64,000 nucleotides of DNA from an uncultured Parachlamydiaceae bacterium (GTDB taxonomy: Bacteria > Chlamydiota > Chlamydiia > Chlamydiales > Parachlamydiaceae): contig CAVVXH010000006.1 of the NCBI GenBank assembly GCA_963752155.1, positions 1 to 64,000 of the forward strand, in the 5' to 3' direction. This document shows, piece by piece, positions 1 through 64,000 of this stretch. The notes beneath the pieces were generated by a model. It made no database searches, was not told the origin of the DNA, and worked only from the letters and a program-made list of their open reading frames with translations. Made by a program: the position numbers and the translations under genes. Within the stretch, counting starts at the first letter, position 1. Each line of letters opens with the position of its first letter.

Positions 1-136
1 TGCTGAATTCGCTTCGAAATCGGTCGTTGTGAGCAAATCGGGGACAACTAAATTCTCCCCTGCGAATCATGGCTTCGGCAGGCCGAACGGCACAACTCCG
101 CAGGGTCGGCGCACTCACACCTTGTGAGGTAATATA

Positions 137-634
137 ATGCGTCAGTTTTCAGTACGTTCTGCTCGCAGCATCTTCACTTGTGTTTGTAGCACCGGTTGCA
201 AAATCCGCTGCGCCGGTTGCCACGCCACAGATTTCTATCGGCATCGGCATTGCGCCGGTCTGTCCCTACGGGTATTACGACTACGCGCCCTATAACTGCT
301 CGCCGTATGGCTACTACGGGCCGACTGGTTCAGAGGCGGCGTGTTTTATGGTGCTGGGCCGTGGTTCCACGGGCCGGAAGGGTTCCACGGACACGTGGAC
401 AACCGCTACGACCCGCATCACGGTTACAACGGTCCGATGCCGGGACGCGGTTCGGAGCAGTTCAACCACTTCCAGGGCAATGAGGCCCGCGACGGCCGCG
501 GCAACGCCGTGAAGGAGAACCACGGTGCCGGCGGCGAACACGCTCTTCCAGGCTACCGTGGTGGCGGTGGTGGCGGTGGTCACGCCGGCGGTGGTGGCGG
601 CCATGCCGGTGGCGGCGGTCATCCGCACGAGTAA
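137..634 (+). CDS. Gly/His/Tyr-rich exported hypothetical protein (Acidobacteria-like), split by apparent frameshifts
   Basis: GAGG RBS then ATG at about 137. Fragments 180-512 (PVCPYGYYDYAPYNCSPYGYYGP) and 341-634 (GAGPWFHGPEGFHGHVDNRYDP, Gly-rich tail) join into one coherent protein. High GC. Confidence 0.6.
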
Positions 635-666
635 TCTATTCGACTTGCTAAATGATGTACTTTAGC

Positions 667-700
667 AAAAAGCCCCTCACTGTGAGGGGCTTTTCTTTTA
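667..700. terminator. Bidirectional rho-independent terminator
   Basis: AAAAAGCCCCTCA-CTG-TGAGGGGCTTTT hairpin between convergent genes. Confidence 0.8.
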
Positions 701-1732
701 CTTGCCGATGACGACGATGGAGAACGTTCCGGGCAGCATGGGCGGCCTAGCGGCGCGCGCACCCGGCGCTGCCGCTGGTGCGGGGCCGTACTGGGCTGTG
801 GCGGTAATGATGTTACCGGTCTTGGTGTCGAGCGTGAGCGTCTTGGCGCGCGGCAGGCGTGGTGACGGTCTGCTCGACGGCGAAGCTGGTGGGCGAAGAC
901 TCCTTGATGACGGTGAGCGTGCCGTCGCCCTGGGTGCTGAAGACCTCCATGCGTAGCGGGGTTGAAGACGGCGCCATCGCAGCCGACGCCGGTGGGCAGC
1001 GTGGCGAGGATCTTGCCGTCGGCGGCGTTGAGGATGATCATGTTGTTCTTGTCGCGGCAGGCGGCGAAGAGGATGCCGTTCTCGGTGTCGATGGCGAGAC
1101 CGGCGCAGCCGCCGCCCTTGCTGGAGATGTCGTACTTGCCGGTCATCTTGAGCGTGGCGGTGTCGACGACGGCGATGGCGTCCTTGTCTTCGATGTCGAT
1201 GTAAAGATGGCCCTTGCCGTCGAGTACGGACTGCTCGGCGGCGCCGCCGAGGTCGATGGTGCCGAGGATGGCACCGTCATGCGCGTCGAGCACCGTAACG
1301 TTGGGCGCGGTGTGCGAGAGGATGTAGACGCGGTGCGCGACGGGGTCGGCGAGATAGCCGTCGGGATTGCCACCGGCGTCGATGGTCTTGATGACCTTCA
1401 GGGTCTCCGTGTCGAACATGGTGACCGGCTTGCTGGTGGCGAAGCCGTGGTGCAGCGCGCTATCGATGGCCGCACCGTGCGCGGAGCCGGTTGGCGACTT
1501 CGCCGATAGGCGCGAGGGTGTCCAGATTGTAGACGTGGACCGTGCCTGTGGCACCGGAGCGTGCAATGTAGAGGCGGCGCGCGTCGGAGTCGGCAGTGAC
1601 GTAGTCCCAGCCACCCTCGCCACCGACCTTGTTCGTTTTGAGAACCTTGTACGGGCCGGCCTGGGCGACCGCGAGCGAGGACGCAAGCGCGGGAAGGAGC
1701 AGAGCAAGAAGGATGCGGCAAGAGCTTGTCAT
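698..1732 (-). CDS. YncE/YVTN-family beta-propeller exported protein (frameshifted in this sequence)
   Basis: Signal peptide, then YKVLKTNKVGGEGGWDYVTADSDARRLY; continues in another frame through NPDGYLADP, LGGAAEQ, GLAIDTENGILFAAC, and ends VVIGK*. Confidence 0.8.
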
Positions 1733-1815
1733 AGTGCGGCAAGTATACGACGACCAGCGGCAAGGTTTGATGAACAATAGCTGAGGTCTATCGGCGATCA
1801 AACCATGAAGGCTGT

Positions 1816-2010
1816 CTAGCGCTGGTAGGTGTAGAGGCCGCAGACGCTGGTGGAGTTCGAGATAGCGTCAAGGGTAAAGACGGGCATGCTGGAACCGGAG
1901 AAGAAGGCGAGCTGCAAGGTCTTGCCGGTGACGTAGGTGGCGATCCACTGTGTGTCTTCCGCGCCGCAGAGAGTGCTGCTGTGCAGGAACTTTTTGTTGC
2001 CTGGGATCCG
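1816..2010 (-). CDS. 3' fragment of a high-GC hypothetical gene truncated at the GC junction
   Basis: Manual minus-strand translation: RIPGNKKFLHSSTLCGAEDTQWIATYVTGKTLQLAFFSGSSMPVFTLDAISNSTSVCGLYTYQR*. GC-rich codon usage. Confidence 0.55.
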   Translation of the reverse strand, partial: RIPGNKKFLHSSTLCGAEDTQWIATYVTGKTLQLAFFSGSSMPVFTLDAISNSTSVCGLYTYQR

Positions 2011-2457
2011 GAAGAAAATGCCTTAACCCGTTGGGTTAGGAAATGGGTTAGAGTCACCCCTGAATACCATAACGGAAACTTTTTTATTAAACTTCAGGAC
2101 AAGAATTATGCTACACCATTGCTTATGACACTTCTAGCGGTTGAATTTTCCGATTTAGTCTTCGCCATCGACTCAATTCCTGCCATTTTTGCCATCACTC
2201 TTGACCCCTTCATCGTCTTCACTTCTAATGTATTCGCAATTTTAGGCCTAAGGGCCCTGTTCTTTGCCTTAAAAGCCTCCCTTGAACTTTTTCATTACTT
2301 ACACTATGCTATCGGCATGATTCTTGTATTTATAGGAATAAAAATGCTAGCTGCACCCTGGGTTCATTTTCCCACTAGCGTTACCTTAGGATTCATTGGA
2401 ACAGCTCTAGCCATTGCAATGCTCCTTTCTTATTGGTTTCCAAAAAGAAACCTATAG
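2005..2457 (+). CDS. TerC/Alx family membrane protein, C-terminal part only (5' end lost at the junction)
   Basis: [51 protein letters not shown] TerC signature. Confidence 0.9.
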   Translation, partial: [150 protein letters not shown]

Positions 2458-2471
2458 ATCTATACATAAAT

Positions 2472-3062
2472 TCAATCAATAAATCGAACTCCAAAAACAG
2501 CCTGATAGCAACTCATCAGATGCTCAACACCCTGCTTTGCGCAATGAGGTGTTTTTTCCTCTGGAAGATTGTAAGCTTTAGCAATTTCATTTTTAGACAA
2601 ATTAATACAATCAGGGAAAAGAGATCCTGCATTTTTAGTTTTTTGAAGCAACAAAGCCCAGTACATCGAAGCAAAATCAAGCCAATGATAAGGCCAGTGC
2701 AACTTTTCCTGTGTATAGACATCGACAAGTTGCATGAAAAACCCACGATCAAAAGCTGGATTTTGACAAATAAAAACTGCTTTGCCACGTTCAATTCCTA
2801 AAGATGTATAAATCGAGATAATTTCTTCTGAAACTAGCAAAGGATCCTTGCCAGTAGAAATTTGTTCAAAAGTATACCCGTTAACCAACAAACTTGAAGG
2901 ATCAGAGCGCTCCCAAGCACTTGCAGGCTGCTTAACTAACGTTTGAAAACGATACTTTCGTTGGTAAGTTGTCATGTCGACAATTTCAAAAGCCACATCA
3001 ATCGGACAGTGCCGAGTACAGTCTAGACCAGTCGTTTCTATATCAAGAAATATTGCTTGCAT
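2472..3062 (-). CDS. DEDDh 3'-5' exonuclease (RNase T/DnaQ-like)
   Basis: FLDIETTGLD ExoI motif, QNPAFD ExoII motif, C-terminal H-x4 motif (HCAKQG, degenerate Asp). Confidence 0.8.
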   Translation of the reverse strand: MQAIFLDIETTGLDCTRHCPIDVAFEIVDMTTYQRKYRFQTLVKQPASAWERSDPSSLLVNGYTFEQISTGKDPLLVSEEIISIYTSLGIERGKAVFICQNPAFDRGFFMQLVDVYTQEKLHWPYHWLDFASMYWALLLQKTKNAGSLFPDCINLSKNEIAKAYNLPEEKTPHCAKQGVEHLMSCYQAVFGVRFID

Positions 3063-3085
3063 AGCCAGTATTTGTTTCCCCTCTA

Positions 3086-3259
3086 ATTAAACCTAGAAAC
3101 GGCAGTTGAAGACGATAAATTGACGCAATCTTTTGAGTTAGAATCGCTTCTGATGGGGGGCGCCTTCACCTTTTGGGAATGATCACCCCCCATCAGAAGC
3201 GATTCTAACTCAAAATCTTGCATCACTTTATCATCTTGAACTGCCGTTTCTAGGTTAAA
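3086..3259. repeat. Long palindromic element (family E), arms of about 75 bp
   Basis: AACCTAGAAACGGCAGTTGAAGA...GAGTTAGAATCGCTTCTGATGGGGG pairs with CCCCCATCAGAAGCGATTCTAACTC...TCTTGAACTGCCGTTTCTAGGTT. Confidence 0.9.
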
Positions 3260-3391
3260 AGGCCACTTTACCAAATGAAACAAGATAAGGCAAGACTTAT
3301 TTAAAAAATTTTATGGCTTCAAACTTATATTTGAAAATCGTCAAATACTTCTTCATGTCGCTTTTCAGCTTCACACATCCCCTTGAGCAAA

Positions 3392-3549
3392 TAAACGCAG
3401 AGACGGGGAGGCAGAGAGGCGCAAAGATTTTACTTAAAATCATGTTTCTAATGATCAAATTTTATTGAAAATATAGATAAAATGAAGTTCTCAACATCAC
3501 TAACTAAAAATTCCCTCTGCGTCTCTGCGCCTCCCCGTCTCTGCGTTTA
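3392..3549. repeat. Inverted-repeat element (family F) with AT-rich spacer
   Basis: TAAACGCAGAGACGGGGAGGC pairs with GCCTCCCCGTCTCTGCGTTTA. Confidence 0.85.
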
Positions 3550-3596
3550 CCTTCTTGAATGGTTCTTGAGGGCATTCCTTTTTTTCCCTGCGGGAA

Positions 3597-4712
3597 TTAC
3601 TGATCCTCCCATTCTTTTTTCTGTCTCCCATAATAGTTAAAACCAGCAAAAATTTTACCAAATAAATAACCTATTGTTCTATCTATACTACAATAACCAA
3701 AGAAAGGTCGTGCGGCATAAAATTCTTGTGATAGAGTGAGATTTGGATTATCAATTATTTTAAATTCCCAAAAATTCAAATTTGCAGTCAATTTTAAAAA
3801 TTCAATTGGTAATGTAATTAATTTATTACAAGCAAGATTTAGACTATATAGATTTGTTAATAGTCCAATTTCCGGAGGCAAAGTCTTCAGATTATTACCA
3901 AAAAGGTTCAAAAGGTTCAACTTTGTTAATTGACCAATTTCAGAGGGCAAACCTCCCAATCTATTCTCACATGCCAAGAGAGTTTTAAGGTTTGTTAATT
4001 GACCAATTTCAGCAGGGAAAGAAGTTAGATAATTAAAACTAAGTTTAAGTTCCTTCAACTGATTTAATAAACAAATTTCAAGGGGAAATGTAGTCAAGTA
4101 ACAACAATTTAAAGACAAATATGTCAAATTTGGCATAAATTGCAATAACACAGCTGGGAATGAAGCCAAATACTCGTTACTCGTTTCAAAAATTGTCAGC
4201 GAGGAAAACTCCGCTTGATTTTTCTTACACCAAAATACAAACCTCTCAGATGCATCAATTATTTCTTCACAAGAATTAAAATTGAAAAAGTCTAGATTTT
4301 TCGGATCAATAATATCAGCTGGGGGGGTTTGTGGATGTGTTAAAATTTTCAAACTTACTAAGATGCTTTTAGATTGAATAGCTTTCTGTAAAATATTAAG
4401 ATTTTCTTTTCGAGGTTTTGCAGCAAGTTTGTTCACGTTCTTTTGCATTAATGGATTGAATTCAACTTGACCTATTAAAGGAATATGAGGTATAAAACAT
4501 TCTTTAGCTTGTGCTTTTGTCAAATAAAACTGTTTTTTACTTTTAAATAACAGTTCTACAGCCTCTGCGTTCCAAGACTTGCTAACACGTGACCATTTAT
4601 TCTGCTCAGGTATATCGCTAGAATATAAAATTGTCTTCTTTATTTCTTGTGGAAAACTATCTAAGCTATTTGTTGACATTGAAATAACTCCATTATTTGG
4701 CAATCCATTCAT
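3597..4712 (-). CDS. F-box-like plus leucine-rich repeat protein (candidate effector)
   Basis: N-terminal LDSFPQEIKKTIL...SRVSKSW F-box-like segment; 23-aa LRRs such as LPSEIGQLTKLNLLNLFGNNL. Confidence 0.85.
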   Translation of the reverse strand: MNGLPNNGVISMSTNSLDSFPQEIKKTILYSSDIPEQNKWSRVSKSWNAEAVELLFKSKKQFYLTKAQAKECFIPHIPLIGQVEFNPLMQKNVNKLAAKPRKENLNILQKAIQSKSILVSLKILTHPQTPPADIIDPKNLDFFNFNSCEEIIDASERFVFWCKKNQAEFSSLTIFETSNEYLASFPAVLLQFMPNLTYLSLNCCYLTTFPLEICLLNQLKELKLSFNYLTSFPAEIGQLTNLKTLLACENRLGGLPSEIGQLTKLNLLNLFGNNLKTLPPEIGLLTNLYSLNLACNKLITLPIEFLKLTANLNFWEFKIIDNPNLTLSQEFYAARPFFGYCSIDRTIGYLFGKIFAGFNYYGRQKKEWEDQ

Positions 4713-4965
4713 ACAGTACTCCTCAATTAGTTTTTTTATTGATTTCCTTATATAATATCACTTCTCTAATTTAAAGCATAGGTAAATGGTGAATGTGATT
4801 ACGTTGCTGGACTCAACATAAGAGGTAAGCTAGTACGGTAGTACGGTAGTACGGCTCGGAATGCGTGTCAATTGTCGAGACTTCGTGAACATCAATGAAA
4901 TTGCAGGAAAACAAGCTCAAAATGTCCTGTGAGTTGAATATGTAGATGTAAATGTAGATGTAATC

Positions 4966-5415
4966 AACGATGCAAACGATACAACGATAAGAACGATGAA
5001 AACGATAAGAACGATAAGAACGATAAGAACGATAAAACGATAAAAATTTGTGGAATACTCGGGTCGTCACAGTTTTCTTAAAGATTTCTAGACTAGTCGA
5101 AAAGTCCGCATTGCTTTGCAGTCTTTTCCATTCCAATTTCCTATGCCGGAAATTTACTAACAACCGAAAAACAACAGTTCAGAATGGCGCCCGTCAATTC
5201 ATGATGAGGTAGTTTCTTGTCTTCTTCCATCGTTCTTATCGTTCTTATCGTTCTTATCGTTCCTATCGTTCTTATCGTTTCTATCGTTCTTATCGTTTCT
5301 ATCGTTCCTATCGTTCTTATCGTTCTTATCGTTTCTATCGTTCCTATCGTTCTTATCGTTCCTATCGTTCTTATCGTTCCTATCGTTCTTATCGTTCCTA
5401 TCGTTCTTATCGTTT
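4966..5415. repeat. Inverted pair of 9-bp tandem arrays: (AACGATAAG)x~9 and (ATCGTTCTT/CCT/TCT)x~21
   Basis: Left array 4966-5043 and right array 5229-5415 are reverse complements, separated by about 185 bp of unique sequence. Confidence 0.9.
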
Positions 5416-5609
5416 ATACCGTTGATCTACAGTAGAAACAGAACGTGTCAAGCTCTACTATACTAGGTATTCTTTTTCCCTGCTTCTTCCTAGCAGTCCA
5501 ATTTTCGCCAATGGCATACGTATAAGGAGAATCTTTTCCATTGCTTACTCTAACAGAGTGTTTTTAATTTTCAATGAGAAGCAAATTCTAGTCTAGGGAT
5601 GAACCGACT

Positions 5610-5715
5610 TAGCCTTGGTTCCAGACCTGACATTCTGACATTTGCCCTTCTAAGAGGTCTTGTTTTCGTTTAGGCAAATATCAGAATGTCAGGTCAGGCA
5701 CCAATGGCAAGGCTA
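5610..5715. repeat. Palindromic element family A
   Basis: AGCCTTGGTTCCAGACCTGACATTCTGACATTTGCC pairs with GGCAAATATCAGAATGTCAGGTCAGGCACCAATGGCAAGGCT; at least 6 full copies in the window. Confidence 0.9.
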
Positions 5716-5860
5716 TTTTCAAGATCTAAGAAATTGCACTTATTTGGTTATTACGACTCCACGCAGTTGTTTAGACCACTTAGAGGCTACCCGGCTACAC
5801 TCAACATCGGAATGATGAGCTACAATTTGCGCAATTTCTTAGCTGTTACCATACTCTAAA

Positions 5861-10143
<4,283 letters not shown>

Positions 10144-10150
10144 CTAATTA

Positions 10151-13915
<3,765 letters not shown>

Positions 13916-14078
13916 CCTGAAAGACTCCCTGATATAGCTATATATGAACAAGATTCTATAAATAAGTTTAGATCTACGTCATAAAAGCATAAAGCTAAGA
14001 TGATCAAAAATGATTCAATTTAACGCAATTAGAATGCACTCTTGACCAATCACCTGGTTGAACCATGAGACTATAAGA

Positions 14079-14468
14079 TTAAAGTCCTTTAAGAGTGACT
14101 TTACCGCCAGCATTTTCAAGTTTTTTCTTAATGTCTTCAGCTTCAGCTTTAGGACATGTTTCTTTGAATACTTTAGGAGCAGCCATCGACAAGATCTTTA
14201 GCTTCTTTTAAGCCAAGACCTGTGATTTCGCGAACGACCTTAATGACGCCGATTTTTTTATCAGCAGGAACTTCCGTCAATGTGACTTGGAATTCAGTAG
14301 ACTTCAGCAGCAGCTGCAGCGGGACCAGCAGCAGGAGCTGCGGCAAAGACAGCGAGCAGCAGCAGCTTTAACACCCCACTTTTCTTCCAATAGTTTTTTT
14401 AGCTCAGCCATTTCTAAAACTGTTAATTTGCTGAGCTCTTCAACGAGTTGTTCAGTTTTGTTACTCAC
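14079..14468 (-). CDS. rplL: 50S ribosomal protein L7/L12 (frameshifted)
   Basis: GTG start, [33 protein letters not shown], Ala-rich hinge, [21 protein letters not shown], ends [10 protein letters not shown]. Confidence 0.95.
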
Positions 14469-14507
14469 GGTATTACCTCTTTAATTTTCTAAAATTTGTT
14501 AAAAGAA

Positions 14508-15058
14508 TTATTCTTCATTGTTATCGCTTGGGGCATTTTGATCTGTCGCCCCTTGCATTTATTTTCAAGCAATAAATAACACTTGTCAGAAGAGCATCGA
14601 CAACAGCCAATGTTTGCAGCCATCGGAGCTTCAAATAAGCCGAGCAGTTGAGCTCGCATTTCATCTTTGCCTGGTAGCTGGGATAGCGTTCCACATCTTC
14701 AGCACTGATAAACTTGCCCTTCAAAACGTCCACCCGACGATTTCAATGGCCTTTTCGTTCTCTTGACAAACTTATAGACAGATTTTGTAATTTCTGCAGG
14801 ATCATTCTTTGCAAAGACAAGTCCGATATGTCCATCTAAGATTCAATGGATCAAGATCAATTCCAGCGGCTTCAGCTGCTTTGACGCAAAATACGTTTGC
14901 GCATCACTTCTACATCGCCCCCCAGGGCAGCAATTTGACGGCGAAACTCTCCAGCTTTATTTGCCTTTAAGCCCAAGTATCGCATAATGACAAAAGATGC
15001 AAAATGCCTTAATTTGCTCTTTAATTTCATCTAAAAGGAGTTGTTTTTCTTCTCTCAT
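14508..15058 (-). CDS. rplJ: 50S ribosomal protein L10 (frameshifted)
   Basis: [14 protein letters not shown] start; position between rplA and rplL. Confidence 0.9.
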
Positions 15059-15073
15059 GATTCAACTGCCTCC

Positions 15074-15775
15074 TTACGCTACTATCAAGTTCGCGAAGAT
15101 CAATTTTAAGACCAGGACCCATTGTTGAAGAAAGGACCAAGGATTTCAAATATTGCCCTTTAGCGGAGGCAGGCTTTGCCGTATGAACAGCATTAAGAAA
15201 GGCTCGAATATTTTCCACAAGCTTTTCATCATCAAATGAAAGCTTCCCTACGGCATTATTGATCACGCCATGGCGATCGAGTTTAAATTCGATTTTACCA
15301 CCTTTAAGCTCTTGAATAGCTTTCGCAATATCTGTTGTGACAGTTCCTGCTTTAGGAGTTGGCATCAGTCCGCGAGGTCCTAGAACTTTACCCAATTTAC
15401 CGACATCGCGCATCATGTCGGGTGTGGCAATGACAGCATCAAAGTCTGTCCAACCCCCGTTAACTTTTTCGAATAAGTTCTTCATTGCCCGCATAATCGG
15501 CACCAGCAGCTAAGGCTTCTTTCACCTTATCACCTTTTGCGAAAACGAGAATTCTCATTGTTTTTCCTGTTCCATTCGGTAATGATACAGTTCCGCGAAC
15601 GTTTTGGTCGGATCTGCGAGGGTCAACGCCCAGTTTTAAAGAAACTTCCACCGACTGATCAAATTTGACCGGCGGACATTTCTTTAAAATAGCGATAGCT
15701 TCTTTAACGCTATAGTCTTTATGCGCATCTAGCATTCTTGGCTATCTCCCGAATTCTTTTACTTGGACGACCCAT
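15074..15775 (-). CDS. rplA: 50S ribosomal protein L1 (frameshifted)
   Basis: [58 protein letters not shown]. Confidence 0.97.
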
Positions 15776-15792
15776 AATTGTTATTTCTTTAC

Positions 15793-16215
15793 TCAGTTAA
15801 CTGAGTTCAATTCCCATGGATCGTGCTGTTCCCAGAACGATATTAGTGGCAGCTTCAAGATCTGTTGCATTAATATCTTGCATTTTTTCTTCTGCAATTT
15901 TACTTGCTTGACTCGTGTGATTTTGCCGACTTTATCGCGGTTAGGAACAGCGGATCCTTTCGCAATCCCAGTGCTTTTTTCAGCATTTCGGCAACAGGGG
16001 GTTTTTTGCATATAAATGTAAATGATTTATCTGATAAACAGTGATCACAACAGGAAGAATATCTCCCGCCATCGCTTGTGTTTTGGCATTAAATTCTTTA
16101 CAGAACGCCATAATATTGACGCCTGCTGCACCAAGGCTGGTCCAATTGGCGGCGCTGGGTTGGCTTTTCCTGCAGGAATTTGCAACTTAATAAATTTAAC
16201 AATTTTTTTTGCCAT
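15793..16215 (-). CDS. rplK: 50S ribosomal protein L11 (frameshifted)
   Basis: [42 protein letters not shown]. Confidence 0.95.
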
Positions 16216-16267
16216 TTTCCATATTCTCCTCAAATTGCTCTAGACTTATCAGTCTTAGATCTTAAAA

Positions 16268-16818
16268 TTATACAGATGTCTTTTCTTCTGTAATTTCTTC
16301 GACTTGGCTAAATTCGAGATCATCGACACGGGTATCTCGTCCAAAAATCGAAACCAATACACTAAAGCGTCCTTTATCATGGAATACTTCAGTAACTGTT
16401 CCGATAAAGTTAACAAAGACTCCATCGATAATTTTGACGCGATCGCCGACTTCAAATTTATGTTTTTGGTGACTTTTTCTTTTTTATCTTCGAGATCTCT
16501 GAGAATTTCATCGACTTCTCTTCTGAGATAACGGTGTTGGTTTATCTCCGCCCAGAAAATCAATGACTCCAGCTGTATTCTTGACATATACCCACGATTC
16601 ATCATTCAGATTCATTTAACTAGGAGATATCCAGGCCACAAACGTTTTTCAACAATATTTTGCTGTCCTTTTTTCACTTCTGAAACATTTTCGATAGGCA
16701 AAAGGACATCTGTCAATAAAATCGGTCATCCCTTTTAGTTCGCGTTGTTCTTCGATGGCTTTTTTAACTTTTTTTTCGTGAGTCGGACAACGACTTGCAC
16801 AACATACCACTTATGCAT
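16268..16818 (-). CDS. nusG: Transcription termination/antitermination factor NusG (frameshifted)
   Basis: MHKWYVVQV start, EKRLWPGYLL, KOW region, VSIFGRDTRVDDLEFSQVEE. Confidence 0.92.
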
Positions 16819-16867
16819 TATTTCTCCGCATTAGCACTCTTAAATCAGATATAAACTTATATCTGCT

Positions 16868-17122
16868 TAATCAAAAACAAAACGAACACACTCCCAAGTG
16901 AGATGCAATAGCACTCTGAATAGCTAAATCCACACAATAAATGCCTATTCCAAAAACAAATGTCGCTCCTACGACAATCTTTGTATAGAACTTAAGTTCT
17001 TCTTGGCTAGTCCAATTGATTTTCTTAAATTCATCCTTAATATCTTCCAACAAATTCGAACAGTGTCCTAACTGTCTTACTGAGTTTCGCTTTCAGCGAG
17101 GACTGGTTTTCTTTACTTCCAT
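16868..17122 (-). CDS. secE: Preprotein translocase SecE (frameshifted)
   Basis: IKDEFKKINWTSQEEL plus TM segment; lies between tRNA-Trp and nusG. Confidence 0.9.
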
Positions 17123-17209
17123 AACTTTCTATACTTCCACTGTCTTGATCTTGCCATCTACACATCTTTGACGTCTTTATCAGGAACTTCAAATGGTAAT
17201 CGCTTACAA

Positions 17210-17282
17210 CGAGTGCGGAGGGATTCGAACCCCCGACCGGCGGCTTTGGAGACCGCTGCTCTACCAGCTGAGCTACACACCC
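17210..17282 (-). tRNA. tRNA-Trp (CCA)
   Basis: GGGTGTGTAGCTCAGCTGGTAGAGCAGCGGTCTCCAAAGCCGCCGGTCGGGGGTTCGAATCCCTCCGCACTCG cloverleaf; 3' CCA not encoded. Confidence 0.97.
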
Positions 17283-17378
17283 ATTAATACGATACACTTG
17301 AACTCATTTCTGATTCAAAGACATAGCAATCTGTTACAAAGATCTGCAATGCTTATCCTGAGTACTCACTGCTATTCA

Positions 17379-18566
17379 TTACTTAATGATTTCGGAAACA
17401 GTTCCGGCACCGATAGTACGGCCACCTTCACGGATCGCAAAACGCATCCCTTTTTCCATAGCAACAGGAGCAATCAAGTTCAACAGTGATTTCAACGTTA
17501 TCGCCAGGCATCACCATCTCAACACCTGCTGGCAAGTTCAACTGTTCCAGTAACGTCTGTTGTACTGAAGTAGAGCTGAGGACGGTATCCGGTGAAGAAA
17601 GGCTTATGACGTCCGCCTTCTTCTTTTGTCAAAACGTAAACAGGGCCTTTAAATTCGGTGTGTGGAGTGCAGGTTCCTGGAGCAGCAAGAACCATTCCGC
17701 GTTCAACATCTGTCTTTTTCAACACCGCGTAGAAGAATACCGACGTTTTCCCCTGCACGAGCTTCATCAGAGTTTTATTAAACATTTCAAGACCAGTCGC
17801 AACTGTATCTCGTGTATGGTCCAAGACCAACGAGTTGGAGTTTATCGTTGATTTTAACGATTCCGCGCTCAACACGTCCTGTGGCTACAGTTCCACGGCC
17901 GGAAATGGAGAACACGTCTTCAATTGGCATTAGGAAAGGCTTATCAACTTCACGTGCAGGAGTTGGAATCTTTTCATCGACTGTTTTCATCAGTTGTTTG
18001 ATGCTTCAACATACTTAGGATCGCCTTCAAGAGCTTTCAAAGCAGAACCTCTGATGATCGGCACATCTTTGTAGCCTTTAGATTCGAGCAGTTCATGCAG
18101 TTCCATTTCAACGAGGTCAAGAAGTTCTTGATCGCTTTCGCCAAGCATATCGACTTTGTTGAGGAACACGACGATAGCAGGCACTTGCATCTGGCGAGCA
18201 AGCAAGATGTGTTCGCGTGTTTGAGGCATAGCACCATCTGTTGCAGCAACAACGAGAATAGCGCCGTCCATCTGAGCAGCACCTGTGATCATGTTTTTGA
18301 CATAGTCGGCGTGGCCTGGGCAGTCGACGTGTGCATAGTGACGTGTTGTCTGTTTCATATTCAACGTGAGTTGAGTTGATCGTAATCCCGCGTGCTTTTT
18401 CTTCAGGTGTATTGTCGATAGAGGCATAATCTCTGAATTTTGCTCCGCCTGTTTCTGCAAGAACTTTAGTGATTGCTGCAGTCAGTGTCGTTTTACCATG
18501 GTCAACGTGACCGATGGTTCCGATGTTGACGTGTGGCTTTTTCCGCTGAAATGTTTCTTTTGCCAT
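17379..18566 (-). CDS. tuf: Elongation factor Tu (multiple apparent frameshifts)
   Basis: [61 protein letters not shown]. Confidence 0.98.
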
Positions 18567-18623
18567 TTTACTTCCTCCGTTAGCTCCAGTATACTTATTT
18601 TATTGTTTGTTATTGTTCTTTTC

Positions 18624-18695
18624 TGCCCAGAATAGGAATTGAACCTACGACCGCTTGCTTACCATGCAAGTGCTCTACCACTGAGCTATCTGGGC
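18624..18695 (-). tRNA. tRNA-Thr (GGT)
   Basis: GCCCAGATAGCTCAGTGGTAGAGCACTTGCATGGTAAGCAAGCGGTCGTAGGTTCAATTCCTATTCTGGGCA. Confidence 0.95.
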
Positions 18696-18803
18696 AATTA
18701 TCTTTTAAATGTATTCGACCCATGAGGCTCAGGAACACGTCAGTATAGATTGTCTGCTAAAGTATAGAATCAAAAAAAATCAACATTCATTGTTTTTTTA
18801 GCA

Positions 18804-19022
18804 CTATCTTTGCCGGAAAGTAATACGTGCTTTTGTTAGATCATAGGGCGACATTTCTACTGTCACAATATCTCCGACAAGCACACGAATATTTTTCATC
18901 CGCATTTTACCGCATAGATGGGCATTTACTTGCATCCCATTTTGCAATGCAACTCGGAAAGTCATATTGGGCAATAACTCTTCAACGGTGCCTTCAAGTT
19001 TAATTGTATCTTCTTTTGCCAT
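18804..19022 (-). CDS. infA: Translation initiation factor IF-1
   Basis: [24 protein letters not shown]...[18 protein letters not shown]. Confidence 0.98.
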
Positions 19023-19208
19023 GTCTTCTTTCTTGTCTATGAGCGCATAGCTTGCCTTTAAGCAGATGAGCGTATATTTATGCGAGGCAACTTTCCCAAT
19101 GATAGCAGAGCTGGAATAAATGTCAACATCGAAATCATAAAAAATAAAAAAAATGGACGATAAGGAGAAATCGGAGCAATATTAAAATCTTGTATATGCA
19201 GAGCACAT

Positions 19209-20281
19209 AAAATTAAAACGAATTTTTGAAAATTAATTCGTGCCCGTGTACAACAAAACCTTGCCATTTCTTCCTCCCCATTTCCGAATCCAAATATGTG
19301 ACTTCTAATTAAGTATGCACCCCTGATTATAACATCCAAATACTTTTTGGAGCCCTCAGCGACCAGCGGCGCGCTAATATCAAGAAGTAAACTCAAAAGC
19401 TTACGCAGAAGTGCTGTGGCTCTGCCCATCCTATTACCCATAAGTTTTTTTCTTACGCTAGGATAAAGTTACGTAGGCTTTATCCATCGATATAGCCCTA
19501 ACACAACATTATTTTTTTAACGCAAAGCGAGACAGTTGCCTACGGCGCCCCCTATTGGGAAATAACAAATTTTTAAAGCGCCTTGCCATTGGTGCCTGAC
19601 CTGATATTCTGACATTTGCCTACAATGATAACGTAACCTCCCAGGAGGGCAAATGTCAGAATGTCAGGTCTGGAACCAAGGCTAAACGTTACCTCTCAGA
19701 ATTTAGTATCTTGTTATTAATTGAAAACGATGCTTTTTTCAGTTGCGTAAATCTTGGGGGTAACGTTTCAGCCTTGGTTCCAGACCTGACATTCTGACAT
19801 TTGCCCTTTAGGAATCAATGTTATCGCATCGGCAAATGTCAGAATATCAGGTCAGGCACCAATGGCAAGGCGCGAACTTGTTATTTAGGAGAAACAAAAG
19901 GCCCATATGACTTATGGGTAATAGGATGGCTCTGCCACAGCGCGTTAAGAAGGTTTAATCATAAAGTATGCAATTAAAAATTATAGGATGTTGTCTCGCT
20001 TTATGCAGGCCTCCTACTCGTAGCTTCATTCAGACCATAAATGTATGTCAGTAACGGATTTGTAAAACAACAAAACCCTTGCCAACTGAAAGGGAAAAAA
20101 TTTTTTAATTGCATGCTTTATGATCTAAACCTTCTTCACGCGCTGTGGCAAAGCCACAGCACTCCAAAAAGTATTTGGATGTTATAATCAGGGATGCATA
20201 CTTAATTTGAAGTCACGTATTTTGGATTTGGAAATGGGGGGGAGGAAGAAGTCGCAAAGTTTCGGTTAGCGGGAATTGCTG
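19209..20281. repeat. Nested composite of palindromic elements
   Basis: Outer inverted repeat of about 95 bp (19256-19352 and 20163-20263). Inner inverted repeat CCATCCTATTACCCATAAGT (about 19426-19445 and 19910-19929). Twin family-A hairpins at 19580-19683 and 19771-19871. Solo family-C end at 20266-20281. Confidence 0.85.
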
Positions 20282-20366
20282 GATTAAATTAATCCTTTTA
20301 AATTAAGATCCCAGTATCAGACCACATGACCCCTATGCGTAGGCAATAGCTAAGGCAAGAAAATCA

Positions 20367-22301
20367 ATGGCAAATTATTTGCATATCCCTAAAATTGTTC
20401 CGTGTGTTGATCCTGAAGAAGATCATTTACCTCATGTAGAAATCATGACTCGCCTGCTTGCCAAGGTATTGCCTGAAGATCTTTTTTCCCCAAAGCTCAC
20501 TTCTAATGAAAAAGAACAATTTCAAATGCTTCTTCCTCTAGTCACCTCCACACACTGTCAAAGCACTCCGATTAAGAAGTCTTTCATTTTCTTAGCAAAA
20601 TCTCGATCAAGTTCATTTAAATTCTTTTTCGAGATGATCAGCCATTGGATTATTCCTGGAAAACGATTAAATGTGGTTCTCATCAATGCGATGGACTTTC
20701 GTATGCCTGATATCAACGATGGGATTCTGACACTTTGTGAAATTGTCATCGCAGTGGAAGATGAGGCAGAGCTTAATCAAATTCTGACCTCACTTCCTAT
20801 CATCGAAGCTGAAATCAAGTTAGGGCTAGAATCCAGCTACTATGCTAGACGCATTTTAGAAGTTAAAGGATTGGCTGCCGATGCCAAAACAGCTAGTATT
20901 CATGAGGATATTTCTCACCTTGCAAGGCGACTTCCAAAAATCTTTGAGCATGAGATTCTAGCAGAAATGCAGCACGTATTGGTCATGACTCGAGAAGAAT
21001 TTAAGACGCCTCGCTCCAGTCGTCATTTAAGTAAAATCATCAGCATCCACTATCTTTTTCGAAAAGATCTACATTCCGCTATTAAAGATCTTCCAGATCA
21101 ACGTCATATAAGATTAAAGATTTTTAAATCTAAGCTCCATTTACCTAAAGGGAAGAAAAACGTCCTCTGCATTTTAATTAATCTAAGTTTTTTTAAAGAA
21201 AGAGAGCTACTCGAAAAAAAACACATTCTCACAATCATCCAACACCATATCCCAGAGGCTCTCTCCATTGAACACTCTTTTTTTATTGATCGACGCAGCA
21301 TGGACAGCCTCAGCACCCTCTATCTAGAAATTGAAAAAAGCGATGGACTAGACTTCTCGGCTGAAGAAATTTCCCTACTTTACGACAACCTTCCCAAAGA
21401 ACTTAAAGACAATATTGGCCACCTCATGCACCCTGTATTTATGCCTTGTAATGAGGAAGAAATCATGCGCAATATTCTGAGCTTGAGCAATGAAATCCGA
21501 TACTTACGAGATATTCCTCAAGTAATAATTACCTTTCATGAACAGACAAACACACATCTTTCCTTTATAGTGATTATAGTACGTATCGTAGGTCCGAACA
21601 CTCCTCGAGTACCAGAGATTTTGTTTGAAAATTCTTCTCTAGAATATATCTATGACAGATCAAAGCCAATAGGCACGTTAAGAAATAAACATCTTAAAGA
21701 AGCTTTAGTTTTGCGAGTAAAATTACCTAAAGATCCGTTTCTACGCCAAGATCACTCCATTGATCTCTATAAAGCCAGACACTCTGTTGTCACGGATTTA
21801 TCTACTTTTATTGGAGAATTCAGAGATTTTAATGGTGGGATGCTTACAAAACAAAATGAACTTCTTAGTGCTCTTAAAGAGCTTTTAGGAGATGACATAC
21901 GTTATAATGAATTACTATTAGAAAATTTCTTCTTTTCATTAATGCCTGTAACAATGCGTTCACTTCTGGAACCTGAAGCCCTTAAAACACTCTTTTTAAT
22001 GCTTCTGAGCACTATTGAATATGGCTTTTCTGAAGGAAGTCACTATCGCATTCGACAAGATCTCGATTTTATCTTTGTTTTAATAAAAATTGAAAAAGCT
22101 GAGCAAAAAGAAAAACTTCGCCTTGCTTTGCAAAAATTCAATCTTCATTCTACTGAATTAGCTCACATGAACATCAAGGCCCATGATTTATCCTATTTTG
22201 GTTACATTTACCGCTGTGACGACCCCCCAAAGCAACAAAACTTTTTACAAGCCGTCCAGACAGCTATGTACGATTCGGCTGCGCCAAAGCCCCGTGGCTG
22301 A
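20367..22301 (+). CDS. Conserved chlamydial hypothetical protein (644 aa)
   Basis: Long uninterrupted ORF with DLYKAR...IGEFRDFNGGM motif; function not recognisable. Confidence 0.75.
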   Translation: MANYLHIPKIVPCVDPEEDHLPHVEIMTRLLAKVLPEDLFSPKLTSNEKEQFQMLLPLVTSTHCQSTPIKKSFIFLAKSRSSSFKFFFEMISHWIIPGKRLNVVLINAMDFRMPDINDGILTLCEIVIAVEDEAELNQILTSLPIIEAEIKLGLESSYYARRILEVKGLAADAKTASIHEDISHLARRLPKIFEHEILAEMQHVLVMTREEFKTPRSSRHLSKIISIHYLFRKDLHSAIKDLPDQRHIRLKIFKSKLHLPKGKKNVLCILINLSFFKERELLEKKHILTIIQHHIPEALSIEHSFFIDRRSMDSLSTLYLEIEKSDGLDFSAEEISLLYDNLPKELKDNIGHLMHPVFMPCNEEEIMRNILSLSNEIRYLRDIPQVIITFHEQTNTHLSFIVIIVRIVGPNTPRVPEILFENSSLEYIYDRSKPIGTLRNKHLKEALVLRVKLPKDPFLRQDHSIDLYKARHSVVTDLSTFIGEFRDFNGGMLTKQNELLSALKELLGDDIRYNELLLENFFFSLMPVTMRSLLEPEALKTLFLMLLSTIEYGFSEGSHYRIRQDLDFIFVLIKIEKAEQKEKLRLALQKFNLHSTELAHMNIKAHDLSYFGYIYRCDDPPKQQNFLQAVQTAMYDSAAPKPRG

Positions 22302-22360
22302 ACGATCGAAAGTGACCCTATATTGTAACATTGGGTCACTTTCGATCATTCAGCCACGGG
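22291..22360. repeat. 70-bp hairpin between convergent genes; supplies the stop codon of the upstream ORF
   Basis: CCCGTGGCTGAACGATCGAAAGTGACCC pairs with GGGTCACTTTCGATCATTCAGCCACGGG. Confidence 0.85.
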
Positions 22361-22386
22361 AGCACAAGTTATTATTGACCAGTCCA

Positions 22387-22692
22387 CTAGTACTTAATGT
22401 TAAAATTGCTATTAGCTAGTTCCTGCAACGCTGCAACAGCTTCCTCTGCATCTTTTCCATTTGCAATAATCTTAATTTTAGATCCTTTTGCAGCAGCAAA
22501 CAACAATATGCCAAGTAACGATTTTGCATTTGCATACATTTTTTGAAATTCTAACTTTATTTCAGACTTGAATGAAGTCGCTAACCTTACAATCTCTGTC
22601 GAGGGTCGTGTATGCAATCCACGATCATTTTTAACGATAAAATATCCTTGACTCGTGGTGGGCTTCTTGTTCCTGTCTCTCTCCAAATCCAT
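22387..22692 (-). CDS. ptsH: PTS phosphocarrier protein HPr
   Basis: VKNDRGLHTRPS (His15 equivalent) and NAKSLLGILL (Ser46 equivalent); likely start MDLERD at 22692. Confidence 0.92.
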   Translation of the reverse strand: MDLERDRNKKPTTSQGYFIVKNDRGLHTRPSTEIVRLATSFKSEIKLEFQKMYANAKSLLGILLFAAAKGSKIKIIANGKDAEEAVAALQELANSNFNIKY

Positions 22693-22821
22693 GCTCAGCC
22701 TTTTGAAAAAATAGTGATGATAGCTCTTTCCTGATAACTCTGCATCTAATTTTTTGCAATTTAAAACTGTATCTGTTTTGATTGGATGTACATATATATT
22801 AAAGGTATGATTGGGCAAGTT

Positions 22822-22876
22822 CAGCAATTCCCGCTAATTTTCGGGCGCGGGCACGAAAGTTTAGCGGGAATTGCTG
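22822..22876. mobile_element. MITE family C (55 bp)
   Basis: Perfect 16-bp terminal inverted repeat CAGCAATTCCCGCTAA; 9-bp direct repeat GGGCAAGTT at 22813-22821 and 22877-22885. Confidence 0.85.
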
Positions 22877-22937
22877 GGGCAAGTTATTGTTGCAAAGTCC
22901 CTTAATGCTTAAATCACCTATCACCTCGGAGAAATAC

Positions 22938-24746
22938 ATGGTCGTAGAACGCTCTTCAGTCGCCCTTCAAGATCGTTGGAATGTTGAATCTCTTTTTCCT
23001 GATCTAGCCACTTGGCAAAAAAGTTTTGAAGAATGCCACATCAAAGAAAGACCTCATTGGCCCGAATTTGAAGCCTATAGAGGCAAACTTGCCAATCCTA
23101 AAATTTTAAATGAATTTTTGGAAAAATATTTGACTGTCAGCAGAAAGCTGTCGACGCTTTACACATACGCCCATCTGCGCCATGATGAAGAACTCACTCT
23201 TGACGAATATAAAGTTGCTTTCAGTAAAATTTCTTCTCTGTCCAATGATTTCGGCGAAGAATCAGCTTGGGTTGAACCTGAACTTTTAGAGTTAGACCAA
23301 AATACAATTGATGCTCTATTGAAAGCTCCTGAACTTGAAGCCTATCGATTTTATCTAGAAAAAATTCTACGTCTTAAGCAACACACCCTTTCGTGCGAAA
23401 TGGAAGAACTTATTGCCAAAGCAAGCAAAGCGATGGAGACGTCCCACAAAACATTCAGTGCCATCAATGATGCTGATTTCAAATTTGGACAAGTTCTTGA
23501 TGGGCAAGGAAATAAGCTTGAACTCACTCATTCCACATACGGAGTCTACATGCGTGAGCATGATCGAATTTTAAGAAAAAATGCCTTTGAACAACTCCAC
23601 AATAAGTTTTCTGAATTTGAAAATACACTCTGTGAACTTTTAAACGGCGAAGTTCAAGCTCACCTTTTCAGCTGTCGAGCGCGTAAATACAAATCAACCC
23701 TAGAAACTGCCTTATTTCCTCAAAATATAGATCCACAAGTCTATCACGCATTAATTACTGCGGTTAATAGTGAAATACCAGCTCTGCATAGGTCTATGGA
23801 ATTGCGAAAAAAAATTTTAGGAGTCGATGAATTGCATCTTTATGACATTTATGTTCCCCTTACATCAGATTATAAAATTGAAATGTCTTATGATGAGGCT
23901 GTTGACACAATCCTAGAATCTGTCGCACCTTTAGGACCTGAATATCAAAACCTTTTAAAAAAAGGGTTCAAAGAAGACCGCTGGGTAGATCGTTATGAAA
24001 ACAAAAATAAACGTTCCGGAGCCTATTCCAGCGGCAGTTATGACAGCATGCCCTATATTTTGATGAACTATAAGGGAAAACTCAAAGACGTTTTCACGCT
24101 TACTCATGAAGCTGGTCATAGCATGCACAGCCTCTTAACCCATTCACATCAACCTTACGCCTATGGTCATTACTCCATTTTTGTGGCAGAGGTTGCCTCC
24201 ACATTCAACGAAGAGCTCTTGATGCAACTTTTACTGAAACGAGCAAAGAGTAAGGAAGAGAAAATCTATTTATTGAATCAAAAAGCTGAAGATATTCGAG
24301 CGACATTGTTTAGACAAACAATGTTTGCAGAATTTGAGTTGCTCATTCACACTCTAGCTGAGCAAGAGGTTCCCCTAACACCGACGCTATTACGACAAGA
24401 ATATCGGAAATTAAATCAAAAGTACTTTGGACCAAATGTCGTCATCGATAGTGAAATTGACATTGAATGGGCGCGCATTCCCCATTTCTATTACAATTTT
24501 TACGTCTATCAATATGCAACTGGAATTAGTGCTGCCTTAGCCCTTGCCGAACGGATTACCCATGGTGGTAATCAAGAGCGCGATGATTATTTAACTTTCC
24601 TCAAAGGCGGATCCAGTCGATATCCAATCGATATGCTAAAAGTTGCGGGGATCAATATGCTGGAGCCTCATCCAGTAAAAGCGGCTATTGCTCGCTACTC
24701 AAGCTTACTTGATCAGTTAAGTGAATTACTTGCTTTAAAAAAATAG
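22938..24746 (+). CDS. pepF: Oligoendopeptidase F (M3B)
   Basis: WVDRYENKNKRSGAYS, TLTHEAGHSMHS zinc motif, AEVAST, EWARIPHFY. Confidence 0.96.
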   Translation: MVVERSSVALQDRWNVESLFPDLATWQKSFEECHIKERPHWPEFEAYRGKLANPKILNEFLEKYLTVSRKLSTLYTYAHLRHDEELTLDEYKVAFSKISSLSNDFGEESAWVEPELLELDQNTIDALLKAPELEAYRFYLEKILRLKQHTLSCEMEELIAKASKAMETSHKTFSAINDADFKFGQVLDGQGNKLELTHSTYGVYMREHDRILRKNAFEQLHNKFSEFENTLCELLNGEVQAHLFSCRARKYKSTLETALFPQNIDPQVYHALITAVNSEIPALHRSMELRKKILGVDELHLYDIYVPLTSDYKIEMSYDEAVDTILESVAPLGPEYQNLLKKGFKEDRWVDRYENKNKRSGAYSSGSYDSMPYILMNYKGKLKDVFTLTHEAGHSMHSLLTHSHQPYAYGHYSIFVAEVASTFNEELLMQLLLKRAKSKEEKIYLLNQKAEDIRATLFRQTMFAEFELLIHTLAEQEVPLTPTLLRQEYRKLNQKYFGPNVVIDSEIDIEWARIPHFYYNFYVYQYATGISAALALAERITHGGNQERDDYLTFLKGGSSRYPIDMLKVAGINMLEPHPVKAAIARYSSLLDQLSELLALKK

Positions 24747-24769
24747 CACTCGCGCGAGCTTAGTGCTAA
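24743..24769. promoter_or_regulatory. CIRCE element (HrcA operator)
   Basis: ATAGCACTC-N9-TAGTGCTAA versus consensus TTAGCACTC-N9-GAGTGCTAA; upstream of groES and overlapping the pepF stop. Confidence 0.9.
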
Positions 24770-24777
24770 ATTTATCC

Positions 24778-24806
24778 TTGCAAAAAAAAATGGGCTCTCA
24801 TACAAT
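24778..24806 (+). promoter_or_regulatory. sigma70/sigma66 promoter of groESL
   Basis: TTGCAA-17 bp-TACAAT just downstream of CIRCE. Confidence 0.75.
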
Positions 24807-24846
24807 TAAGCTTTCTAAAACAATCTCTAAACTAGGAGGAAACCCT

Positions 24847-26843
<1,997 letters not shown>

Positions 26844-26856
26844 TCCTATACCAGAT

Positions 26857-26888
26857 AACGAGCTCCGGATGGAGCTCGTTGTTCTTTA
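26857..26888. terminator. Terminator after groEL
   Basis: AACGAGCTCC-GGAT-GGAGCTCGTT hairpin. Confidence 0.75.
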
Positions 26889-26894
26889 AAGTAC

Positions 26895-27860
26895 TTAAAC
26901 AGTGGTATTTTTCCAGAAAGCCTTAATTTCTTTTTCAGAACGGCCTGTAATCTCACAGATCTGAGAAATTGTAAAACCTAACCTAAGACAATTATTAACT
27001 GTTTCACTGAATTCTTTTTCAATTCCTAATTTCTCGCCCTTTTTGATCCCTAGTTTTTCTCCTTTTTTAATTCCTAGCTTCTCTCCTTTTTTAATTCCTA
27101 GTTTCTCTCCTTTTTTAATTCCTAGTTTCTCTCCCTCATCTAATTTTTGAGCCATAGCGGCAAAGTATGCTCCCCTATATTTCTCAGCTTGATCATAAGT
27201 TCGCATCTCTTCTTCACTCCAAGAAAATCGATCTAATTCATCAAAAGCACGTTCAATAATTTGGTCCTGACCAATGATCTGATTTAAATCTTTTGGGAAT
27301 GTATCCTCTGCATGTTTAAAAAAATAGGCCCATTTATCAGTCATGCTTTCAAGTTCATGAATTTTCTTGTTAAATTTTGAGAGTTCTAAAAACGTAAAGG
27401 AAAAGTCTTTTAGATCATTTTCATGAGTGTGCTTGTCTAATATAACATGATCTGATTTATACGCTTTTTTATTGGGAAACATTGTAAAGTCGGCAATAGC
27501 GAAAAAAATAATTTCTTTAAGTTCATGATATACTGCCCCTACAGGAGCCTGTGCGACATACGCCTTAGAAGCATAATATTGTGCTCTTTTTTCAAATCCC
27601 TTTTCTTGAGCGACTTGCATTTCCACAATATAATAATTACCAACTTGATCTTTACATAAAATGTCTACAATGCTGCTCTTCAAAACTGCTATGTCGGGAT
27701 CTTGAATGGTTTTCAAAAAAGTTACATCAACGATGGGTTGATGCTCTTTAAAGATAAGCATATCATTCAAGAAATGAATCAGAATATCTTTATTTTTTTC
27801 TGTGCCAAAAATTTTTTTAAAAGCTACATCATTTTTTGGATCAAGAAACTTCGATATCAT
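26895..27860 (-). CDS. Rpn family recombination-promoting nuclease (PD-(D/E)XK nuclease family transposase-like)
   Basis: LDPKNDVAFKKIFG, VDILCKD...IVEMQ, RAQYY; C-terminal GEKLGIKK repeats. Confidence 0.92.
   Translation of the reverse strand: MISKFLDPKNDVAFKKIFGTEKNKDILIHFLNDMLIFKEHQPIVDVTFLKTIQDPDIAVLKSSIVDILCKDQVGNYYIVEMQVAQEKGFEKRAQYYASKAYVAQAPVGAVYHELKEIIFFAIADFTMFPNKKAYKSDHVILDKHTHENDLKDFSFTFLELSKFNKKIHELESMTDKWAYFFKHAEDTFPKDLNQIIGQDQIIERAFDELDRFSWSEEEMRTYDQAEKYRGAYFAAMAQKLDEGEKLGIKKGEKLGIKKGEKLGIKKGEKLGIKKGEKLGIEKEFSETVNNCLRLGFTISQICEITGRSEKEIKAFWKNTTV
27020..27136 (-). repeat. 24-bp coding tandem repeat x5 (GEKLGIKK)
   Basis: Visible in the DNA and in the Rpn translation. Confidence 0.9.
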
Positions 27861-27964
27861 AGCTCATTAACCTCTATTTTTTCTTAAAACTCTTCCATAG
27901 TTTTATCTAACTTATAAGGATTTAAATCTAGATATTTATATTTTAACGTATCAAAATTGTCAAG

Positions 27965-28750
27965 TCAATGAAAAAAATCCATATCTACAACAGGAACTTG
28001 CTTTAACTTATGGGGGCGCAGTAAATCTTCCATTTCTCTACGAGCTCCCTTAAACACTGCTGACCAACTCACTTCCCCTCTTTCCCCCTCCACAACTTTT
28101 TTTAAACTTCTAAGAAAAGAACGCGTATAAAAACTTCCTTTCACAGTGCAATAGGAAGGTTGACCCGCACTGGCACTTACTACTGCAATTATCCCCTTAG
28201 TTTTAAAAAACAGAGTGTTATAGTTTTTCTTTTTAGATGTCGAAATCGTCAATTCAGGAAGTTGACCTTTTATAACAGGGGGAGCCCGTTGGGAAATTTT
28301 CCAGTTACAGCAATCTGCAAATATAATTGATAACCCCGCTCTTTTCTTTCGTATTTCTTCAATAATTTCTTTAAAATCTAAACCACAATTTTCAAGAGGA
28401 AAATCAAGATTCGGCCATGGACTCCCTTCATTTAACGAAGTTCTATACCCATGACCTGAAAAGTAAAATAGAAGAATATCATCTTTTTGTGCCTTTAAAC
28501 TTTTAATTGTCTTTAATACATCATGAGCAATGGATTTTGCTTTGTTAAAAAGTCGAACTTTTAAATTGTATTTTCCGATTTCCACTATCGTTTGAATTTC
28601 CCTCTCTATCATCTGAAGATCCGTTTTGGTGGCTCGAGAAATATCCTCAGAATAGCTATCTGCCACCAGAATAGCATGGAAATCTCTTGCACTTAAAGGA
28701 GTACACAACGAACAAAACTGCATGACGCAATAAAATAAAAAAAATCGCAC
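27965..28750 (-). CDS. Caspase-family (peptidase C14) protein with signal peptide
   Basis: FYFSGHG and IFADCCN His/Cys dyad, SASAGQPS, GSFYT; GGAGG RBS before GTG 28750. Confidence 0.85.
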   Translation of the reverse strand: MRFFLFYCVMQFCSLCTPLSARDFHAILVADSYSEDISRATKTDLQMIEREIQTIVEIGKYNLKVRLFNKAKSIAHDVLKTIKSLKAQKDDILLFYFSGHGYRTSLNEGSPWPNLDFPLENCGLDFKEIIEEIRKKRAGLSIIFADCCNWKISQRAPPVIKGQLPELTISTSKKKNYNTLFFKTKGIIAVVSASAGQPSYCTVKGSFYTRSFLRSLKKVVEGERGEVSWSAVFKGARREMEDLLRPHKLKQVPVVDMDFFH

Positions 28751-28816
28751 ATGGCCTCCTTTTTCAGTCGAATTTGTTAAGATATTATGCAATAATAAGA
28801 TCAAAAAGGTTCACTT

Positions 28817-29545
28817 ATGAAAATTTTATCTCTTAACCTATGCTTAATCCTTTCTTCTTTGGGGGCTGGTCTTTACTGCACAGCTGTGCCGCCTCATCCA
28901 CTTCATAAAAAAATTATCCTGCTATTAGGACCTCCAGGCTCTGGCAAAGGAACTCAAGCTGTCATGTTGGCAAAAGCTTTAGGCATCCCTCACATTTCCA
29001 CCGGAGACCTTTTTCGTGAAAATATGCGCAACAATACACCTCTTGGACTAAAGGTCAAAGCAATCATTGAATCCGGCCACCTAGTTTCCGATGAAATAGT
29101 GCTGCAAATGCTCTTTAAACGTATTGAGGCCGACGATTGCGAAGCTGGATTTCTTCTTGATGGCTTTCCTCGAACAATAGCACAAGCTGAAGCTCTTGCC
29201 AACTATATCGAAGAAAAAGCTCATCTTATTGCCATTAATTTGGCTGTTTCTGACGAGACCATTACTAAAAGAGCTGAAGGGCGACTTACTTGTCAAAGCT
29301 GCGGCCACATTCACAATAAGTATTTCTCCCCTCCGAAAGTCGAAGGCAGATGTGATCAATGTGGAGGAGAGCTAAAACAACGCCTAGATGATGCCATAGA
29401 TGTGGTACAGGAACGATTGAGGGTCTATCATGAGCAATCTAAACCTCTCATTGAATATTATACCGCACAGAATATCTTAACCACCATCGATGGCGAAAAT
29501 TCTCCTGAGGTTGTATATGAGGCACTCAAAAAAACTTGTGAATGA
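28817..29545 (+). CDS. adk: Adenylate kinase with Zn-binding LID and N-terminal hydrophobic leader
   Basis: GPPGSGKGTQ, HISTGDLFR, FLLDGFPRTIAQA, CQSC...CDQC. Confidence 0.96.
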   Translation: MKILSLNLCLILSSLGAGLYCTAVPPHPLHKKIILLLGPPGSGKGTQAVMLAKALGIPHISTGDLFRENMRNNTPLGLKVKAIIESGHLVSDEIVLQMLFKRIEADDCEAGFLLDGFPRTIAQAEALANYIEEKAHLIAINLAVSDETITKRAEGRLTCQSCGHIHNKYFSPPKVEGRCDQCGGELKQRLDDAIDVVQERLRVYHEQSKPLIEYYTAQNILTTIDGENSPEVVYEALKKTCE

Positions 29546-29562
29546 AACATATGAATAATGGA

Positions 29563-30045
29563 CTACAAGTTATTATCTTTTGCATTGACGAGATGTTCTA
29601 AAAGACCTTGGCAAGAATCTTCAAGCATATCTAATACTCGATCAAAACCCTCTTTTCCTCCATAAAAAGGATCAGGAATTTCTTCGCGAAAATAACTTTT
29701 GCTATATTCAGCAATCAAATGGACTTTTGCTTTATGCTGGGGGCTTTTGGCTAAATTGTATAACTCATTCATTATTGAATGATCCGCAGCTAAAATATAA
29801 TCAAACTGATCAAAAAAAGAAGGTTTAAATTGCTGAGCTCTACTAAGCAAAACAATTCCACGTTCATTTGCAGCTTCTCTCATTTGATCATGGGGAAGCC
29901 GCCCAATATGCCAACTACCCAGTCCACAACTCTCCACATGCAATGGCGGTATGCCGCCCGACTTTTCATGCATATGTCGCAAAATCCCTTCGGCTGCGGG
30001 TGAACGACAAATATTACCTAAACAAACAAAAAGTACTGATGTCAT
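29563..30045 (-). CDS. Low-molecular-weight protein tyrosine phosphatase
   Basis: VLFVCLGNICRSPAAE P-loop and IPDPFYGG; likely start MTSVLF. Confidence 0.95.
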   Translation of the reverse strand: MTSVLFVCLGNICRSPAAEGILRHMHEKSGGIPPLHVESCGLGSWHIGRLPHDQMREAANERGIVLLSRAQQFKPSFFDQFDYILAADHSIMNELYNLAKSPQHKAKVHLIAEYSKSYFREEIPDPFYGGKEGFDRVLDMLEDSCQGLLEHLVNAKDNNL

Positions 30046-30082
30046 AGTGTAAGGCCATTTTGATTGATTTGATTCCCATTTA

Positions 30083-31996
30083 TTATTCGACGTCCGCTGC
30101 ACATCGAAAGCCATAAGTGCTGTTAACAGTCCCCGGATTATTGCGATGACGTCGCGAACAACGGAGATCTTCTTTTAAACTTTTCCAACAACCCCCTCGT
30201 AAAACTCTATAGACCCCCTGCCAGGGCCCTGCAGGAGCATCAGGTTCTTGGACAGAGGTCTCATAATAATTATATCCATACCAATCATGGCACCATTCGT
30301 AAACATTTCCTGCCATATCAAAAAGCCCATAACCATTCGGAGCATAGCTCATCACAGCTATTGTATCAGAACTAAAAAAGTTAGCTTGAGTCTTTTCAAT
30401 GTCATCTCCTGTAGGGTACAAAGCAACCTCCACATCACCACGAGCCGCAACTTCCCATTCAGCTTCTGTGGGTAACCTTTTACCCACCCATTTTGCATAA
30501 GCTACAGCTCCATACCAGGTCACGCCCACAACAGGATGTTTGCCATACCCAGACTCAATGCTCAACTTACCCGCAGCGCGTTTAATCCGAGAATCTTTTA
30601 ATCGAATAATATCCTGGTGATTATTATCCTTTTCCCCTCCCATAACATCTAAAAACCGCACAAATTGCTCATTTGTCACGGGGTGTTTATCGATAGCATA
30701 ACTCGATAAATTTACCTGATGCCTCGGCATTTCATCGCGGTTCCCGTCATTACTTCCCCTCCAAAAAACGCCTCCTCTAATGACAACCATTTCCGTCTGT
30801 AAAGGCTTAATATTTTTTGTGTCACGCAACTCCGGAGTATATTGTTTAACTCCCAATTCAAATTGAAAAATGGCAGCCGGATCAGGATCGACCTGCGGGA
30901 TCTCCAAAGTATTGGTATGAATCACCGGACGTAATTGAGAAGGTTCTTTCACAACCCCCTGTAATTGCTCGGGAGGGACTTTCTCACATGTAGCAGCGTC
31001 TTTTTCTTTTGACACAGAAACTTCAGGAGATGCCTTTATTTTATGGATCCCGCCTAAAATAGGAATTAAAAGTTCTGGACGTCTTGCTGGGTCAGTGCGC
31101 AAGCATTCTTCAATTAAAGAATCCCAATCGCACGTTAAATCACTACGATGATAAGACGGTAAATCAAAATTTCCTTCAGGAAATTCCCCCGTTAGCAAAA
31201 AATAAGTTAATATGCCAAAAGCATAAACATCAGCTTTAGCGTCTACTCCATGAGCTGAATCGAGCCTCTTTTGCTCTGGAGCTAAAAAAGCGAAATTTTG
31301 CAAAAATGAAGCATGCAAGGGAGTGAGTTTTAAATGATCTAAAGTGGGAGAAAAGTAACTATTTCCAGGTTTTGAAGGAGCTACACAAGATGCAGCTCCT
31401 AGAGCTTCAGCCACAACTTTATAAGTTCGGGTCAATACGGCCCCCACACCAATAATTTTTGATAGCCCGAAATCTGACAGATAAACATCCACACGATTTT
31501 TATCTTGACCAACCAATATATTATTTAACTTTAACCCTCGATGTACAGCCGGTTTTTTACCAATTTTCTTACTGTGGGCATAATCTAAGGCATCGGCAAT
31601 TTGTAAGAGGATATCGTAAAGCTCTTCTTCTCCAAAGCGTTGACTGCGCCCCATGATATGTTGTGCCAAATTCGTAGTCTCTCCCAACGAGTCAACAATG
31701 CAATCGGTGACCAAGAAATATTGGCCTTGTGAAAAAGAAATATTGTGGATTTTGACAATATTAGGATGGTCTAGAGCTGCCAGAGCTCCAACTTCCTCTT
31801 CAAACCGTTGAATGAATGCGCGATCCATTGAAAGTTCTTCTGGAAGAAGCTTTACAATGAACTGCCTTTTCATAAAAAGATGCTCTGCTAAAAAGACTGT
31901 ACCTAAAGAGCCATGTCCTATTTGCTTAATAAGGATGTAATCTCCAAGAATCCGAGCTTCTTGTGTACGCGATTCAATCATAATTTCTTCCATCAA
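30083..31996 (-). CDS. pkn1: Pkn1-type Ser/Thr kinase fused to FGE-sulfatase (SUMF1) domain
   Basis: IGHGSLGTV, DFG, APE and DVYAFG kinase motifs; RLPTEAEWE, NGYGLFDMAGNVYEW, RGGCW, GFRC. Confidence 0.9.
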   Translation of the reverse strand: MMEEIMIESRTQEARILGDYILIKQIGHGSLGTVFLAEHLFMKRQFIVKLLPEELSMDRAFIQRFEEEVGALAALDHPNIVKIHNISFSQGQYFLVTDCIVDSLGETTNLAQHIMGRSQRFGEEELYDILLQIADALDYAHSKKIGKKPAVHRGLKLNNILVGQDKNRVDVYLSDFGLSKIIGVGAVLTRTYKVVAEALGAASCVAPSKPGNSYFSPTLDHLKLTPLHASFLQNFAFLAPEQKRLDSAHGVDAKADVYAFGILTYFLLTGEFPEGNFDLPSYHRSDLTCDWDSLIEECLRTDPARRPELLIPILGGIHKIKASPEVSVSKEKDAATCEKVPPEQLQGVVKEPSQLRPVIHTNTLEIPQVDPDPAAIFQFELGVKQYTPELRDTKNIKPLQTEMVVIRGGVFWRGSNDGNRDEMPRHQVNLSSYAIDKHPVTNEQFVRFLDVMGGEKDNNHQDIIRLKDSRIKRAAGKLSIESGYGKHPVVGVTWYGAVAYAKWVGKRLPTEAEWEVAARGDVEVALYPTGDDIEKTQANFFSSDTIAVMSYAPNGYGLFDMAGNVYEWCHDWYGYNYYETSVQEPDAPAGPWQGVYRVLRGGCWKSLKEDLRCSRRHRNNPGTVNSTYGFRCAADVE

Positions 31997-32127
31997 ACAT
32001 GTTAATTAATGCCACTGAGCACATGCAAACAAATTTAGGCAATTTTTGCTATGCACTTCCAGTAAGATACCATATTAAAGCTTTATCTATTAAAAGTTAA
32101 GTTGAAGAACACAAAAACCCAGGGTAT

Positions 32128-32372
32128 ATGAAATTAGAACGATTTAACCAAGAGGCTCCAATCTTGAAAATAGCCTTGCCATTGGTGCCTGACCTGATAT
32201 TCTGATATTTGCCTAAGTGAAAACAAGACCTCTTAAAAGGGCAAATGTCAGAATGTCAGGTCAGGCACCAATGGCAAGGCTATTTTCAAGCACGCACACG
32301 GGCACGAAATAATTTTCAAAAAATCGTTCTAATTTCACTGCTCAAATGCCCGTATGTTTAGCAAAATTGCTG
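32128..32372. repeat. Family-A palindrome nested in a second inverted repeat
   Basis: TGAAATTAGAACGATTT and AAATCGTTCTAATTTCA flank CTTGAAAATAGCCTTGCC...GGCAAGGCTATTTTCAAG (32163-32290); degenerate family-C end at 32358-32372. Confidence 0.85.
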
Positions 32373-32473
32373 AATCCATCAAATTATTTGACAAATATTT
32401 TTTTTAATTCAATAGTAAAAATAGACATCAGTGATCCATAAAAATGCTCTAGTTAGGAAATCTTAGAGGCCGT

Positions 32474-32800
32474 ATGATTTTTGAAATTTGCTCCATCATT
32501 GGAATCATTATTTTTGCCATTTTAGCGTTTTTTGTTGTTCGCACATTATGCGCATTACAACTATTCTTAAAAGATTCCCACCATCTAATCAATGATGTGA
32601 CCCATAAAATGAAATTAATGGATTCGACCTTCAAAACTATTTCTAATCTAGGGGATATTAGTGAAGTGAAGTTAAACAATCTTCGCGAGTATCAAACAAA
32701 ATATAAAGAATTTGTAAAAAATGACAATAACTACACTGATGATTTAGCTGATTTAGTTGTAACAGCATTAAAAATAGGTACTAAATTTTTTAGGAGGTAA
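32474..32800 (+). CDS. DUF948/YoxC-like membrane protein
   Basis: N-terminal TM helix plus coiled coil; first gene of a ytxH cluster. Confidence 0.65.
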   Translation: MIFEICSIIGIIIFAILAFFVVRTLCALQLFLKDSHHLINDVTHKMKLMDSTFKTISNLGDISEVKLNNLREYQTKYKEFVKNDNNYTDDLADLVVTALKIGTKFFRR

Positions 32801-32804
32801 TACT

Positions 32805-33431
32805 ATGGACCAAGCAGATTTTATTAAGGGAGCCTTAATCGGTGGATGTCTAGGAGGAGTCGTGGCTCTTTTTCTGGCACCTAAATCTGGAAAAGATTTA
32901 CGTCATGACATTTCTGAAGGCTGTAATCAACTCAATAAAAAATCGCATAAGTACGCAAATGATTTCGCTTCTCAGGCACATAATGTCCTGAATTCCTTAC
33001 AAGGAAAATCGCATAAATATGCAGATGATTTCGCTTCTCAAGCGCATGATGTCCTCAATTCCTTACAAGGAATGGAAACTCACGGGTACAGTCCTTTCTT
33101 AGCTGGTGGAGCTGCCGGAGCCATCATTGGAGCTATCGCAGGGCTACTGTTTGCTCCTAAATCCGGGGAGAAATTACGCGAATCTTTTGGAGATGAATAC
33201 GATCACATCTGTGATAAAGCTAAGTCGGTTATGGACGGAATTAGCAGAAAGGAACATGATTTTGAAGATAAACTCGACGAATGGAAAGAATTATTTACAT
33301 CTATTGTCGACAAACTCTCTTCGTCTGTCTCGCATCCTAAAAAAGGACACCAAAATAATCATATTAATAAAATTCTTGATTGGGCTACTTTAGGATTAAA
33401 TCTATATAATAAAGTACAAGCAAGGAGATAA
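32805..33431 (+). CDS. Tandem YtxH-domain protein
   Basis: Two GALIGG...LFLAPKSGK/E.LR motifs; internal 22-aa duplication. Confidence 0.85.
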   Translation: MDQADFIKGALIGGCLGGVVALFLAPKSGKDLRHDISEGCNQLNKKSHKYANDFASQAHNVLNSLQGKSHKYADDFASQAHDVLNSLQGMETHGYSPFLAGGAAGAIIGAIAGLLFAPKSGEKLRESFGDEYDHICDKAKSVMDGISRKEHDFEDKLDEWKELFTSIVDKLSSSVSHPKKGHQNNHINKILDWATLGLNLYNKVQARR

Positions 33432-33435
33432 TCGA

Positions 33436-33741
33436 ATGAAAACCGAAGAAAAATTTCTTTTAGGTGCCTTAATTGGCAGCGCAATAGGCGCTGCCACAGC
33501 GCTTTTATTTGCTCCAGTTCCCGGGGTCAGCTTACGTAAAAGAATCATGAATAAAATTTACCGACCTCTTGAATTACCCAAACAAAAAAGGCGGGCTCAT
33601 TCCGTTAGAGGCAGTCGCTCACGGCCAAAATCCAATCTCCGTCGAAAACATCCCATTCCTCACCCAAAAGCTTCTCCAAAAGTTGCTATGAAAACGGCTA
33701 GGACACATTCTCATAAACCCACAAAAAAGGTTGAAGAATAG
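33436..33741 (+). CDS. YtxH-domain protein with basic tail
   Basis: FLLGALIGSAIGAATALLFAPVPG; Lys/Arg/His-rich C-terminus. Confidence 0.75.
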   Translation: MKTEEKFLLGALIGSAIGAATALLFAPVPGVSLRKRIMNKIYRPLELPKQKRRAHSVRGSRSRPKSNLRRKHPIPHPKASPKVAMKTARTHSHKPTKKVEE

Positions 33742-33811
33742 TTAATTTGCGAAAAATATATTTAAACGATGTTTTTGAAACACGTGCCGAAAAAAACGAA
33801 AGACAAACTCA

Positions 33812-35068
33812 ATGAAAAAAGATTGGATATACCGAAAGTTAAAGCGTATCGTTGACAATTTAGCTGCTTCTGTTCGTGGTTTTGTTAAAGATGATTGCTT
33901 TTCTAAAGCTTCATCACTCACATTTTATACTTTATTGTCCATCATTCCAGTTTTAGCTGTCGCTTTTGGCATTGCTAAAGGTTTTGGATTTGAAAATTAT
34001 TTGCAATCTGAAATAAAAACTCGAGTCGAACAAGGAGATATAGCCCAACAACTGATCACTTTTTCCTACAGGGCCCTCGATGAAGCACACGGAGGAGTCA
34101 TCGCTGCAACCGGCCTTCTCCTCCTACTATGGACCTCTTTTCAATTACTTAGTAAAATCGAAACGTCTCTTAACGAAATTTGGGAGGTTAAAACACAACG
34201 TTCTTACAGCAGACAATTAACGGATTATTTAGCTTTCATCATTTTCTGTCCCGTTTTCTTTGTCCTTTCAAGCAGCTTGTCGATTTATGCCGTAACGTTG
34301 GTCAATCAAGTCTCCGATGAAAACGTTCTCATACAGGTTGTAAGCCCTTATCTTTTATTTCTATTAAAGTCGACTCCATTTATATTGAATTGGATACTTT
34401 TCAGTTTTATTTATCTAGTGGTACCGAATACATCAATTCAATGGCGCTGGGCTATCCTTGGAGGCATCATAGCCGGAACAATCTATCAGATTGTCAACTG
34501 GATCTATATTCATTTTCAAATCGGAGTTGCGGAATACAGCGCGATCTATGGAAGCTTTGCAGCACTACCATTATTTTTAATATGGGTAAATCTTAGCTGG
34601 CAAATTGTATTGTTAGGAGCTGAAATTGCCTATCATTTTGAACTCACTTCAACAACTAGCGATAGCGATGGAACTTTTCAAGTGGCTTCCAAAAAATATA
34701 TTGGATTAGCTATCTGTACGTACTGCAGTTCATTATTTTTACAGGGGAAAAAACCTGCAACAGTGCAACAACTCTCTCATGAGATAGGAGCCACACAACG
34801 CGTGATTGCTTCAATTGCCTCAGATCTCTTTGAGGCTAATATTTTAGCTAAAGACCAGTTTGGAGCTTATTTGCCGGCAAAGAACCCCGTCGAAATGTCT
34901 ATAAAAACTATATTTGACTCCTTAGAAGATAAATCCCTCAAATTCACGGTGATGTCGCGTCCTCACGCGGATCAGTACGATAACACCCTCTTACAGTTTG
35001 ACAATGCCATTCTACATTCTAAAAATAATCTATCATTGAAAGATTTAGCTGATAAAATGTACGTTTGA
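33812..35068 (+). CDS. YihY/BrkB family membrane protein with C-terminal wHTH-like domain
   Basis: ASSLTFYTLLSIIP, IETSLNEIW, YSAIYGSFAALPLFLIWVNLSWQIVLLGAE. Confidence 0.92.
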   Translation: MKKDWIYRKLKRIVDNLAASVRGFVKDDCFSKASSLTFYTLLSIIPVLAVAFGIAKGFGFENYLQSEIKTRVEQGDIAQQLITFSYRALDEAHGGVIAATGLLLLLWTSFQLLSKIETSLNEIWEVKTQRSYSRQLTDYLAFIIFCPVFFVLSSSLSIYAVTLVNQVSDENVLIQVVSPYLLFLLKSTPFILNWILFSFIYLVVPNTSIQWRWAILGGIIAGTIYQIVNWIYIHFQIGVAEYSAIYGSFAALPLFLIWVNLSWQIVLLGAEIAYHFELTSTTSDSDGTFQVASKKYIGLAICTYCSSLFLQGKKPATVQQLSHEIGATQRVIASIASDLFEANILAKDQFGAYLPAKNPVEMSIKTIFDSLEDKSLKFTVMSRPHADQYDNTLLQFDNAILHSKNNLSLKDLADKMYV

Positions 35069-35122
35069 ATTTCTTCCACTTCTAAAGTTCAGTTGTTAAT
35101 TTAAAAAATCATACAACAACTC

Positions 35123-35151
35123 TTGCAAAGAAATTAAAAATATGTTATCAT
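35123..35151 (+). promoter_or_regulatory. Extended -10 sigma66-type promoter (near copy at 37252-37280)
   Basis: TTGCAA-17-(TG)TATCAT here; TTGCAA-17-(TG)TATTAT with a similar spacer at the paralogue. Confidence 0.6.
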
Positions 35152-35218
35152 TTTTGTAAAGGAAAAAATGTTGTCAAAAATTTGAATTTTCAAATTAACT
35201 TAAATAAATGGAGATTTT

Positions 35219-35824
35219 ATGTGCACAATCAGTTTCGAACGGCTTAATAAACTTAATAGCTATAGTGTAGACGACGCTCAAAATGAATTAAAGATAGAAG
35301 CCTCAAATGAAAAATATTTAATTATATCTTTGATTGTAAAAGATGGTATTAAATCCTTCGAAGGAACTTGGAAAAGAATGGATTACTTTGAATCTCTATT
35401 TCGTTGGATGTTTTCAAATTGTGGCATATGTGATTCTGTGAGTAAGAAATGTTATGATAATTCTATGAAGGCTCTGCTTTGCTTACCCCTTCAACCACTG
35501 AATACTAAACCAATCCCCAAGGAAAACTCCGTTTTACCTGCGGCACAAATAAAATTACAAACAGATATAGAAAACCTCAATACTTGGCAGCAGGATATCC
35601 AAGATGTTAAGCTTAATCATCAAAATCGACTTCGAATTATAAAACTTCTAAGTGAAAGATATGGAAATGAACATAAAGAGATAAATGGTTTTCTTGACCT
35701 GGTATCTAAACAAGAAAATGCTGAAGAAAACATGATAGAGCTTACTAACAAAGAGATTTGTAATTGGATAAAATTTAGACGAATATCTCTTCAATTTAAA
35801 CTAGACAGAGGATTATGGGGGTAA
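35219..35824 (+). CDS. Hypothetical protein, paralogue of 37327-38181
   Basis: Shared N-terminal KYL.IS...GTW....ESL.RWMFS..G.CDS...KC...SM.A motif. Confidence 0.75.
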   Translation: MCTISFERLNKLNSYSVDDAQNELKIEASNEKYLIISLIVKDGIKSFEGTWKRMDYFESLFRWMFSNCGICDSVSKKCYDNSMKALLCLPLQPLNTKPIPKENSVLPAAQIKLQTDIENLNTWQQDIQDVKLNHQNRLRIIKLLSERYGNEHKEINGFLDLVSKQENAEENMIELTNKEICNWIKFRRISLQFKLDRGLWG

Positions 35825-35825
35825 A

Positions 35826-36038
35826 AGCAAGGACAGAAAGGACGACAAGGACGACAAGGACGACAAGCAAGGACGATAATATAAAGACTATCAGGTGACT
35901 GACGATTAATGTCTATAATGGCTCTAATTGTTGCTGATCGTCCTTGTTGTCCCTGTTGTCCTTGTCGTCCTTGCTGTCCTTGCCGTCCTTGCCGTCCTTG
36001 CCGTCCTTGCCGTCCTTGCCGTCCTTGCCGTCCTTGCT
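35826..36038. repeat. Inverted pair of 9-bp tandem arrays: (AAGGACGAC)x~5 and (GTCCTTGCC)x11
   Basis: Reverse-complementary arrays separated by about 57 bp. Confidence 0.9.
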
Positions 36039-36238
36039 CCTCTTGAGGCGTTTTTGTTGATACTTAAATCCACTTCGTCGAAGCAAGCAATTCCCGCCGA
36101 AGACGGGGCTGCTTTTTTTGAGTCAATCTTGACATGACAAGAAGAGATGCTTTATATTGATTACAGTATTCGAAAGTCGTCTAGTGGTTAGAATGAACTT
36201 TCGGGTTTTACCGTAATAAAGAAATATAAAAGGAAAAA

Positions 36239-36916
36239 ATGAATAATCATCCGCTAAGCGATTCCATTAATAATCAAACAAGAATCAACGATCTCATTAC
36301 TTTAAATGAGTGGGGAACTCTAGCCAATTTTCTTAAAAAAGAGAAAGGAATTATTGGATGTTTAGGGGGTCATTATATTTTTCATAAATATCAGAATGAT
36401 TGTGCTGATCTAGATAAAATCTGCAGAGAAGTTTGGTACGCTAGTTTCACTGATGAATTTAAAAAGAGGACTCAAGACCCCTTTGTAGCTTCAAGAGTCA
36501 TTGAAGTATATAGGGAGTTGAAACGTCTCTATCTTGAGACCAATGATGCACTGGGTCGTGCCTCACTCCATGCACGAATCGCTACAAAAGTGTATGACCT
36601 TCTTGAGAGATATTCCGATGGATATTCACCGATCGATAGACTACAAGATAACCTCATAGGCCACATGAAAGCAATCTTAAAAACCTCGGGACATTCTGTG
36701 AATAAAAAAGATAAGCGTAGTGTTGATTCTCATGAAGACCTCATTAACTCTTTAAAAGATCATGATGAAGCCGTAGCTTATTTGAAGGCGGCTTTAAACA
36801 AAAGCTTCAATGGAGATGAAAAATCCCAAAAAGTTTTGCTGGACGCTGTTCGCAATGTTGCAAAGGCTCAAGGTAGTGATGGCCTTGGCGAGGTATTACT
36901 TCAATCATGTCCTTAA
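36239..36916 (+). CDS. Hypothetical protein (candidate secreted effector)
   Basis: 225-aa ORF with AAGGA RBS, polar N-terminus and upstream TTGACA...TATATT promoter. Confidence 0.7.
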   Translation: MNNHPLSDSINNQTRINDLITLNEWGTLANFLKKEKGIIGCLGGHYIFHKYQNDCADLDKICREVWYASFTDEFKKRTQDPFVASRVIEVYRELKRLYLETNDALGRASLHARIATKVYDLLERYSDGYSPIDRLQDNLIGHMKAILKTSGHSVNKKDKRSVDSHEDLINSLKDHDEAVAYLKAALNKSFNGDEKSQKVLLDAVRNVAKAQGSDGLGEVLLQSCP

Positions 36917-36987
36917 TAATCAGATTAAGTGATTAGCTTGGTCTCATTTGAAATCTGGCACTATTTCAAGTTGACTTAGTAAAAATT

Positions 36988-37147
36988 TTTTGGAGTGCGT
37001 GTGGCTTTGCCACCGCGCGAGAAGTTGCTTTAAAGACTACAGGCAGCAATACAATCTCAATTTATGCTGATGTACAAACCTATTACCTATCCAATTAGAC
37101 TTTTCGCAATAGATCTCGCGCTCGGTGGCAAAGTCACAAGCACTTCT
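36988..37147. repeat. Divergent family-B palindrome
   Basis: TTTTGGAGTGCGTGTGGCTTTGCCACCGCGCGAGA pairs with TCTCGCGCTCGGTGGCAAAGTCACAAGCACTTC. Confidence 0.8.
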
Positions 37148-37326
37148 GAGTTACCTCAAGAAGGAAATGGATCTGATTTGGGATCGAAATCGAAGACTAA
37201 AATATTTTGCAATATATTTTATAACATATATAGCACTATTTATAGGAAGTCTTGCAAATAAATTAAAGACATGATATTATTAATGTATAGACAAAAAAAT
37301 TTAACAATAAAAATAAGGATAAATTT

Positions 37327-38181
37327 ATGAATAGGATAAATGCAGTCACACTTAATTACGAACAACTGATCGGCTTGAAAGATTCACCTCATATCAGAGA
37401 ATGCATTTCCGATAAGGCAGATCAAGGAAAATATTTAGTTATATCTAAAATCAAAAATGATAGTTTTCAAACTTATCAAGGCACCTGGCAAAGTTTAGGT
37501 TTGCTTGAATCTCTTGGGCGTTGGATGTTTTCTTGGACAGGATTATGTGATTCATCGGTTTCAAAGTGCTTCGGCTCTTCAATGGCAGCGATATATTCAC
37601 TCGAATTGCCTACTGATCCATCAACTTCTACTCGAAGACTTTCTCCTACTTCCGACGAAAAATTGGAAGAAAAATCACTCTCAGATAACCAACCTCAAGG
37701 CACTCCTCTTCAACAAGCATCTACAACTCAACGTTTGAAACCGAATGCTCCTTATCGCATAGAACCTACAATTCAACCTACGAAACCGGTAACTCAACAT
37801 GTAGCTCCTCCTGTTGTACAACCATCTGTACAACAACAACGCTTTAGAACCCCTACTGACGAAGAATTAAAAATCCAAGGTATAAATGCTAAAATGGAGA
37901 AGCTAGGACGGATGAAAGAATTGTTGAAAGGTAACATTAGCCTAGAAGCATGCTCCGAGATTGGTAAAACTTTAAATGATGAATATGAATTGAATTTGCC
38001 AGAATACAACGACGTTCCTGGTCTTGTACGTCAAAGGGTTGAAACTGGAAGGTTTTCGGAAGCTACCGTATGCAAAATTGTTAAAGACTCACTTTCTAGT
38101 TTAATAGAAAACAAAATAGGCCAACTTGAAGGTGCACTTTATCAGTTGACAGCGACTAGAGCTCTGGAAAATATAAAATAA
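37327..38181 (+). CDS. Hypothetical protein with Pro/Gln/Thr-rich linker, paralogue of 35219-35824
   Basis: Shared N-terminal domain of about 95 aa; different C-terminus. Confidence 0.75.
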   Translation: MNRINAVTLNYEQLIGLKDSPHIRECISDKADQGKYLVISKIKNDSFQTYQGTWQSLGLLESLGRWMFSWTGLCDSSVSKCFGSSMAAIYSLELPTDPSTSTRRLSPTSDEKLEEKSLSDNQPQGTPLQQASTTQRLKPNAPYRIEPTIQPTKPVTQHVAPPVVQPSVQQQRFRTPTDEELKIQGINAKMEKLGRMKELLKGNISLEACSEIGKTLNDEYELNLPEYNDVPGLVRQRVETGRFSEATVCKIVKDSLSSLIENKIGQLEGALYQLTATRALENIK

Positions 38182-38186
38182 TAGGA

Positions 38187-38348
38187 TCAGACCACAGGCC
38201 CTCTATTCTTGCTTCTCAGGTGCATACACCTGAGAAGCAAGTTCAATTCAATATCAGTAACTAATATTTGATCATTTTCAATTTGAACTCGATCCATGAT
38301 TTGCAAACATTCCGATTTAAATTGCGATGCTTTCATTCTTTCTTCCAT
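38187..38348 (-). pseudogene. Phd/YefM-type antitoxin remnant
   Basis: MKASQFKSECLQIMDRVQ...ILVT resembles the Phd N-terminus, then similarity is lost; no toxin gene follows. Confidence 0.55.
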
Positions 38349-38489
38349 AATAACCTTCTTTCTGCCTATAGTCTTGTTACCATAGTCATGCATTTTCGTA
38401 CAACCTACAAGAGATATTTCTAAGAATTCCCTCCTTAAAATTTAACGAGACAATTAAAAATTTAACATTGACAGTATTTCTCCTATTGC

Positions 38490-40853
38490 ATTATGTGGAT
38501 GGTTAATAGCTCAATCAATCTACGATTCTGAAGAAAAATTGGCATATCCGCTTGAATGGAACCATGATTCTCATGGAAATATCATTTATGAAAAAGACGC
38601 CTTGGGAAATGTGACAATATCACAATACGATGCCAATGACAATCTCATCTTCGAACAGAAGCCTGATGCAGCACCCCGCTATCTTTTTTATGATTTCATG
38701 AACCGACTAACTAGTGAAAGACAAGAAGGCTTAAAAGAGAATCTCTATAGGCATTATTGCTACGATGCTATGGGAAATTGCATTTCAAGTACTGACATCA
38801 ACGACAATAAAACGCTACATGAATATGATTCTCATGGACGTTTGATTAAAACCATTTAAAGACAACAATAGAAGCTTTAGGAACTCCGGATCAAAAAACG
38901 ACTCAAAGAGAATACACTTCTACGGGTAATCTTAAAGCATTAATTAAAAATGATGGCACCAAGCTCTCTTACACTTATGATGGTTTAGGTCGCAATATAA
39001 CATTAAAGTCTTCCGATGGAAAAATATTTTATAGCTATCGTTACGACCTCAACGATAACCTTCTTGAAGCAAAGGATAAAATAAATAAGACTGCCATTAC
39101 ACGCACCTATGATTGGTATAATCAACTGATCACTGACAAGCAACCCTATGGCCACACATGGACTTATGCTTATGATTTGCTTGGACACGTAAAGCAAATT
39201 TCTCTGCCAGATGGAACAACCATTTCTTATGACTATCGAGGCAATCGTCTTCACACAATCACAAGGCAAGGGATTCTTTCCTATCAACAAAAATATATCG
39301 CGTATGATCAATCTTCTAATCCCACGCGCATTTGCTTACCTAAGAAGGCGGGAATATTACGTAACAGTTACGACCTCCTTAACAGGGTTACTGCCATCGA
39401 TACAACTCATTGGGAAGAGACATTAAAATATAATGTCCATTTGCTCAAGCAACGTACTTTGCGTGATAAAATAGGAAAAAATGTTTCCACATATACTTAC
39501 GATGCTCGAGATCAACTATTGTCTGAAAAAGGGACTGCAAAACATACCTTCGAGTATGATTGGCAAGGAAATCCTATTGCATATGATGGGCATTCTCGTG
39601 AATTTAATGCTTGTAATGCTTTGCTTAAAGATAAGAATCATCACTTTAGCCACGATCTTAACGGTAATCGTATTTCGGATGGAATGAATCAATATCGTTA
39701 TGATGCTTTGGATCGCCTCATTGAAGTCAAAACGCCCACTGATACATACTTCTACATCTATGATGCTTTCGGAAGGCGCATAGCACGGAAGCATAAGTAT
39801 CATAAAGAAAATAAAATACACTTTCTTTGGCAGAAAGACCAAGAAATAGGCACAGTATCATTAGATGGTGTTATCCAAGAGCTGCAAGTTTTAACTCCAT
39901 TTAACCGTGCAATAGCCTTTGAGCTCCAGGGCGTACTTTATGTACCTCTCCATGATGTATTTGGTCACGTTAGAGCCTTATTGGACAGTACCGGCAATTG
40001 CATTACAACCTATCGTTACAGTGCTTTTGGCGAAGAACAAATTCAAGGAAATCAAGAAGAAATCCTTCCTCCATGGCGCTATGCAGGCAAACGAATTGAT
40101 CCTGAAACTAAGTTTATTAATTTTAGCAAACGTTATTATGACCCCAAAACACTTTGTTGGTTAACTCCTGATCCGATTGGGGATGCTGCTGGTCCAAATT
40201 GTTATGTCTATGTACAAAATAATCCCTTGTATTATATTGATCCTGATGGACGGGCTGCATTTTTTGCACCTGTGGTATTGTTAATAGAATGGTTCACTGT
40301 CACATGGGGAGGAACTGCAGCTGTAGCTACTGCCGGAACTGCGGCAGTTGGGACGACTGCAGCAGTAGGAACCACTGCGGCAGTCGGAACGACAGTTGCA
40401 GCTGGAACGACAATTTCATTCGTTACTGCTGAAACTGTTGGAGCCACGGTTATTGCTTTTGGCCTAGGATTGGCTGCCCATGAAGGAGTGAAGGCATTAG
40501 ATATCTATGCAAATAGCGTGAGCAAAGAGAATTCTGGAAAAGACAGAAAACGTAAAGAGAGGCCAAATAATGTGAAAGGGGGTCCTCCAAGGCATCCTCT
40601 TACTTCAGATTATTTGCCAGACCCAGCTGCTGAAGGTACGCCTCATACAACAACCGGAATAAGAAAGGGTTCAGACGGCAAACCGTATAAGCAGGGTGCC
40701 ACATTTGATGAAAATGGAAAATTTGAAGGACGGACAGATTTAACTGATCATGGTAGAGGTGATCATCCTAATCCGCATTTTCATCCTGCAACTAGACCCA
40801 ACGCTGCAGATAGCAAAGCAGAACCAATAAATTTTTTGAGAGGAAGTTACTAA
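38490..40853 (+). pseudogene. 5'-truncated, internally broken Rhs/YD-repeat toxin with His-rich C-terminal tip (Ntox24-like, predicted nuclease)
   Basis: YD repeats, frame break near 38857, core PWRYAGKRIDPETKFINFSKRYYDP...NNPLYYIDPDG, tip RTDLTDHGRGDHPNPHFH. Confidence 0.85.
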
Positions 40854-41329
40854 TGGATAATAATATAAACTCTAAATGGCATCAAATTATAATTGACGAT
40901 CCAGGATGTTTACCTGGAAAAATTATTTTCGATGTTATTCACTATTTATTAAAATTTGTTCATTTTAAATATGTCATTCTTAATGATATCGTGGGTGCAG
41001 CACAAAACGGCCTAATGCCGTTATTATGGGACATGGAAAATTCAGCTATTGAGCTAGACGATTTCTTGAATATTGTTTGTAACGTCCAACAGTTTGATTT
41101 TGGAGATTTTTTTTTGTTTAAAGAATATCCGGCGACATGGGATAATCCTGAGATAACAACATATCCATATTTGATTGCACAAACTGACACAACTGTCAGA
41201 GCTATAGATGATCAATATGTCTATATCTATACCCCATTTAAGACGATTGCGGATGGTCTAGAATTAACTAATTATAAGATCGAGAGCATTAAAACTAATT
41301 TTCTGGATCAATTGGAATATCCTACCTAA
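40853..41329 (+). CDS. Putative cognate immunity protein
   Basis: TAATG overlap with the toxin stop; acidic, AT-rich, 158 aa. Confidence 0.75.
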   Translation: MDNNINSKWHQIIIDDPGCLPGKIIFDVIHYLLKFVHFKYVILNDIVGAAQNGLMPLLWDMENSAIELDDFLNIVCNVQQFDFGDFFLFKEYPATWDNPEITTYPYLIAQTDTTVRAIDDQYVYIYTPFKTIADGLELTNYKIESIKTNFLDQLEYPT

Positions 41330-41371
41330 AATTTTGGATTTTCATAGTTTTGAACTAAATTTGATTGGAAA

Positions 41372-41764
41372 TTGATGGAAAATTTTTTTGAAGAAACAGC
41401 ACTAAATGTAGTGGGATTAGATGATTCTGAATGGCTATCATATTCTTATGCAAATAATCAACTAGTGATTACTATTAAAAATTGGTCTCTTCAGTATGTT
41501 GTTGTTACATTTAATGGTGTGATTTCATTTATAGATTGGAGAGAAATTATGTATATTTCTAAGCTTTATCGAAATAAATCTAAAACTCAATTTTTTGAAA
41601 AATCTTTAAGTAAATTATCGGTGTGTAATGAAGACATAAATCATGATAATTATTTATATAAATTATTTCAATTTGTAGACAAAATTGGTGATTCTTGTAT
41701 GCAAATAGTCTGTATAGATTTTGAATTTCAAATACACAAAGAATCGGAATTTAAAAAACTATGA
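41372..41764 (+). CDS. Putative orphan immunity protein
   Basis: Very AT-rich small ORF in the post-Rhs array; paralogue of the next gene (KLFQF.D....MqI.CIDFE). Confidence 0.6.
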   Translation: MMENFFEETALNVVGLDDSEWLSYSYANNQLVITIKNWSLQYVVVTFNGVISFIDWREIMYISKLYRNKSKTQFFEKSLSKLSVCNEDINHDNYLYKLFQFVDKIGDSCMQIVCIDFEFQIHKESEFKKL

Positions 41765-41778
41765 GAAAAAGCAGGTGA

Positions 41779-42166
41779 TATGGAAATTGACTTTGATGAA
41801 ATTAAATTGGATTTTCAATTAAATAATGCTAAGTTGGTATCTTATTATCAATCCAAACTTGAAAATGATGTTATTGTTAAGGTTAAAACTAACGACATCC
41901 ATAATCTGGAGTTCGTTTTTAAAGAAGTAATTATGTTGATCTACTGAAACGATGATATAAATAAAATGTGTTTAAAAAAAACAATAACTAATTATTTCCA
42001 GTGTGCAATTAATAAATCATATCAATCGATATTCCATCCCATTCCCACAACACCTCGAGAAAAGTTATTTCAATTCCTTGATTCTGCAAACGAACCTTCC
42101 ATGGAAATTGCTTGTATAGACTTCGAATGTAGATTATGCAAAGATGTTGATAACAACTCCTATTAA
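41779..42166 (+). pseudogene. Paralogous orphan immunity gene with internal stop
   Basis: AGGTG RBS, MEIDFDEIKLDFQLNNAKLVSYY, TGA at about 41945; C-terminal KLFQFLDSANEPSMEIACIDFE. Confidence 0.6.
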
Positions 42167-42212
42167 TTTTTCGAGCACAAGCATGCACAGAGGTACAAAC
42201 AATTGGTGAGAA

Positions 42213-42419
42213 TTGCTCTTTTTTGGAGTTATTCAGGAAAAAAGGATTGACATTGAAACCAAATTTGTTGTACATAACACTTCTTTGTCCTATGAAGCTC
42301 ATGGCCCTATAGAAAGACCTAACGTTAAAGAAACCAAGGTTAATCCTTTGGCCGATGGAATTTATCGCCGAGGAAAACCAACAGTTAGACACCCCAGACC
42401 TGAAGAAATTCCTAATTAA
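42213..42419 (+). pseudogene. Orphan toxin-tip fragment (Ntox24-like end)
   Basis: KRIDI...AHGPIERPNV...VRHPRPEEIPN*, followed by an RBS and a truncated ORF (MKKILFKDL). Confidence 0.45.
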
Positions 42420-42548
42420 GGAACATAAATGAAAAAGATTTTATTTAAAGATTTAGACAAATGGATGCAAATAAATAAACATCATCATTTAAAATATGAT
42501 GATTAAAGTAAAAACTTGCGAACAATACCTTAAATCTGTCGTCACCTT

Positions 42549-42959
42549 ATGATTTTTTTTATGAACATACCGGACTATCCAAGTTATTTCCATGATGGAA
42601 GTATTATTGCAATTAAGCAAAATGAAAAAATAATTGAAATTCGGATGGAAAGTTCTGAAATTATTCCGGAATGGGGAGTTAAAGTTCCTCTTACAAATCG
42701 TAACACTATAGCAGGCAATTTGATTTTGTTTGACGTTAAAAAAATTTTTATTGACAAAACTTCGGCTATAAAATTAAGTTGGGAATTTGATTCTTGTGAA
42801 ATTCTATCATTTGAAATTTCTGGGGATGCAATGGATCTTTTTGTCAGATGGTGTAATTATCCTCCAAAAGAACGAACTTCAAAATATGAAAGTATTATTA
42901 TTCAAGCAAGTCAAATAGAATGGGAAAATATGCCTGAATACTGCAATGAAAATAATTAA
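42549..42959 (+). CDS. Putative orphan immunity protein (FHDG motif)
   Basis: YFHDGSIIAI N-terminal motif, acidic, beta-rich. Confidence 0.6.
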   Translation: MIFFMNIPDYPSYFHDGSIIAIKQNEKIIEIRMESSEIIPEWGVKVPLTNRNTIAGNLILFDVKKIFIDKTSAIKLSWEFDSCEILSFEISGDAMDLFVRWCNYPPKERTSKYESIIIQASQIEWENMPEYCNENN

Positions 42960-43172
42960 CTATATCACTTCATTTAAATCTTGGCATGGTTTTATTAATA
43001 AAATAAAGACCAAATTCAATGTTAAGAAAATTATATATATATTAAAATTTGAAAAACAATAAAAAGGATTAATGTTGAAACTGGTGGTACACATACCAAT
43101 GTTCATAATTGGGAAAATATAAAAACTGGAGAAAAAACAGGATTTAAATTTAAATAGTCAAAAGGATTTTAA

Positions 43173-43685
43173 ATGAAAATAATATTCGATAAAGAAAAAA
43201 ATGATAAATATGAATTTCTAAAAATAGGAAAGGAATATTGTGTTTATGGAATGATGATGTTAGAGCAAAAACTTTATTATTTTATTTGTGATTTTGATGA
43301 GACTTGCCCCAGGGCTAAACCATGTGATATTTTTAAAATTTCTGATCATCGGCTCTCTAGATATTGGATTTTTGATTATGAAGATGATGTCCCCATGTGG
43401 ATTTTTCCTGAATGGTTAAAAATTCCTTATTTTTATGATAATTTACTAGATTCATATGAAAATGAAGTTCAAATTTTCCTAGCATATAAAGAAGCTATGA
43501 ATCTTGAGTTTCCTGATTCTTTAATTACTGAAATAGCCCAAATTGGTGATGAAAAATGGCTAATCTGTCCTTTTTGTATCGATGCATGGATAAGTGAGAG
43601 TTTTATGGATGCTGTGGTTCGTTGTCCTAAATGTCGGAATATCTTAAATAATCCTCGTTATAAAAATGAATACCCTCATCTTTAA
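43173..43685 (+). CDS. Putative orphan immunity protein with C-terminal Zn ribbon
   Basis: LKIGKEYCVYG, FKISDHRLSRYW, CPFC...CPKC; preceded by a toxin-tail-like fragment HNWENIKTGEKTGFKFK* (about 43100-43157). Confidence 0.6.
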   Translation: MKIIFDKEKNDKYEFLKIGKEYCVYGMMMLEQKLYYFICDFDETCPRAKPCDIFKISDHRLSRYWIFDYEDDVPMWIFPEWLKIPYFYDNLLDSYENEVQIFLAYKEAMNLEFPDSLITEIAQIGDEKWLICPFCIDAWISESFMDAVVRCPKCRNILNNPRYKNEYPHL

Positions 43686-43859
43686 GTTAAGTTGAATAAA
43701 CTCACCTTACCATGCCAACAAGCAATAAGTGATATCGTGAAAGAATCAGGAAAAAAATGTTGAAGATTATGAGAAAATGATTATATATGAAATCTGGAAA
43801 TATAAAGATAACATATATAACAATTCCCTCTAAATTTTCGGGGACCCTCAGACCCATAA

Positions 43860-43985
43860 GTACAAAATAATCCCTTGTATTATTTTGATCCTGATGGACG
43901 AACGGATTTAACTAATCATGGTAGAGGTGATCATCCTGCAACTGGACCTAATGCTGTAGATAGCAAAGCAGAACCAATAAATTTT
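43860..43985 (+). pseudogene. Collapsed duplicate of the Rhs core end and toxin tip
   Basis: Matches 40212-40251, 40731-40769 and 40781-40835 joined in order. Confidence 0.85.
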
Positions 43986-44070
43986 CAGCAATCAGCCTGC
44001 TCAATTGCGTGGATATGGTGACCTATTTCGAATGCGCTGGCAAGCCTGCAAGCCATAACATCCAAAAAAT

Positions 44071-44292
44071 TTTTGGAGTGCGCGTGGCTTTGCCACCGCA
44101 GAACGCAGCCTCTATACGAGTCATGCCGGTAGACGTTGCCTCCATTAACTCATACTATCATTGTTACAATTTGAATTCTCCTTTGTTGTAGTGGTTTAGA
44201 AAACTAGCTTGAGTTCTATCGAGGCTACGTCTACCGGCATGACTCGTATAGAGGCTACGTTCTGCGGTGGCAAAGCCACGCGCACTCCAAAA
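44071..44292. repeat. Palindromic element family B (222 bp)
   Basis: TTTTGGAGTGCGCGTGGCTTTGCCACCGCAGAACGCAGCCTCTATACGAGTCATGCCGGTAGACG arm plus inverse; conserved loop. Confidence 0.95.
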
Positions 44293-44638
44293 ATTTTTTG
44301 GATGTTATGATCAAAGGTGCATACTTAATTAGAAATCACATATTTTGGATCCGGAAATGAGGGAAGAAATGACAAAGGTTTGGTCGAAAAACGTCGTTTC
44401 GTCAGACCTGATATTCTGACATTGCCCTTTCGAGAGGTCTTGTTTTCGTTTAGGCAAATAGATGTACCCGTATAAGATTGAGGAAAAAATGCATGAAATT
44501 ATTTTGATCAAAAAATATTGCAATTCAAGCTTTTGTTGGAAGAATTTATTAAAATATAAGAAAGTACCAGAATTAATGGGATCCAAAATATGTGACTTCT
44601 AATTAAGTATGCACCTTTGATCATAACATCCAAAAAAT

Positions 44639-44860
44639 TTTTGGAGTGCACGTGGCTTTGCCACCGCAGGACGGAGCCTCTATACGAGTCATGCCGGTAG
44701 ACGTTGCCTCCATTAACTCATACTATCGTTGTTACAATTTGAATTTTCCTTTGTTGTAGCGGTTTAGAAAACTTGCTTGAGTTCTATCGAGGCTACGTCT
44801 GCCGGCATGACTCGTATAGAGGCTGCGTTCTGCGGTGGCAAAGCCACGCGCACTCCAAAA
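44639..44860. repeat. Palindromic element family B
   Basis: Near-identical to 44071-44292 including the loop. Confidence 0.95.
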
Positions 44861-44948
44861 AATTTTAGCAGAATAATAAATATCGATTGTCAAGAGAAAC
44901 AAAATTTGTTAAACTTAAAATCTCACCCTCACCTTAGGTATTCGTTAT

Positions 44949-47432
44949 ATGGATAGACGTACGTTAATATTTTCTCTTGCCATGCTTCTCACGCTTTTTG
45001 GCGTTAAGACCTATTTTGATTGGCAATATGAAGAAAAGGTTCAACAATGGCACATCGAACAACACGCTAAAAATCTCACCAAACTTCAACAGCTCCAAGA
45101 AAAAATTGATGAAGAAACAGCTATAAACAGTGAACTACCTATCGAAGCGTTCTACGCTGACGAAGAAGGGACAACGCTTTTAGCCAACGGATTACATATT
45201 GGCGATGCTATTTATACAACCTCCTGGACAGCCAATTCTCCTTCCACCGTCTATATCCCTGCAAAGGATAGCACTCAACCTGCCAAAAAATTTACTCTTA
45301 CGTTAGATGCTAAAAAAATCGGAGATTTTCTTCTTTATCGTCAAAATCCTAAAGAGCCTTTGCTTCTTGGTGACTTACCTGATGTTGGAACCGAAGATGT
45401 CCAAATCATCGTTTTAGACAACATCGACCAAAATACCCAGCCTTCAATTTATCTAGCCGAATATGCCAATAACATTTTAAGCATCTCAGATGATAAGCAA
45501 GAATTGCTCAAGCAAAAACTTGACCCAAATCACCAACCTAAATCTTTAGCCCATACAGGCATCGCTGTGGTCAAATCCGGCGAACACTACCTGCCTGTCG
45601 GTGTATATTACGGAGCAAAAAAGACTTTTACTCCATTTGAAGATTTAATGCCCCTCAAAGCCACGGCAGCTTCAGCCAAAAAGACAACCCAAGAGTATTA
45701 CGTCCTCGAAAACGAATATCAACAACTCGTCATTTCGAATGTTGGTGGAGCTCTCGTCGAAATTAACTTGCCTTTTGAAACACCCACTCACCCAAAAAGC
45801 GTCGTCAAACCCATTGAATTCGACAAAGATATTGAACATGACCATCCTTATAATGACCATTTTCCGGCTCATCCTTATTATACTGCCGGCAACAAGCCTC
45901 AAGGTCCTTACATAGAACACCCAGAAGGTTCAGTCGGAGGCTATTATCCTCTTTTAAGACGCGATTTGATCGAAACAGGGCAATGGCAATCGGTACAAGT
46001 AAACCCTCGTTACTATGCATTAAACCTTCATTCTGATAATCCTGAAACTGCTGAAGCGATCTTCACTGTCAAACACTTTGACGCCACCACACTTGTGCTT
46101 GAATCGCAACAAAAAAAACGCACCATCACCAAAACATTTAAACTTTCCCAAGATGGAGCCCCCTATACCTTTGATTTATCAATCAAAGTAGAAGGCGACA
46201 AACGAGGCCTTTGGATTAGTTCCGGTATTCCCGAAGTCGAACTTTTTTCCGGCTCCCCTGAACCCGTTTTAAAGTATCGAATCACACGGAACCAAAAGCC
46301 TTCAGTCGAAATGATTGCCCTTCCAAAAGAATCAACGACGAATAGTTCAACTCATCCCGATTGGCTCGGCAATTCCAACGGATTTTTTGGAATTATTATG
46401 GACCCTCTCGGAGACGTGAGCGATGGTTTTTTAGCTTCATTTGTCCCAGGTCAAACAGTTCCATCCCGCTTAGTAGAAATCGATCAATCTTATGATCGTT
46501 TCCAAGCCGAGAACTTTCCTGGATATCAGTTAATGATTCCTTTCAAGCCTACTCAAAAAATAATGAATTTACGCATATTTGCAGGACCCTTTTCCAGCGA
46601 AATCCTTAAAACCGTCGACAACATCTACTCTGACCTCGCTACCGGATATACCCCAGATTACATTGCCATTCAAAGTTATCATGGCTACTTTTCATTCATT
46701 TCGGAGCCATTTGCCAAATTCCTTTTTATCTTAATGAAGTTTTTTTACAATATTACCGGATCTTGGGCGTTTTCGATCATTCTCTTAACTGTAGCTTTAC
46801 GGATCATGATGTACCCCTTAAACGCATGGTCTACAAAATCGATGATTGGGATGCAACAGATTGCTCCCCAAGTGGCTGAAATCCAAGAACGGAATAAAAA
46901 AGATCCAAAAAAAGCCCAGATGGAAATCATGGAGCTTTATCGGGAAAAAGGGGTAAATCCTCTAACCGGCTGCATTCCCATGCTGATCCAGATTCCCTTT
47001 CTGATTGGAATGTTTGATTTACTTAAAACCACGTATGAGCTACGGGGGGCTTCTTTTATTCCTGGTTGGATTGATAATCTCACTTCTCCAGACGTATTAT
47101 TTAGTTGGAAAACACCTATATTTTTTATTGGCAATCAATTCCATTTACTCCCCTTTCTTCTTGGCGGAGTTATGCTCCTACAACAACGAATGTTCGCTCC
47201 TAAAATTGATCCAGATAAACTGACAGATCAACAAAGACAACAAAAAGCAATGACAACATTTATGCCTTTAATCTTTACGATAATGTTCTATCATTTTCCA
47301 TCTGGATTAAACATTTATTGGCTTTCCTCAACATTACTTGGAATACTGCAACAATGGTGGATGCAAAGACAACAAGCCAATTTACCAACTAAAACCATCA
47401 GCTATCATTATCCCAAAAGGAAAAAAAAATAG
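44949..47432 (+). CDS. yidC: Membrane protein insertase YidC (long chlamydial form)
   Basis: SIILLTVALRIMMYPL, ELYREKGVNPLTGCIPMLIQIPFL, ELRGASF, PSGLNIYW. Confidence 0.97.
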   Translation: MDRRTLIFSLAMLLTLFGVKTYFDWQYEEKVQQWHIEQHAKNLTKLQQLQEKIDEETAINSELPIEAFYADEEGTTLLANGLHIGDAIYTTSWTANSPSTVYIPAKDSTQPAKKFTLTLDAKKIGDFLLYRQNPKEPLLLGDLPDVGTEDVQIIVLDNIDQNTQPSIYLAEYANNILSISDDKQELLKQKLDPNHQPKSLAHTGIAVVKSGEHYLPVGVYYGAKKTFTPFEDLMPLKATAASAKKTTQEYYVLENEYQQLVISNVGGALVEINLPFETPTHPKSVVKPIEFDKDIEHDHPYNDHFPAHPYYTAGNKPQGPYIEHPEGSVGGYYPLLRRDLIETGQWQSVQVNPRYYALNLHSDNPETAEAIFTVKHFDATTLVLESQQKKRTITKTFKLSQDGAPYTFDLSIKVEGDKRGLWISSGIPEVELFSGSPEPVLKYRITRNQKPSVEMIALPKESTTNSSTHPDWLGNSNGFFGIIMDPLGDVSDGFLASFVPGQTVPSRLVEIDQSYDRFQAENFPGYQLMIPFKPTQKIMNLRIFAGPFSSEILKTVDNIYSDLATGYTPDYIAIQSYHGYFSFISEPFAKFLFILMKFFYNITGSWAFSIILLTVALRIMMYPLNAWSTKSMIGMQQIAPQVAEIQERNKKDPKKAQMEIMELYREKGVNPLTGCIPMLIQIPFLIGMFDLLKTTYELRGASFIPGWIDNLTSPDVLFSWKTPIFFIGNQFHLLPFLLGGVMLLQQRMFAPKIDPDKLTDQQRQQKAMTTFMPLIFTIMFYHFPSGLNIYWLSSTLLGILQQWWMQRQQANLPTKTISYHYPKRKKK

Positions 47433-47506
47433 TTATTAAAAGAAAAACATAACCAATTGTGGTTGGAAGAAATTTCATAATATGCGAACATGTAAATAGG
47501 TAGATA

Positions 47507-48550
47507 ATGCTCTATGAAAGAGGTCTTATGAGATACATTATTACTTTAGTAATCACCGTCCTCGGATGTGTGACAAGCCACTTATCAGCCAATGAGATGA
47601 CCGAACATGTCGGAATATCGTGGCTGACAAACTATGAAGAAGCTGTTGACAAAGCCAAAAGCTCTTCTAAACCGCTCATCCTTTTTTTCACCGGCTCCGA
47701 TTGGTGTAGCTGGTGTAATAAGCTTGAAAAAGAAGTCTTTGATTCTCAGGAATTTGCAAAAATGGCCGGTCAGAATTATATTTTTCTTAAACTCGATTTT
47801 CCTCTCTATAGTCCAGTCTCACCTCAACTAAGTGCTCAGAACAAACAACTGCAGAAAAAATATGATGTCCGCAGTTTTCCAATACTTGTCATTCTCGATT
47901 CCTCAGCCCAACAACAAATTGGAGTGACAGGGTATCGTACAGGTGGTGGACGCCTTTATGCTGAGCATCTTAAAAAAATGGTGGACAATCATACAAGTTA
48001 CAAAGATAAACTTCAAAGTTCTCAAACCCAAAAGTTATCGGGTCTTGAACTCCGTAAGCTTTATGAAAAATCTAAAGAATTGGATCTGCCAAATGATACA
48101 AGCTACCTCCTTAAAATAGGGATGGAATCGGAGCTAAAAAACTACTTTCTCACCGAAAGATATCGTTTTTTAGCTGAAGAAGGGCATATTCATGACCCGG
48201 AAGCTGTTGCGATCAAGCAACAGCTCCTTGCTCTAGATCCCAACAATGAACTTCACTCACACTATGACTTAGCCGTCATTGAATTTGAAGCCTACAGCGA
48301 AGAAAAAGGACGAAATAAAGATTTCGCAATAGAACCTCTACTAGATTACATCGATAAATTTGGCAGTCAAGATAAGGGGAATCTATGGCGCTTAGAAATG
48401 ATTATCTCCCAAGTCTATCTAGATAAAAATCAACTCACAGCTTCCCTTAAACATGCACAAGCTTCCTATGATGCTTCTCCCCCTTCCGTTCAAGGAGAAA
48501 TTGCCTCTGCAATCAGGAGCATCCAATCTCAACTTAATGTTGGACGTTAA
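47507..48550 (+). CDS. DsbH-like thioredoxin-fold protein with C-terminal helical domain
   Basis: Signal peptide; FFTGSDWCSWCNKL CxxC; LDFP; VRSFP cis-Pro loop. Confidence 0.88.
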   Translation: MLYERGLMRYIITLVITVLGCVTSHLSANEMTEHVGISWLTNYEEAVDKAKSSSKPLILFFTGSDWCSWCNKLEKEVFDSQEFAKMAGQNYIFLKLDFPLYSPVSPQLSAQNKQLQKKYDVRSFPILVILDSSAQQQIGVTGYRTGGGRLYAEHLKKMVDNHTSYKDKLQSSQTQKLSGLELRKLYEKSKELDLPNDTSYLLKIGMESELKNYFLTERYRFLAEEGHIHDPEAVAIKQQLLALDPNNELHSHYDLAVIEFEAYSEEKGRNKDFAIEPLLDYIDKFGSQDKGNLWRLEMIISQVYLDKNQLTASLKHAQASYDASPPSVQGEIASAIRSIQSQLNVGR

Positions 48551-48616
48551 GGCCGTTAATAAACATCTTGATTAAATTACATGTTTCCATTACGCTAACA
48601 AAAATGATCCCTTTCT

Positions 48617-50323
48617 TTGAGGAACAAAATGGAAGCATCCCGACCCTTGAAGGTTTCAGAGGTCCTCGATCAGCTAATTAATGAGATCTCTATACATAAA
48701 ACACTTGAAAATACTCTTTGGGAACGAATCAAAAAAATATTTCAAGAAGTTAACTTATCTAGCGACCGTTTTCCTAACCTTTTGGTTGAGCTAAATGAAC
48801 TAAAAGAGCAAATGGCTTTTAGAAATATAAGCAACTGCGAGCTCATTCGTTTTTTCTGCACTCAATTCATAAAGAAACAAAAAGCTTCTAGGTCATTGCT
48901 GAATCCTACAAAAAATAACTTCTGTTTTAAAGAAACTGAAGAACTTCGAACCCGTTCTCCCCTTCCCAAAGTGATTCTCGAATCTATTTTACAACTTTTA
49001 ATCAAAGACAGTCCTACTTGGGATACAGTTGGAATGTTTGCTCAAACCTGCAAATCGTTTTATTTTGCAGCCAAAAATCCTCGATTGATAAAGGAGTTTC
49101 TAACCTATGGCTCTTCTGAAATAACAGGTCTAAGTAACCGCTTAGCCATCTCTAAACTAAAAGAATTAATTCATTTTAAAGATATTTCATTCAATTTATA
49201 TAATCCTTCAAATTTAACTGAAGAAGATCACGACACATTATTTTCTTTCCCCAATTTTGATTCATTTGAAATCAGTGAATTTGAAAGTGATAAGATTTTG
49301 ATCACCGATAAAAATATTAAAAAATTAGCCCGAAGTTCATCCCATCTTCGAACTCTTATTATTCATGAAGCCGGTCACCTCACTAGCCATTCCCTTTTTG
49401 CTCTCGCTTCTCAATGCACAAATCTCCAATCCCTAAAAATTTTAAATTGTCAGAAGTCGAATATCAAAGTGTCTGCTCTGAATGCACTTATAGCATGTTG
49501 TGAAAAATTAACAAAAATAGGAATTTCATTTGCTGGAGATAACACTTTACGTCATAGATTTATTGCAAGCTCTTCTGATATAGAGGTAGTCAAAAAATTT
49601 GCTTGCCAACCTTTTGATCGATGGCTTGATTTTATAAATCAAAACGAACGAAAACTTTGTGAATTTGAAATAGAAAATATTTCAATAACGGATAGCTCTT
49701 TCTCAAAAGTTATCAATTTATCTCAAGAGAGTCTAGAAAAAATTGCATTAGCGAGATGTGATCATCTCAGCCTTGACAGTCTTTTTAGATTAGCCAAATG
49801 TAAAAATTTAAGACATTTTGAGCTATTAGACTCTAAAACACTATTAAAAAATGAAACTCTTCAATCGATTGCAAAAGAATGGTCCAATTTACAAATTTTT
49901 TCGCTCTACAACTGTTCAAAGCTCTCAACTCAGGGTGTTATAAAGTTAATCCAACAATGCCCAAAACTTGAGAGCTTAACGCTGGACTTACATCGAATAA
50001 ATGCAACTAACTTTCAAGCTCTTTTCTCTACATTAAAAACTTCCCCTTTAAAGAAAATGTGCTTTAACTCTTCCTGTACGCTAGATTTTAAAAATGGATC
50101 CGAAATAATTGATTTACTTTGTTCAAATCGGGATCGGCTCCCTTTACTCAACACCTTTCATCTTAAAGTAGAGGCCCTTAGTCTCTCCCTGGAAGATCTT
50201 AGTCGTCTAGCAGTCTCATTTCCAACACTTGAATTCTTATGGCCACTTAAAAAGCTACCATCCATTGAAGAACTGACACAATTCAATGATAAACATCCTG
50301 ATTTTATACTGATATGCATTTAA
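48617..50323 (+). CDS. F-box plus cysteine-containing (RNI/AMN1-like) LRR protein
   Basis: LPKVILESIL...FAQTCKSFY F-box-like segment; repeats such as LASQCTNLQSLKI and LIQQCPKLESLTL. Confidence 0.8.
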   Translation: MRNKMEASRPLKVSEVLDQLINEISIHKTLENTLWERIKKIFQEVNLSSDRFPNLLVELNELKEQMAFRNISNCELIRFFCTQFIKKQKASRSLLNPTKNNFCFKETEELRTRSPLPKVILESILQLLIKDSPTWDTVGMFAQTCKSFYFAAKNPRLIKEFLTYGSSEITGLSNRLAISKLKELIHFKDISFNLYNPSNLTEEDHDTLFSFPNFDSFEISEFESDKILITDKNIKKLARSSSHLRTLIIHEAGHLTSHSLFALASQCTNLQSLKILNCQKSNIKVSALNALIACCEKLTKIGISFAGDNTLRHRFIASSSDIEVVKKFACQPFDRWLDFINQNERKLCEFEIENISITDSSFSKVINLSQESLEKIALARCDHLSLDSLFRLAKCKNLRHFELLDSKTLLKNETLQSIAKEWSNLQIFSLYNCSKLSTQGVIKLIQQCPKLESLTLDLHRINATNFQALFSTLKTSPLKKMCFNSSCTLDFKNGSEIIDLLCSNRDRLPLLNTFHLKVEALSLSLEDLSRLAVSFPTLEFLWPLKKLPSIEELTQFNDKHPDFILICI

Positions 50324-50344
50324 AAATCGCTTTTTTAAGAAAAG

Positions 50345-50808
50345 TGCCTTGCCATTGGTGCCTGGCCTGGTGAGAAACAACGTTTTTGACCAAAACCTTT
50401 GTCATTTCTTCCCCTCATTTCCGATGGGATCCCAAATATGTGACTTCTAATTAAAATTTTTGGAGTGCGCGTGGCTTTGCCACCGCAGAGCGCAGCCTCT
50501 ATACGAGTCATGCCGGTAGACATTGCCTCCATTAATTCATACTATCGTTGTTATAATTTGAATTCTCCTTTGTTGTAGCAGTTTAGAAAACTTGCTTGAG
50601 TTCTATCGAGGCTACGTCTTCCGGCATGACTCGTATAGAGGCTGCGTTCTGCGGTGGCAAAGCCACGCGCACTCCAAAAATTTTTTGGATGTTATGATCA
50701 AAGATGCATACTTTAATTAGAAGTCACATATTTTGGATCTGGAAATGAGGGGAAGAAATGACAAAGGTTTTGGTCGAAAAACGTCGTTTCGTTTCTCCCC
50801 ATGCCTGT
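50345..50808. repeat. Family-B palindrome (50458-50679) nested in family-D inverted repeat, with family-A end fragments
   Basis: GACCAAAACCTTTGTCATTTCTTCCCCTCATTTCC...ATATGTGACTTCTAATTAA on the left and its inverse on the right. Confidence 0.88.
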
Positions 50809-50894
50809 GTTCATTTTTTAGTTTTTCGACTAAGGTTTTTACTCCGGCTAAAACAAAAGCTGAAAGATACATATCAGCAGATTCTTGAATCTGG

Positions 50895-51268
50895 CTCCTA
50901 AATAACAAGTTCGCGCCTTGCCATTGGTGCCTGACCTGATATTCTGACATTTGCCGATGCGATAACATTGCTTCCTAAAGGGCAAATGTCAGAATATCAG
51001 GTCTGGAACCAAGGCTGGAACGTTACCCCCAAGATTTACGCAACTGAAAAAAGCGTCGTTTTCAATTAATAACAAGATACTAAATTCTGAGAGGTAACGT
51101 TTAGCCTTGGTTCCAGACCTGACATTCTGACATTTGCCCTCCTGGGAGGTTACGTTATCATTGTAGGCAAATGTCAGAATATCAGGTCAGGCACCAATGG
51201 CAAGGCGCTTTAAAAATCTGTTATTTCCCGATAGGGGGGCGCCGCAGGCAACTGTCTCGCTTAGCGTG
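50895..51268. repeat. Twin family-A composite (about 370 bp), inverted copy of 19520-19891
   Basis: Hairpins at 50915-51015 and 51104-51206; spacer and flanks match the reverse complement of 19520-19891. Confidence 0.92.
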
Positions 51269-51304
51269 AAAATCAAAATAGGAGAATTAAACCATTTGAG
51301 TCTT

Positions 51305-51463
51305 CACATCCATTTTTGATAGCGATTATTTAACGTTTCAGCTGTTTTGTAAACAGCCCTATCAACCATTTTTGTCTTTTACTACGATTATCACATCCTC
51401 CTAAAATAACATATAAGGAAGACATTAAAAATAAGAGCCCAAAACCTATCATTTTTTTCATTG
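51305..51463 (-). pseudogene. Truncated third copy of the immunity lipoprotein gene
   Basis: MKKMIGFGLLFLMSSLYVILGGCDNRSKKTKMVDRAVYKTAETLNNRYQKWM*. Confidence 0.8.
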
Positions 51464-51526
51464 TTCTGTTCCACATTTTTTGGGAATAAGGTTAAAATTA
51501 TTACCAAAAAGGTTTAGTTTGTTGCG

Positions 51527-52078
51527 TTATTCCTTATTTAGCTCTCGTGATTGTACAATTTTCAAAGCATCTTCATAGCTTTCTTCTTCAGTATAAAATT
51601 TATATTCTAAACGCATTTCCGGAGAAGTTGTAGAATAGCTAAGAAGTCCTCTTTGAAGCGATAAAACACAAAAATCCGGATGATAAGGAATTCTTCCGTC
51701 TGGGTGGCGAACATAGATGGTTATTTCAATATTTTTCACGGTAAAAGGGGAGGGTTTTAAGTAAGGGAGTAATTGAGGATTGGAATTTATTTCTTTTAAC
51801 AGTTCTTCAGCGCAATTAACTATTATTTCTCGACCTTCTTCTTTACTAATGATTCGAAATAATTCAAAATGCAATCCTACTTCTTTATAATAATTTTCGC
51901 CTCCGGCTTCAGAAATGCCAACATAACGTATTTGAAAGCGATTATTTAATGTTTCAGCTGTTTTGTAAACAGCCCTATGAACCATTTTTGCCTTTTCGCT
52001 ACGTTTATCACATCCTCCTAAAGCAATAAATAAGAAAAACATTAAAAACAATAATCCAAAACCTATCATTTTTTTCAT
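51527..52078 (-). CDS. Putative immunity lipoprotein, copy 2
   Basis: MKKMIGFGLLFLMFFLFIALGG-C lipobox; near-duplicate of copy 1. Confidence 0.8.
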   Translation of the reverse strand: MKKMIGFGLLFLMFFLFIALGGCDKRSEKAKMVHRAVYKTAETLNNRFQIRYVGISEAGGENYYKEVGLHFELFRIISKEEGREIIVNCAEELLKEINSNPQLLPYLKPSPFTVKNIEITIYVRHPDGRIPYHPDFCVLSLQRGLLSYSTTSPEMRLEYKFYTEEESYEDALKIVQSRELNKE

Positions 52079-52174
52079 TGTGCTGTTCCACATTTTTAGG
52101 GAATAAGGTTAAAATTTTTCCAAAAAGGCCTGATTAGTTGCCTCATTCCTTATTAAGCTGCGATTGTACAATTT

Positions 52175-52693
52175 TCAAAGCATCTTCATAGTTTTCTTTT
52201 CTTCAGTATAAAATCCAGGTTTATAAAGCATTTCCGGTGCATCAGTAGAATATCTAATGATTCCACCTCTAAGCGATAAAATTCCAAGATCCGGATGGTA
52301 AACAATTTTTCCGTTTGGGTGGCGAACATAGATGGCTATTTCAATATTTTTCACGGTAAAAGGGGAGGGTTTTAAGTAAGGAAGTAATTGCGGATTGGAA
52401 TTTATTTCATTTAACAATTCTTCAGCGCAATCAACTATTATTTCTCGACCTTCTTCTATACTCGTAATTCGATGTAGTTCAAAAAACATTCCTACTTCTT
52501 TATAATAATTTTCGTCTGCGGCTTCAGAAATGCCGATATAACGTATTTGAAAGCGATTATTTAATGTTTCAGCTGTTTTGTAAACAGCCCTATGAACCAT
52601 TTTTGCCTTTTCGCTACGTTTATCACATCCTCCTAAAGCAATAAATAAGAAAAACATTAAAAACAATAATCCAAAACCTATCATTTTTTTCAT
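52175..52693 (-). CDS. Putative cognate immunity lipoprotein, copy 1 (possible 3' frameshift)
   Basis: ATGA overlap with the toxin stop; LGGC lipobox. Confidence 0.8.
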   Translation of the reverse strand: MKKMIGFGLLFLMFFLFIALGGCDKRSEKAKMVHRAVYKTAETLNNRFQIRYIGISEAADENYYKEVGMFFELHRITSIEEGREIIVDCAEELLNEINSNPQLLPYLKPSPFTVKNIEIAIYVRHPNGKIVYHPDLGILSLRGGIIRYSTDAPEMLYKPGFYTEEKKTMKML

Positions 52694-53706
52694 TGTGCTG
52701 CCCCATAAGTTTGGAAAAAAGCTTCTAAGCTGTCTTTTACTGGCTGTTTGTATGTTGGGCTATCGTTAAAGTGATCAAACCAGGAGGCGTTTTCGTGAGG
52801 AGATAACATTACCACAGGGGCTCGATTCTCGATGGCAGCGAAATCCAATGTCGCTATTTTTAAAAATTTATCGAATAAGGGAACAAAATCACGGTAGCTT
52901 TCATAATGGATAGCTTTTCCAAAATCAGTTTCTTGGACGTGAGCTCCGGGTGCAACTGCAATCACATCGATCTTTTCCATCAATTCTTTGTCGTAAGAAG
53001 GAATAGTGTTCCTGGTATGAATCATTCCCTGGCTATGCCCTAAATGTAAAATGCGACGATCATTTTTTGCAAAACATTCATTCCAGTTCTCTTTTAATAA
53101 CTTGGAAGGAGTTGTCTCTACTCCTAAAAGATTAAGAGCGCATTCTACTACATCAAAGCCAATGCCATAGCTTGCATTATGTACTCCTATTACTTCACGT
53201 CCCCCAGCCATATCTGAATACATTTCTGCCGCGGCCATAGAATCTTTCTTGGAGTTTCCAACTCCATTAATAAATGTCATGCTTAGGCCATCATTTCGGG
53301 GAGAGCCTATTTTGTATTTCGTTGAGTAATAAAAATAGTTGGGCGCTTCAAATGCATCCCATTCGACTCCTCCGTATTCCATAATGTTACTTGTTAAAAT
53401 GCTATTGGCTATATTTTCGTAGTTGTCTCCTATGAGTTCAGACAGCCATCTCCCATCTGGATCAAGGTACTTCATGGGCCTATTTTGGACAAAAGAGTAG
53501 ACATTTGGTCCATCGATGAATCTAAGTGGATCTGGAGTAATCCATTTACCAATCTCAGGGTCATAATATCTTCTGCCAAAAAATACTAATCCAGTTTCAG
53601 GATCAATTCTTTTGCTGCTAAATCCCCAGTGACAAAATGCTGTATTACGCTTGTTGCCAAAGTTATCGAAAATTTGCTTTTCTTCATATGCTGTATACCG
53701 ATAGCA
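52690..53706 (-). pseudogene. Orphan Rhs core plus alpha/beta-hydrolase (GHSQG) toxin tip
   Basis: In frame upstream of ORF 53475: YRYTAY...WGFSSKRIDPETGLVFFGRRYYDPEIGKWITPDP...NRPMKYLDPDG; tip FINGVGN, GHSQG, RDFVP, DH. Confidence 0.85.
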
Positions 53707-53757
53707 TAGAAGATGGACTCTAGTTGAAAGCGTTTTTTCTCACAAGAAATTTTAAAA

Positions 53758-54150
53758 ATATTCTGACATTTGCCTTTTAGGAAGCAATGTTATCGCTTCG
53801 GCAAATGTCAGAATATCAGGTCAGGCATGGGGAGAAAACGAAACGACGTTTTGCGACCATTTCTTCCCCCATTTCCGGATCCAAAATATGTGACTTCTAA
53901 TTAAAATTTTTGGAGTGCGCGTGGCTTTGCCACCGCAGAACGCAGCCTCTATACGAGTCATGCCGGTAGACATTGCCTCCATTAACTCATACTATCGTTG
54001 TTACAATTTGAATTCTCCTTTGTTGTAGCGGTTTAGAAAACTTGCTTGAGTTCTATCGAGGCTACGTCTGCCGGCATAACTCGTATAGAGGCTCCGTTCT
54101 GCGGTGGCAAAGCCACACGCACTCCAAAAATTTTTTTGATGTTATGATCA
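53758..54150. repeat. Partial family A, family D arm and family B (53908-54129) composite
   Basis: Same modules and junction (GTCAGGCA|TGGGGAGAAA) as the inverse of the 50790-50808 end. Confidence 0.88.
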
Positions 54151-54265
54151 GAAGTTAGCTGGAAAATAAAAATAATGGATACGACAAGAACATATATATA
54201 GAAAAAATAGAGCCTATCGCTTAAAGTCTGTACTTCTAAGACCCAGAACAAAGGCGATAGACTCT

Positions 54266-54530
54266 ATGGAATCAATATCTACAATTTCATCTGAAAAAGC
54301 AACTTCAAAATGCAAGAAGCTTCATCGATCTCGCACAGGTATCTCTGAAAAAATTGTGGCTTTCGATGTATTTGCAAACTTGCAGCATACCACAAGATCT
54401 GCTAGAGAGATTTCCTCTCTTCTTAAAATTCCCAATTCAACCATGCGATCTTAGAAAGAAACTCAGAGTTTATCCGAGTCCCCTCAAGAATTGAGTGACT
54501 TTAGTTTAACTCCAACTGGAGCTGAATTTC
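54266..54530 (+). pseudogene. Transposase N-terminal remnant (HTH; DUF6399-like, from recollection)
   Basis: SAREISSLLKIPNSTMRS*...DFSLTPTGAEFL with in-frame stop; upstream hairpin 54209-54265; cut off by palindrome H. Confidence 0.5.
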
Positions 54531-54621
54531 TGGCTATGTTCGATTTTGCACAGTGTAGATTTTTAGCCACCGGAGACCGGAGGTGGCCGAAAATCTACAA
54601 TGTGCAAATCGAACATAGCCA
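54531..54621. repeat. Palindromic element family H
   Basis: TGGCTATGTTCGATTTTGCACAGTGTAGATTTTTAGCCACC pairs with GGTGGCCGAAAATCTACAATGTGCAAATCGAACATAGCCA. Confidence 0.9.
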
Positions 54622-54622
54622 T

Positions 54623-56014
54623 TTATTTTTTCAAGACAGGTAGGTTCCCCTCTCTAGAAATATAATCATTTAAAGCATTTATCATCCCTGCAATCGCATT
54701 ATCAATACGAATTGGAAGATCTGAGTCTTCATACGAATACCTTACTACCAAAGTTGTCTCAGTAGTAGGAATGATATTTTTGGTAAAAGTTCGATTCCCA
54801 CTTTTTAAGAATTCTTCTAAGGAAATAAGCGTATTATAGATTTTTTCGAGAACGATTTGAAATCCTTCATTGATAAATCTTTCATCAATAACTGTTTTAT
54901 TTAAACAAAAAAATAAACAGTCTCTATCGTGAGTTTCAGAGATATTATCGATCAAATTAATATATTCTGGAACTCGATCGGTCGTGTTTAAAACTTCATT
55001 TAACGAAACCGAAGCTCCTGATGTCCAAGCAAAATACAATTTAAGTGGAACATTTTTAGGATTTAAAATCCGTACTCGATTATTACTTGTCTTCATCGAT
55101 TCCGAGATAAGTTGTATCTGTGGAGAAAGTGAAATATGAGCTTCCTCATAATATTTCGGGAAACTACTTTCTGAAGATTGATAAACCTTCATTGCACTGA
55201 CTTCATCATGTATCTTATAACCTGCATTTCGTATTCCTTCTGAATAATACTTCACGCCTTCAAATACAAGTCTAATTAGATATATTCTTTTTTGCATGTG
55301 CCGTTTGGCTACATCATAAGCATCAAACCTACTACTTACATATAAAAATTCAGCTAATCCTGTAACATCATTAGCAAACCTTTCATCATTCCTGAGAAGG
55401 TGTTTAGGTATCAATTGAATCATTTCAACCGGCAACCCAACGATTTCTTTTTGTTTAGGCACAGGATGAAATTTAACCATCTCCTCAACTATCTTTAGAG
55501 TTGAATAAACTGTGTTTTCAAATTCAGATTTTGCATTTTCAAGATTCCCGTCTTTCACGATAATGAAAGGCTTTCCCCTCACTTTTCGATTTTGAGTATG
55601 TGGCAGAGGTTGATTCTTTTCTAAATTAGAAATATTTTCAACAATAGAAGGTAAATTCTTTTCTAATTTTTGAAATTCTGTAAGAACTTGTACAGAAACT
55701 TTCAATACTTTTTCAATTGATTTTTCTACACCCTTGCGTTTACTCATCAATACTTTAAGCACTTGCGGATTTCTCTCGTTTTCATTAATTTCAACATCTA
55801 ATTGACAACTTCTAGAGACGATCTCTTCCATTTCCGTATGGAAAGACTGGAAAATTGCCTTTGTTCTAGCTTCTGAATCACTCAAATTTTGATAACGAGA
55901 AGGAAAATTCTCTTTAATTTTGGATAATTCCGAAAGATTACTTTCGAGCTTATTAAAAGCTCTAGCAAATGCATCAGACCCTACCGAAGCATTTGATAAT
56001 GGTTGGAAATTCAT
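54623..56014 (-). CDS. Hypothetical coiled-coil protein (candidate effector)
   Basis: 463-aa ORF with AAGGT RBS; no motif recognised. Confidence 0.7.
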   Translation of the reverse strand: MNFQPLSNASVGSDAFARAFNKLESNLSELSKIKENFPSRYQNLSDSEARTKAIFQSFHTEMEEIVSRSCQLDVEINENERNPQVLKVLMSKRKGVEKSIEKVLKVSVQVLTEFQKLEKNLPSIVENISNLEKNQPLPHTQNRKVRGKPFIIVKDGNLENAKSEFENTVYSTLKIVEEMVKFHPVPKQKEIVGLPVEMIQLIPKHLLRNDERFANDVTGLAEFLYVSSRFDAYDVAKRHMQKRIYLIRLVFEGVKYYSEGIRNAGYKIHDEVSAMKVYQSSESSFPKYYEEAHISLSPQIQLISESMKTSNNRVRILNPKNVPLKLYFAWTSGASVSLNEVLNTTDRVPEYINLIDNISETHDRDCLFFCLNKTVIDERFINEGFQIVLEKIYNTLISLEEFLKSGNRTFTKNIIPTTETTLVVRYSYEDSDLPIRIDNAIAGMINALNDYISREGNLPVLKK

Positions 56015-56474
56015 ACTCTATACCTTATTTAGAGAAACTTAATACAAATAAAAACGAGAGGTCTCGCCTTCTTTTTAAACCATTGTTTAACAATCTAAAA
56101 TGATTTTCATTCAATATGAATGTAAAGGAACAAAGGGTGGGAAGAACAGAAAGCTACAAGATCCCATCACCAATTCATTTTGCTCCATGCCCTCAATAGA
56201 GGGCGTGGCCAAGTGATATAGGAGATGACACAATCAGGGGTGAGGTAGGTGTAGAGGTGACTTTTCATAGCTGATTGCAATCCTGTGAATTGAACGTTTT
56301 GCTTAAGTTTTCTGAAGCTAATTTCTTTATACTTTATCAAGAAATTTCAAAGCAATATTTTTTAACGAAAAGCGAGACAATTTCCTGCGCGCGCGCCCTA
56401 TCTGGAATAACATGTTGTTTAATAGGAGTGAAGTGAAAGATGCTGCGATATTAGTGTATAAAGTATAGGAAAAA

Positions 56475-56603
56475 TTAAACACGAAGGCACAAAGAGCACA
56501 AAGGGGTCTTACAGGTAAAGTATAAAAATTACCTATTTTTTCTTTAAACTGAAGAGCTTTCGTGTAAAATCTGTTTGTGCTCTTTGTGCCTTCTTGCCTT
56601 AAA
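56475..56603. repeat. Family-F-like inverted repeat
   Basis: ACGAAGGCACAAAGAGCACAAA pairs with TTTGTGCTCTTTGTGCCTTCTTG. Confidence 0.8.
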
Positions 56604-56662
56604 ATTAAATATATGGTAAATAAATAAAAGAGATCCACTTACAAATAAAGAGCAATTTAAAG

Positions 56663-58009
56663 ATGGAAAAAGATCAAAGCAATGGAAATGGCAAATCTGG
56701 AATTGTGACAATGTTCCGCCAATCCATTGCTCCATATAGCAAAAAACTCGTAGCCCTTCACCCCCATCTCTATGGAAGCCTTTACCGTAGAGCTTCGGAA
56801 ATTCAAGCTCTCGACAAAATCTTAATTCAACTGAATACCGTCAGAGAAGAAGCCAAACATCATCGATATGATCACCTTCTACCCATTTTAGAAGCCATTA
56901 AAGATGCCCTCCATGGGCAACCAGAACTCTCTTGGTGGACACATTTTACCACTTCTGTAGGATACGCATTTGGAACAACCAACAATCAAACAAAAAATAC
57001 TGAAGAGATAAAGTATCTCACAGCCATTTCTTCTATTCTTACAGAAATCATCCGCGAGTATCATTCTTCTAATACTAAACTGCTTTTAGATGTCCGCTTA
57101 ACTGCCTTGGAAGTCGATGCACGCCTCGTAGAACTTGATAAAATACCTGAAGGAGTTCAAGAAGTTAACGAAACATTCGACTACCTAACTTCAGAATTTC
57201 AATTACTGATACAAGAATTAGAAAATATTGTTCAATTACCAAAAGATAGTTGGATTCACAACAGCAAATCACTTCTTCATTCCATCGAAAAGACCAACAA
57301 TTTGATGAACATTGTCGTCAATATCGAACAAACGGATCTTGCTACATTTCAAACATTTGAACAAAGTGGATATATTCAGAAACTAGAAAAGGGGATTGGG
57401 GACATCTTAAAGGAATACATATTAATCGATGACCCCGCTGAAATGGCTTTTTGGCAAACTCCTCAACTAAATACTTTTTTCACTTTATTCAATTATTTTC
57501 CTAATTTAATTTTCTCGCTTCGCACAAAAGAACTTTGCACCTTCCTTCAACAAACCGAACGTCTTTTCATCAGTGACACAACTCTAGATAAAAAACGCCC
57601 TAACATTTTTCAATCAGCTCCCCTTAAGGACTTTGTCAATATTTGCGCAGAGACCTGCCAACAGCGTTTTGAGACATTGCGCGCTATCAGCAAAGGATTA
57701 AAAATAGATAGATCCATTTCAAATGACCTCCGGTCTCATTTAAAACAACATTTCATGATGGAAAATGATTTGCATCATATTTGCGCCTTAGTTCTCACTA
57801 AACCAATGGACCCAGTAAAATGCGACTCAGTTCAAATTCAAAAAGAAATTGTTCAACGAATGGTTGCCTTATCTAACGCTTCGCAGCCTAAAGATCTCGA
57901 TGTTCTTCTTAAAAGTTTTTCTGACCATGAAAAAGAAAATCGTTATTTCCTCATTCAAGAAATAATTCTCGAACAATTTATCCGCTGGCGCAAAATAGGC
58001 ATTTATTAG
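56663..58009 (+). CDS. Hypothetical helical protein
   Basis: 448-aa uninterrupted ORF. Confidence 0.7.
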   Translation: MEKDQSNGNGKSGIVTMFRQSIAPYSKKLVALHPHLYGSLYRRASEIQALDKILIQLNTVREEAKHHRYDHLLPILEAIKDALHGQPELSWWTHFTTSVGYAFGTTNNQTKNTEEIKYLTAISSILTEIIREYHSSNTKLLLDVRLTALEVDARLVELDKIPEGVQEVNETFDYLTSEFQLLIQELENIVQLPKDSWIHNSKSLLHSIEKTNNLMNIVVNIEQTDLATFQTFEQSGYIQKLEKGIGDILKEYILIDDPAEMAFWQTPQLNTFFTLFNYFPNLIFSLRTKELCTFLQQTERLFISDTTLDKKRPNIFQSAPLKDFVNICAETCQQRFETLRAISKGLKIDRSISNDLRSHLKQHFMMENDLHHICALVLTKPMDPVKCDSVQIQKEIVQRMVALSNASQPKDLDVLLKSFSDHEKENRYFLIQEIILEQFIRWRKIGIY

Positions 58010-58016
58010 AATTTCT

Positions 58017-58172
58017 CAGTAATTCCCGCTAATAAATGGAAGCCGGCTGAGCGAGGGCTGTCAGCAGGGTCAGTTTGCGACGAATTCGTAGCCTTAGCTA
58101 CGGATGAGGAGCAAAATGACCCTGATGGCTGCCCGCAGCCAGCCCGCTTCCTTTTATTAGCGGGAATTGCTG
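58017..58172. mobile_element. MITE family C (156 bp) with GC-rich hairpin cargo
   Basis: Ends CAGTAATTCCCGCTAA and TTAGCGGGAATTGCTG; flanks AGAATTTCT and AGAATTGCT (8/9 target duplication). Confidence 0.82.
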
Positions 58173-58216
58173 AGAATTGCTTAAGTCTGCTATATTTGTA
58201 CCAACCCAGGGATTAT

Positions 58217-58621
58217 ATGGCAAAAAAACGCACGGCTCGGCTGAATTCATTACTCAAAGAAGTTATTTCAGATGTTATCCGCAAGGATGCTCGCAACCCG
58301 CACATCAATTCGTTAATGACTATTACTCATGTCGAAATCACTTCAGACTTGCATTATGCAAAAGTATTCGTAAGCGTCATTGGCACAGAGGCCCAAAAAC
58401 TGGAAACTCTGGATGCTTTAAATAGTGCAGCTGGATTCATCGCTGTCAATGCCTCAAAACAAGTTGTGATGAGATACTTTCCTCAGTTAACTTTCAAACT
58501 CGATGACAGCATCGATAAACAAATGCGCGTCGAAATGCTCCTTCAAGAGATCGGAAAAGAGCAGCAATCGCGTCCTCATCCTGTCGATGAAAGTGTTGAA
58601 GAGGATATCCCCAATGAATAG
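58217..58621 (+). CDS. rbfA: Ribosome-binding factor A
   Basis: RTARLNSLLKEVIS, ITHVEITSDLHYAKVFVS, MRYFPQLTFKLDDS. Confidence 0.96.
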   Translation: MAKKRTARLNSLLKEVISDVIRKDARNPHINSLMTITHVEITSDLHYAKVFVSVIGTEAQKLETLDALNSAAGFIAVNASKQVVMRYFPQLTFKLDDSIDKQMRVEMLLQEIGKEQQSRPHPVDESVEEDIPNE

Positions 58622-59318
58622 TGAACACCGGACTAGCGAAGGGATTTTGCTCGTTGATAAACCTAAAGGAAAAACAGCTTTTGATCTCGTCGCCATCTTA
58701 CGACGACGCTTAAATGTAAAAACGATTGGACATGCCGGCACACTCGACCCTATGGCGACCGGAGTCATGGTCATGCTCATCGGGAAAAAATACACAACTC
58801 AATCTAATCAGTTTTTAGGGGAAGAAAAAGAGTATGTAGCGCAAATCCATCTGGGGATTGAAACAGACACCTACGATGCCGAGGGAAAGACTGTTTCAAC
58901 CTCCTCTCTCACCCCAACCGAAGATCAAATCAAGCAAGCCTTAAACTCCTTCCAAGGTGAAATCCAACAAATTCCACCGATGTTTTCTGCAAAAAAAATG
59001 AACGGACAAAAACTCTATCAGCTTGCCCGTCAAGGAAAAGTCGTCGAACGTCAACCTGTCACCTTACAAATTAAAACCGAACTGATTTCGTATCACTATC
59101 CCTTCATTGATTTACGCATCACCTGCAGCAAAGGGACGTATGTGCGAAGTATTGCGTATGATCTAGGGAAAATGCTAGGATGTGGAGCCCACTTATCCGC
59201 ATTGATTCGCACACGTAGTGGTAACTACCCTATTGCTGACTGTATTGACGGAGCAGGACTTTATACCGGAGAACTCTCGTTACTTAACATCATTAATCAC
59301 CTCAAACTAACGCCTTAG
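58614..59318 (+). CDS. truB: tRNA pseudouridine-55 synthase
   Basis: GILLVDKPKG, IGHAGTLDPMATG, QIPPMFSA, CSKGTYVRS. Confidence 0.97.
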   Translation: MNSEHRTSEGILLVDKPKGKTAFDLVAILRRRLNVKTIGHAGTLDPMATGVMVMLIGKKYTTQSNQFLGEEKEYVAQIHLGIETDTYDAEGKTVSTSSLTPTEDQIKQALNSFQGEIQQIPPMFSAKKMNGQKLYQLARQGKVVERQPVTLQIKTELISYHYPFIDLRITCSKGTYVRSIAYDLGKMLGCGAHLSALIRTRSGNYPIADCIDGAGLYTGELSLLNIINHLKLTP

Positions 59319-59327
59319 AAATAGTCT

Positions 59328-60014
59328 ATGAAGCCCTCTGATCATAAAGTTCCAATTGCTCGCACTGAAGGTAAAACTGTCATTCATGATCATATTTGCC
59401 ATTTCACAAAATCGATCAATCCAACCTGCCGATTCGAATTTCCGGCATGGGATCATCCTGACATTTTTGGAAACCATAACCCAATAAAGATTGAATTTTG
59501 CAGTGGCAATGGACAATGGATTGCTCAACGAGCTGCCTCAGATCCTACGACAAATTGGGTCGCCGTTGAAATGAAACTTGAACGCACAAGGAAAATTTGG
59601 TGTAAAATTAAGAATCTTAAACTCGATAATCTTTTCATCATCAATGGAGAAGGAGAATTTGCTTCACGAAATTACCTGCCAAAAAATTCCGTGCAAGAAA
59701 TTTTTATTAATTTTCCTGATCCTTGGCCTAAACGCCATCATGCAAGACACCGCCTAGTCAAACCATCTTTCGTCCAAGCCATAGCAGAACTTTTAACTGA
59801 TCAGGGCAGTGTCACTATAGTGACCGATGACCTTTCTTATTCAGAATGGACACTTAAAATCTTTAAAAATTCTCCTGATTTTATCTGTAATCTTCCTTTT
59901 CCTCATCGCACAACGGAATGGCCAGGCTATGGAGATTCCTACTTTGACTCTCTTTGGCGCGAAAAAGGACGCACAATTCTTTACCACCATTTTCACAAAC
60001 GAATAGCCCCCTAA
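59328..60014 (+). CDS. trmB: tRNA (guanine-N7)-methyltransferase
   Basis: IEFCSGNG SAM motif, INFPDPWPKRHH, VTD. Confidence 0.93.
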   Translation: MKPSDHKVPIARTEGKTVIHDHICHFTKSINPTCRFEFPAWDHPDIFGNHNPIKIEFCSGNGQWIAQRAASDPTTNWVAVEMKLERTRKIWCKIKNLKLDNLFIINGEGEFASRNYLPKNSVQEIFINFPDPWPKRHHARHRLVKPSFVQAIAELLTDQGSVTIVTDDLSYSEWTLKIFKNSPDFICNLPFPHRTTEWPGYGDSYFDSLWREKGRTILYHHFHKRIAP

Positions 60015-60017
60015 ATA

Positions 60018-60896
60018 ATGATCAATAAAAGAATCGAAGAAAGCGTTAGAATACATTTAAACGCCACACAAAAATCTGCTCTCGAATGGAATAAAAGCAT
60101 TCATGAAGCCGTTCTTACAGTAGAAAAAGGAAAGGAAATTCTTTGGGAACTCGATTTTGGACTGTTTAGCCGCTTGTTGCATCCTCTTAAACATCCTCAA
60201 CAGTTCCTCTCTTTATGCTTGGCCATCGAACACTTTCACGAGATCATTTGGAATCGCTTCAGGGATTCAACTTGCGGTGTCGTCATTTATCAGGGCTCTT
60301 TTTCATCTCAAGAAATTCTTGAAAAAACTGACAAAATTGCTTTCGACGATTGGATTCAAACACATCTTCATTCCGATAAAGCCACCCCCTTTTCTCAATT
60401 GCTTTTTTGTCGCGATGTGGCACTCGATTACATCAAACAACTTGCCGGACAATTCCCTTATGGAGTGGACATCTTCATTCAGTTGAGTCTAGACGATTCT
60501 TTTACTCCGATTGAAAAGCTCATTTTTCTAAATGAAGAATGTTATAAACCCCTTTTGTATCAAGTGAATGGAAATTTCATTGCCGTAGAGGATTCCGAAG
60601 CCAAAGTTGGCATTTGCCTCCCTCCGATGAATCGATTTTTTCATCAATGGAATTTTTTACTTGATGAAGCTTTAAAGAAATTATCAACGATGCAAATTCG
60701 ATATCGCCCCATTCCAGAAGAATCTCTTATTACACATCTTGAAGGCTTGGATGATTTGATTATATGCCCCTCTGCAATTTCCTTACCGGGAAAGCGCCAA
60801 TTGCAAGGGTTCTGCGCAGCCGGAGGAAGAATTCTTTCTTTAGAAACAACTCTTCTGGGCTTGACGAATGAATTAAAATTTGAAAACACCTATTGA
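60018..60896 (+). CDS. Conserved chlamydial hypothetical protein
   Basis: Co-transcribed ORF; C-terminal GKRQLQGFCAAGG. Confidence 0.7.
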   Translation: MINKRIEESVRIHLNATQKSALEWNKSIHEAVLTVEKGKEILWELDFGLFSRLLHPLKHPQQFLSLCLAIEHFHEIIWNRFRDSTCGVVIYQGSFSSQEILEKTDKIAFDDWIQTHLHSDKATPFSQLLFCRDVALDYIKQLAGQFPYGVDIFIQLSLDDSFTPIEKLIFLNEECYKPLLYQVNGNFIAVEDSEAKVGICLPPMNRFFHQWNFLLDEALKKLSTMQIRYRPIPEESLITHLEGLDDLIICPSAISLPGKRQLQGFCAAGGRILSLETTLLGLTNELKFENTY

Positions 60897-60992
60897 ATTT
60901 ATAATGTAAAATATGATATACTATAAATTCAAGGAATCAAAAAAATGATCTACGATCACAAAAAGTAACAAAAACAATTAACAGGAGATCTT

Positions 60993-62582
60993 ATGGCACA
61001 AATAGAGGAAGAATTTACGGGTTGGCGGAAAGTCTTATGGCCAATCCATAATTTCGAAATTAAAAAGTTCCTTCCTATGGGACTGATGATGTTTTGCATT
61101 CTATTTATCTACACGCTTTTGCGTGACACTAAGGATGCAATACTTGTAAATGCGCCAGGCGCAGGTGCTGAAAGTTTATCCTTTGCAAAGGGAATTGGAG
61201 TCACCGCTTCTGCAGTCTTATTTATGATTCTTTATTCAAAAGCTGCAAATATTTTTAAACGCGAAGGTCTCTTTTATATTACAGCCTTGCCGTTTCTTAT
61301 TTTCTTTTCCGCATTTCCTTATCTGATCTATCCATTCAAAGATACTTTACATATGAGTTTGGATACTATTACTCAACACCAAGATAACTACCCGCTTATA
61401 CGTTGGATTATTCCTCTGGTCGGTAATTGGACATATACTTTATTCTATATTCTATCAGAACTTTGGGGCAGCGCTGTCTTATCCTTACTGTTCTGGCAAT
61501 TTGCCAATGCGATTACACCCGTTAAAGAAGCACGTCGTTTCTATGGAATGTTTGGTTTCGTTGGTAACTTCGGTTTACTGTTCTCAGGTCCAGCAATCAT
61601 GTTGATTTCTCAATACGTCCAGGACTTAGGTCTTTCTCGCGACGTCGCTTTAGGTCTCGGACTTCAATATTTAATGGGTCTAGTGACTGTAGCAGGAATC
61701 TTTCTGCTTATTCTCTTTTATTGGATGAATCGCTATGTTCTTACAGATAAAAGATACTACGATCCTGAAGCTATGGGCGAAGGCAAAAAGAAAAAAGAAA
61801 AACTTTCTCTTATGGAAAGTTTAAAATATATCGCTGCTTCTCCCTATCTAGGCCTCATTGCGATGTTGGTTCTTTCATACGGTGTTTCCATCAACGTGTT
61901 TGAAGGTGTATGGAAAGGACAAATCAAAATCGCCTATCCTAACGAACTCGATTACAATCACGTAATGGGTGGATTATCCACAGTAACGGGTGGTATCGCC
62001 GTTCTTCTGATGCTTGCAGGAAGTAACATTTTACGACGTTTCTCATGGAGAACATGCGCCTTGATTACTCCAGTCGTCTTAATCGCCGGGATTCTGATTT
62101 TCTTCGGTGTTATCTATTACAACAACCTGCAATTGCCAACAGGCATGAAAATCACAGAAGCTATTGCGAATGGAACTATTCAACGTGAGTTGATTGTCTT
62201 TGCTGTGATGCTAGGTCTCGGAGTTAACGCTTTTGGAAAGGCTGTGAAGTATTCACTGTTCGATCCAACCAAAGAAATGGCGTATATTCCTTTAGACCCT
62301 GAATTGAAAGTGAAAGGTAAAGCTGCTGTAGACGTAATTGGTGGACGTGGTGGTAAGTCAGGAGGGTCCTACATTCAAATGGGTCTTCTTACAGCCTCTT
62401 CCGGCGCTGCTTTGTACCAGCTAGTCCCGATCATTGCTCCGATTGTTGTCGGTGTGGTTTTCCTGTGGATTTTATCTGTCTTCGGTTTAAGTAAGAAATT
62501 CATCCAAATGACTGAAGAAAAGTCAGCTGAAGAAAAATCGACAGCTACTCCTACCCCAACTATTGAAGCAACAGCTAAATAA
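60993..62582 (+). CDS. Nucleotide transport protein (NTT/Npt, ATP/ADP translocase family TLC)
   Basis: WPIHNFEIKKFLP, YTLLRDTKD, ELWGS, FWQFAN, KYSLFDPTKEMAYIPLD, KGKAAVDV. Confidence 0.97.
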   Translation: MAQIEEEFTGWRKVLWPIHNFEIKKFLPMGLMMFCILFIYTLLRDTKDAILVNAPGAGAESLSFAKGIGVTASAVLFMILYSKAANIFKREGLFYITALPFLIFFSAFPYLIYPFKDTLHMSLDTITQHQDNYPLIRWIIPLVGNWTYTLFYILSELWGSAVLSLLFWQFANAITPVKEARRFYGMFGFVGNFGLLFSGPAIMLISQYVQDLGLSRDVALGLGLQYLMGLVTVAGIFLLILFYWMNRYVLTDKRYYDPEAMGEGKKKKEKLSLMESLKYIAASPYLGLIAMLVLSYGVSINVFEGVWKGQIKIAYPNELDYNHVMGGLSTVTGGIAVLLMLAGSNILRRFSWRTCALITPVVLIAGILIFFGVIYYNNLQLPTGMKITEAIANGTIQRELIVFAVMLGLGVNAFGKAVKYSLFDPTKEMAYIPLDPELKVKGKAAVDVIGGRGGKSGGSYIQMGLLTASSGAALYQLVPIIAPIVVGVVFLWILSVFGLSKKFIQMTEEKSAEEKSTATPTPTIEATAK

Positions 62583-62606
62583 GGTAACTAGTACAGTCTT
62601 CAATGT

Positions 62607-62640
62607 AAAGCCTGGAGCAAATGCTCCAGGCTTTTTTTTT
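62607..62640 (+). terminator. Rho-independent terminator
   Basis: AAAGCCTGGAGCA-AA-TGCTCCAGGCTTTTTTTTT. Confidence 0.9.
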
Positions 62641-62667
62641 GTGATTTTTCGGACTCGGACAATTATC

Positions 62668-64000
62668 CTACGCTTGTTTAAGTAGTACTTCTTTTTTATG
62701 AAAAGCAATTGCAAAAAGGGCAATATTTTTAATCCCCGCACTTTGCAATTCTGCAGCATATTTTTTTTGTACAATCTGTTCGAGGGCTCTTTCTGCACAC
62801 TCTTCTAAAGTTTCATTAGCTTCTTTTTTCTTGAACTCTATTACAATCCCAGGTCTGGATAAATCATGTGGGACTAATACGATGTCATAACGCCCATAGC
62901 CACTTTCTCTGTTGGATCGTATTGAATAACTGTTTGAGAAAACAACTAGCAAACCAAGCACAAACAAATGATAGCTGCTTTCCGGTTCATTCTCAGAGAT
63001 ATCATGCCAACTCATGCTTTGTGTCATAAATTTCGATAGCATAGTAGAAAATAACCCCCCATCAGCTTTTCGAAGGGCTTCTTCTAACACTGCGACCTCT
63101 GATTGTCCTAGGCTTTGCCTGAAAAGCTTATCAACAAGGTCTTCAAATAGTATCTGAATCTCTTTGTTTGGAATGACAAGATTACCGTATTGCATTCCTT
63201 CGCTAAGTTTATACGAAGCTGCTGTCAAATAGCCGCTGAACAATAGCAGCGACCAAATGGAATTTGGATTACCTACCATACCCGGAAGCACCATATTCTC
63301 CTCAATTCGTATTTCCGGAAGAACATTGCCTTTAAACAATTCAACGCATGCTTCTTTAATTTGTGGACTTGCTGTAGCAATAAGTTTAGCAACGAGTGCA
63401 TTGTCACTTGTATTGACCCAATAAGGTTGCAATTTCCCCTGCTCATCCACACAACCTAATGATGACCACGGATTATAAATGCAAGTTTCGCCAATCAGAT
63501 AGCCATTGTACCATGATTTGAAATCTTCTTTTATCTTATCGAGTTTGTAATCATTTAATAATTGATCTATTTCACCATCAGTAAATCCAAACTTGTCTGC
63601 AAATCGCTCCTGTAAAATTGTAAATACTTTAGGATTATTGAGACCAGAAAAAATTCCTTCCTTTGCAGTCCGTAAAATGCCGCTAATCACTCCGAGCTTA
63701 AGGCTAGAGTTATCCTTGAGACCATCACCTAAAAAACTTCGTACAAAACACGCCACCTTTTCATAGTATCCATGGAAAAGGGCCCCATGAACAGGCGCAT
63801 CGTATTCATCAATTAATATGATCGCTTTTTCCCCATGATGCCGTTCCAGAAAATTTGATAAATAAACTAGGCTCATGTGATATTCCGCTTCTGAGCTTAA
63901 CAACAAAACGATTCTCGTAAAAATCGCTTTTTCATTTGGACTTAAGGCGGGACTATCGAGCAAATATTCATGCCTACGGTATTCTTTCGCAATCAAATGA
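62668..64000 (-). CDS. AAA-ATPase-like plus PD-(D/E)XK nuclease (PDDEXK_9) protein, 5' end outside the window
   Basis: ILIDEYDAP Walker B, SGLNN, WYNGY, YNPWS, SNRESGYGRYD...IEFK...ALEQI..KKY. Confidence 0.92.
   Translation of the reverse strand, partial: HLIAKEYRRHEYLLDSPALSPNEKAIFTRIVLLLSSEAEYHMSLVYLSNFLERHHGEKAIILIDEYDAPVHGALFHGYYEKVACFVRSFLGDGLKDNSSLKLGVISGILRTAKEGIFSGLNNPKVFTILQERFADKFGFTDGEIDQLLNDYKLDKIKEDFKSWYNGYLIGETCIYNPWSSLGCVDEQGKLQPYWVNTSDNALVAKLIATASPQIKEACVELFKGNVLPEIRIEENMVLPGMVGNPNSIWSLLLFSGYLTAASYKLSEGMQYGNLVIPNKEIQILFEDLVDKLFRQSLGQSEVAVLEEALRKADGGLFSTMLSKFMTQSMSWHDISENEPESSYHLFVLGLLVVFSNSYSIRSNRESGYGRYDIVLVPHDLSRPGIVIEFKKKEANETLEECAERALEQIVQKKYAAELQSAGIKNIALFAIAFHKKEVLLKQA

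Follow-up and report, generated by a model that had tools for sequence, protein, structure and literature searches.

A 1-kb chlamydial palindrome is a stack of at least six unrelated selfish elements

Mosaics of the BIME and NIME type are built of alternating units of one family. Other repeats are tied to Y1 HUH genes. In the TIRYT/TIRtron, TnpA-REP subclass 2.1 and REP/REPIN-RAYT systems a single-copy gene carries its own flanking repeats, which also exist in many gene-less copies, and subclass 2.1 is described as having moderate families or no REP-like repeats (PMC3733652, PMC6006769, PMC5581495). The TnpA-REP of E. coli is described as cutting at C|T (PMC8266576). Repeated palindromes can also be targets: ISRm22, of the IS4 family, inserts in REP elements of Sinorhizobium, and the duplication made by IS50 is about 9 bp (PMC1525189). 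IS621 and ISPpu9/MITEPpu9 represent the IS110-family bridge-RNA recombinases, MITEPpu9 being the MITE-like IS110 derivative on record (PMC11208160, PMC12288879). The Ssn system consists of a small nuclease gene flanked by its own NTS/SRM hairpin repeats, which also occur without the gene (PMC11893778). Every ingredient of the locus described here has a known counterpart, namely Y1-linked REP/TIR repeats, palindrome-homing IS4 and IS110 elements, an IS110 MITE and a hairpin-flanked nuclease; no description of such nests in chlamydiae was found in the open-access literature.

The window, that is the whole stretch of 64,000 nucleotides that was analysed, corresponds to positions 1-64000 of contig C6 in the source assembly (G000; 3.13 Mb, 38% GC, 80% complete). 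Judged by the labels of public genomes with the same E end (see below), it would belong to the environmental chlamydiae. A preliminary description, made from the letters of the DNA, had reported about 1 kb of concentric inverted repeats at 19209-20281, and a repeat search bore this out. The nest sits between infA and the neighbouring gene, the two genes being divergent. The outer D arm pair was recovered at 19267-19352/20162-20247 (86 nt, 84% ungapped identity; 97-101 nt at 89% by BLAST) with the ends TTTTGGAG/CTCCAAAA, and the inner pair proved to be perfect over 20 nt (19426-19445/19910-19929). The twin A hairpins are likewise real and are enclosed by a perfect 43-nt pair (19578-19620/19831-19873), and the repeat search revealed a second B hairpin at 19927-20156. 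Both J and C ends had been placed at the edges; this holds for C, in the form of fragments belonging to two C subtypes, but J lies inside, at 19512-19527 and 19892-19905. The features of the nest and of the related loci in the window are the following.

19209..19248, + strand: C-type left fragment, a GTGCCC-hexamer arm (60 exact core copies)
19254..19343, + strand: D left arm, lineage-specific (36 matches in G000, 0/30 relatives)
19344..19426, + strand: B-family left part, the TTTTGGAG end and the first half of a small B palindrome split by E
19419..19426, + strand: left copy of the 8-bp target duplication GCTCTGCC (right copy 19929-19936)
19427..19928, unstranded: E, assigned as an IS4-family (IS50-like) MITE, with 19-bp terminal inverted repeats (ends equal to those of a 1504-bp IS)
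19512..19527, + strand: left piece of a GxxExxY-type (J'') arm, ending in the putative IS110 target ACGCAAAG (resumes at 19892-19905)
19528..19891, + strand: W, assigned as a 364-bp non-autonomous IS110-family derivative with A hairpins (ends equal to those of an 1818-bp IS110 in genome G218)
19578..19873, unstranded: A, twin hairpins of a repeat family with a putative TIRYT/subclass 2.1 link (same arms flank a Y1 gene)
19929..20169, unstranded: B-family hairpin with a 168-nt loop, ends CTCCAAAA (loop module in 20 copies)
20170..20262, - strand: D right arm (repeat search, BLAST)
20266..20281, - strand: C-type outer end, a fragment (arm library)
32176..32277, unstranded: single A hairpin beside a C-type arm (module search)
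44055..44861, unstranded: B/D composite and A fragment (B, D and A modules at 44068-44861)
50895..51259, - strand: second copy of W with A hairpins, W(A), after ACGCTAAG in otherwise unique DNA (344 nt, 98% identity to the focal copy)
53758..54150, unstranded: A fragment joined to a B hairpin (A and B modules at 53800-54132)

The modules recur, in differing combinations, at the four other loci that had been named (32128-32372, 44055-44860, 50345-51268 and 53758-54150); the locus at 50349-51261 holds A, B and D modules together with an entire W(A) copy. Over the whole genome the repeats form 671 islands, which together span about 208 kb of the 3.13 Mb. Annotation with a set of 32 arm modules gave 682 loci, of which 74 combine at least three module families. 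Exact copies numbered 173 for the A core, 137 for the B end and 27 for the D core. Only 7 of 895 arm matches fell in ORFs of at least 200 aa.

Folded as DNA, 19209-20281 reached -318 kcal/mol (z about -26); thirty dinucleotide shuffles gave -120 +/- 8 and did not go below -135. So stable a fold, lying between divergent genes, would be in keeping with a nest retained for a host function, either as a structured RNA or as a barrier separating the infA promoter from the divergent promoter downstream. Such a function is considered highly improbable: the nest is not conserved at the same place in two congeners, no Rfam family reached threshold inside it (only weak miRNA-type hairpin matches below threshold were obtained), and all of its parts are explained as mobile-element ends.

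When W (19528-19891) was removed in silico, the resulting junction was matched at 98-99% by two other E copies; the empty J'' form without W is present at C2:295411-295534 and C17:121295-121412, again with 98-99% across the junction. Removal of E (19427-19928) together with one GCTCTGCC left a 503-bp D-B-B-D element whose junction is spanned by five paralogues (79-95%). Since empty paralogues extend across both junctions, E and W are insertions into elements which also exist empty. No orthologous empty allele was found in the two congeners examined (G001 and G002), because synteny breaks after infA. Contigs from three DNA sequencing runs cover mostly repeats; one of them skips 510 bp (E plus 8), and as it probably represents a paralogous locus it was not counted as an empty allele. 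The nest is a stack of at least six unrelated selfish elements, one inside another. As in BIME and NIME, different palindromic repeats are joined in intergenic DNA into a mosaic to which IS elements are drawn (PMC3184786); the nest differs from these by its concentric build, its six or more families and its three or more enzyme classes.

The ends of E equal those of a 1504-bp insertion sequence at a public locus (L196) with Tnp_DNA_bind and Tn5-dimer domains (PF14706, E-value 7.5e-22; PF02281 weak and below cut-off), the gene of which is frameshifted. In the source assembly, the copy at C5:20394 retains the beginning of the transposase, at the offset seen in L196 and with 59% amino acid identity; an intact IS50-type transposase was not found in this 80% complete assembly. 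Judged from these ends, E is a MITE from an IS4-family (IS50-like) DDE insertion sequence. Its target duplication measures 8 bp at the focal locus and 9 bp at C17, C2 and C12. Among the public matches listed, 38 E pairs included 8 with exact 8-bp and 2 with exact 9-bp duplications, many others being imperfect; many flanks are inverted copies. Homopolymer loss was considered as the source of the 8-bp duplication and dropped, 8 bp being common among the public pairs. At many E copies the flanks are mirror images rather than direct repeats, which suggests that one arm was copied onto the other after insertion.

Of the 19 E-end matches in the source assembly, 15 lie directly against a B, D or C repeat; both orientations are represented, and the B arms involved differ. 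The other four, with three mismatches each, are probably not true ends. A pattern scan of public genomes gave at least 161 E ends. Among the matches listed, 41 were located at B-type and 67 at C-type repeats (108/161) and 53 were unclassified; taken as distinct flanks among the matches listed, 102 of 154 abut B or C, against 0.27% of background positions. By genome, E abuts B or C in 21 of 29 (74/106 distinct flanks, 80 loci among the matches listed), and in G015, G010 and G012, each of which has a B variant of its own, the register of the E end is unchanged. These junctions demonstrate an apparent targeting of E insertion to fixed points of B- and C-type repeats. E is like ISRm22 in its IS4-family affiliation, its single position in a repeated palindrome and its short duplication. 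It is unlike ISRm22 in occurring mostly as MITEs, in its duplication of 8-9 bp, in using two unrelated target families (B and C) and in its presence in many chlamydial genomes. Octamer arms were found just inside 10 of 106 E ends (5 genomes, among the matches listed), compared with about 1% of random windows.

Two further associations were observed around these palindromes. An IS1182-like element (family assigned by eye; a similar protein was scanned) lies in the same B palindrome at C4:63423-65116, and in a public contig (L159) an IS1182-like transposase lies inside an E MITE, forming a composite of 1962 bp.

Strict W(A) copies in the source assembly numbered 42, a set which leaves out loose composites such as C21:105490 that were judged not to be true copies. 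All 42 follow AAG and 32 follow ACGCAAAG; the hosts were J arms (24), J' arms (7), J'' arms (2), another hairpin (2) and sites elsewhere (7). Fifteen copies are full-size and 92-99% identical to the focal one. The AG core stands at 19526-27 and again at 19890-91, and W has no target duplication; an apparent 3-nt repeat is seen at 8 copies, but the hosts of these have AAG AAG even when empty. An empty paralogue was available for 35 of 48 loosely defined W copies, and at C11:311868 the W site can be seen uninterrupted in the other arm of the host hairpin. As read from these junctions, W has a fixed insertion point and makes no duplication. Insertion of the modules at defined positions within one another had been proposed in the preliminary description, and the fixed junctions confirm it for E and W.

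The left end of W is present in 8 of 40 relatives and, at the loci inspected, bounds a different cargo while keeping its position in the arm. In a metagenome contig it is followed by about 270 nt of non-coding DNA and then by the start of a DEDD gene. Genome G218 contains five full copies of 1818 bp with both W ends, all in octamer arms, encoding a protein of 463 aa with matches above cut-off to PF01548 and PF02371 (DEDD_Tnp_IS110 and Transposase_20). The right 12 bases of these elements are identical to those of W, and the left end is alike and has the same subterminal motif. On the evidence of its ends, W is an IS110-family MITE. A single RAYT/HUH enzyme, cutting C|T as does E. coli TnpA-REP (PMC8266576), might instead have moved all modules and built the nest, and the lower-strand CT and missing duplication at W junctions, as well as two intact RAYT genes in the source assembly, agree with it. 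W ends, however, flank neither RAYT gene and are the ends of full IS110 elements, W holds non-A cargo in relatives, and E has IS4 ends and duplications; one enzyme for the whole nest is very unlikely, and for E and W this reading is largely refuted. RAYT cleavage at C|T was also dropped as the cause of the A-in-J junction, since the ends belong to IS110. With W taken as an IS110 MITE, the presence of A inside 88 of 107 W left ends would mean that W captured the A hairpins once and then spread them as cargo, and much of the spread of A is likely IS110-driven.

In the non-coding region of the full-length relatives, a 9-mer, the putative target guide, agrees with the final 7 bases of the target and follows a G/A switch of the target in six of six genomes (CGCAGAG in L319 and G218; CACAGAG in G224, G118, G264 and G005); L327 was left out of this count as a chance match. 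A putative donor guide, also a 9-mer, agrees with the right end at 8 of 9 positions in G218 and G264 and at 7 of 9 in G224. A left region with target and donor guides in this layout is that of bridge RNAs as described in PMC11208160. The covariation of guide and target, which comes from six kin genomes with perhaps two independent switches and does not amount to a statistical test, is suggestive; the single-sequence fold of the G218 region had a z of -1.9, and the two-loop structure canonical for bridge RNAs was not seen in it. In G264, a GxxExxY gene has one of the IS110 copies in its upstream arm, and GxxExxY genes occur in all five checked genomes which hold such IS110 elements.

Neither the IS110 gene (tblastn included) nor a bridge-RNA remnant was found in the source assembly, which is 80% complete, and the guide region is absent from W. 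The congener G001 has only decayed IS110 pieces with no W ends nearby, and the IS110 protein gave no clear match in four of the five W-bearing relatives searched. The target in the source assembly, CGCAAAG, is one base off the guides seen (CGCAGAG, CACAGAG). It is likely that an RNA-guided recombinase of the IS110 family steered W to the repeat arms of the uncharacterised nuclease gene GxxExxY; the mobility of W, a circular intermediate and RNA-guided recombination are predicted. The resemblance to IS621 and ISPpu9 comprises a protein with DEDD and Transposase_20 domains, a long left non-coding end, guide-like 9-mers for target and donor, a 2-nt core at both ends, the lack of duplication and insertion into a repeated palindrome. 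The W clade differs in that its target is the octamer arm of GxxExxY cassettes and not a GTAG REP, and that the core is AG on the gene strand; in W itself both the gene and the guide region are gone, and 42 copies bear foreign hairpins as cargo. The main texts of the open-access literature gave nothing on an IS110 clade aimed at GxxExxY arms, although the supplementary target tables of PMC11208160 could include it. The IS110 link to these arms is a new, testable lead.

The elements had been described as non-autonomous, which is supported. Candidate enzymes, encoded beside the same arms by two RAYT-like genes, by GxxExxY genes and by a four-helix-bundle gene, were located outside the window. 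The pairing of arms with enzymes is drawn from adjacency, and activity is presumed. The earlier statement that the window holds no cognate mobilising enzyme stands, though a PD-(D/E)XK Rpn gene is present at 26895-27860, because no library arm adjoins that gene (none within 26000-28800). Rpn (PDDEXK_2) genes were rejected as mobilisers: the window copy and a copy at C7:34915 have no arms beside them, and the other two copies have arms within about 1 kb which do not flank the gene. The window copy has a 24-bp tandem repeat near its 3' end. Searches for GIY-YIG and DUF559 gave one gene each.

A arms were found on both sides of a gene for a 341-aa Y1/HUH protein (C10:596682-597707). This protein has the HUH and Y...NP motifs NHIH and YIHLNP, a match of 52 bits to Y1_Tnp (PF01797), and a DnaA-like tail, with a weak DnaA match at 224-326; it scored under the NCBIfam REP_Tyr_transpos cut-off (71.7 vs 80 bits). 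The long protein, the DnaA-like tail and the flanking inverted repeats would fit subclass 2.1.2/TIRYT. Related arms with nearly the same core flank homologues of the enzyme in G012 and G029. B arms are arranged in tandem directly upstream of a 201-aa RAYT gene (C11:40745-41350), in the source assembly on one side only, and the product scored above cut-off (NF047646, 98 bits). B-like arms also lie beside RAYT homologues in G007, G012 and G015, in the last case on both sides; three other short RAYT loci inspected have unrelated arms. A and B agree with the TIRYT/TIRtron, subclass 2.1 and REPIN-RAYT systems in the single-copy Y1 HUH gene, its own flanking repeats and the many gene-less copies. 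They differ in lacking a GTAG tag (no GTAG foot was seen in A or B arm sequences read by eye) and, for A, in about 170 copies and in arms without exact GGGGWSAS, a motif absent from the A arms of the source assembly and present in arms of the homologues L044 and L046.

The GxxExxY gene at C6:157 kb is bracketed by J-type octamer arms, and another one, on C10, by arrays of 9-mers. An arm test was applied to 27 GxxExxY loci (3 from the source assembly) out of 151 matches; inverted arms beat all 100 block shuffles at 18 of these, nearly did so at 1 and did not at 8. The model here is Ssn, with which these cassettes share a nuclease gene with its own hairpins and gene-less copies. They are unlike Ssn in that the protein, a predicted nuclease known here from sequence, is PD-(D/E)XK-like and not GIY-YIG, and that the arms consist of 8- or 9-base tandem units. 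At 4 of the 10 loci inspected in relatives, four-helix-bundle TIGR02436 genes stand between C-type hexamer arms; a C-linked gene of this kind was not found in the source assembly by tblastn with two of the relatives' proteins as queries. The main texts of the open-access literature yielded nothing on GxxExxY or four-helix-bundle arms. For D there was no match in 30 relatives and no enzyme was found.

Within the window, inverted arrays of 9-base units surround a deleted GxxExxY remnant at 4983-5423, and more than 10 such derivatives exist in the source assembly, in which one intact cassette with these arrays was seen (C10:276680-277126). Genome G029 has 67 GxxExxY matches in 1.9 Mb, many of them near-identical full copies and many identical C-terminal fragments; this looks like a recent expansion of the cassette. 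At C1:43094-43820 of the source assembly (L015), a four-helix-bundle protein with a C-terminal extension and one in-frame stop is accompanied by inverted 9-mer arrays (family F), and similar genes of relatives have their own GGAC-type arrays.

One REPIN-like system with a hierarchy of insertions had been envisaged; the evidence supports neither a single system nor a strict hierarchy. Only A and B are RAYT-linked, E being by its ends an IS4 (DDE) MITE and the wrapper of A an IS110 MITE. The nesting is partly cyclic: D/B can lie within A, or elsewhere within J and H, and there are loci at which B is the host of E, J, W and A. The order C-like, E, J, W recurs in the independent contig L319; the succession, in which B or C is outermost and E, J and W follow inwards, results from the two targeting rules and the J cargo of E.

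Loci with at least two families numbered 200, against a null mean of 151 (max 172); those with at least three numbered 45, against 29 (max 47), which is within the null range. Families share loci about 1.3-1.9 times as often as in the random null, and this enrichment by mere co-location is modest. It can be cited for a random pile-up in limited intergenic space, in which the fixed junctions are old insertions copied as composites or by gene conversion, as can junctions that look co-amplified: MITE G, which occupies one site of the A loop in about 17 copies, and A in W (88/107). Both of these look like single events copied many times. The same register of E in B variants of different genera, its B or C flanks in 21/29 genomes among the matches listed, the one register of W in several host types and in unique DNA, and the covariation of guide and target refute a lack of targeting for E and W, while it is still adequate for the D-B, A-in-W and G-in-A junctions; for the nest as a whole it is unlikely. 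MITE G (e.g. C1:107149-107307 in the source assembly), which is presumably of the IS5 type, has GGGACTGTGCAA ends and a TWA target; its other copies are free.

With targeting accepted for E and W, it is quite probable that the nest is a stack of unrelated non-autonomous elements, likely formed by successive targeted insertions, each with a different, predicted, trans-acting enzyme. From the nesting we infer the following order. A B-family palindrome (RAYT-linked) with D arms would have been the start. E, an IS4-type MITE that already bore a gene-less GxxExxY-type arm, would then have inserted in the small B palindrome by cut-and-paste with an 8-9 bp duplication. An IS110 recombinase, its bridge RNA pairing with the GxxExxY-type arm, would have inserted W at the AG core without duplication, and W would have carried A hairpins captured earlier as cargo. 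The composites would have been further copied as units, and the long hairpin would be a by-product of stacked palindromes for which a host function is not needed.

A wider reading is possible and is put forward tentatively: the selfish hairpins of environmental chlamydiae may form a conserved food web. The cassettes with GxxExxY and four-helix-bundle genes would then be a hitherto undescribed class of self-spreading elements, on which two ordinary IS families have specialised: an IS4 lineage would live on RAYT- and four-helix-bundle-linked repeats, and an IS110 bridge RNA would track GxxExxY arms and ferry arbitrary cargo in trans with ends of about 45 + 13 bases. If this is true, the nest is a natural read-out of targeting rules and a ready mini-donor for a new AG-core bridge recombinase. 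Resolved into its layers, a baffling 1-kb palindrome becomes a set of testable enzyme-target pairs. The IS110 clade would offer a natural guide-target covariation series and a natural cargo-bearing mini-element, W bearing on the minimum size of a bridge-recombinase donor and on mobilisation in trans. As the fixed target of a putatively RNA-guided element in several genera, GxxExxY arms would be an old, stable repeat class and could offer a lead on what a large, uncharacterised protein family does. Caution is indicated in that a high REPIN-like copy number, as in family A, may reflect hitch-hiking in another element and not a RAYT.

Elsewhere in the window, three tandem copies of about 615 bp at 51315-52741 encode paralogous proteins of 170-190 aa with no Pfam match. 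At 5861-18566, rpoC, rpoB and tuf are each split into several ORFs, a 149-aa piece of tuf comprising only the first part of the GTP-binding domain; the splitting suggests uncorrected assembly indels and not real pseudogenes.
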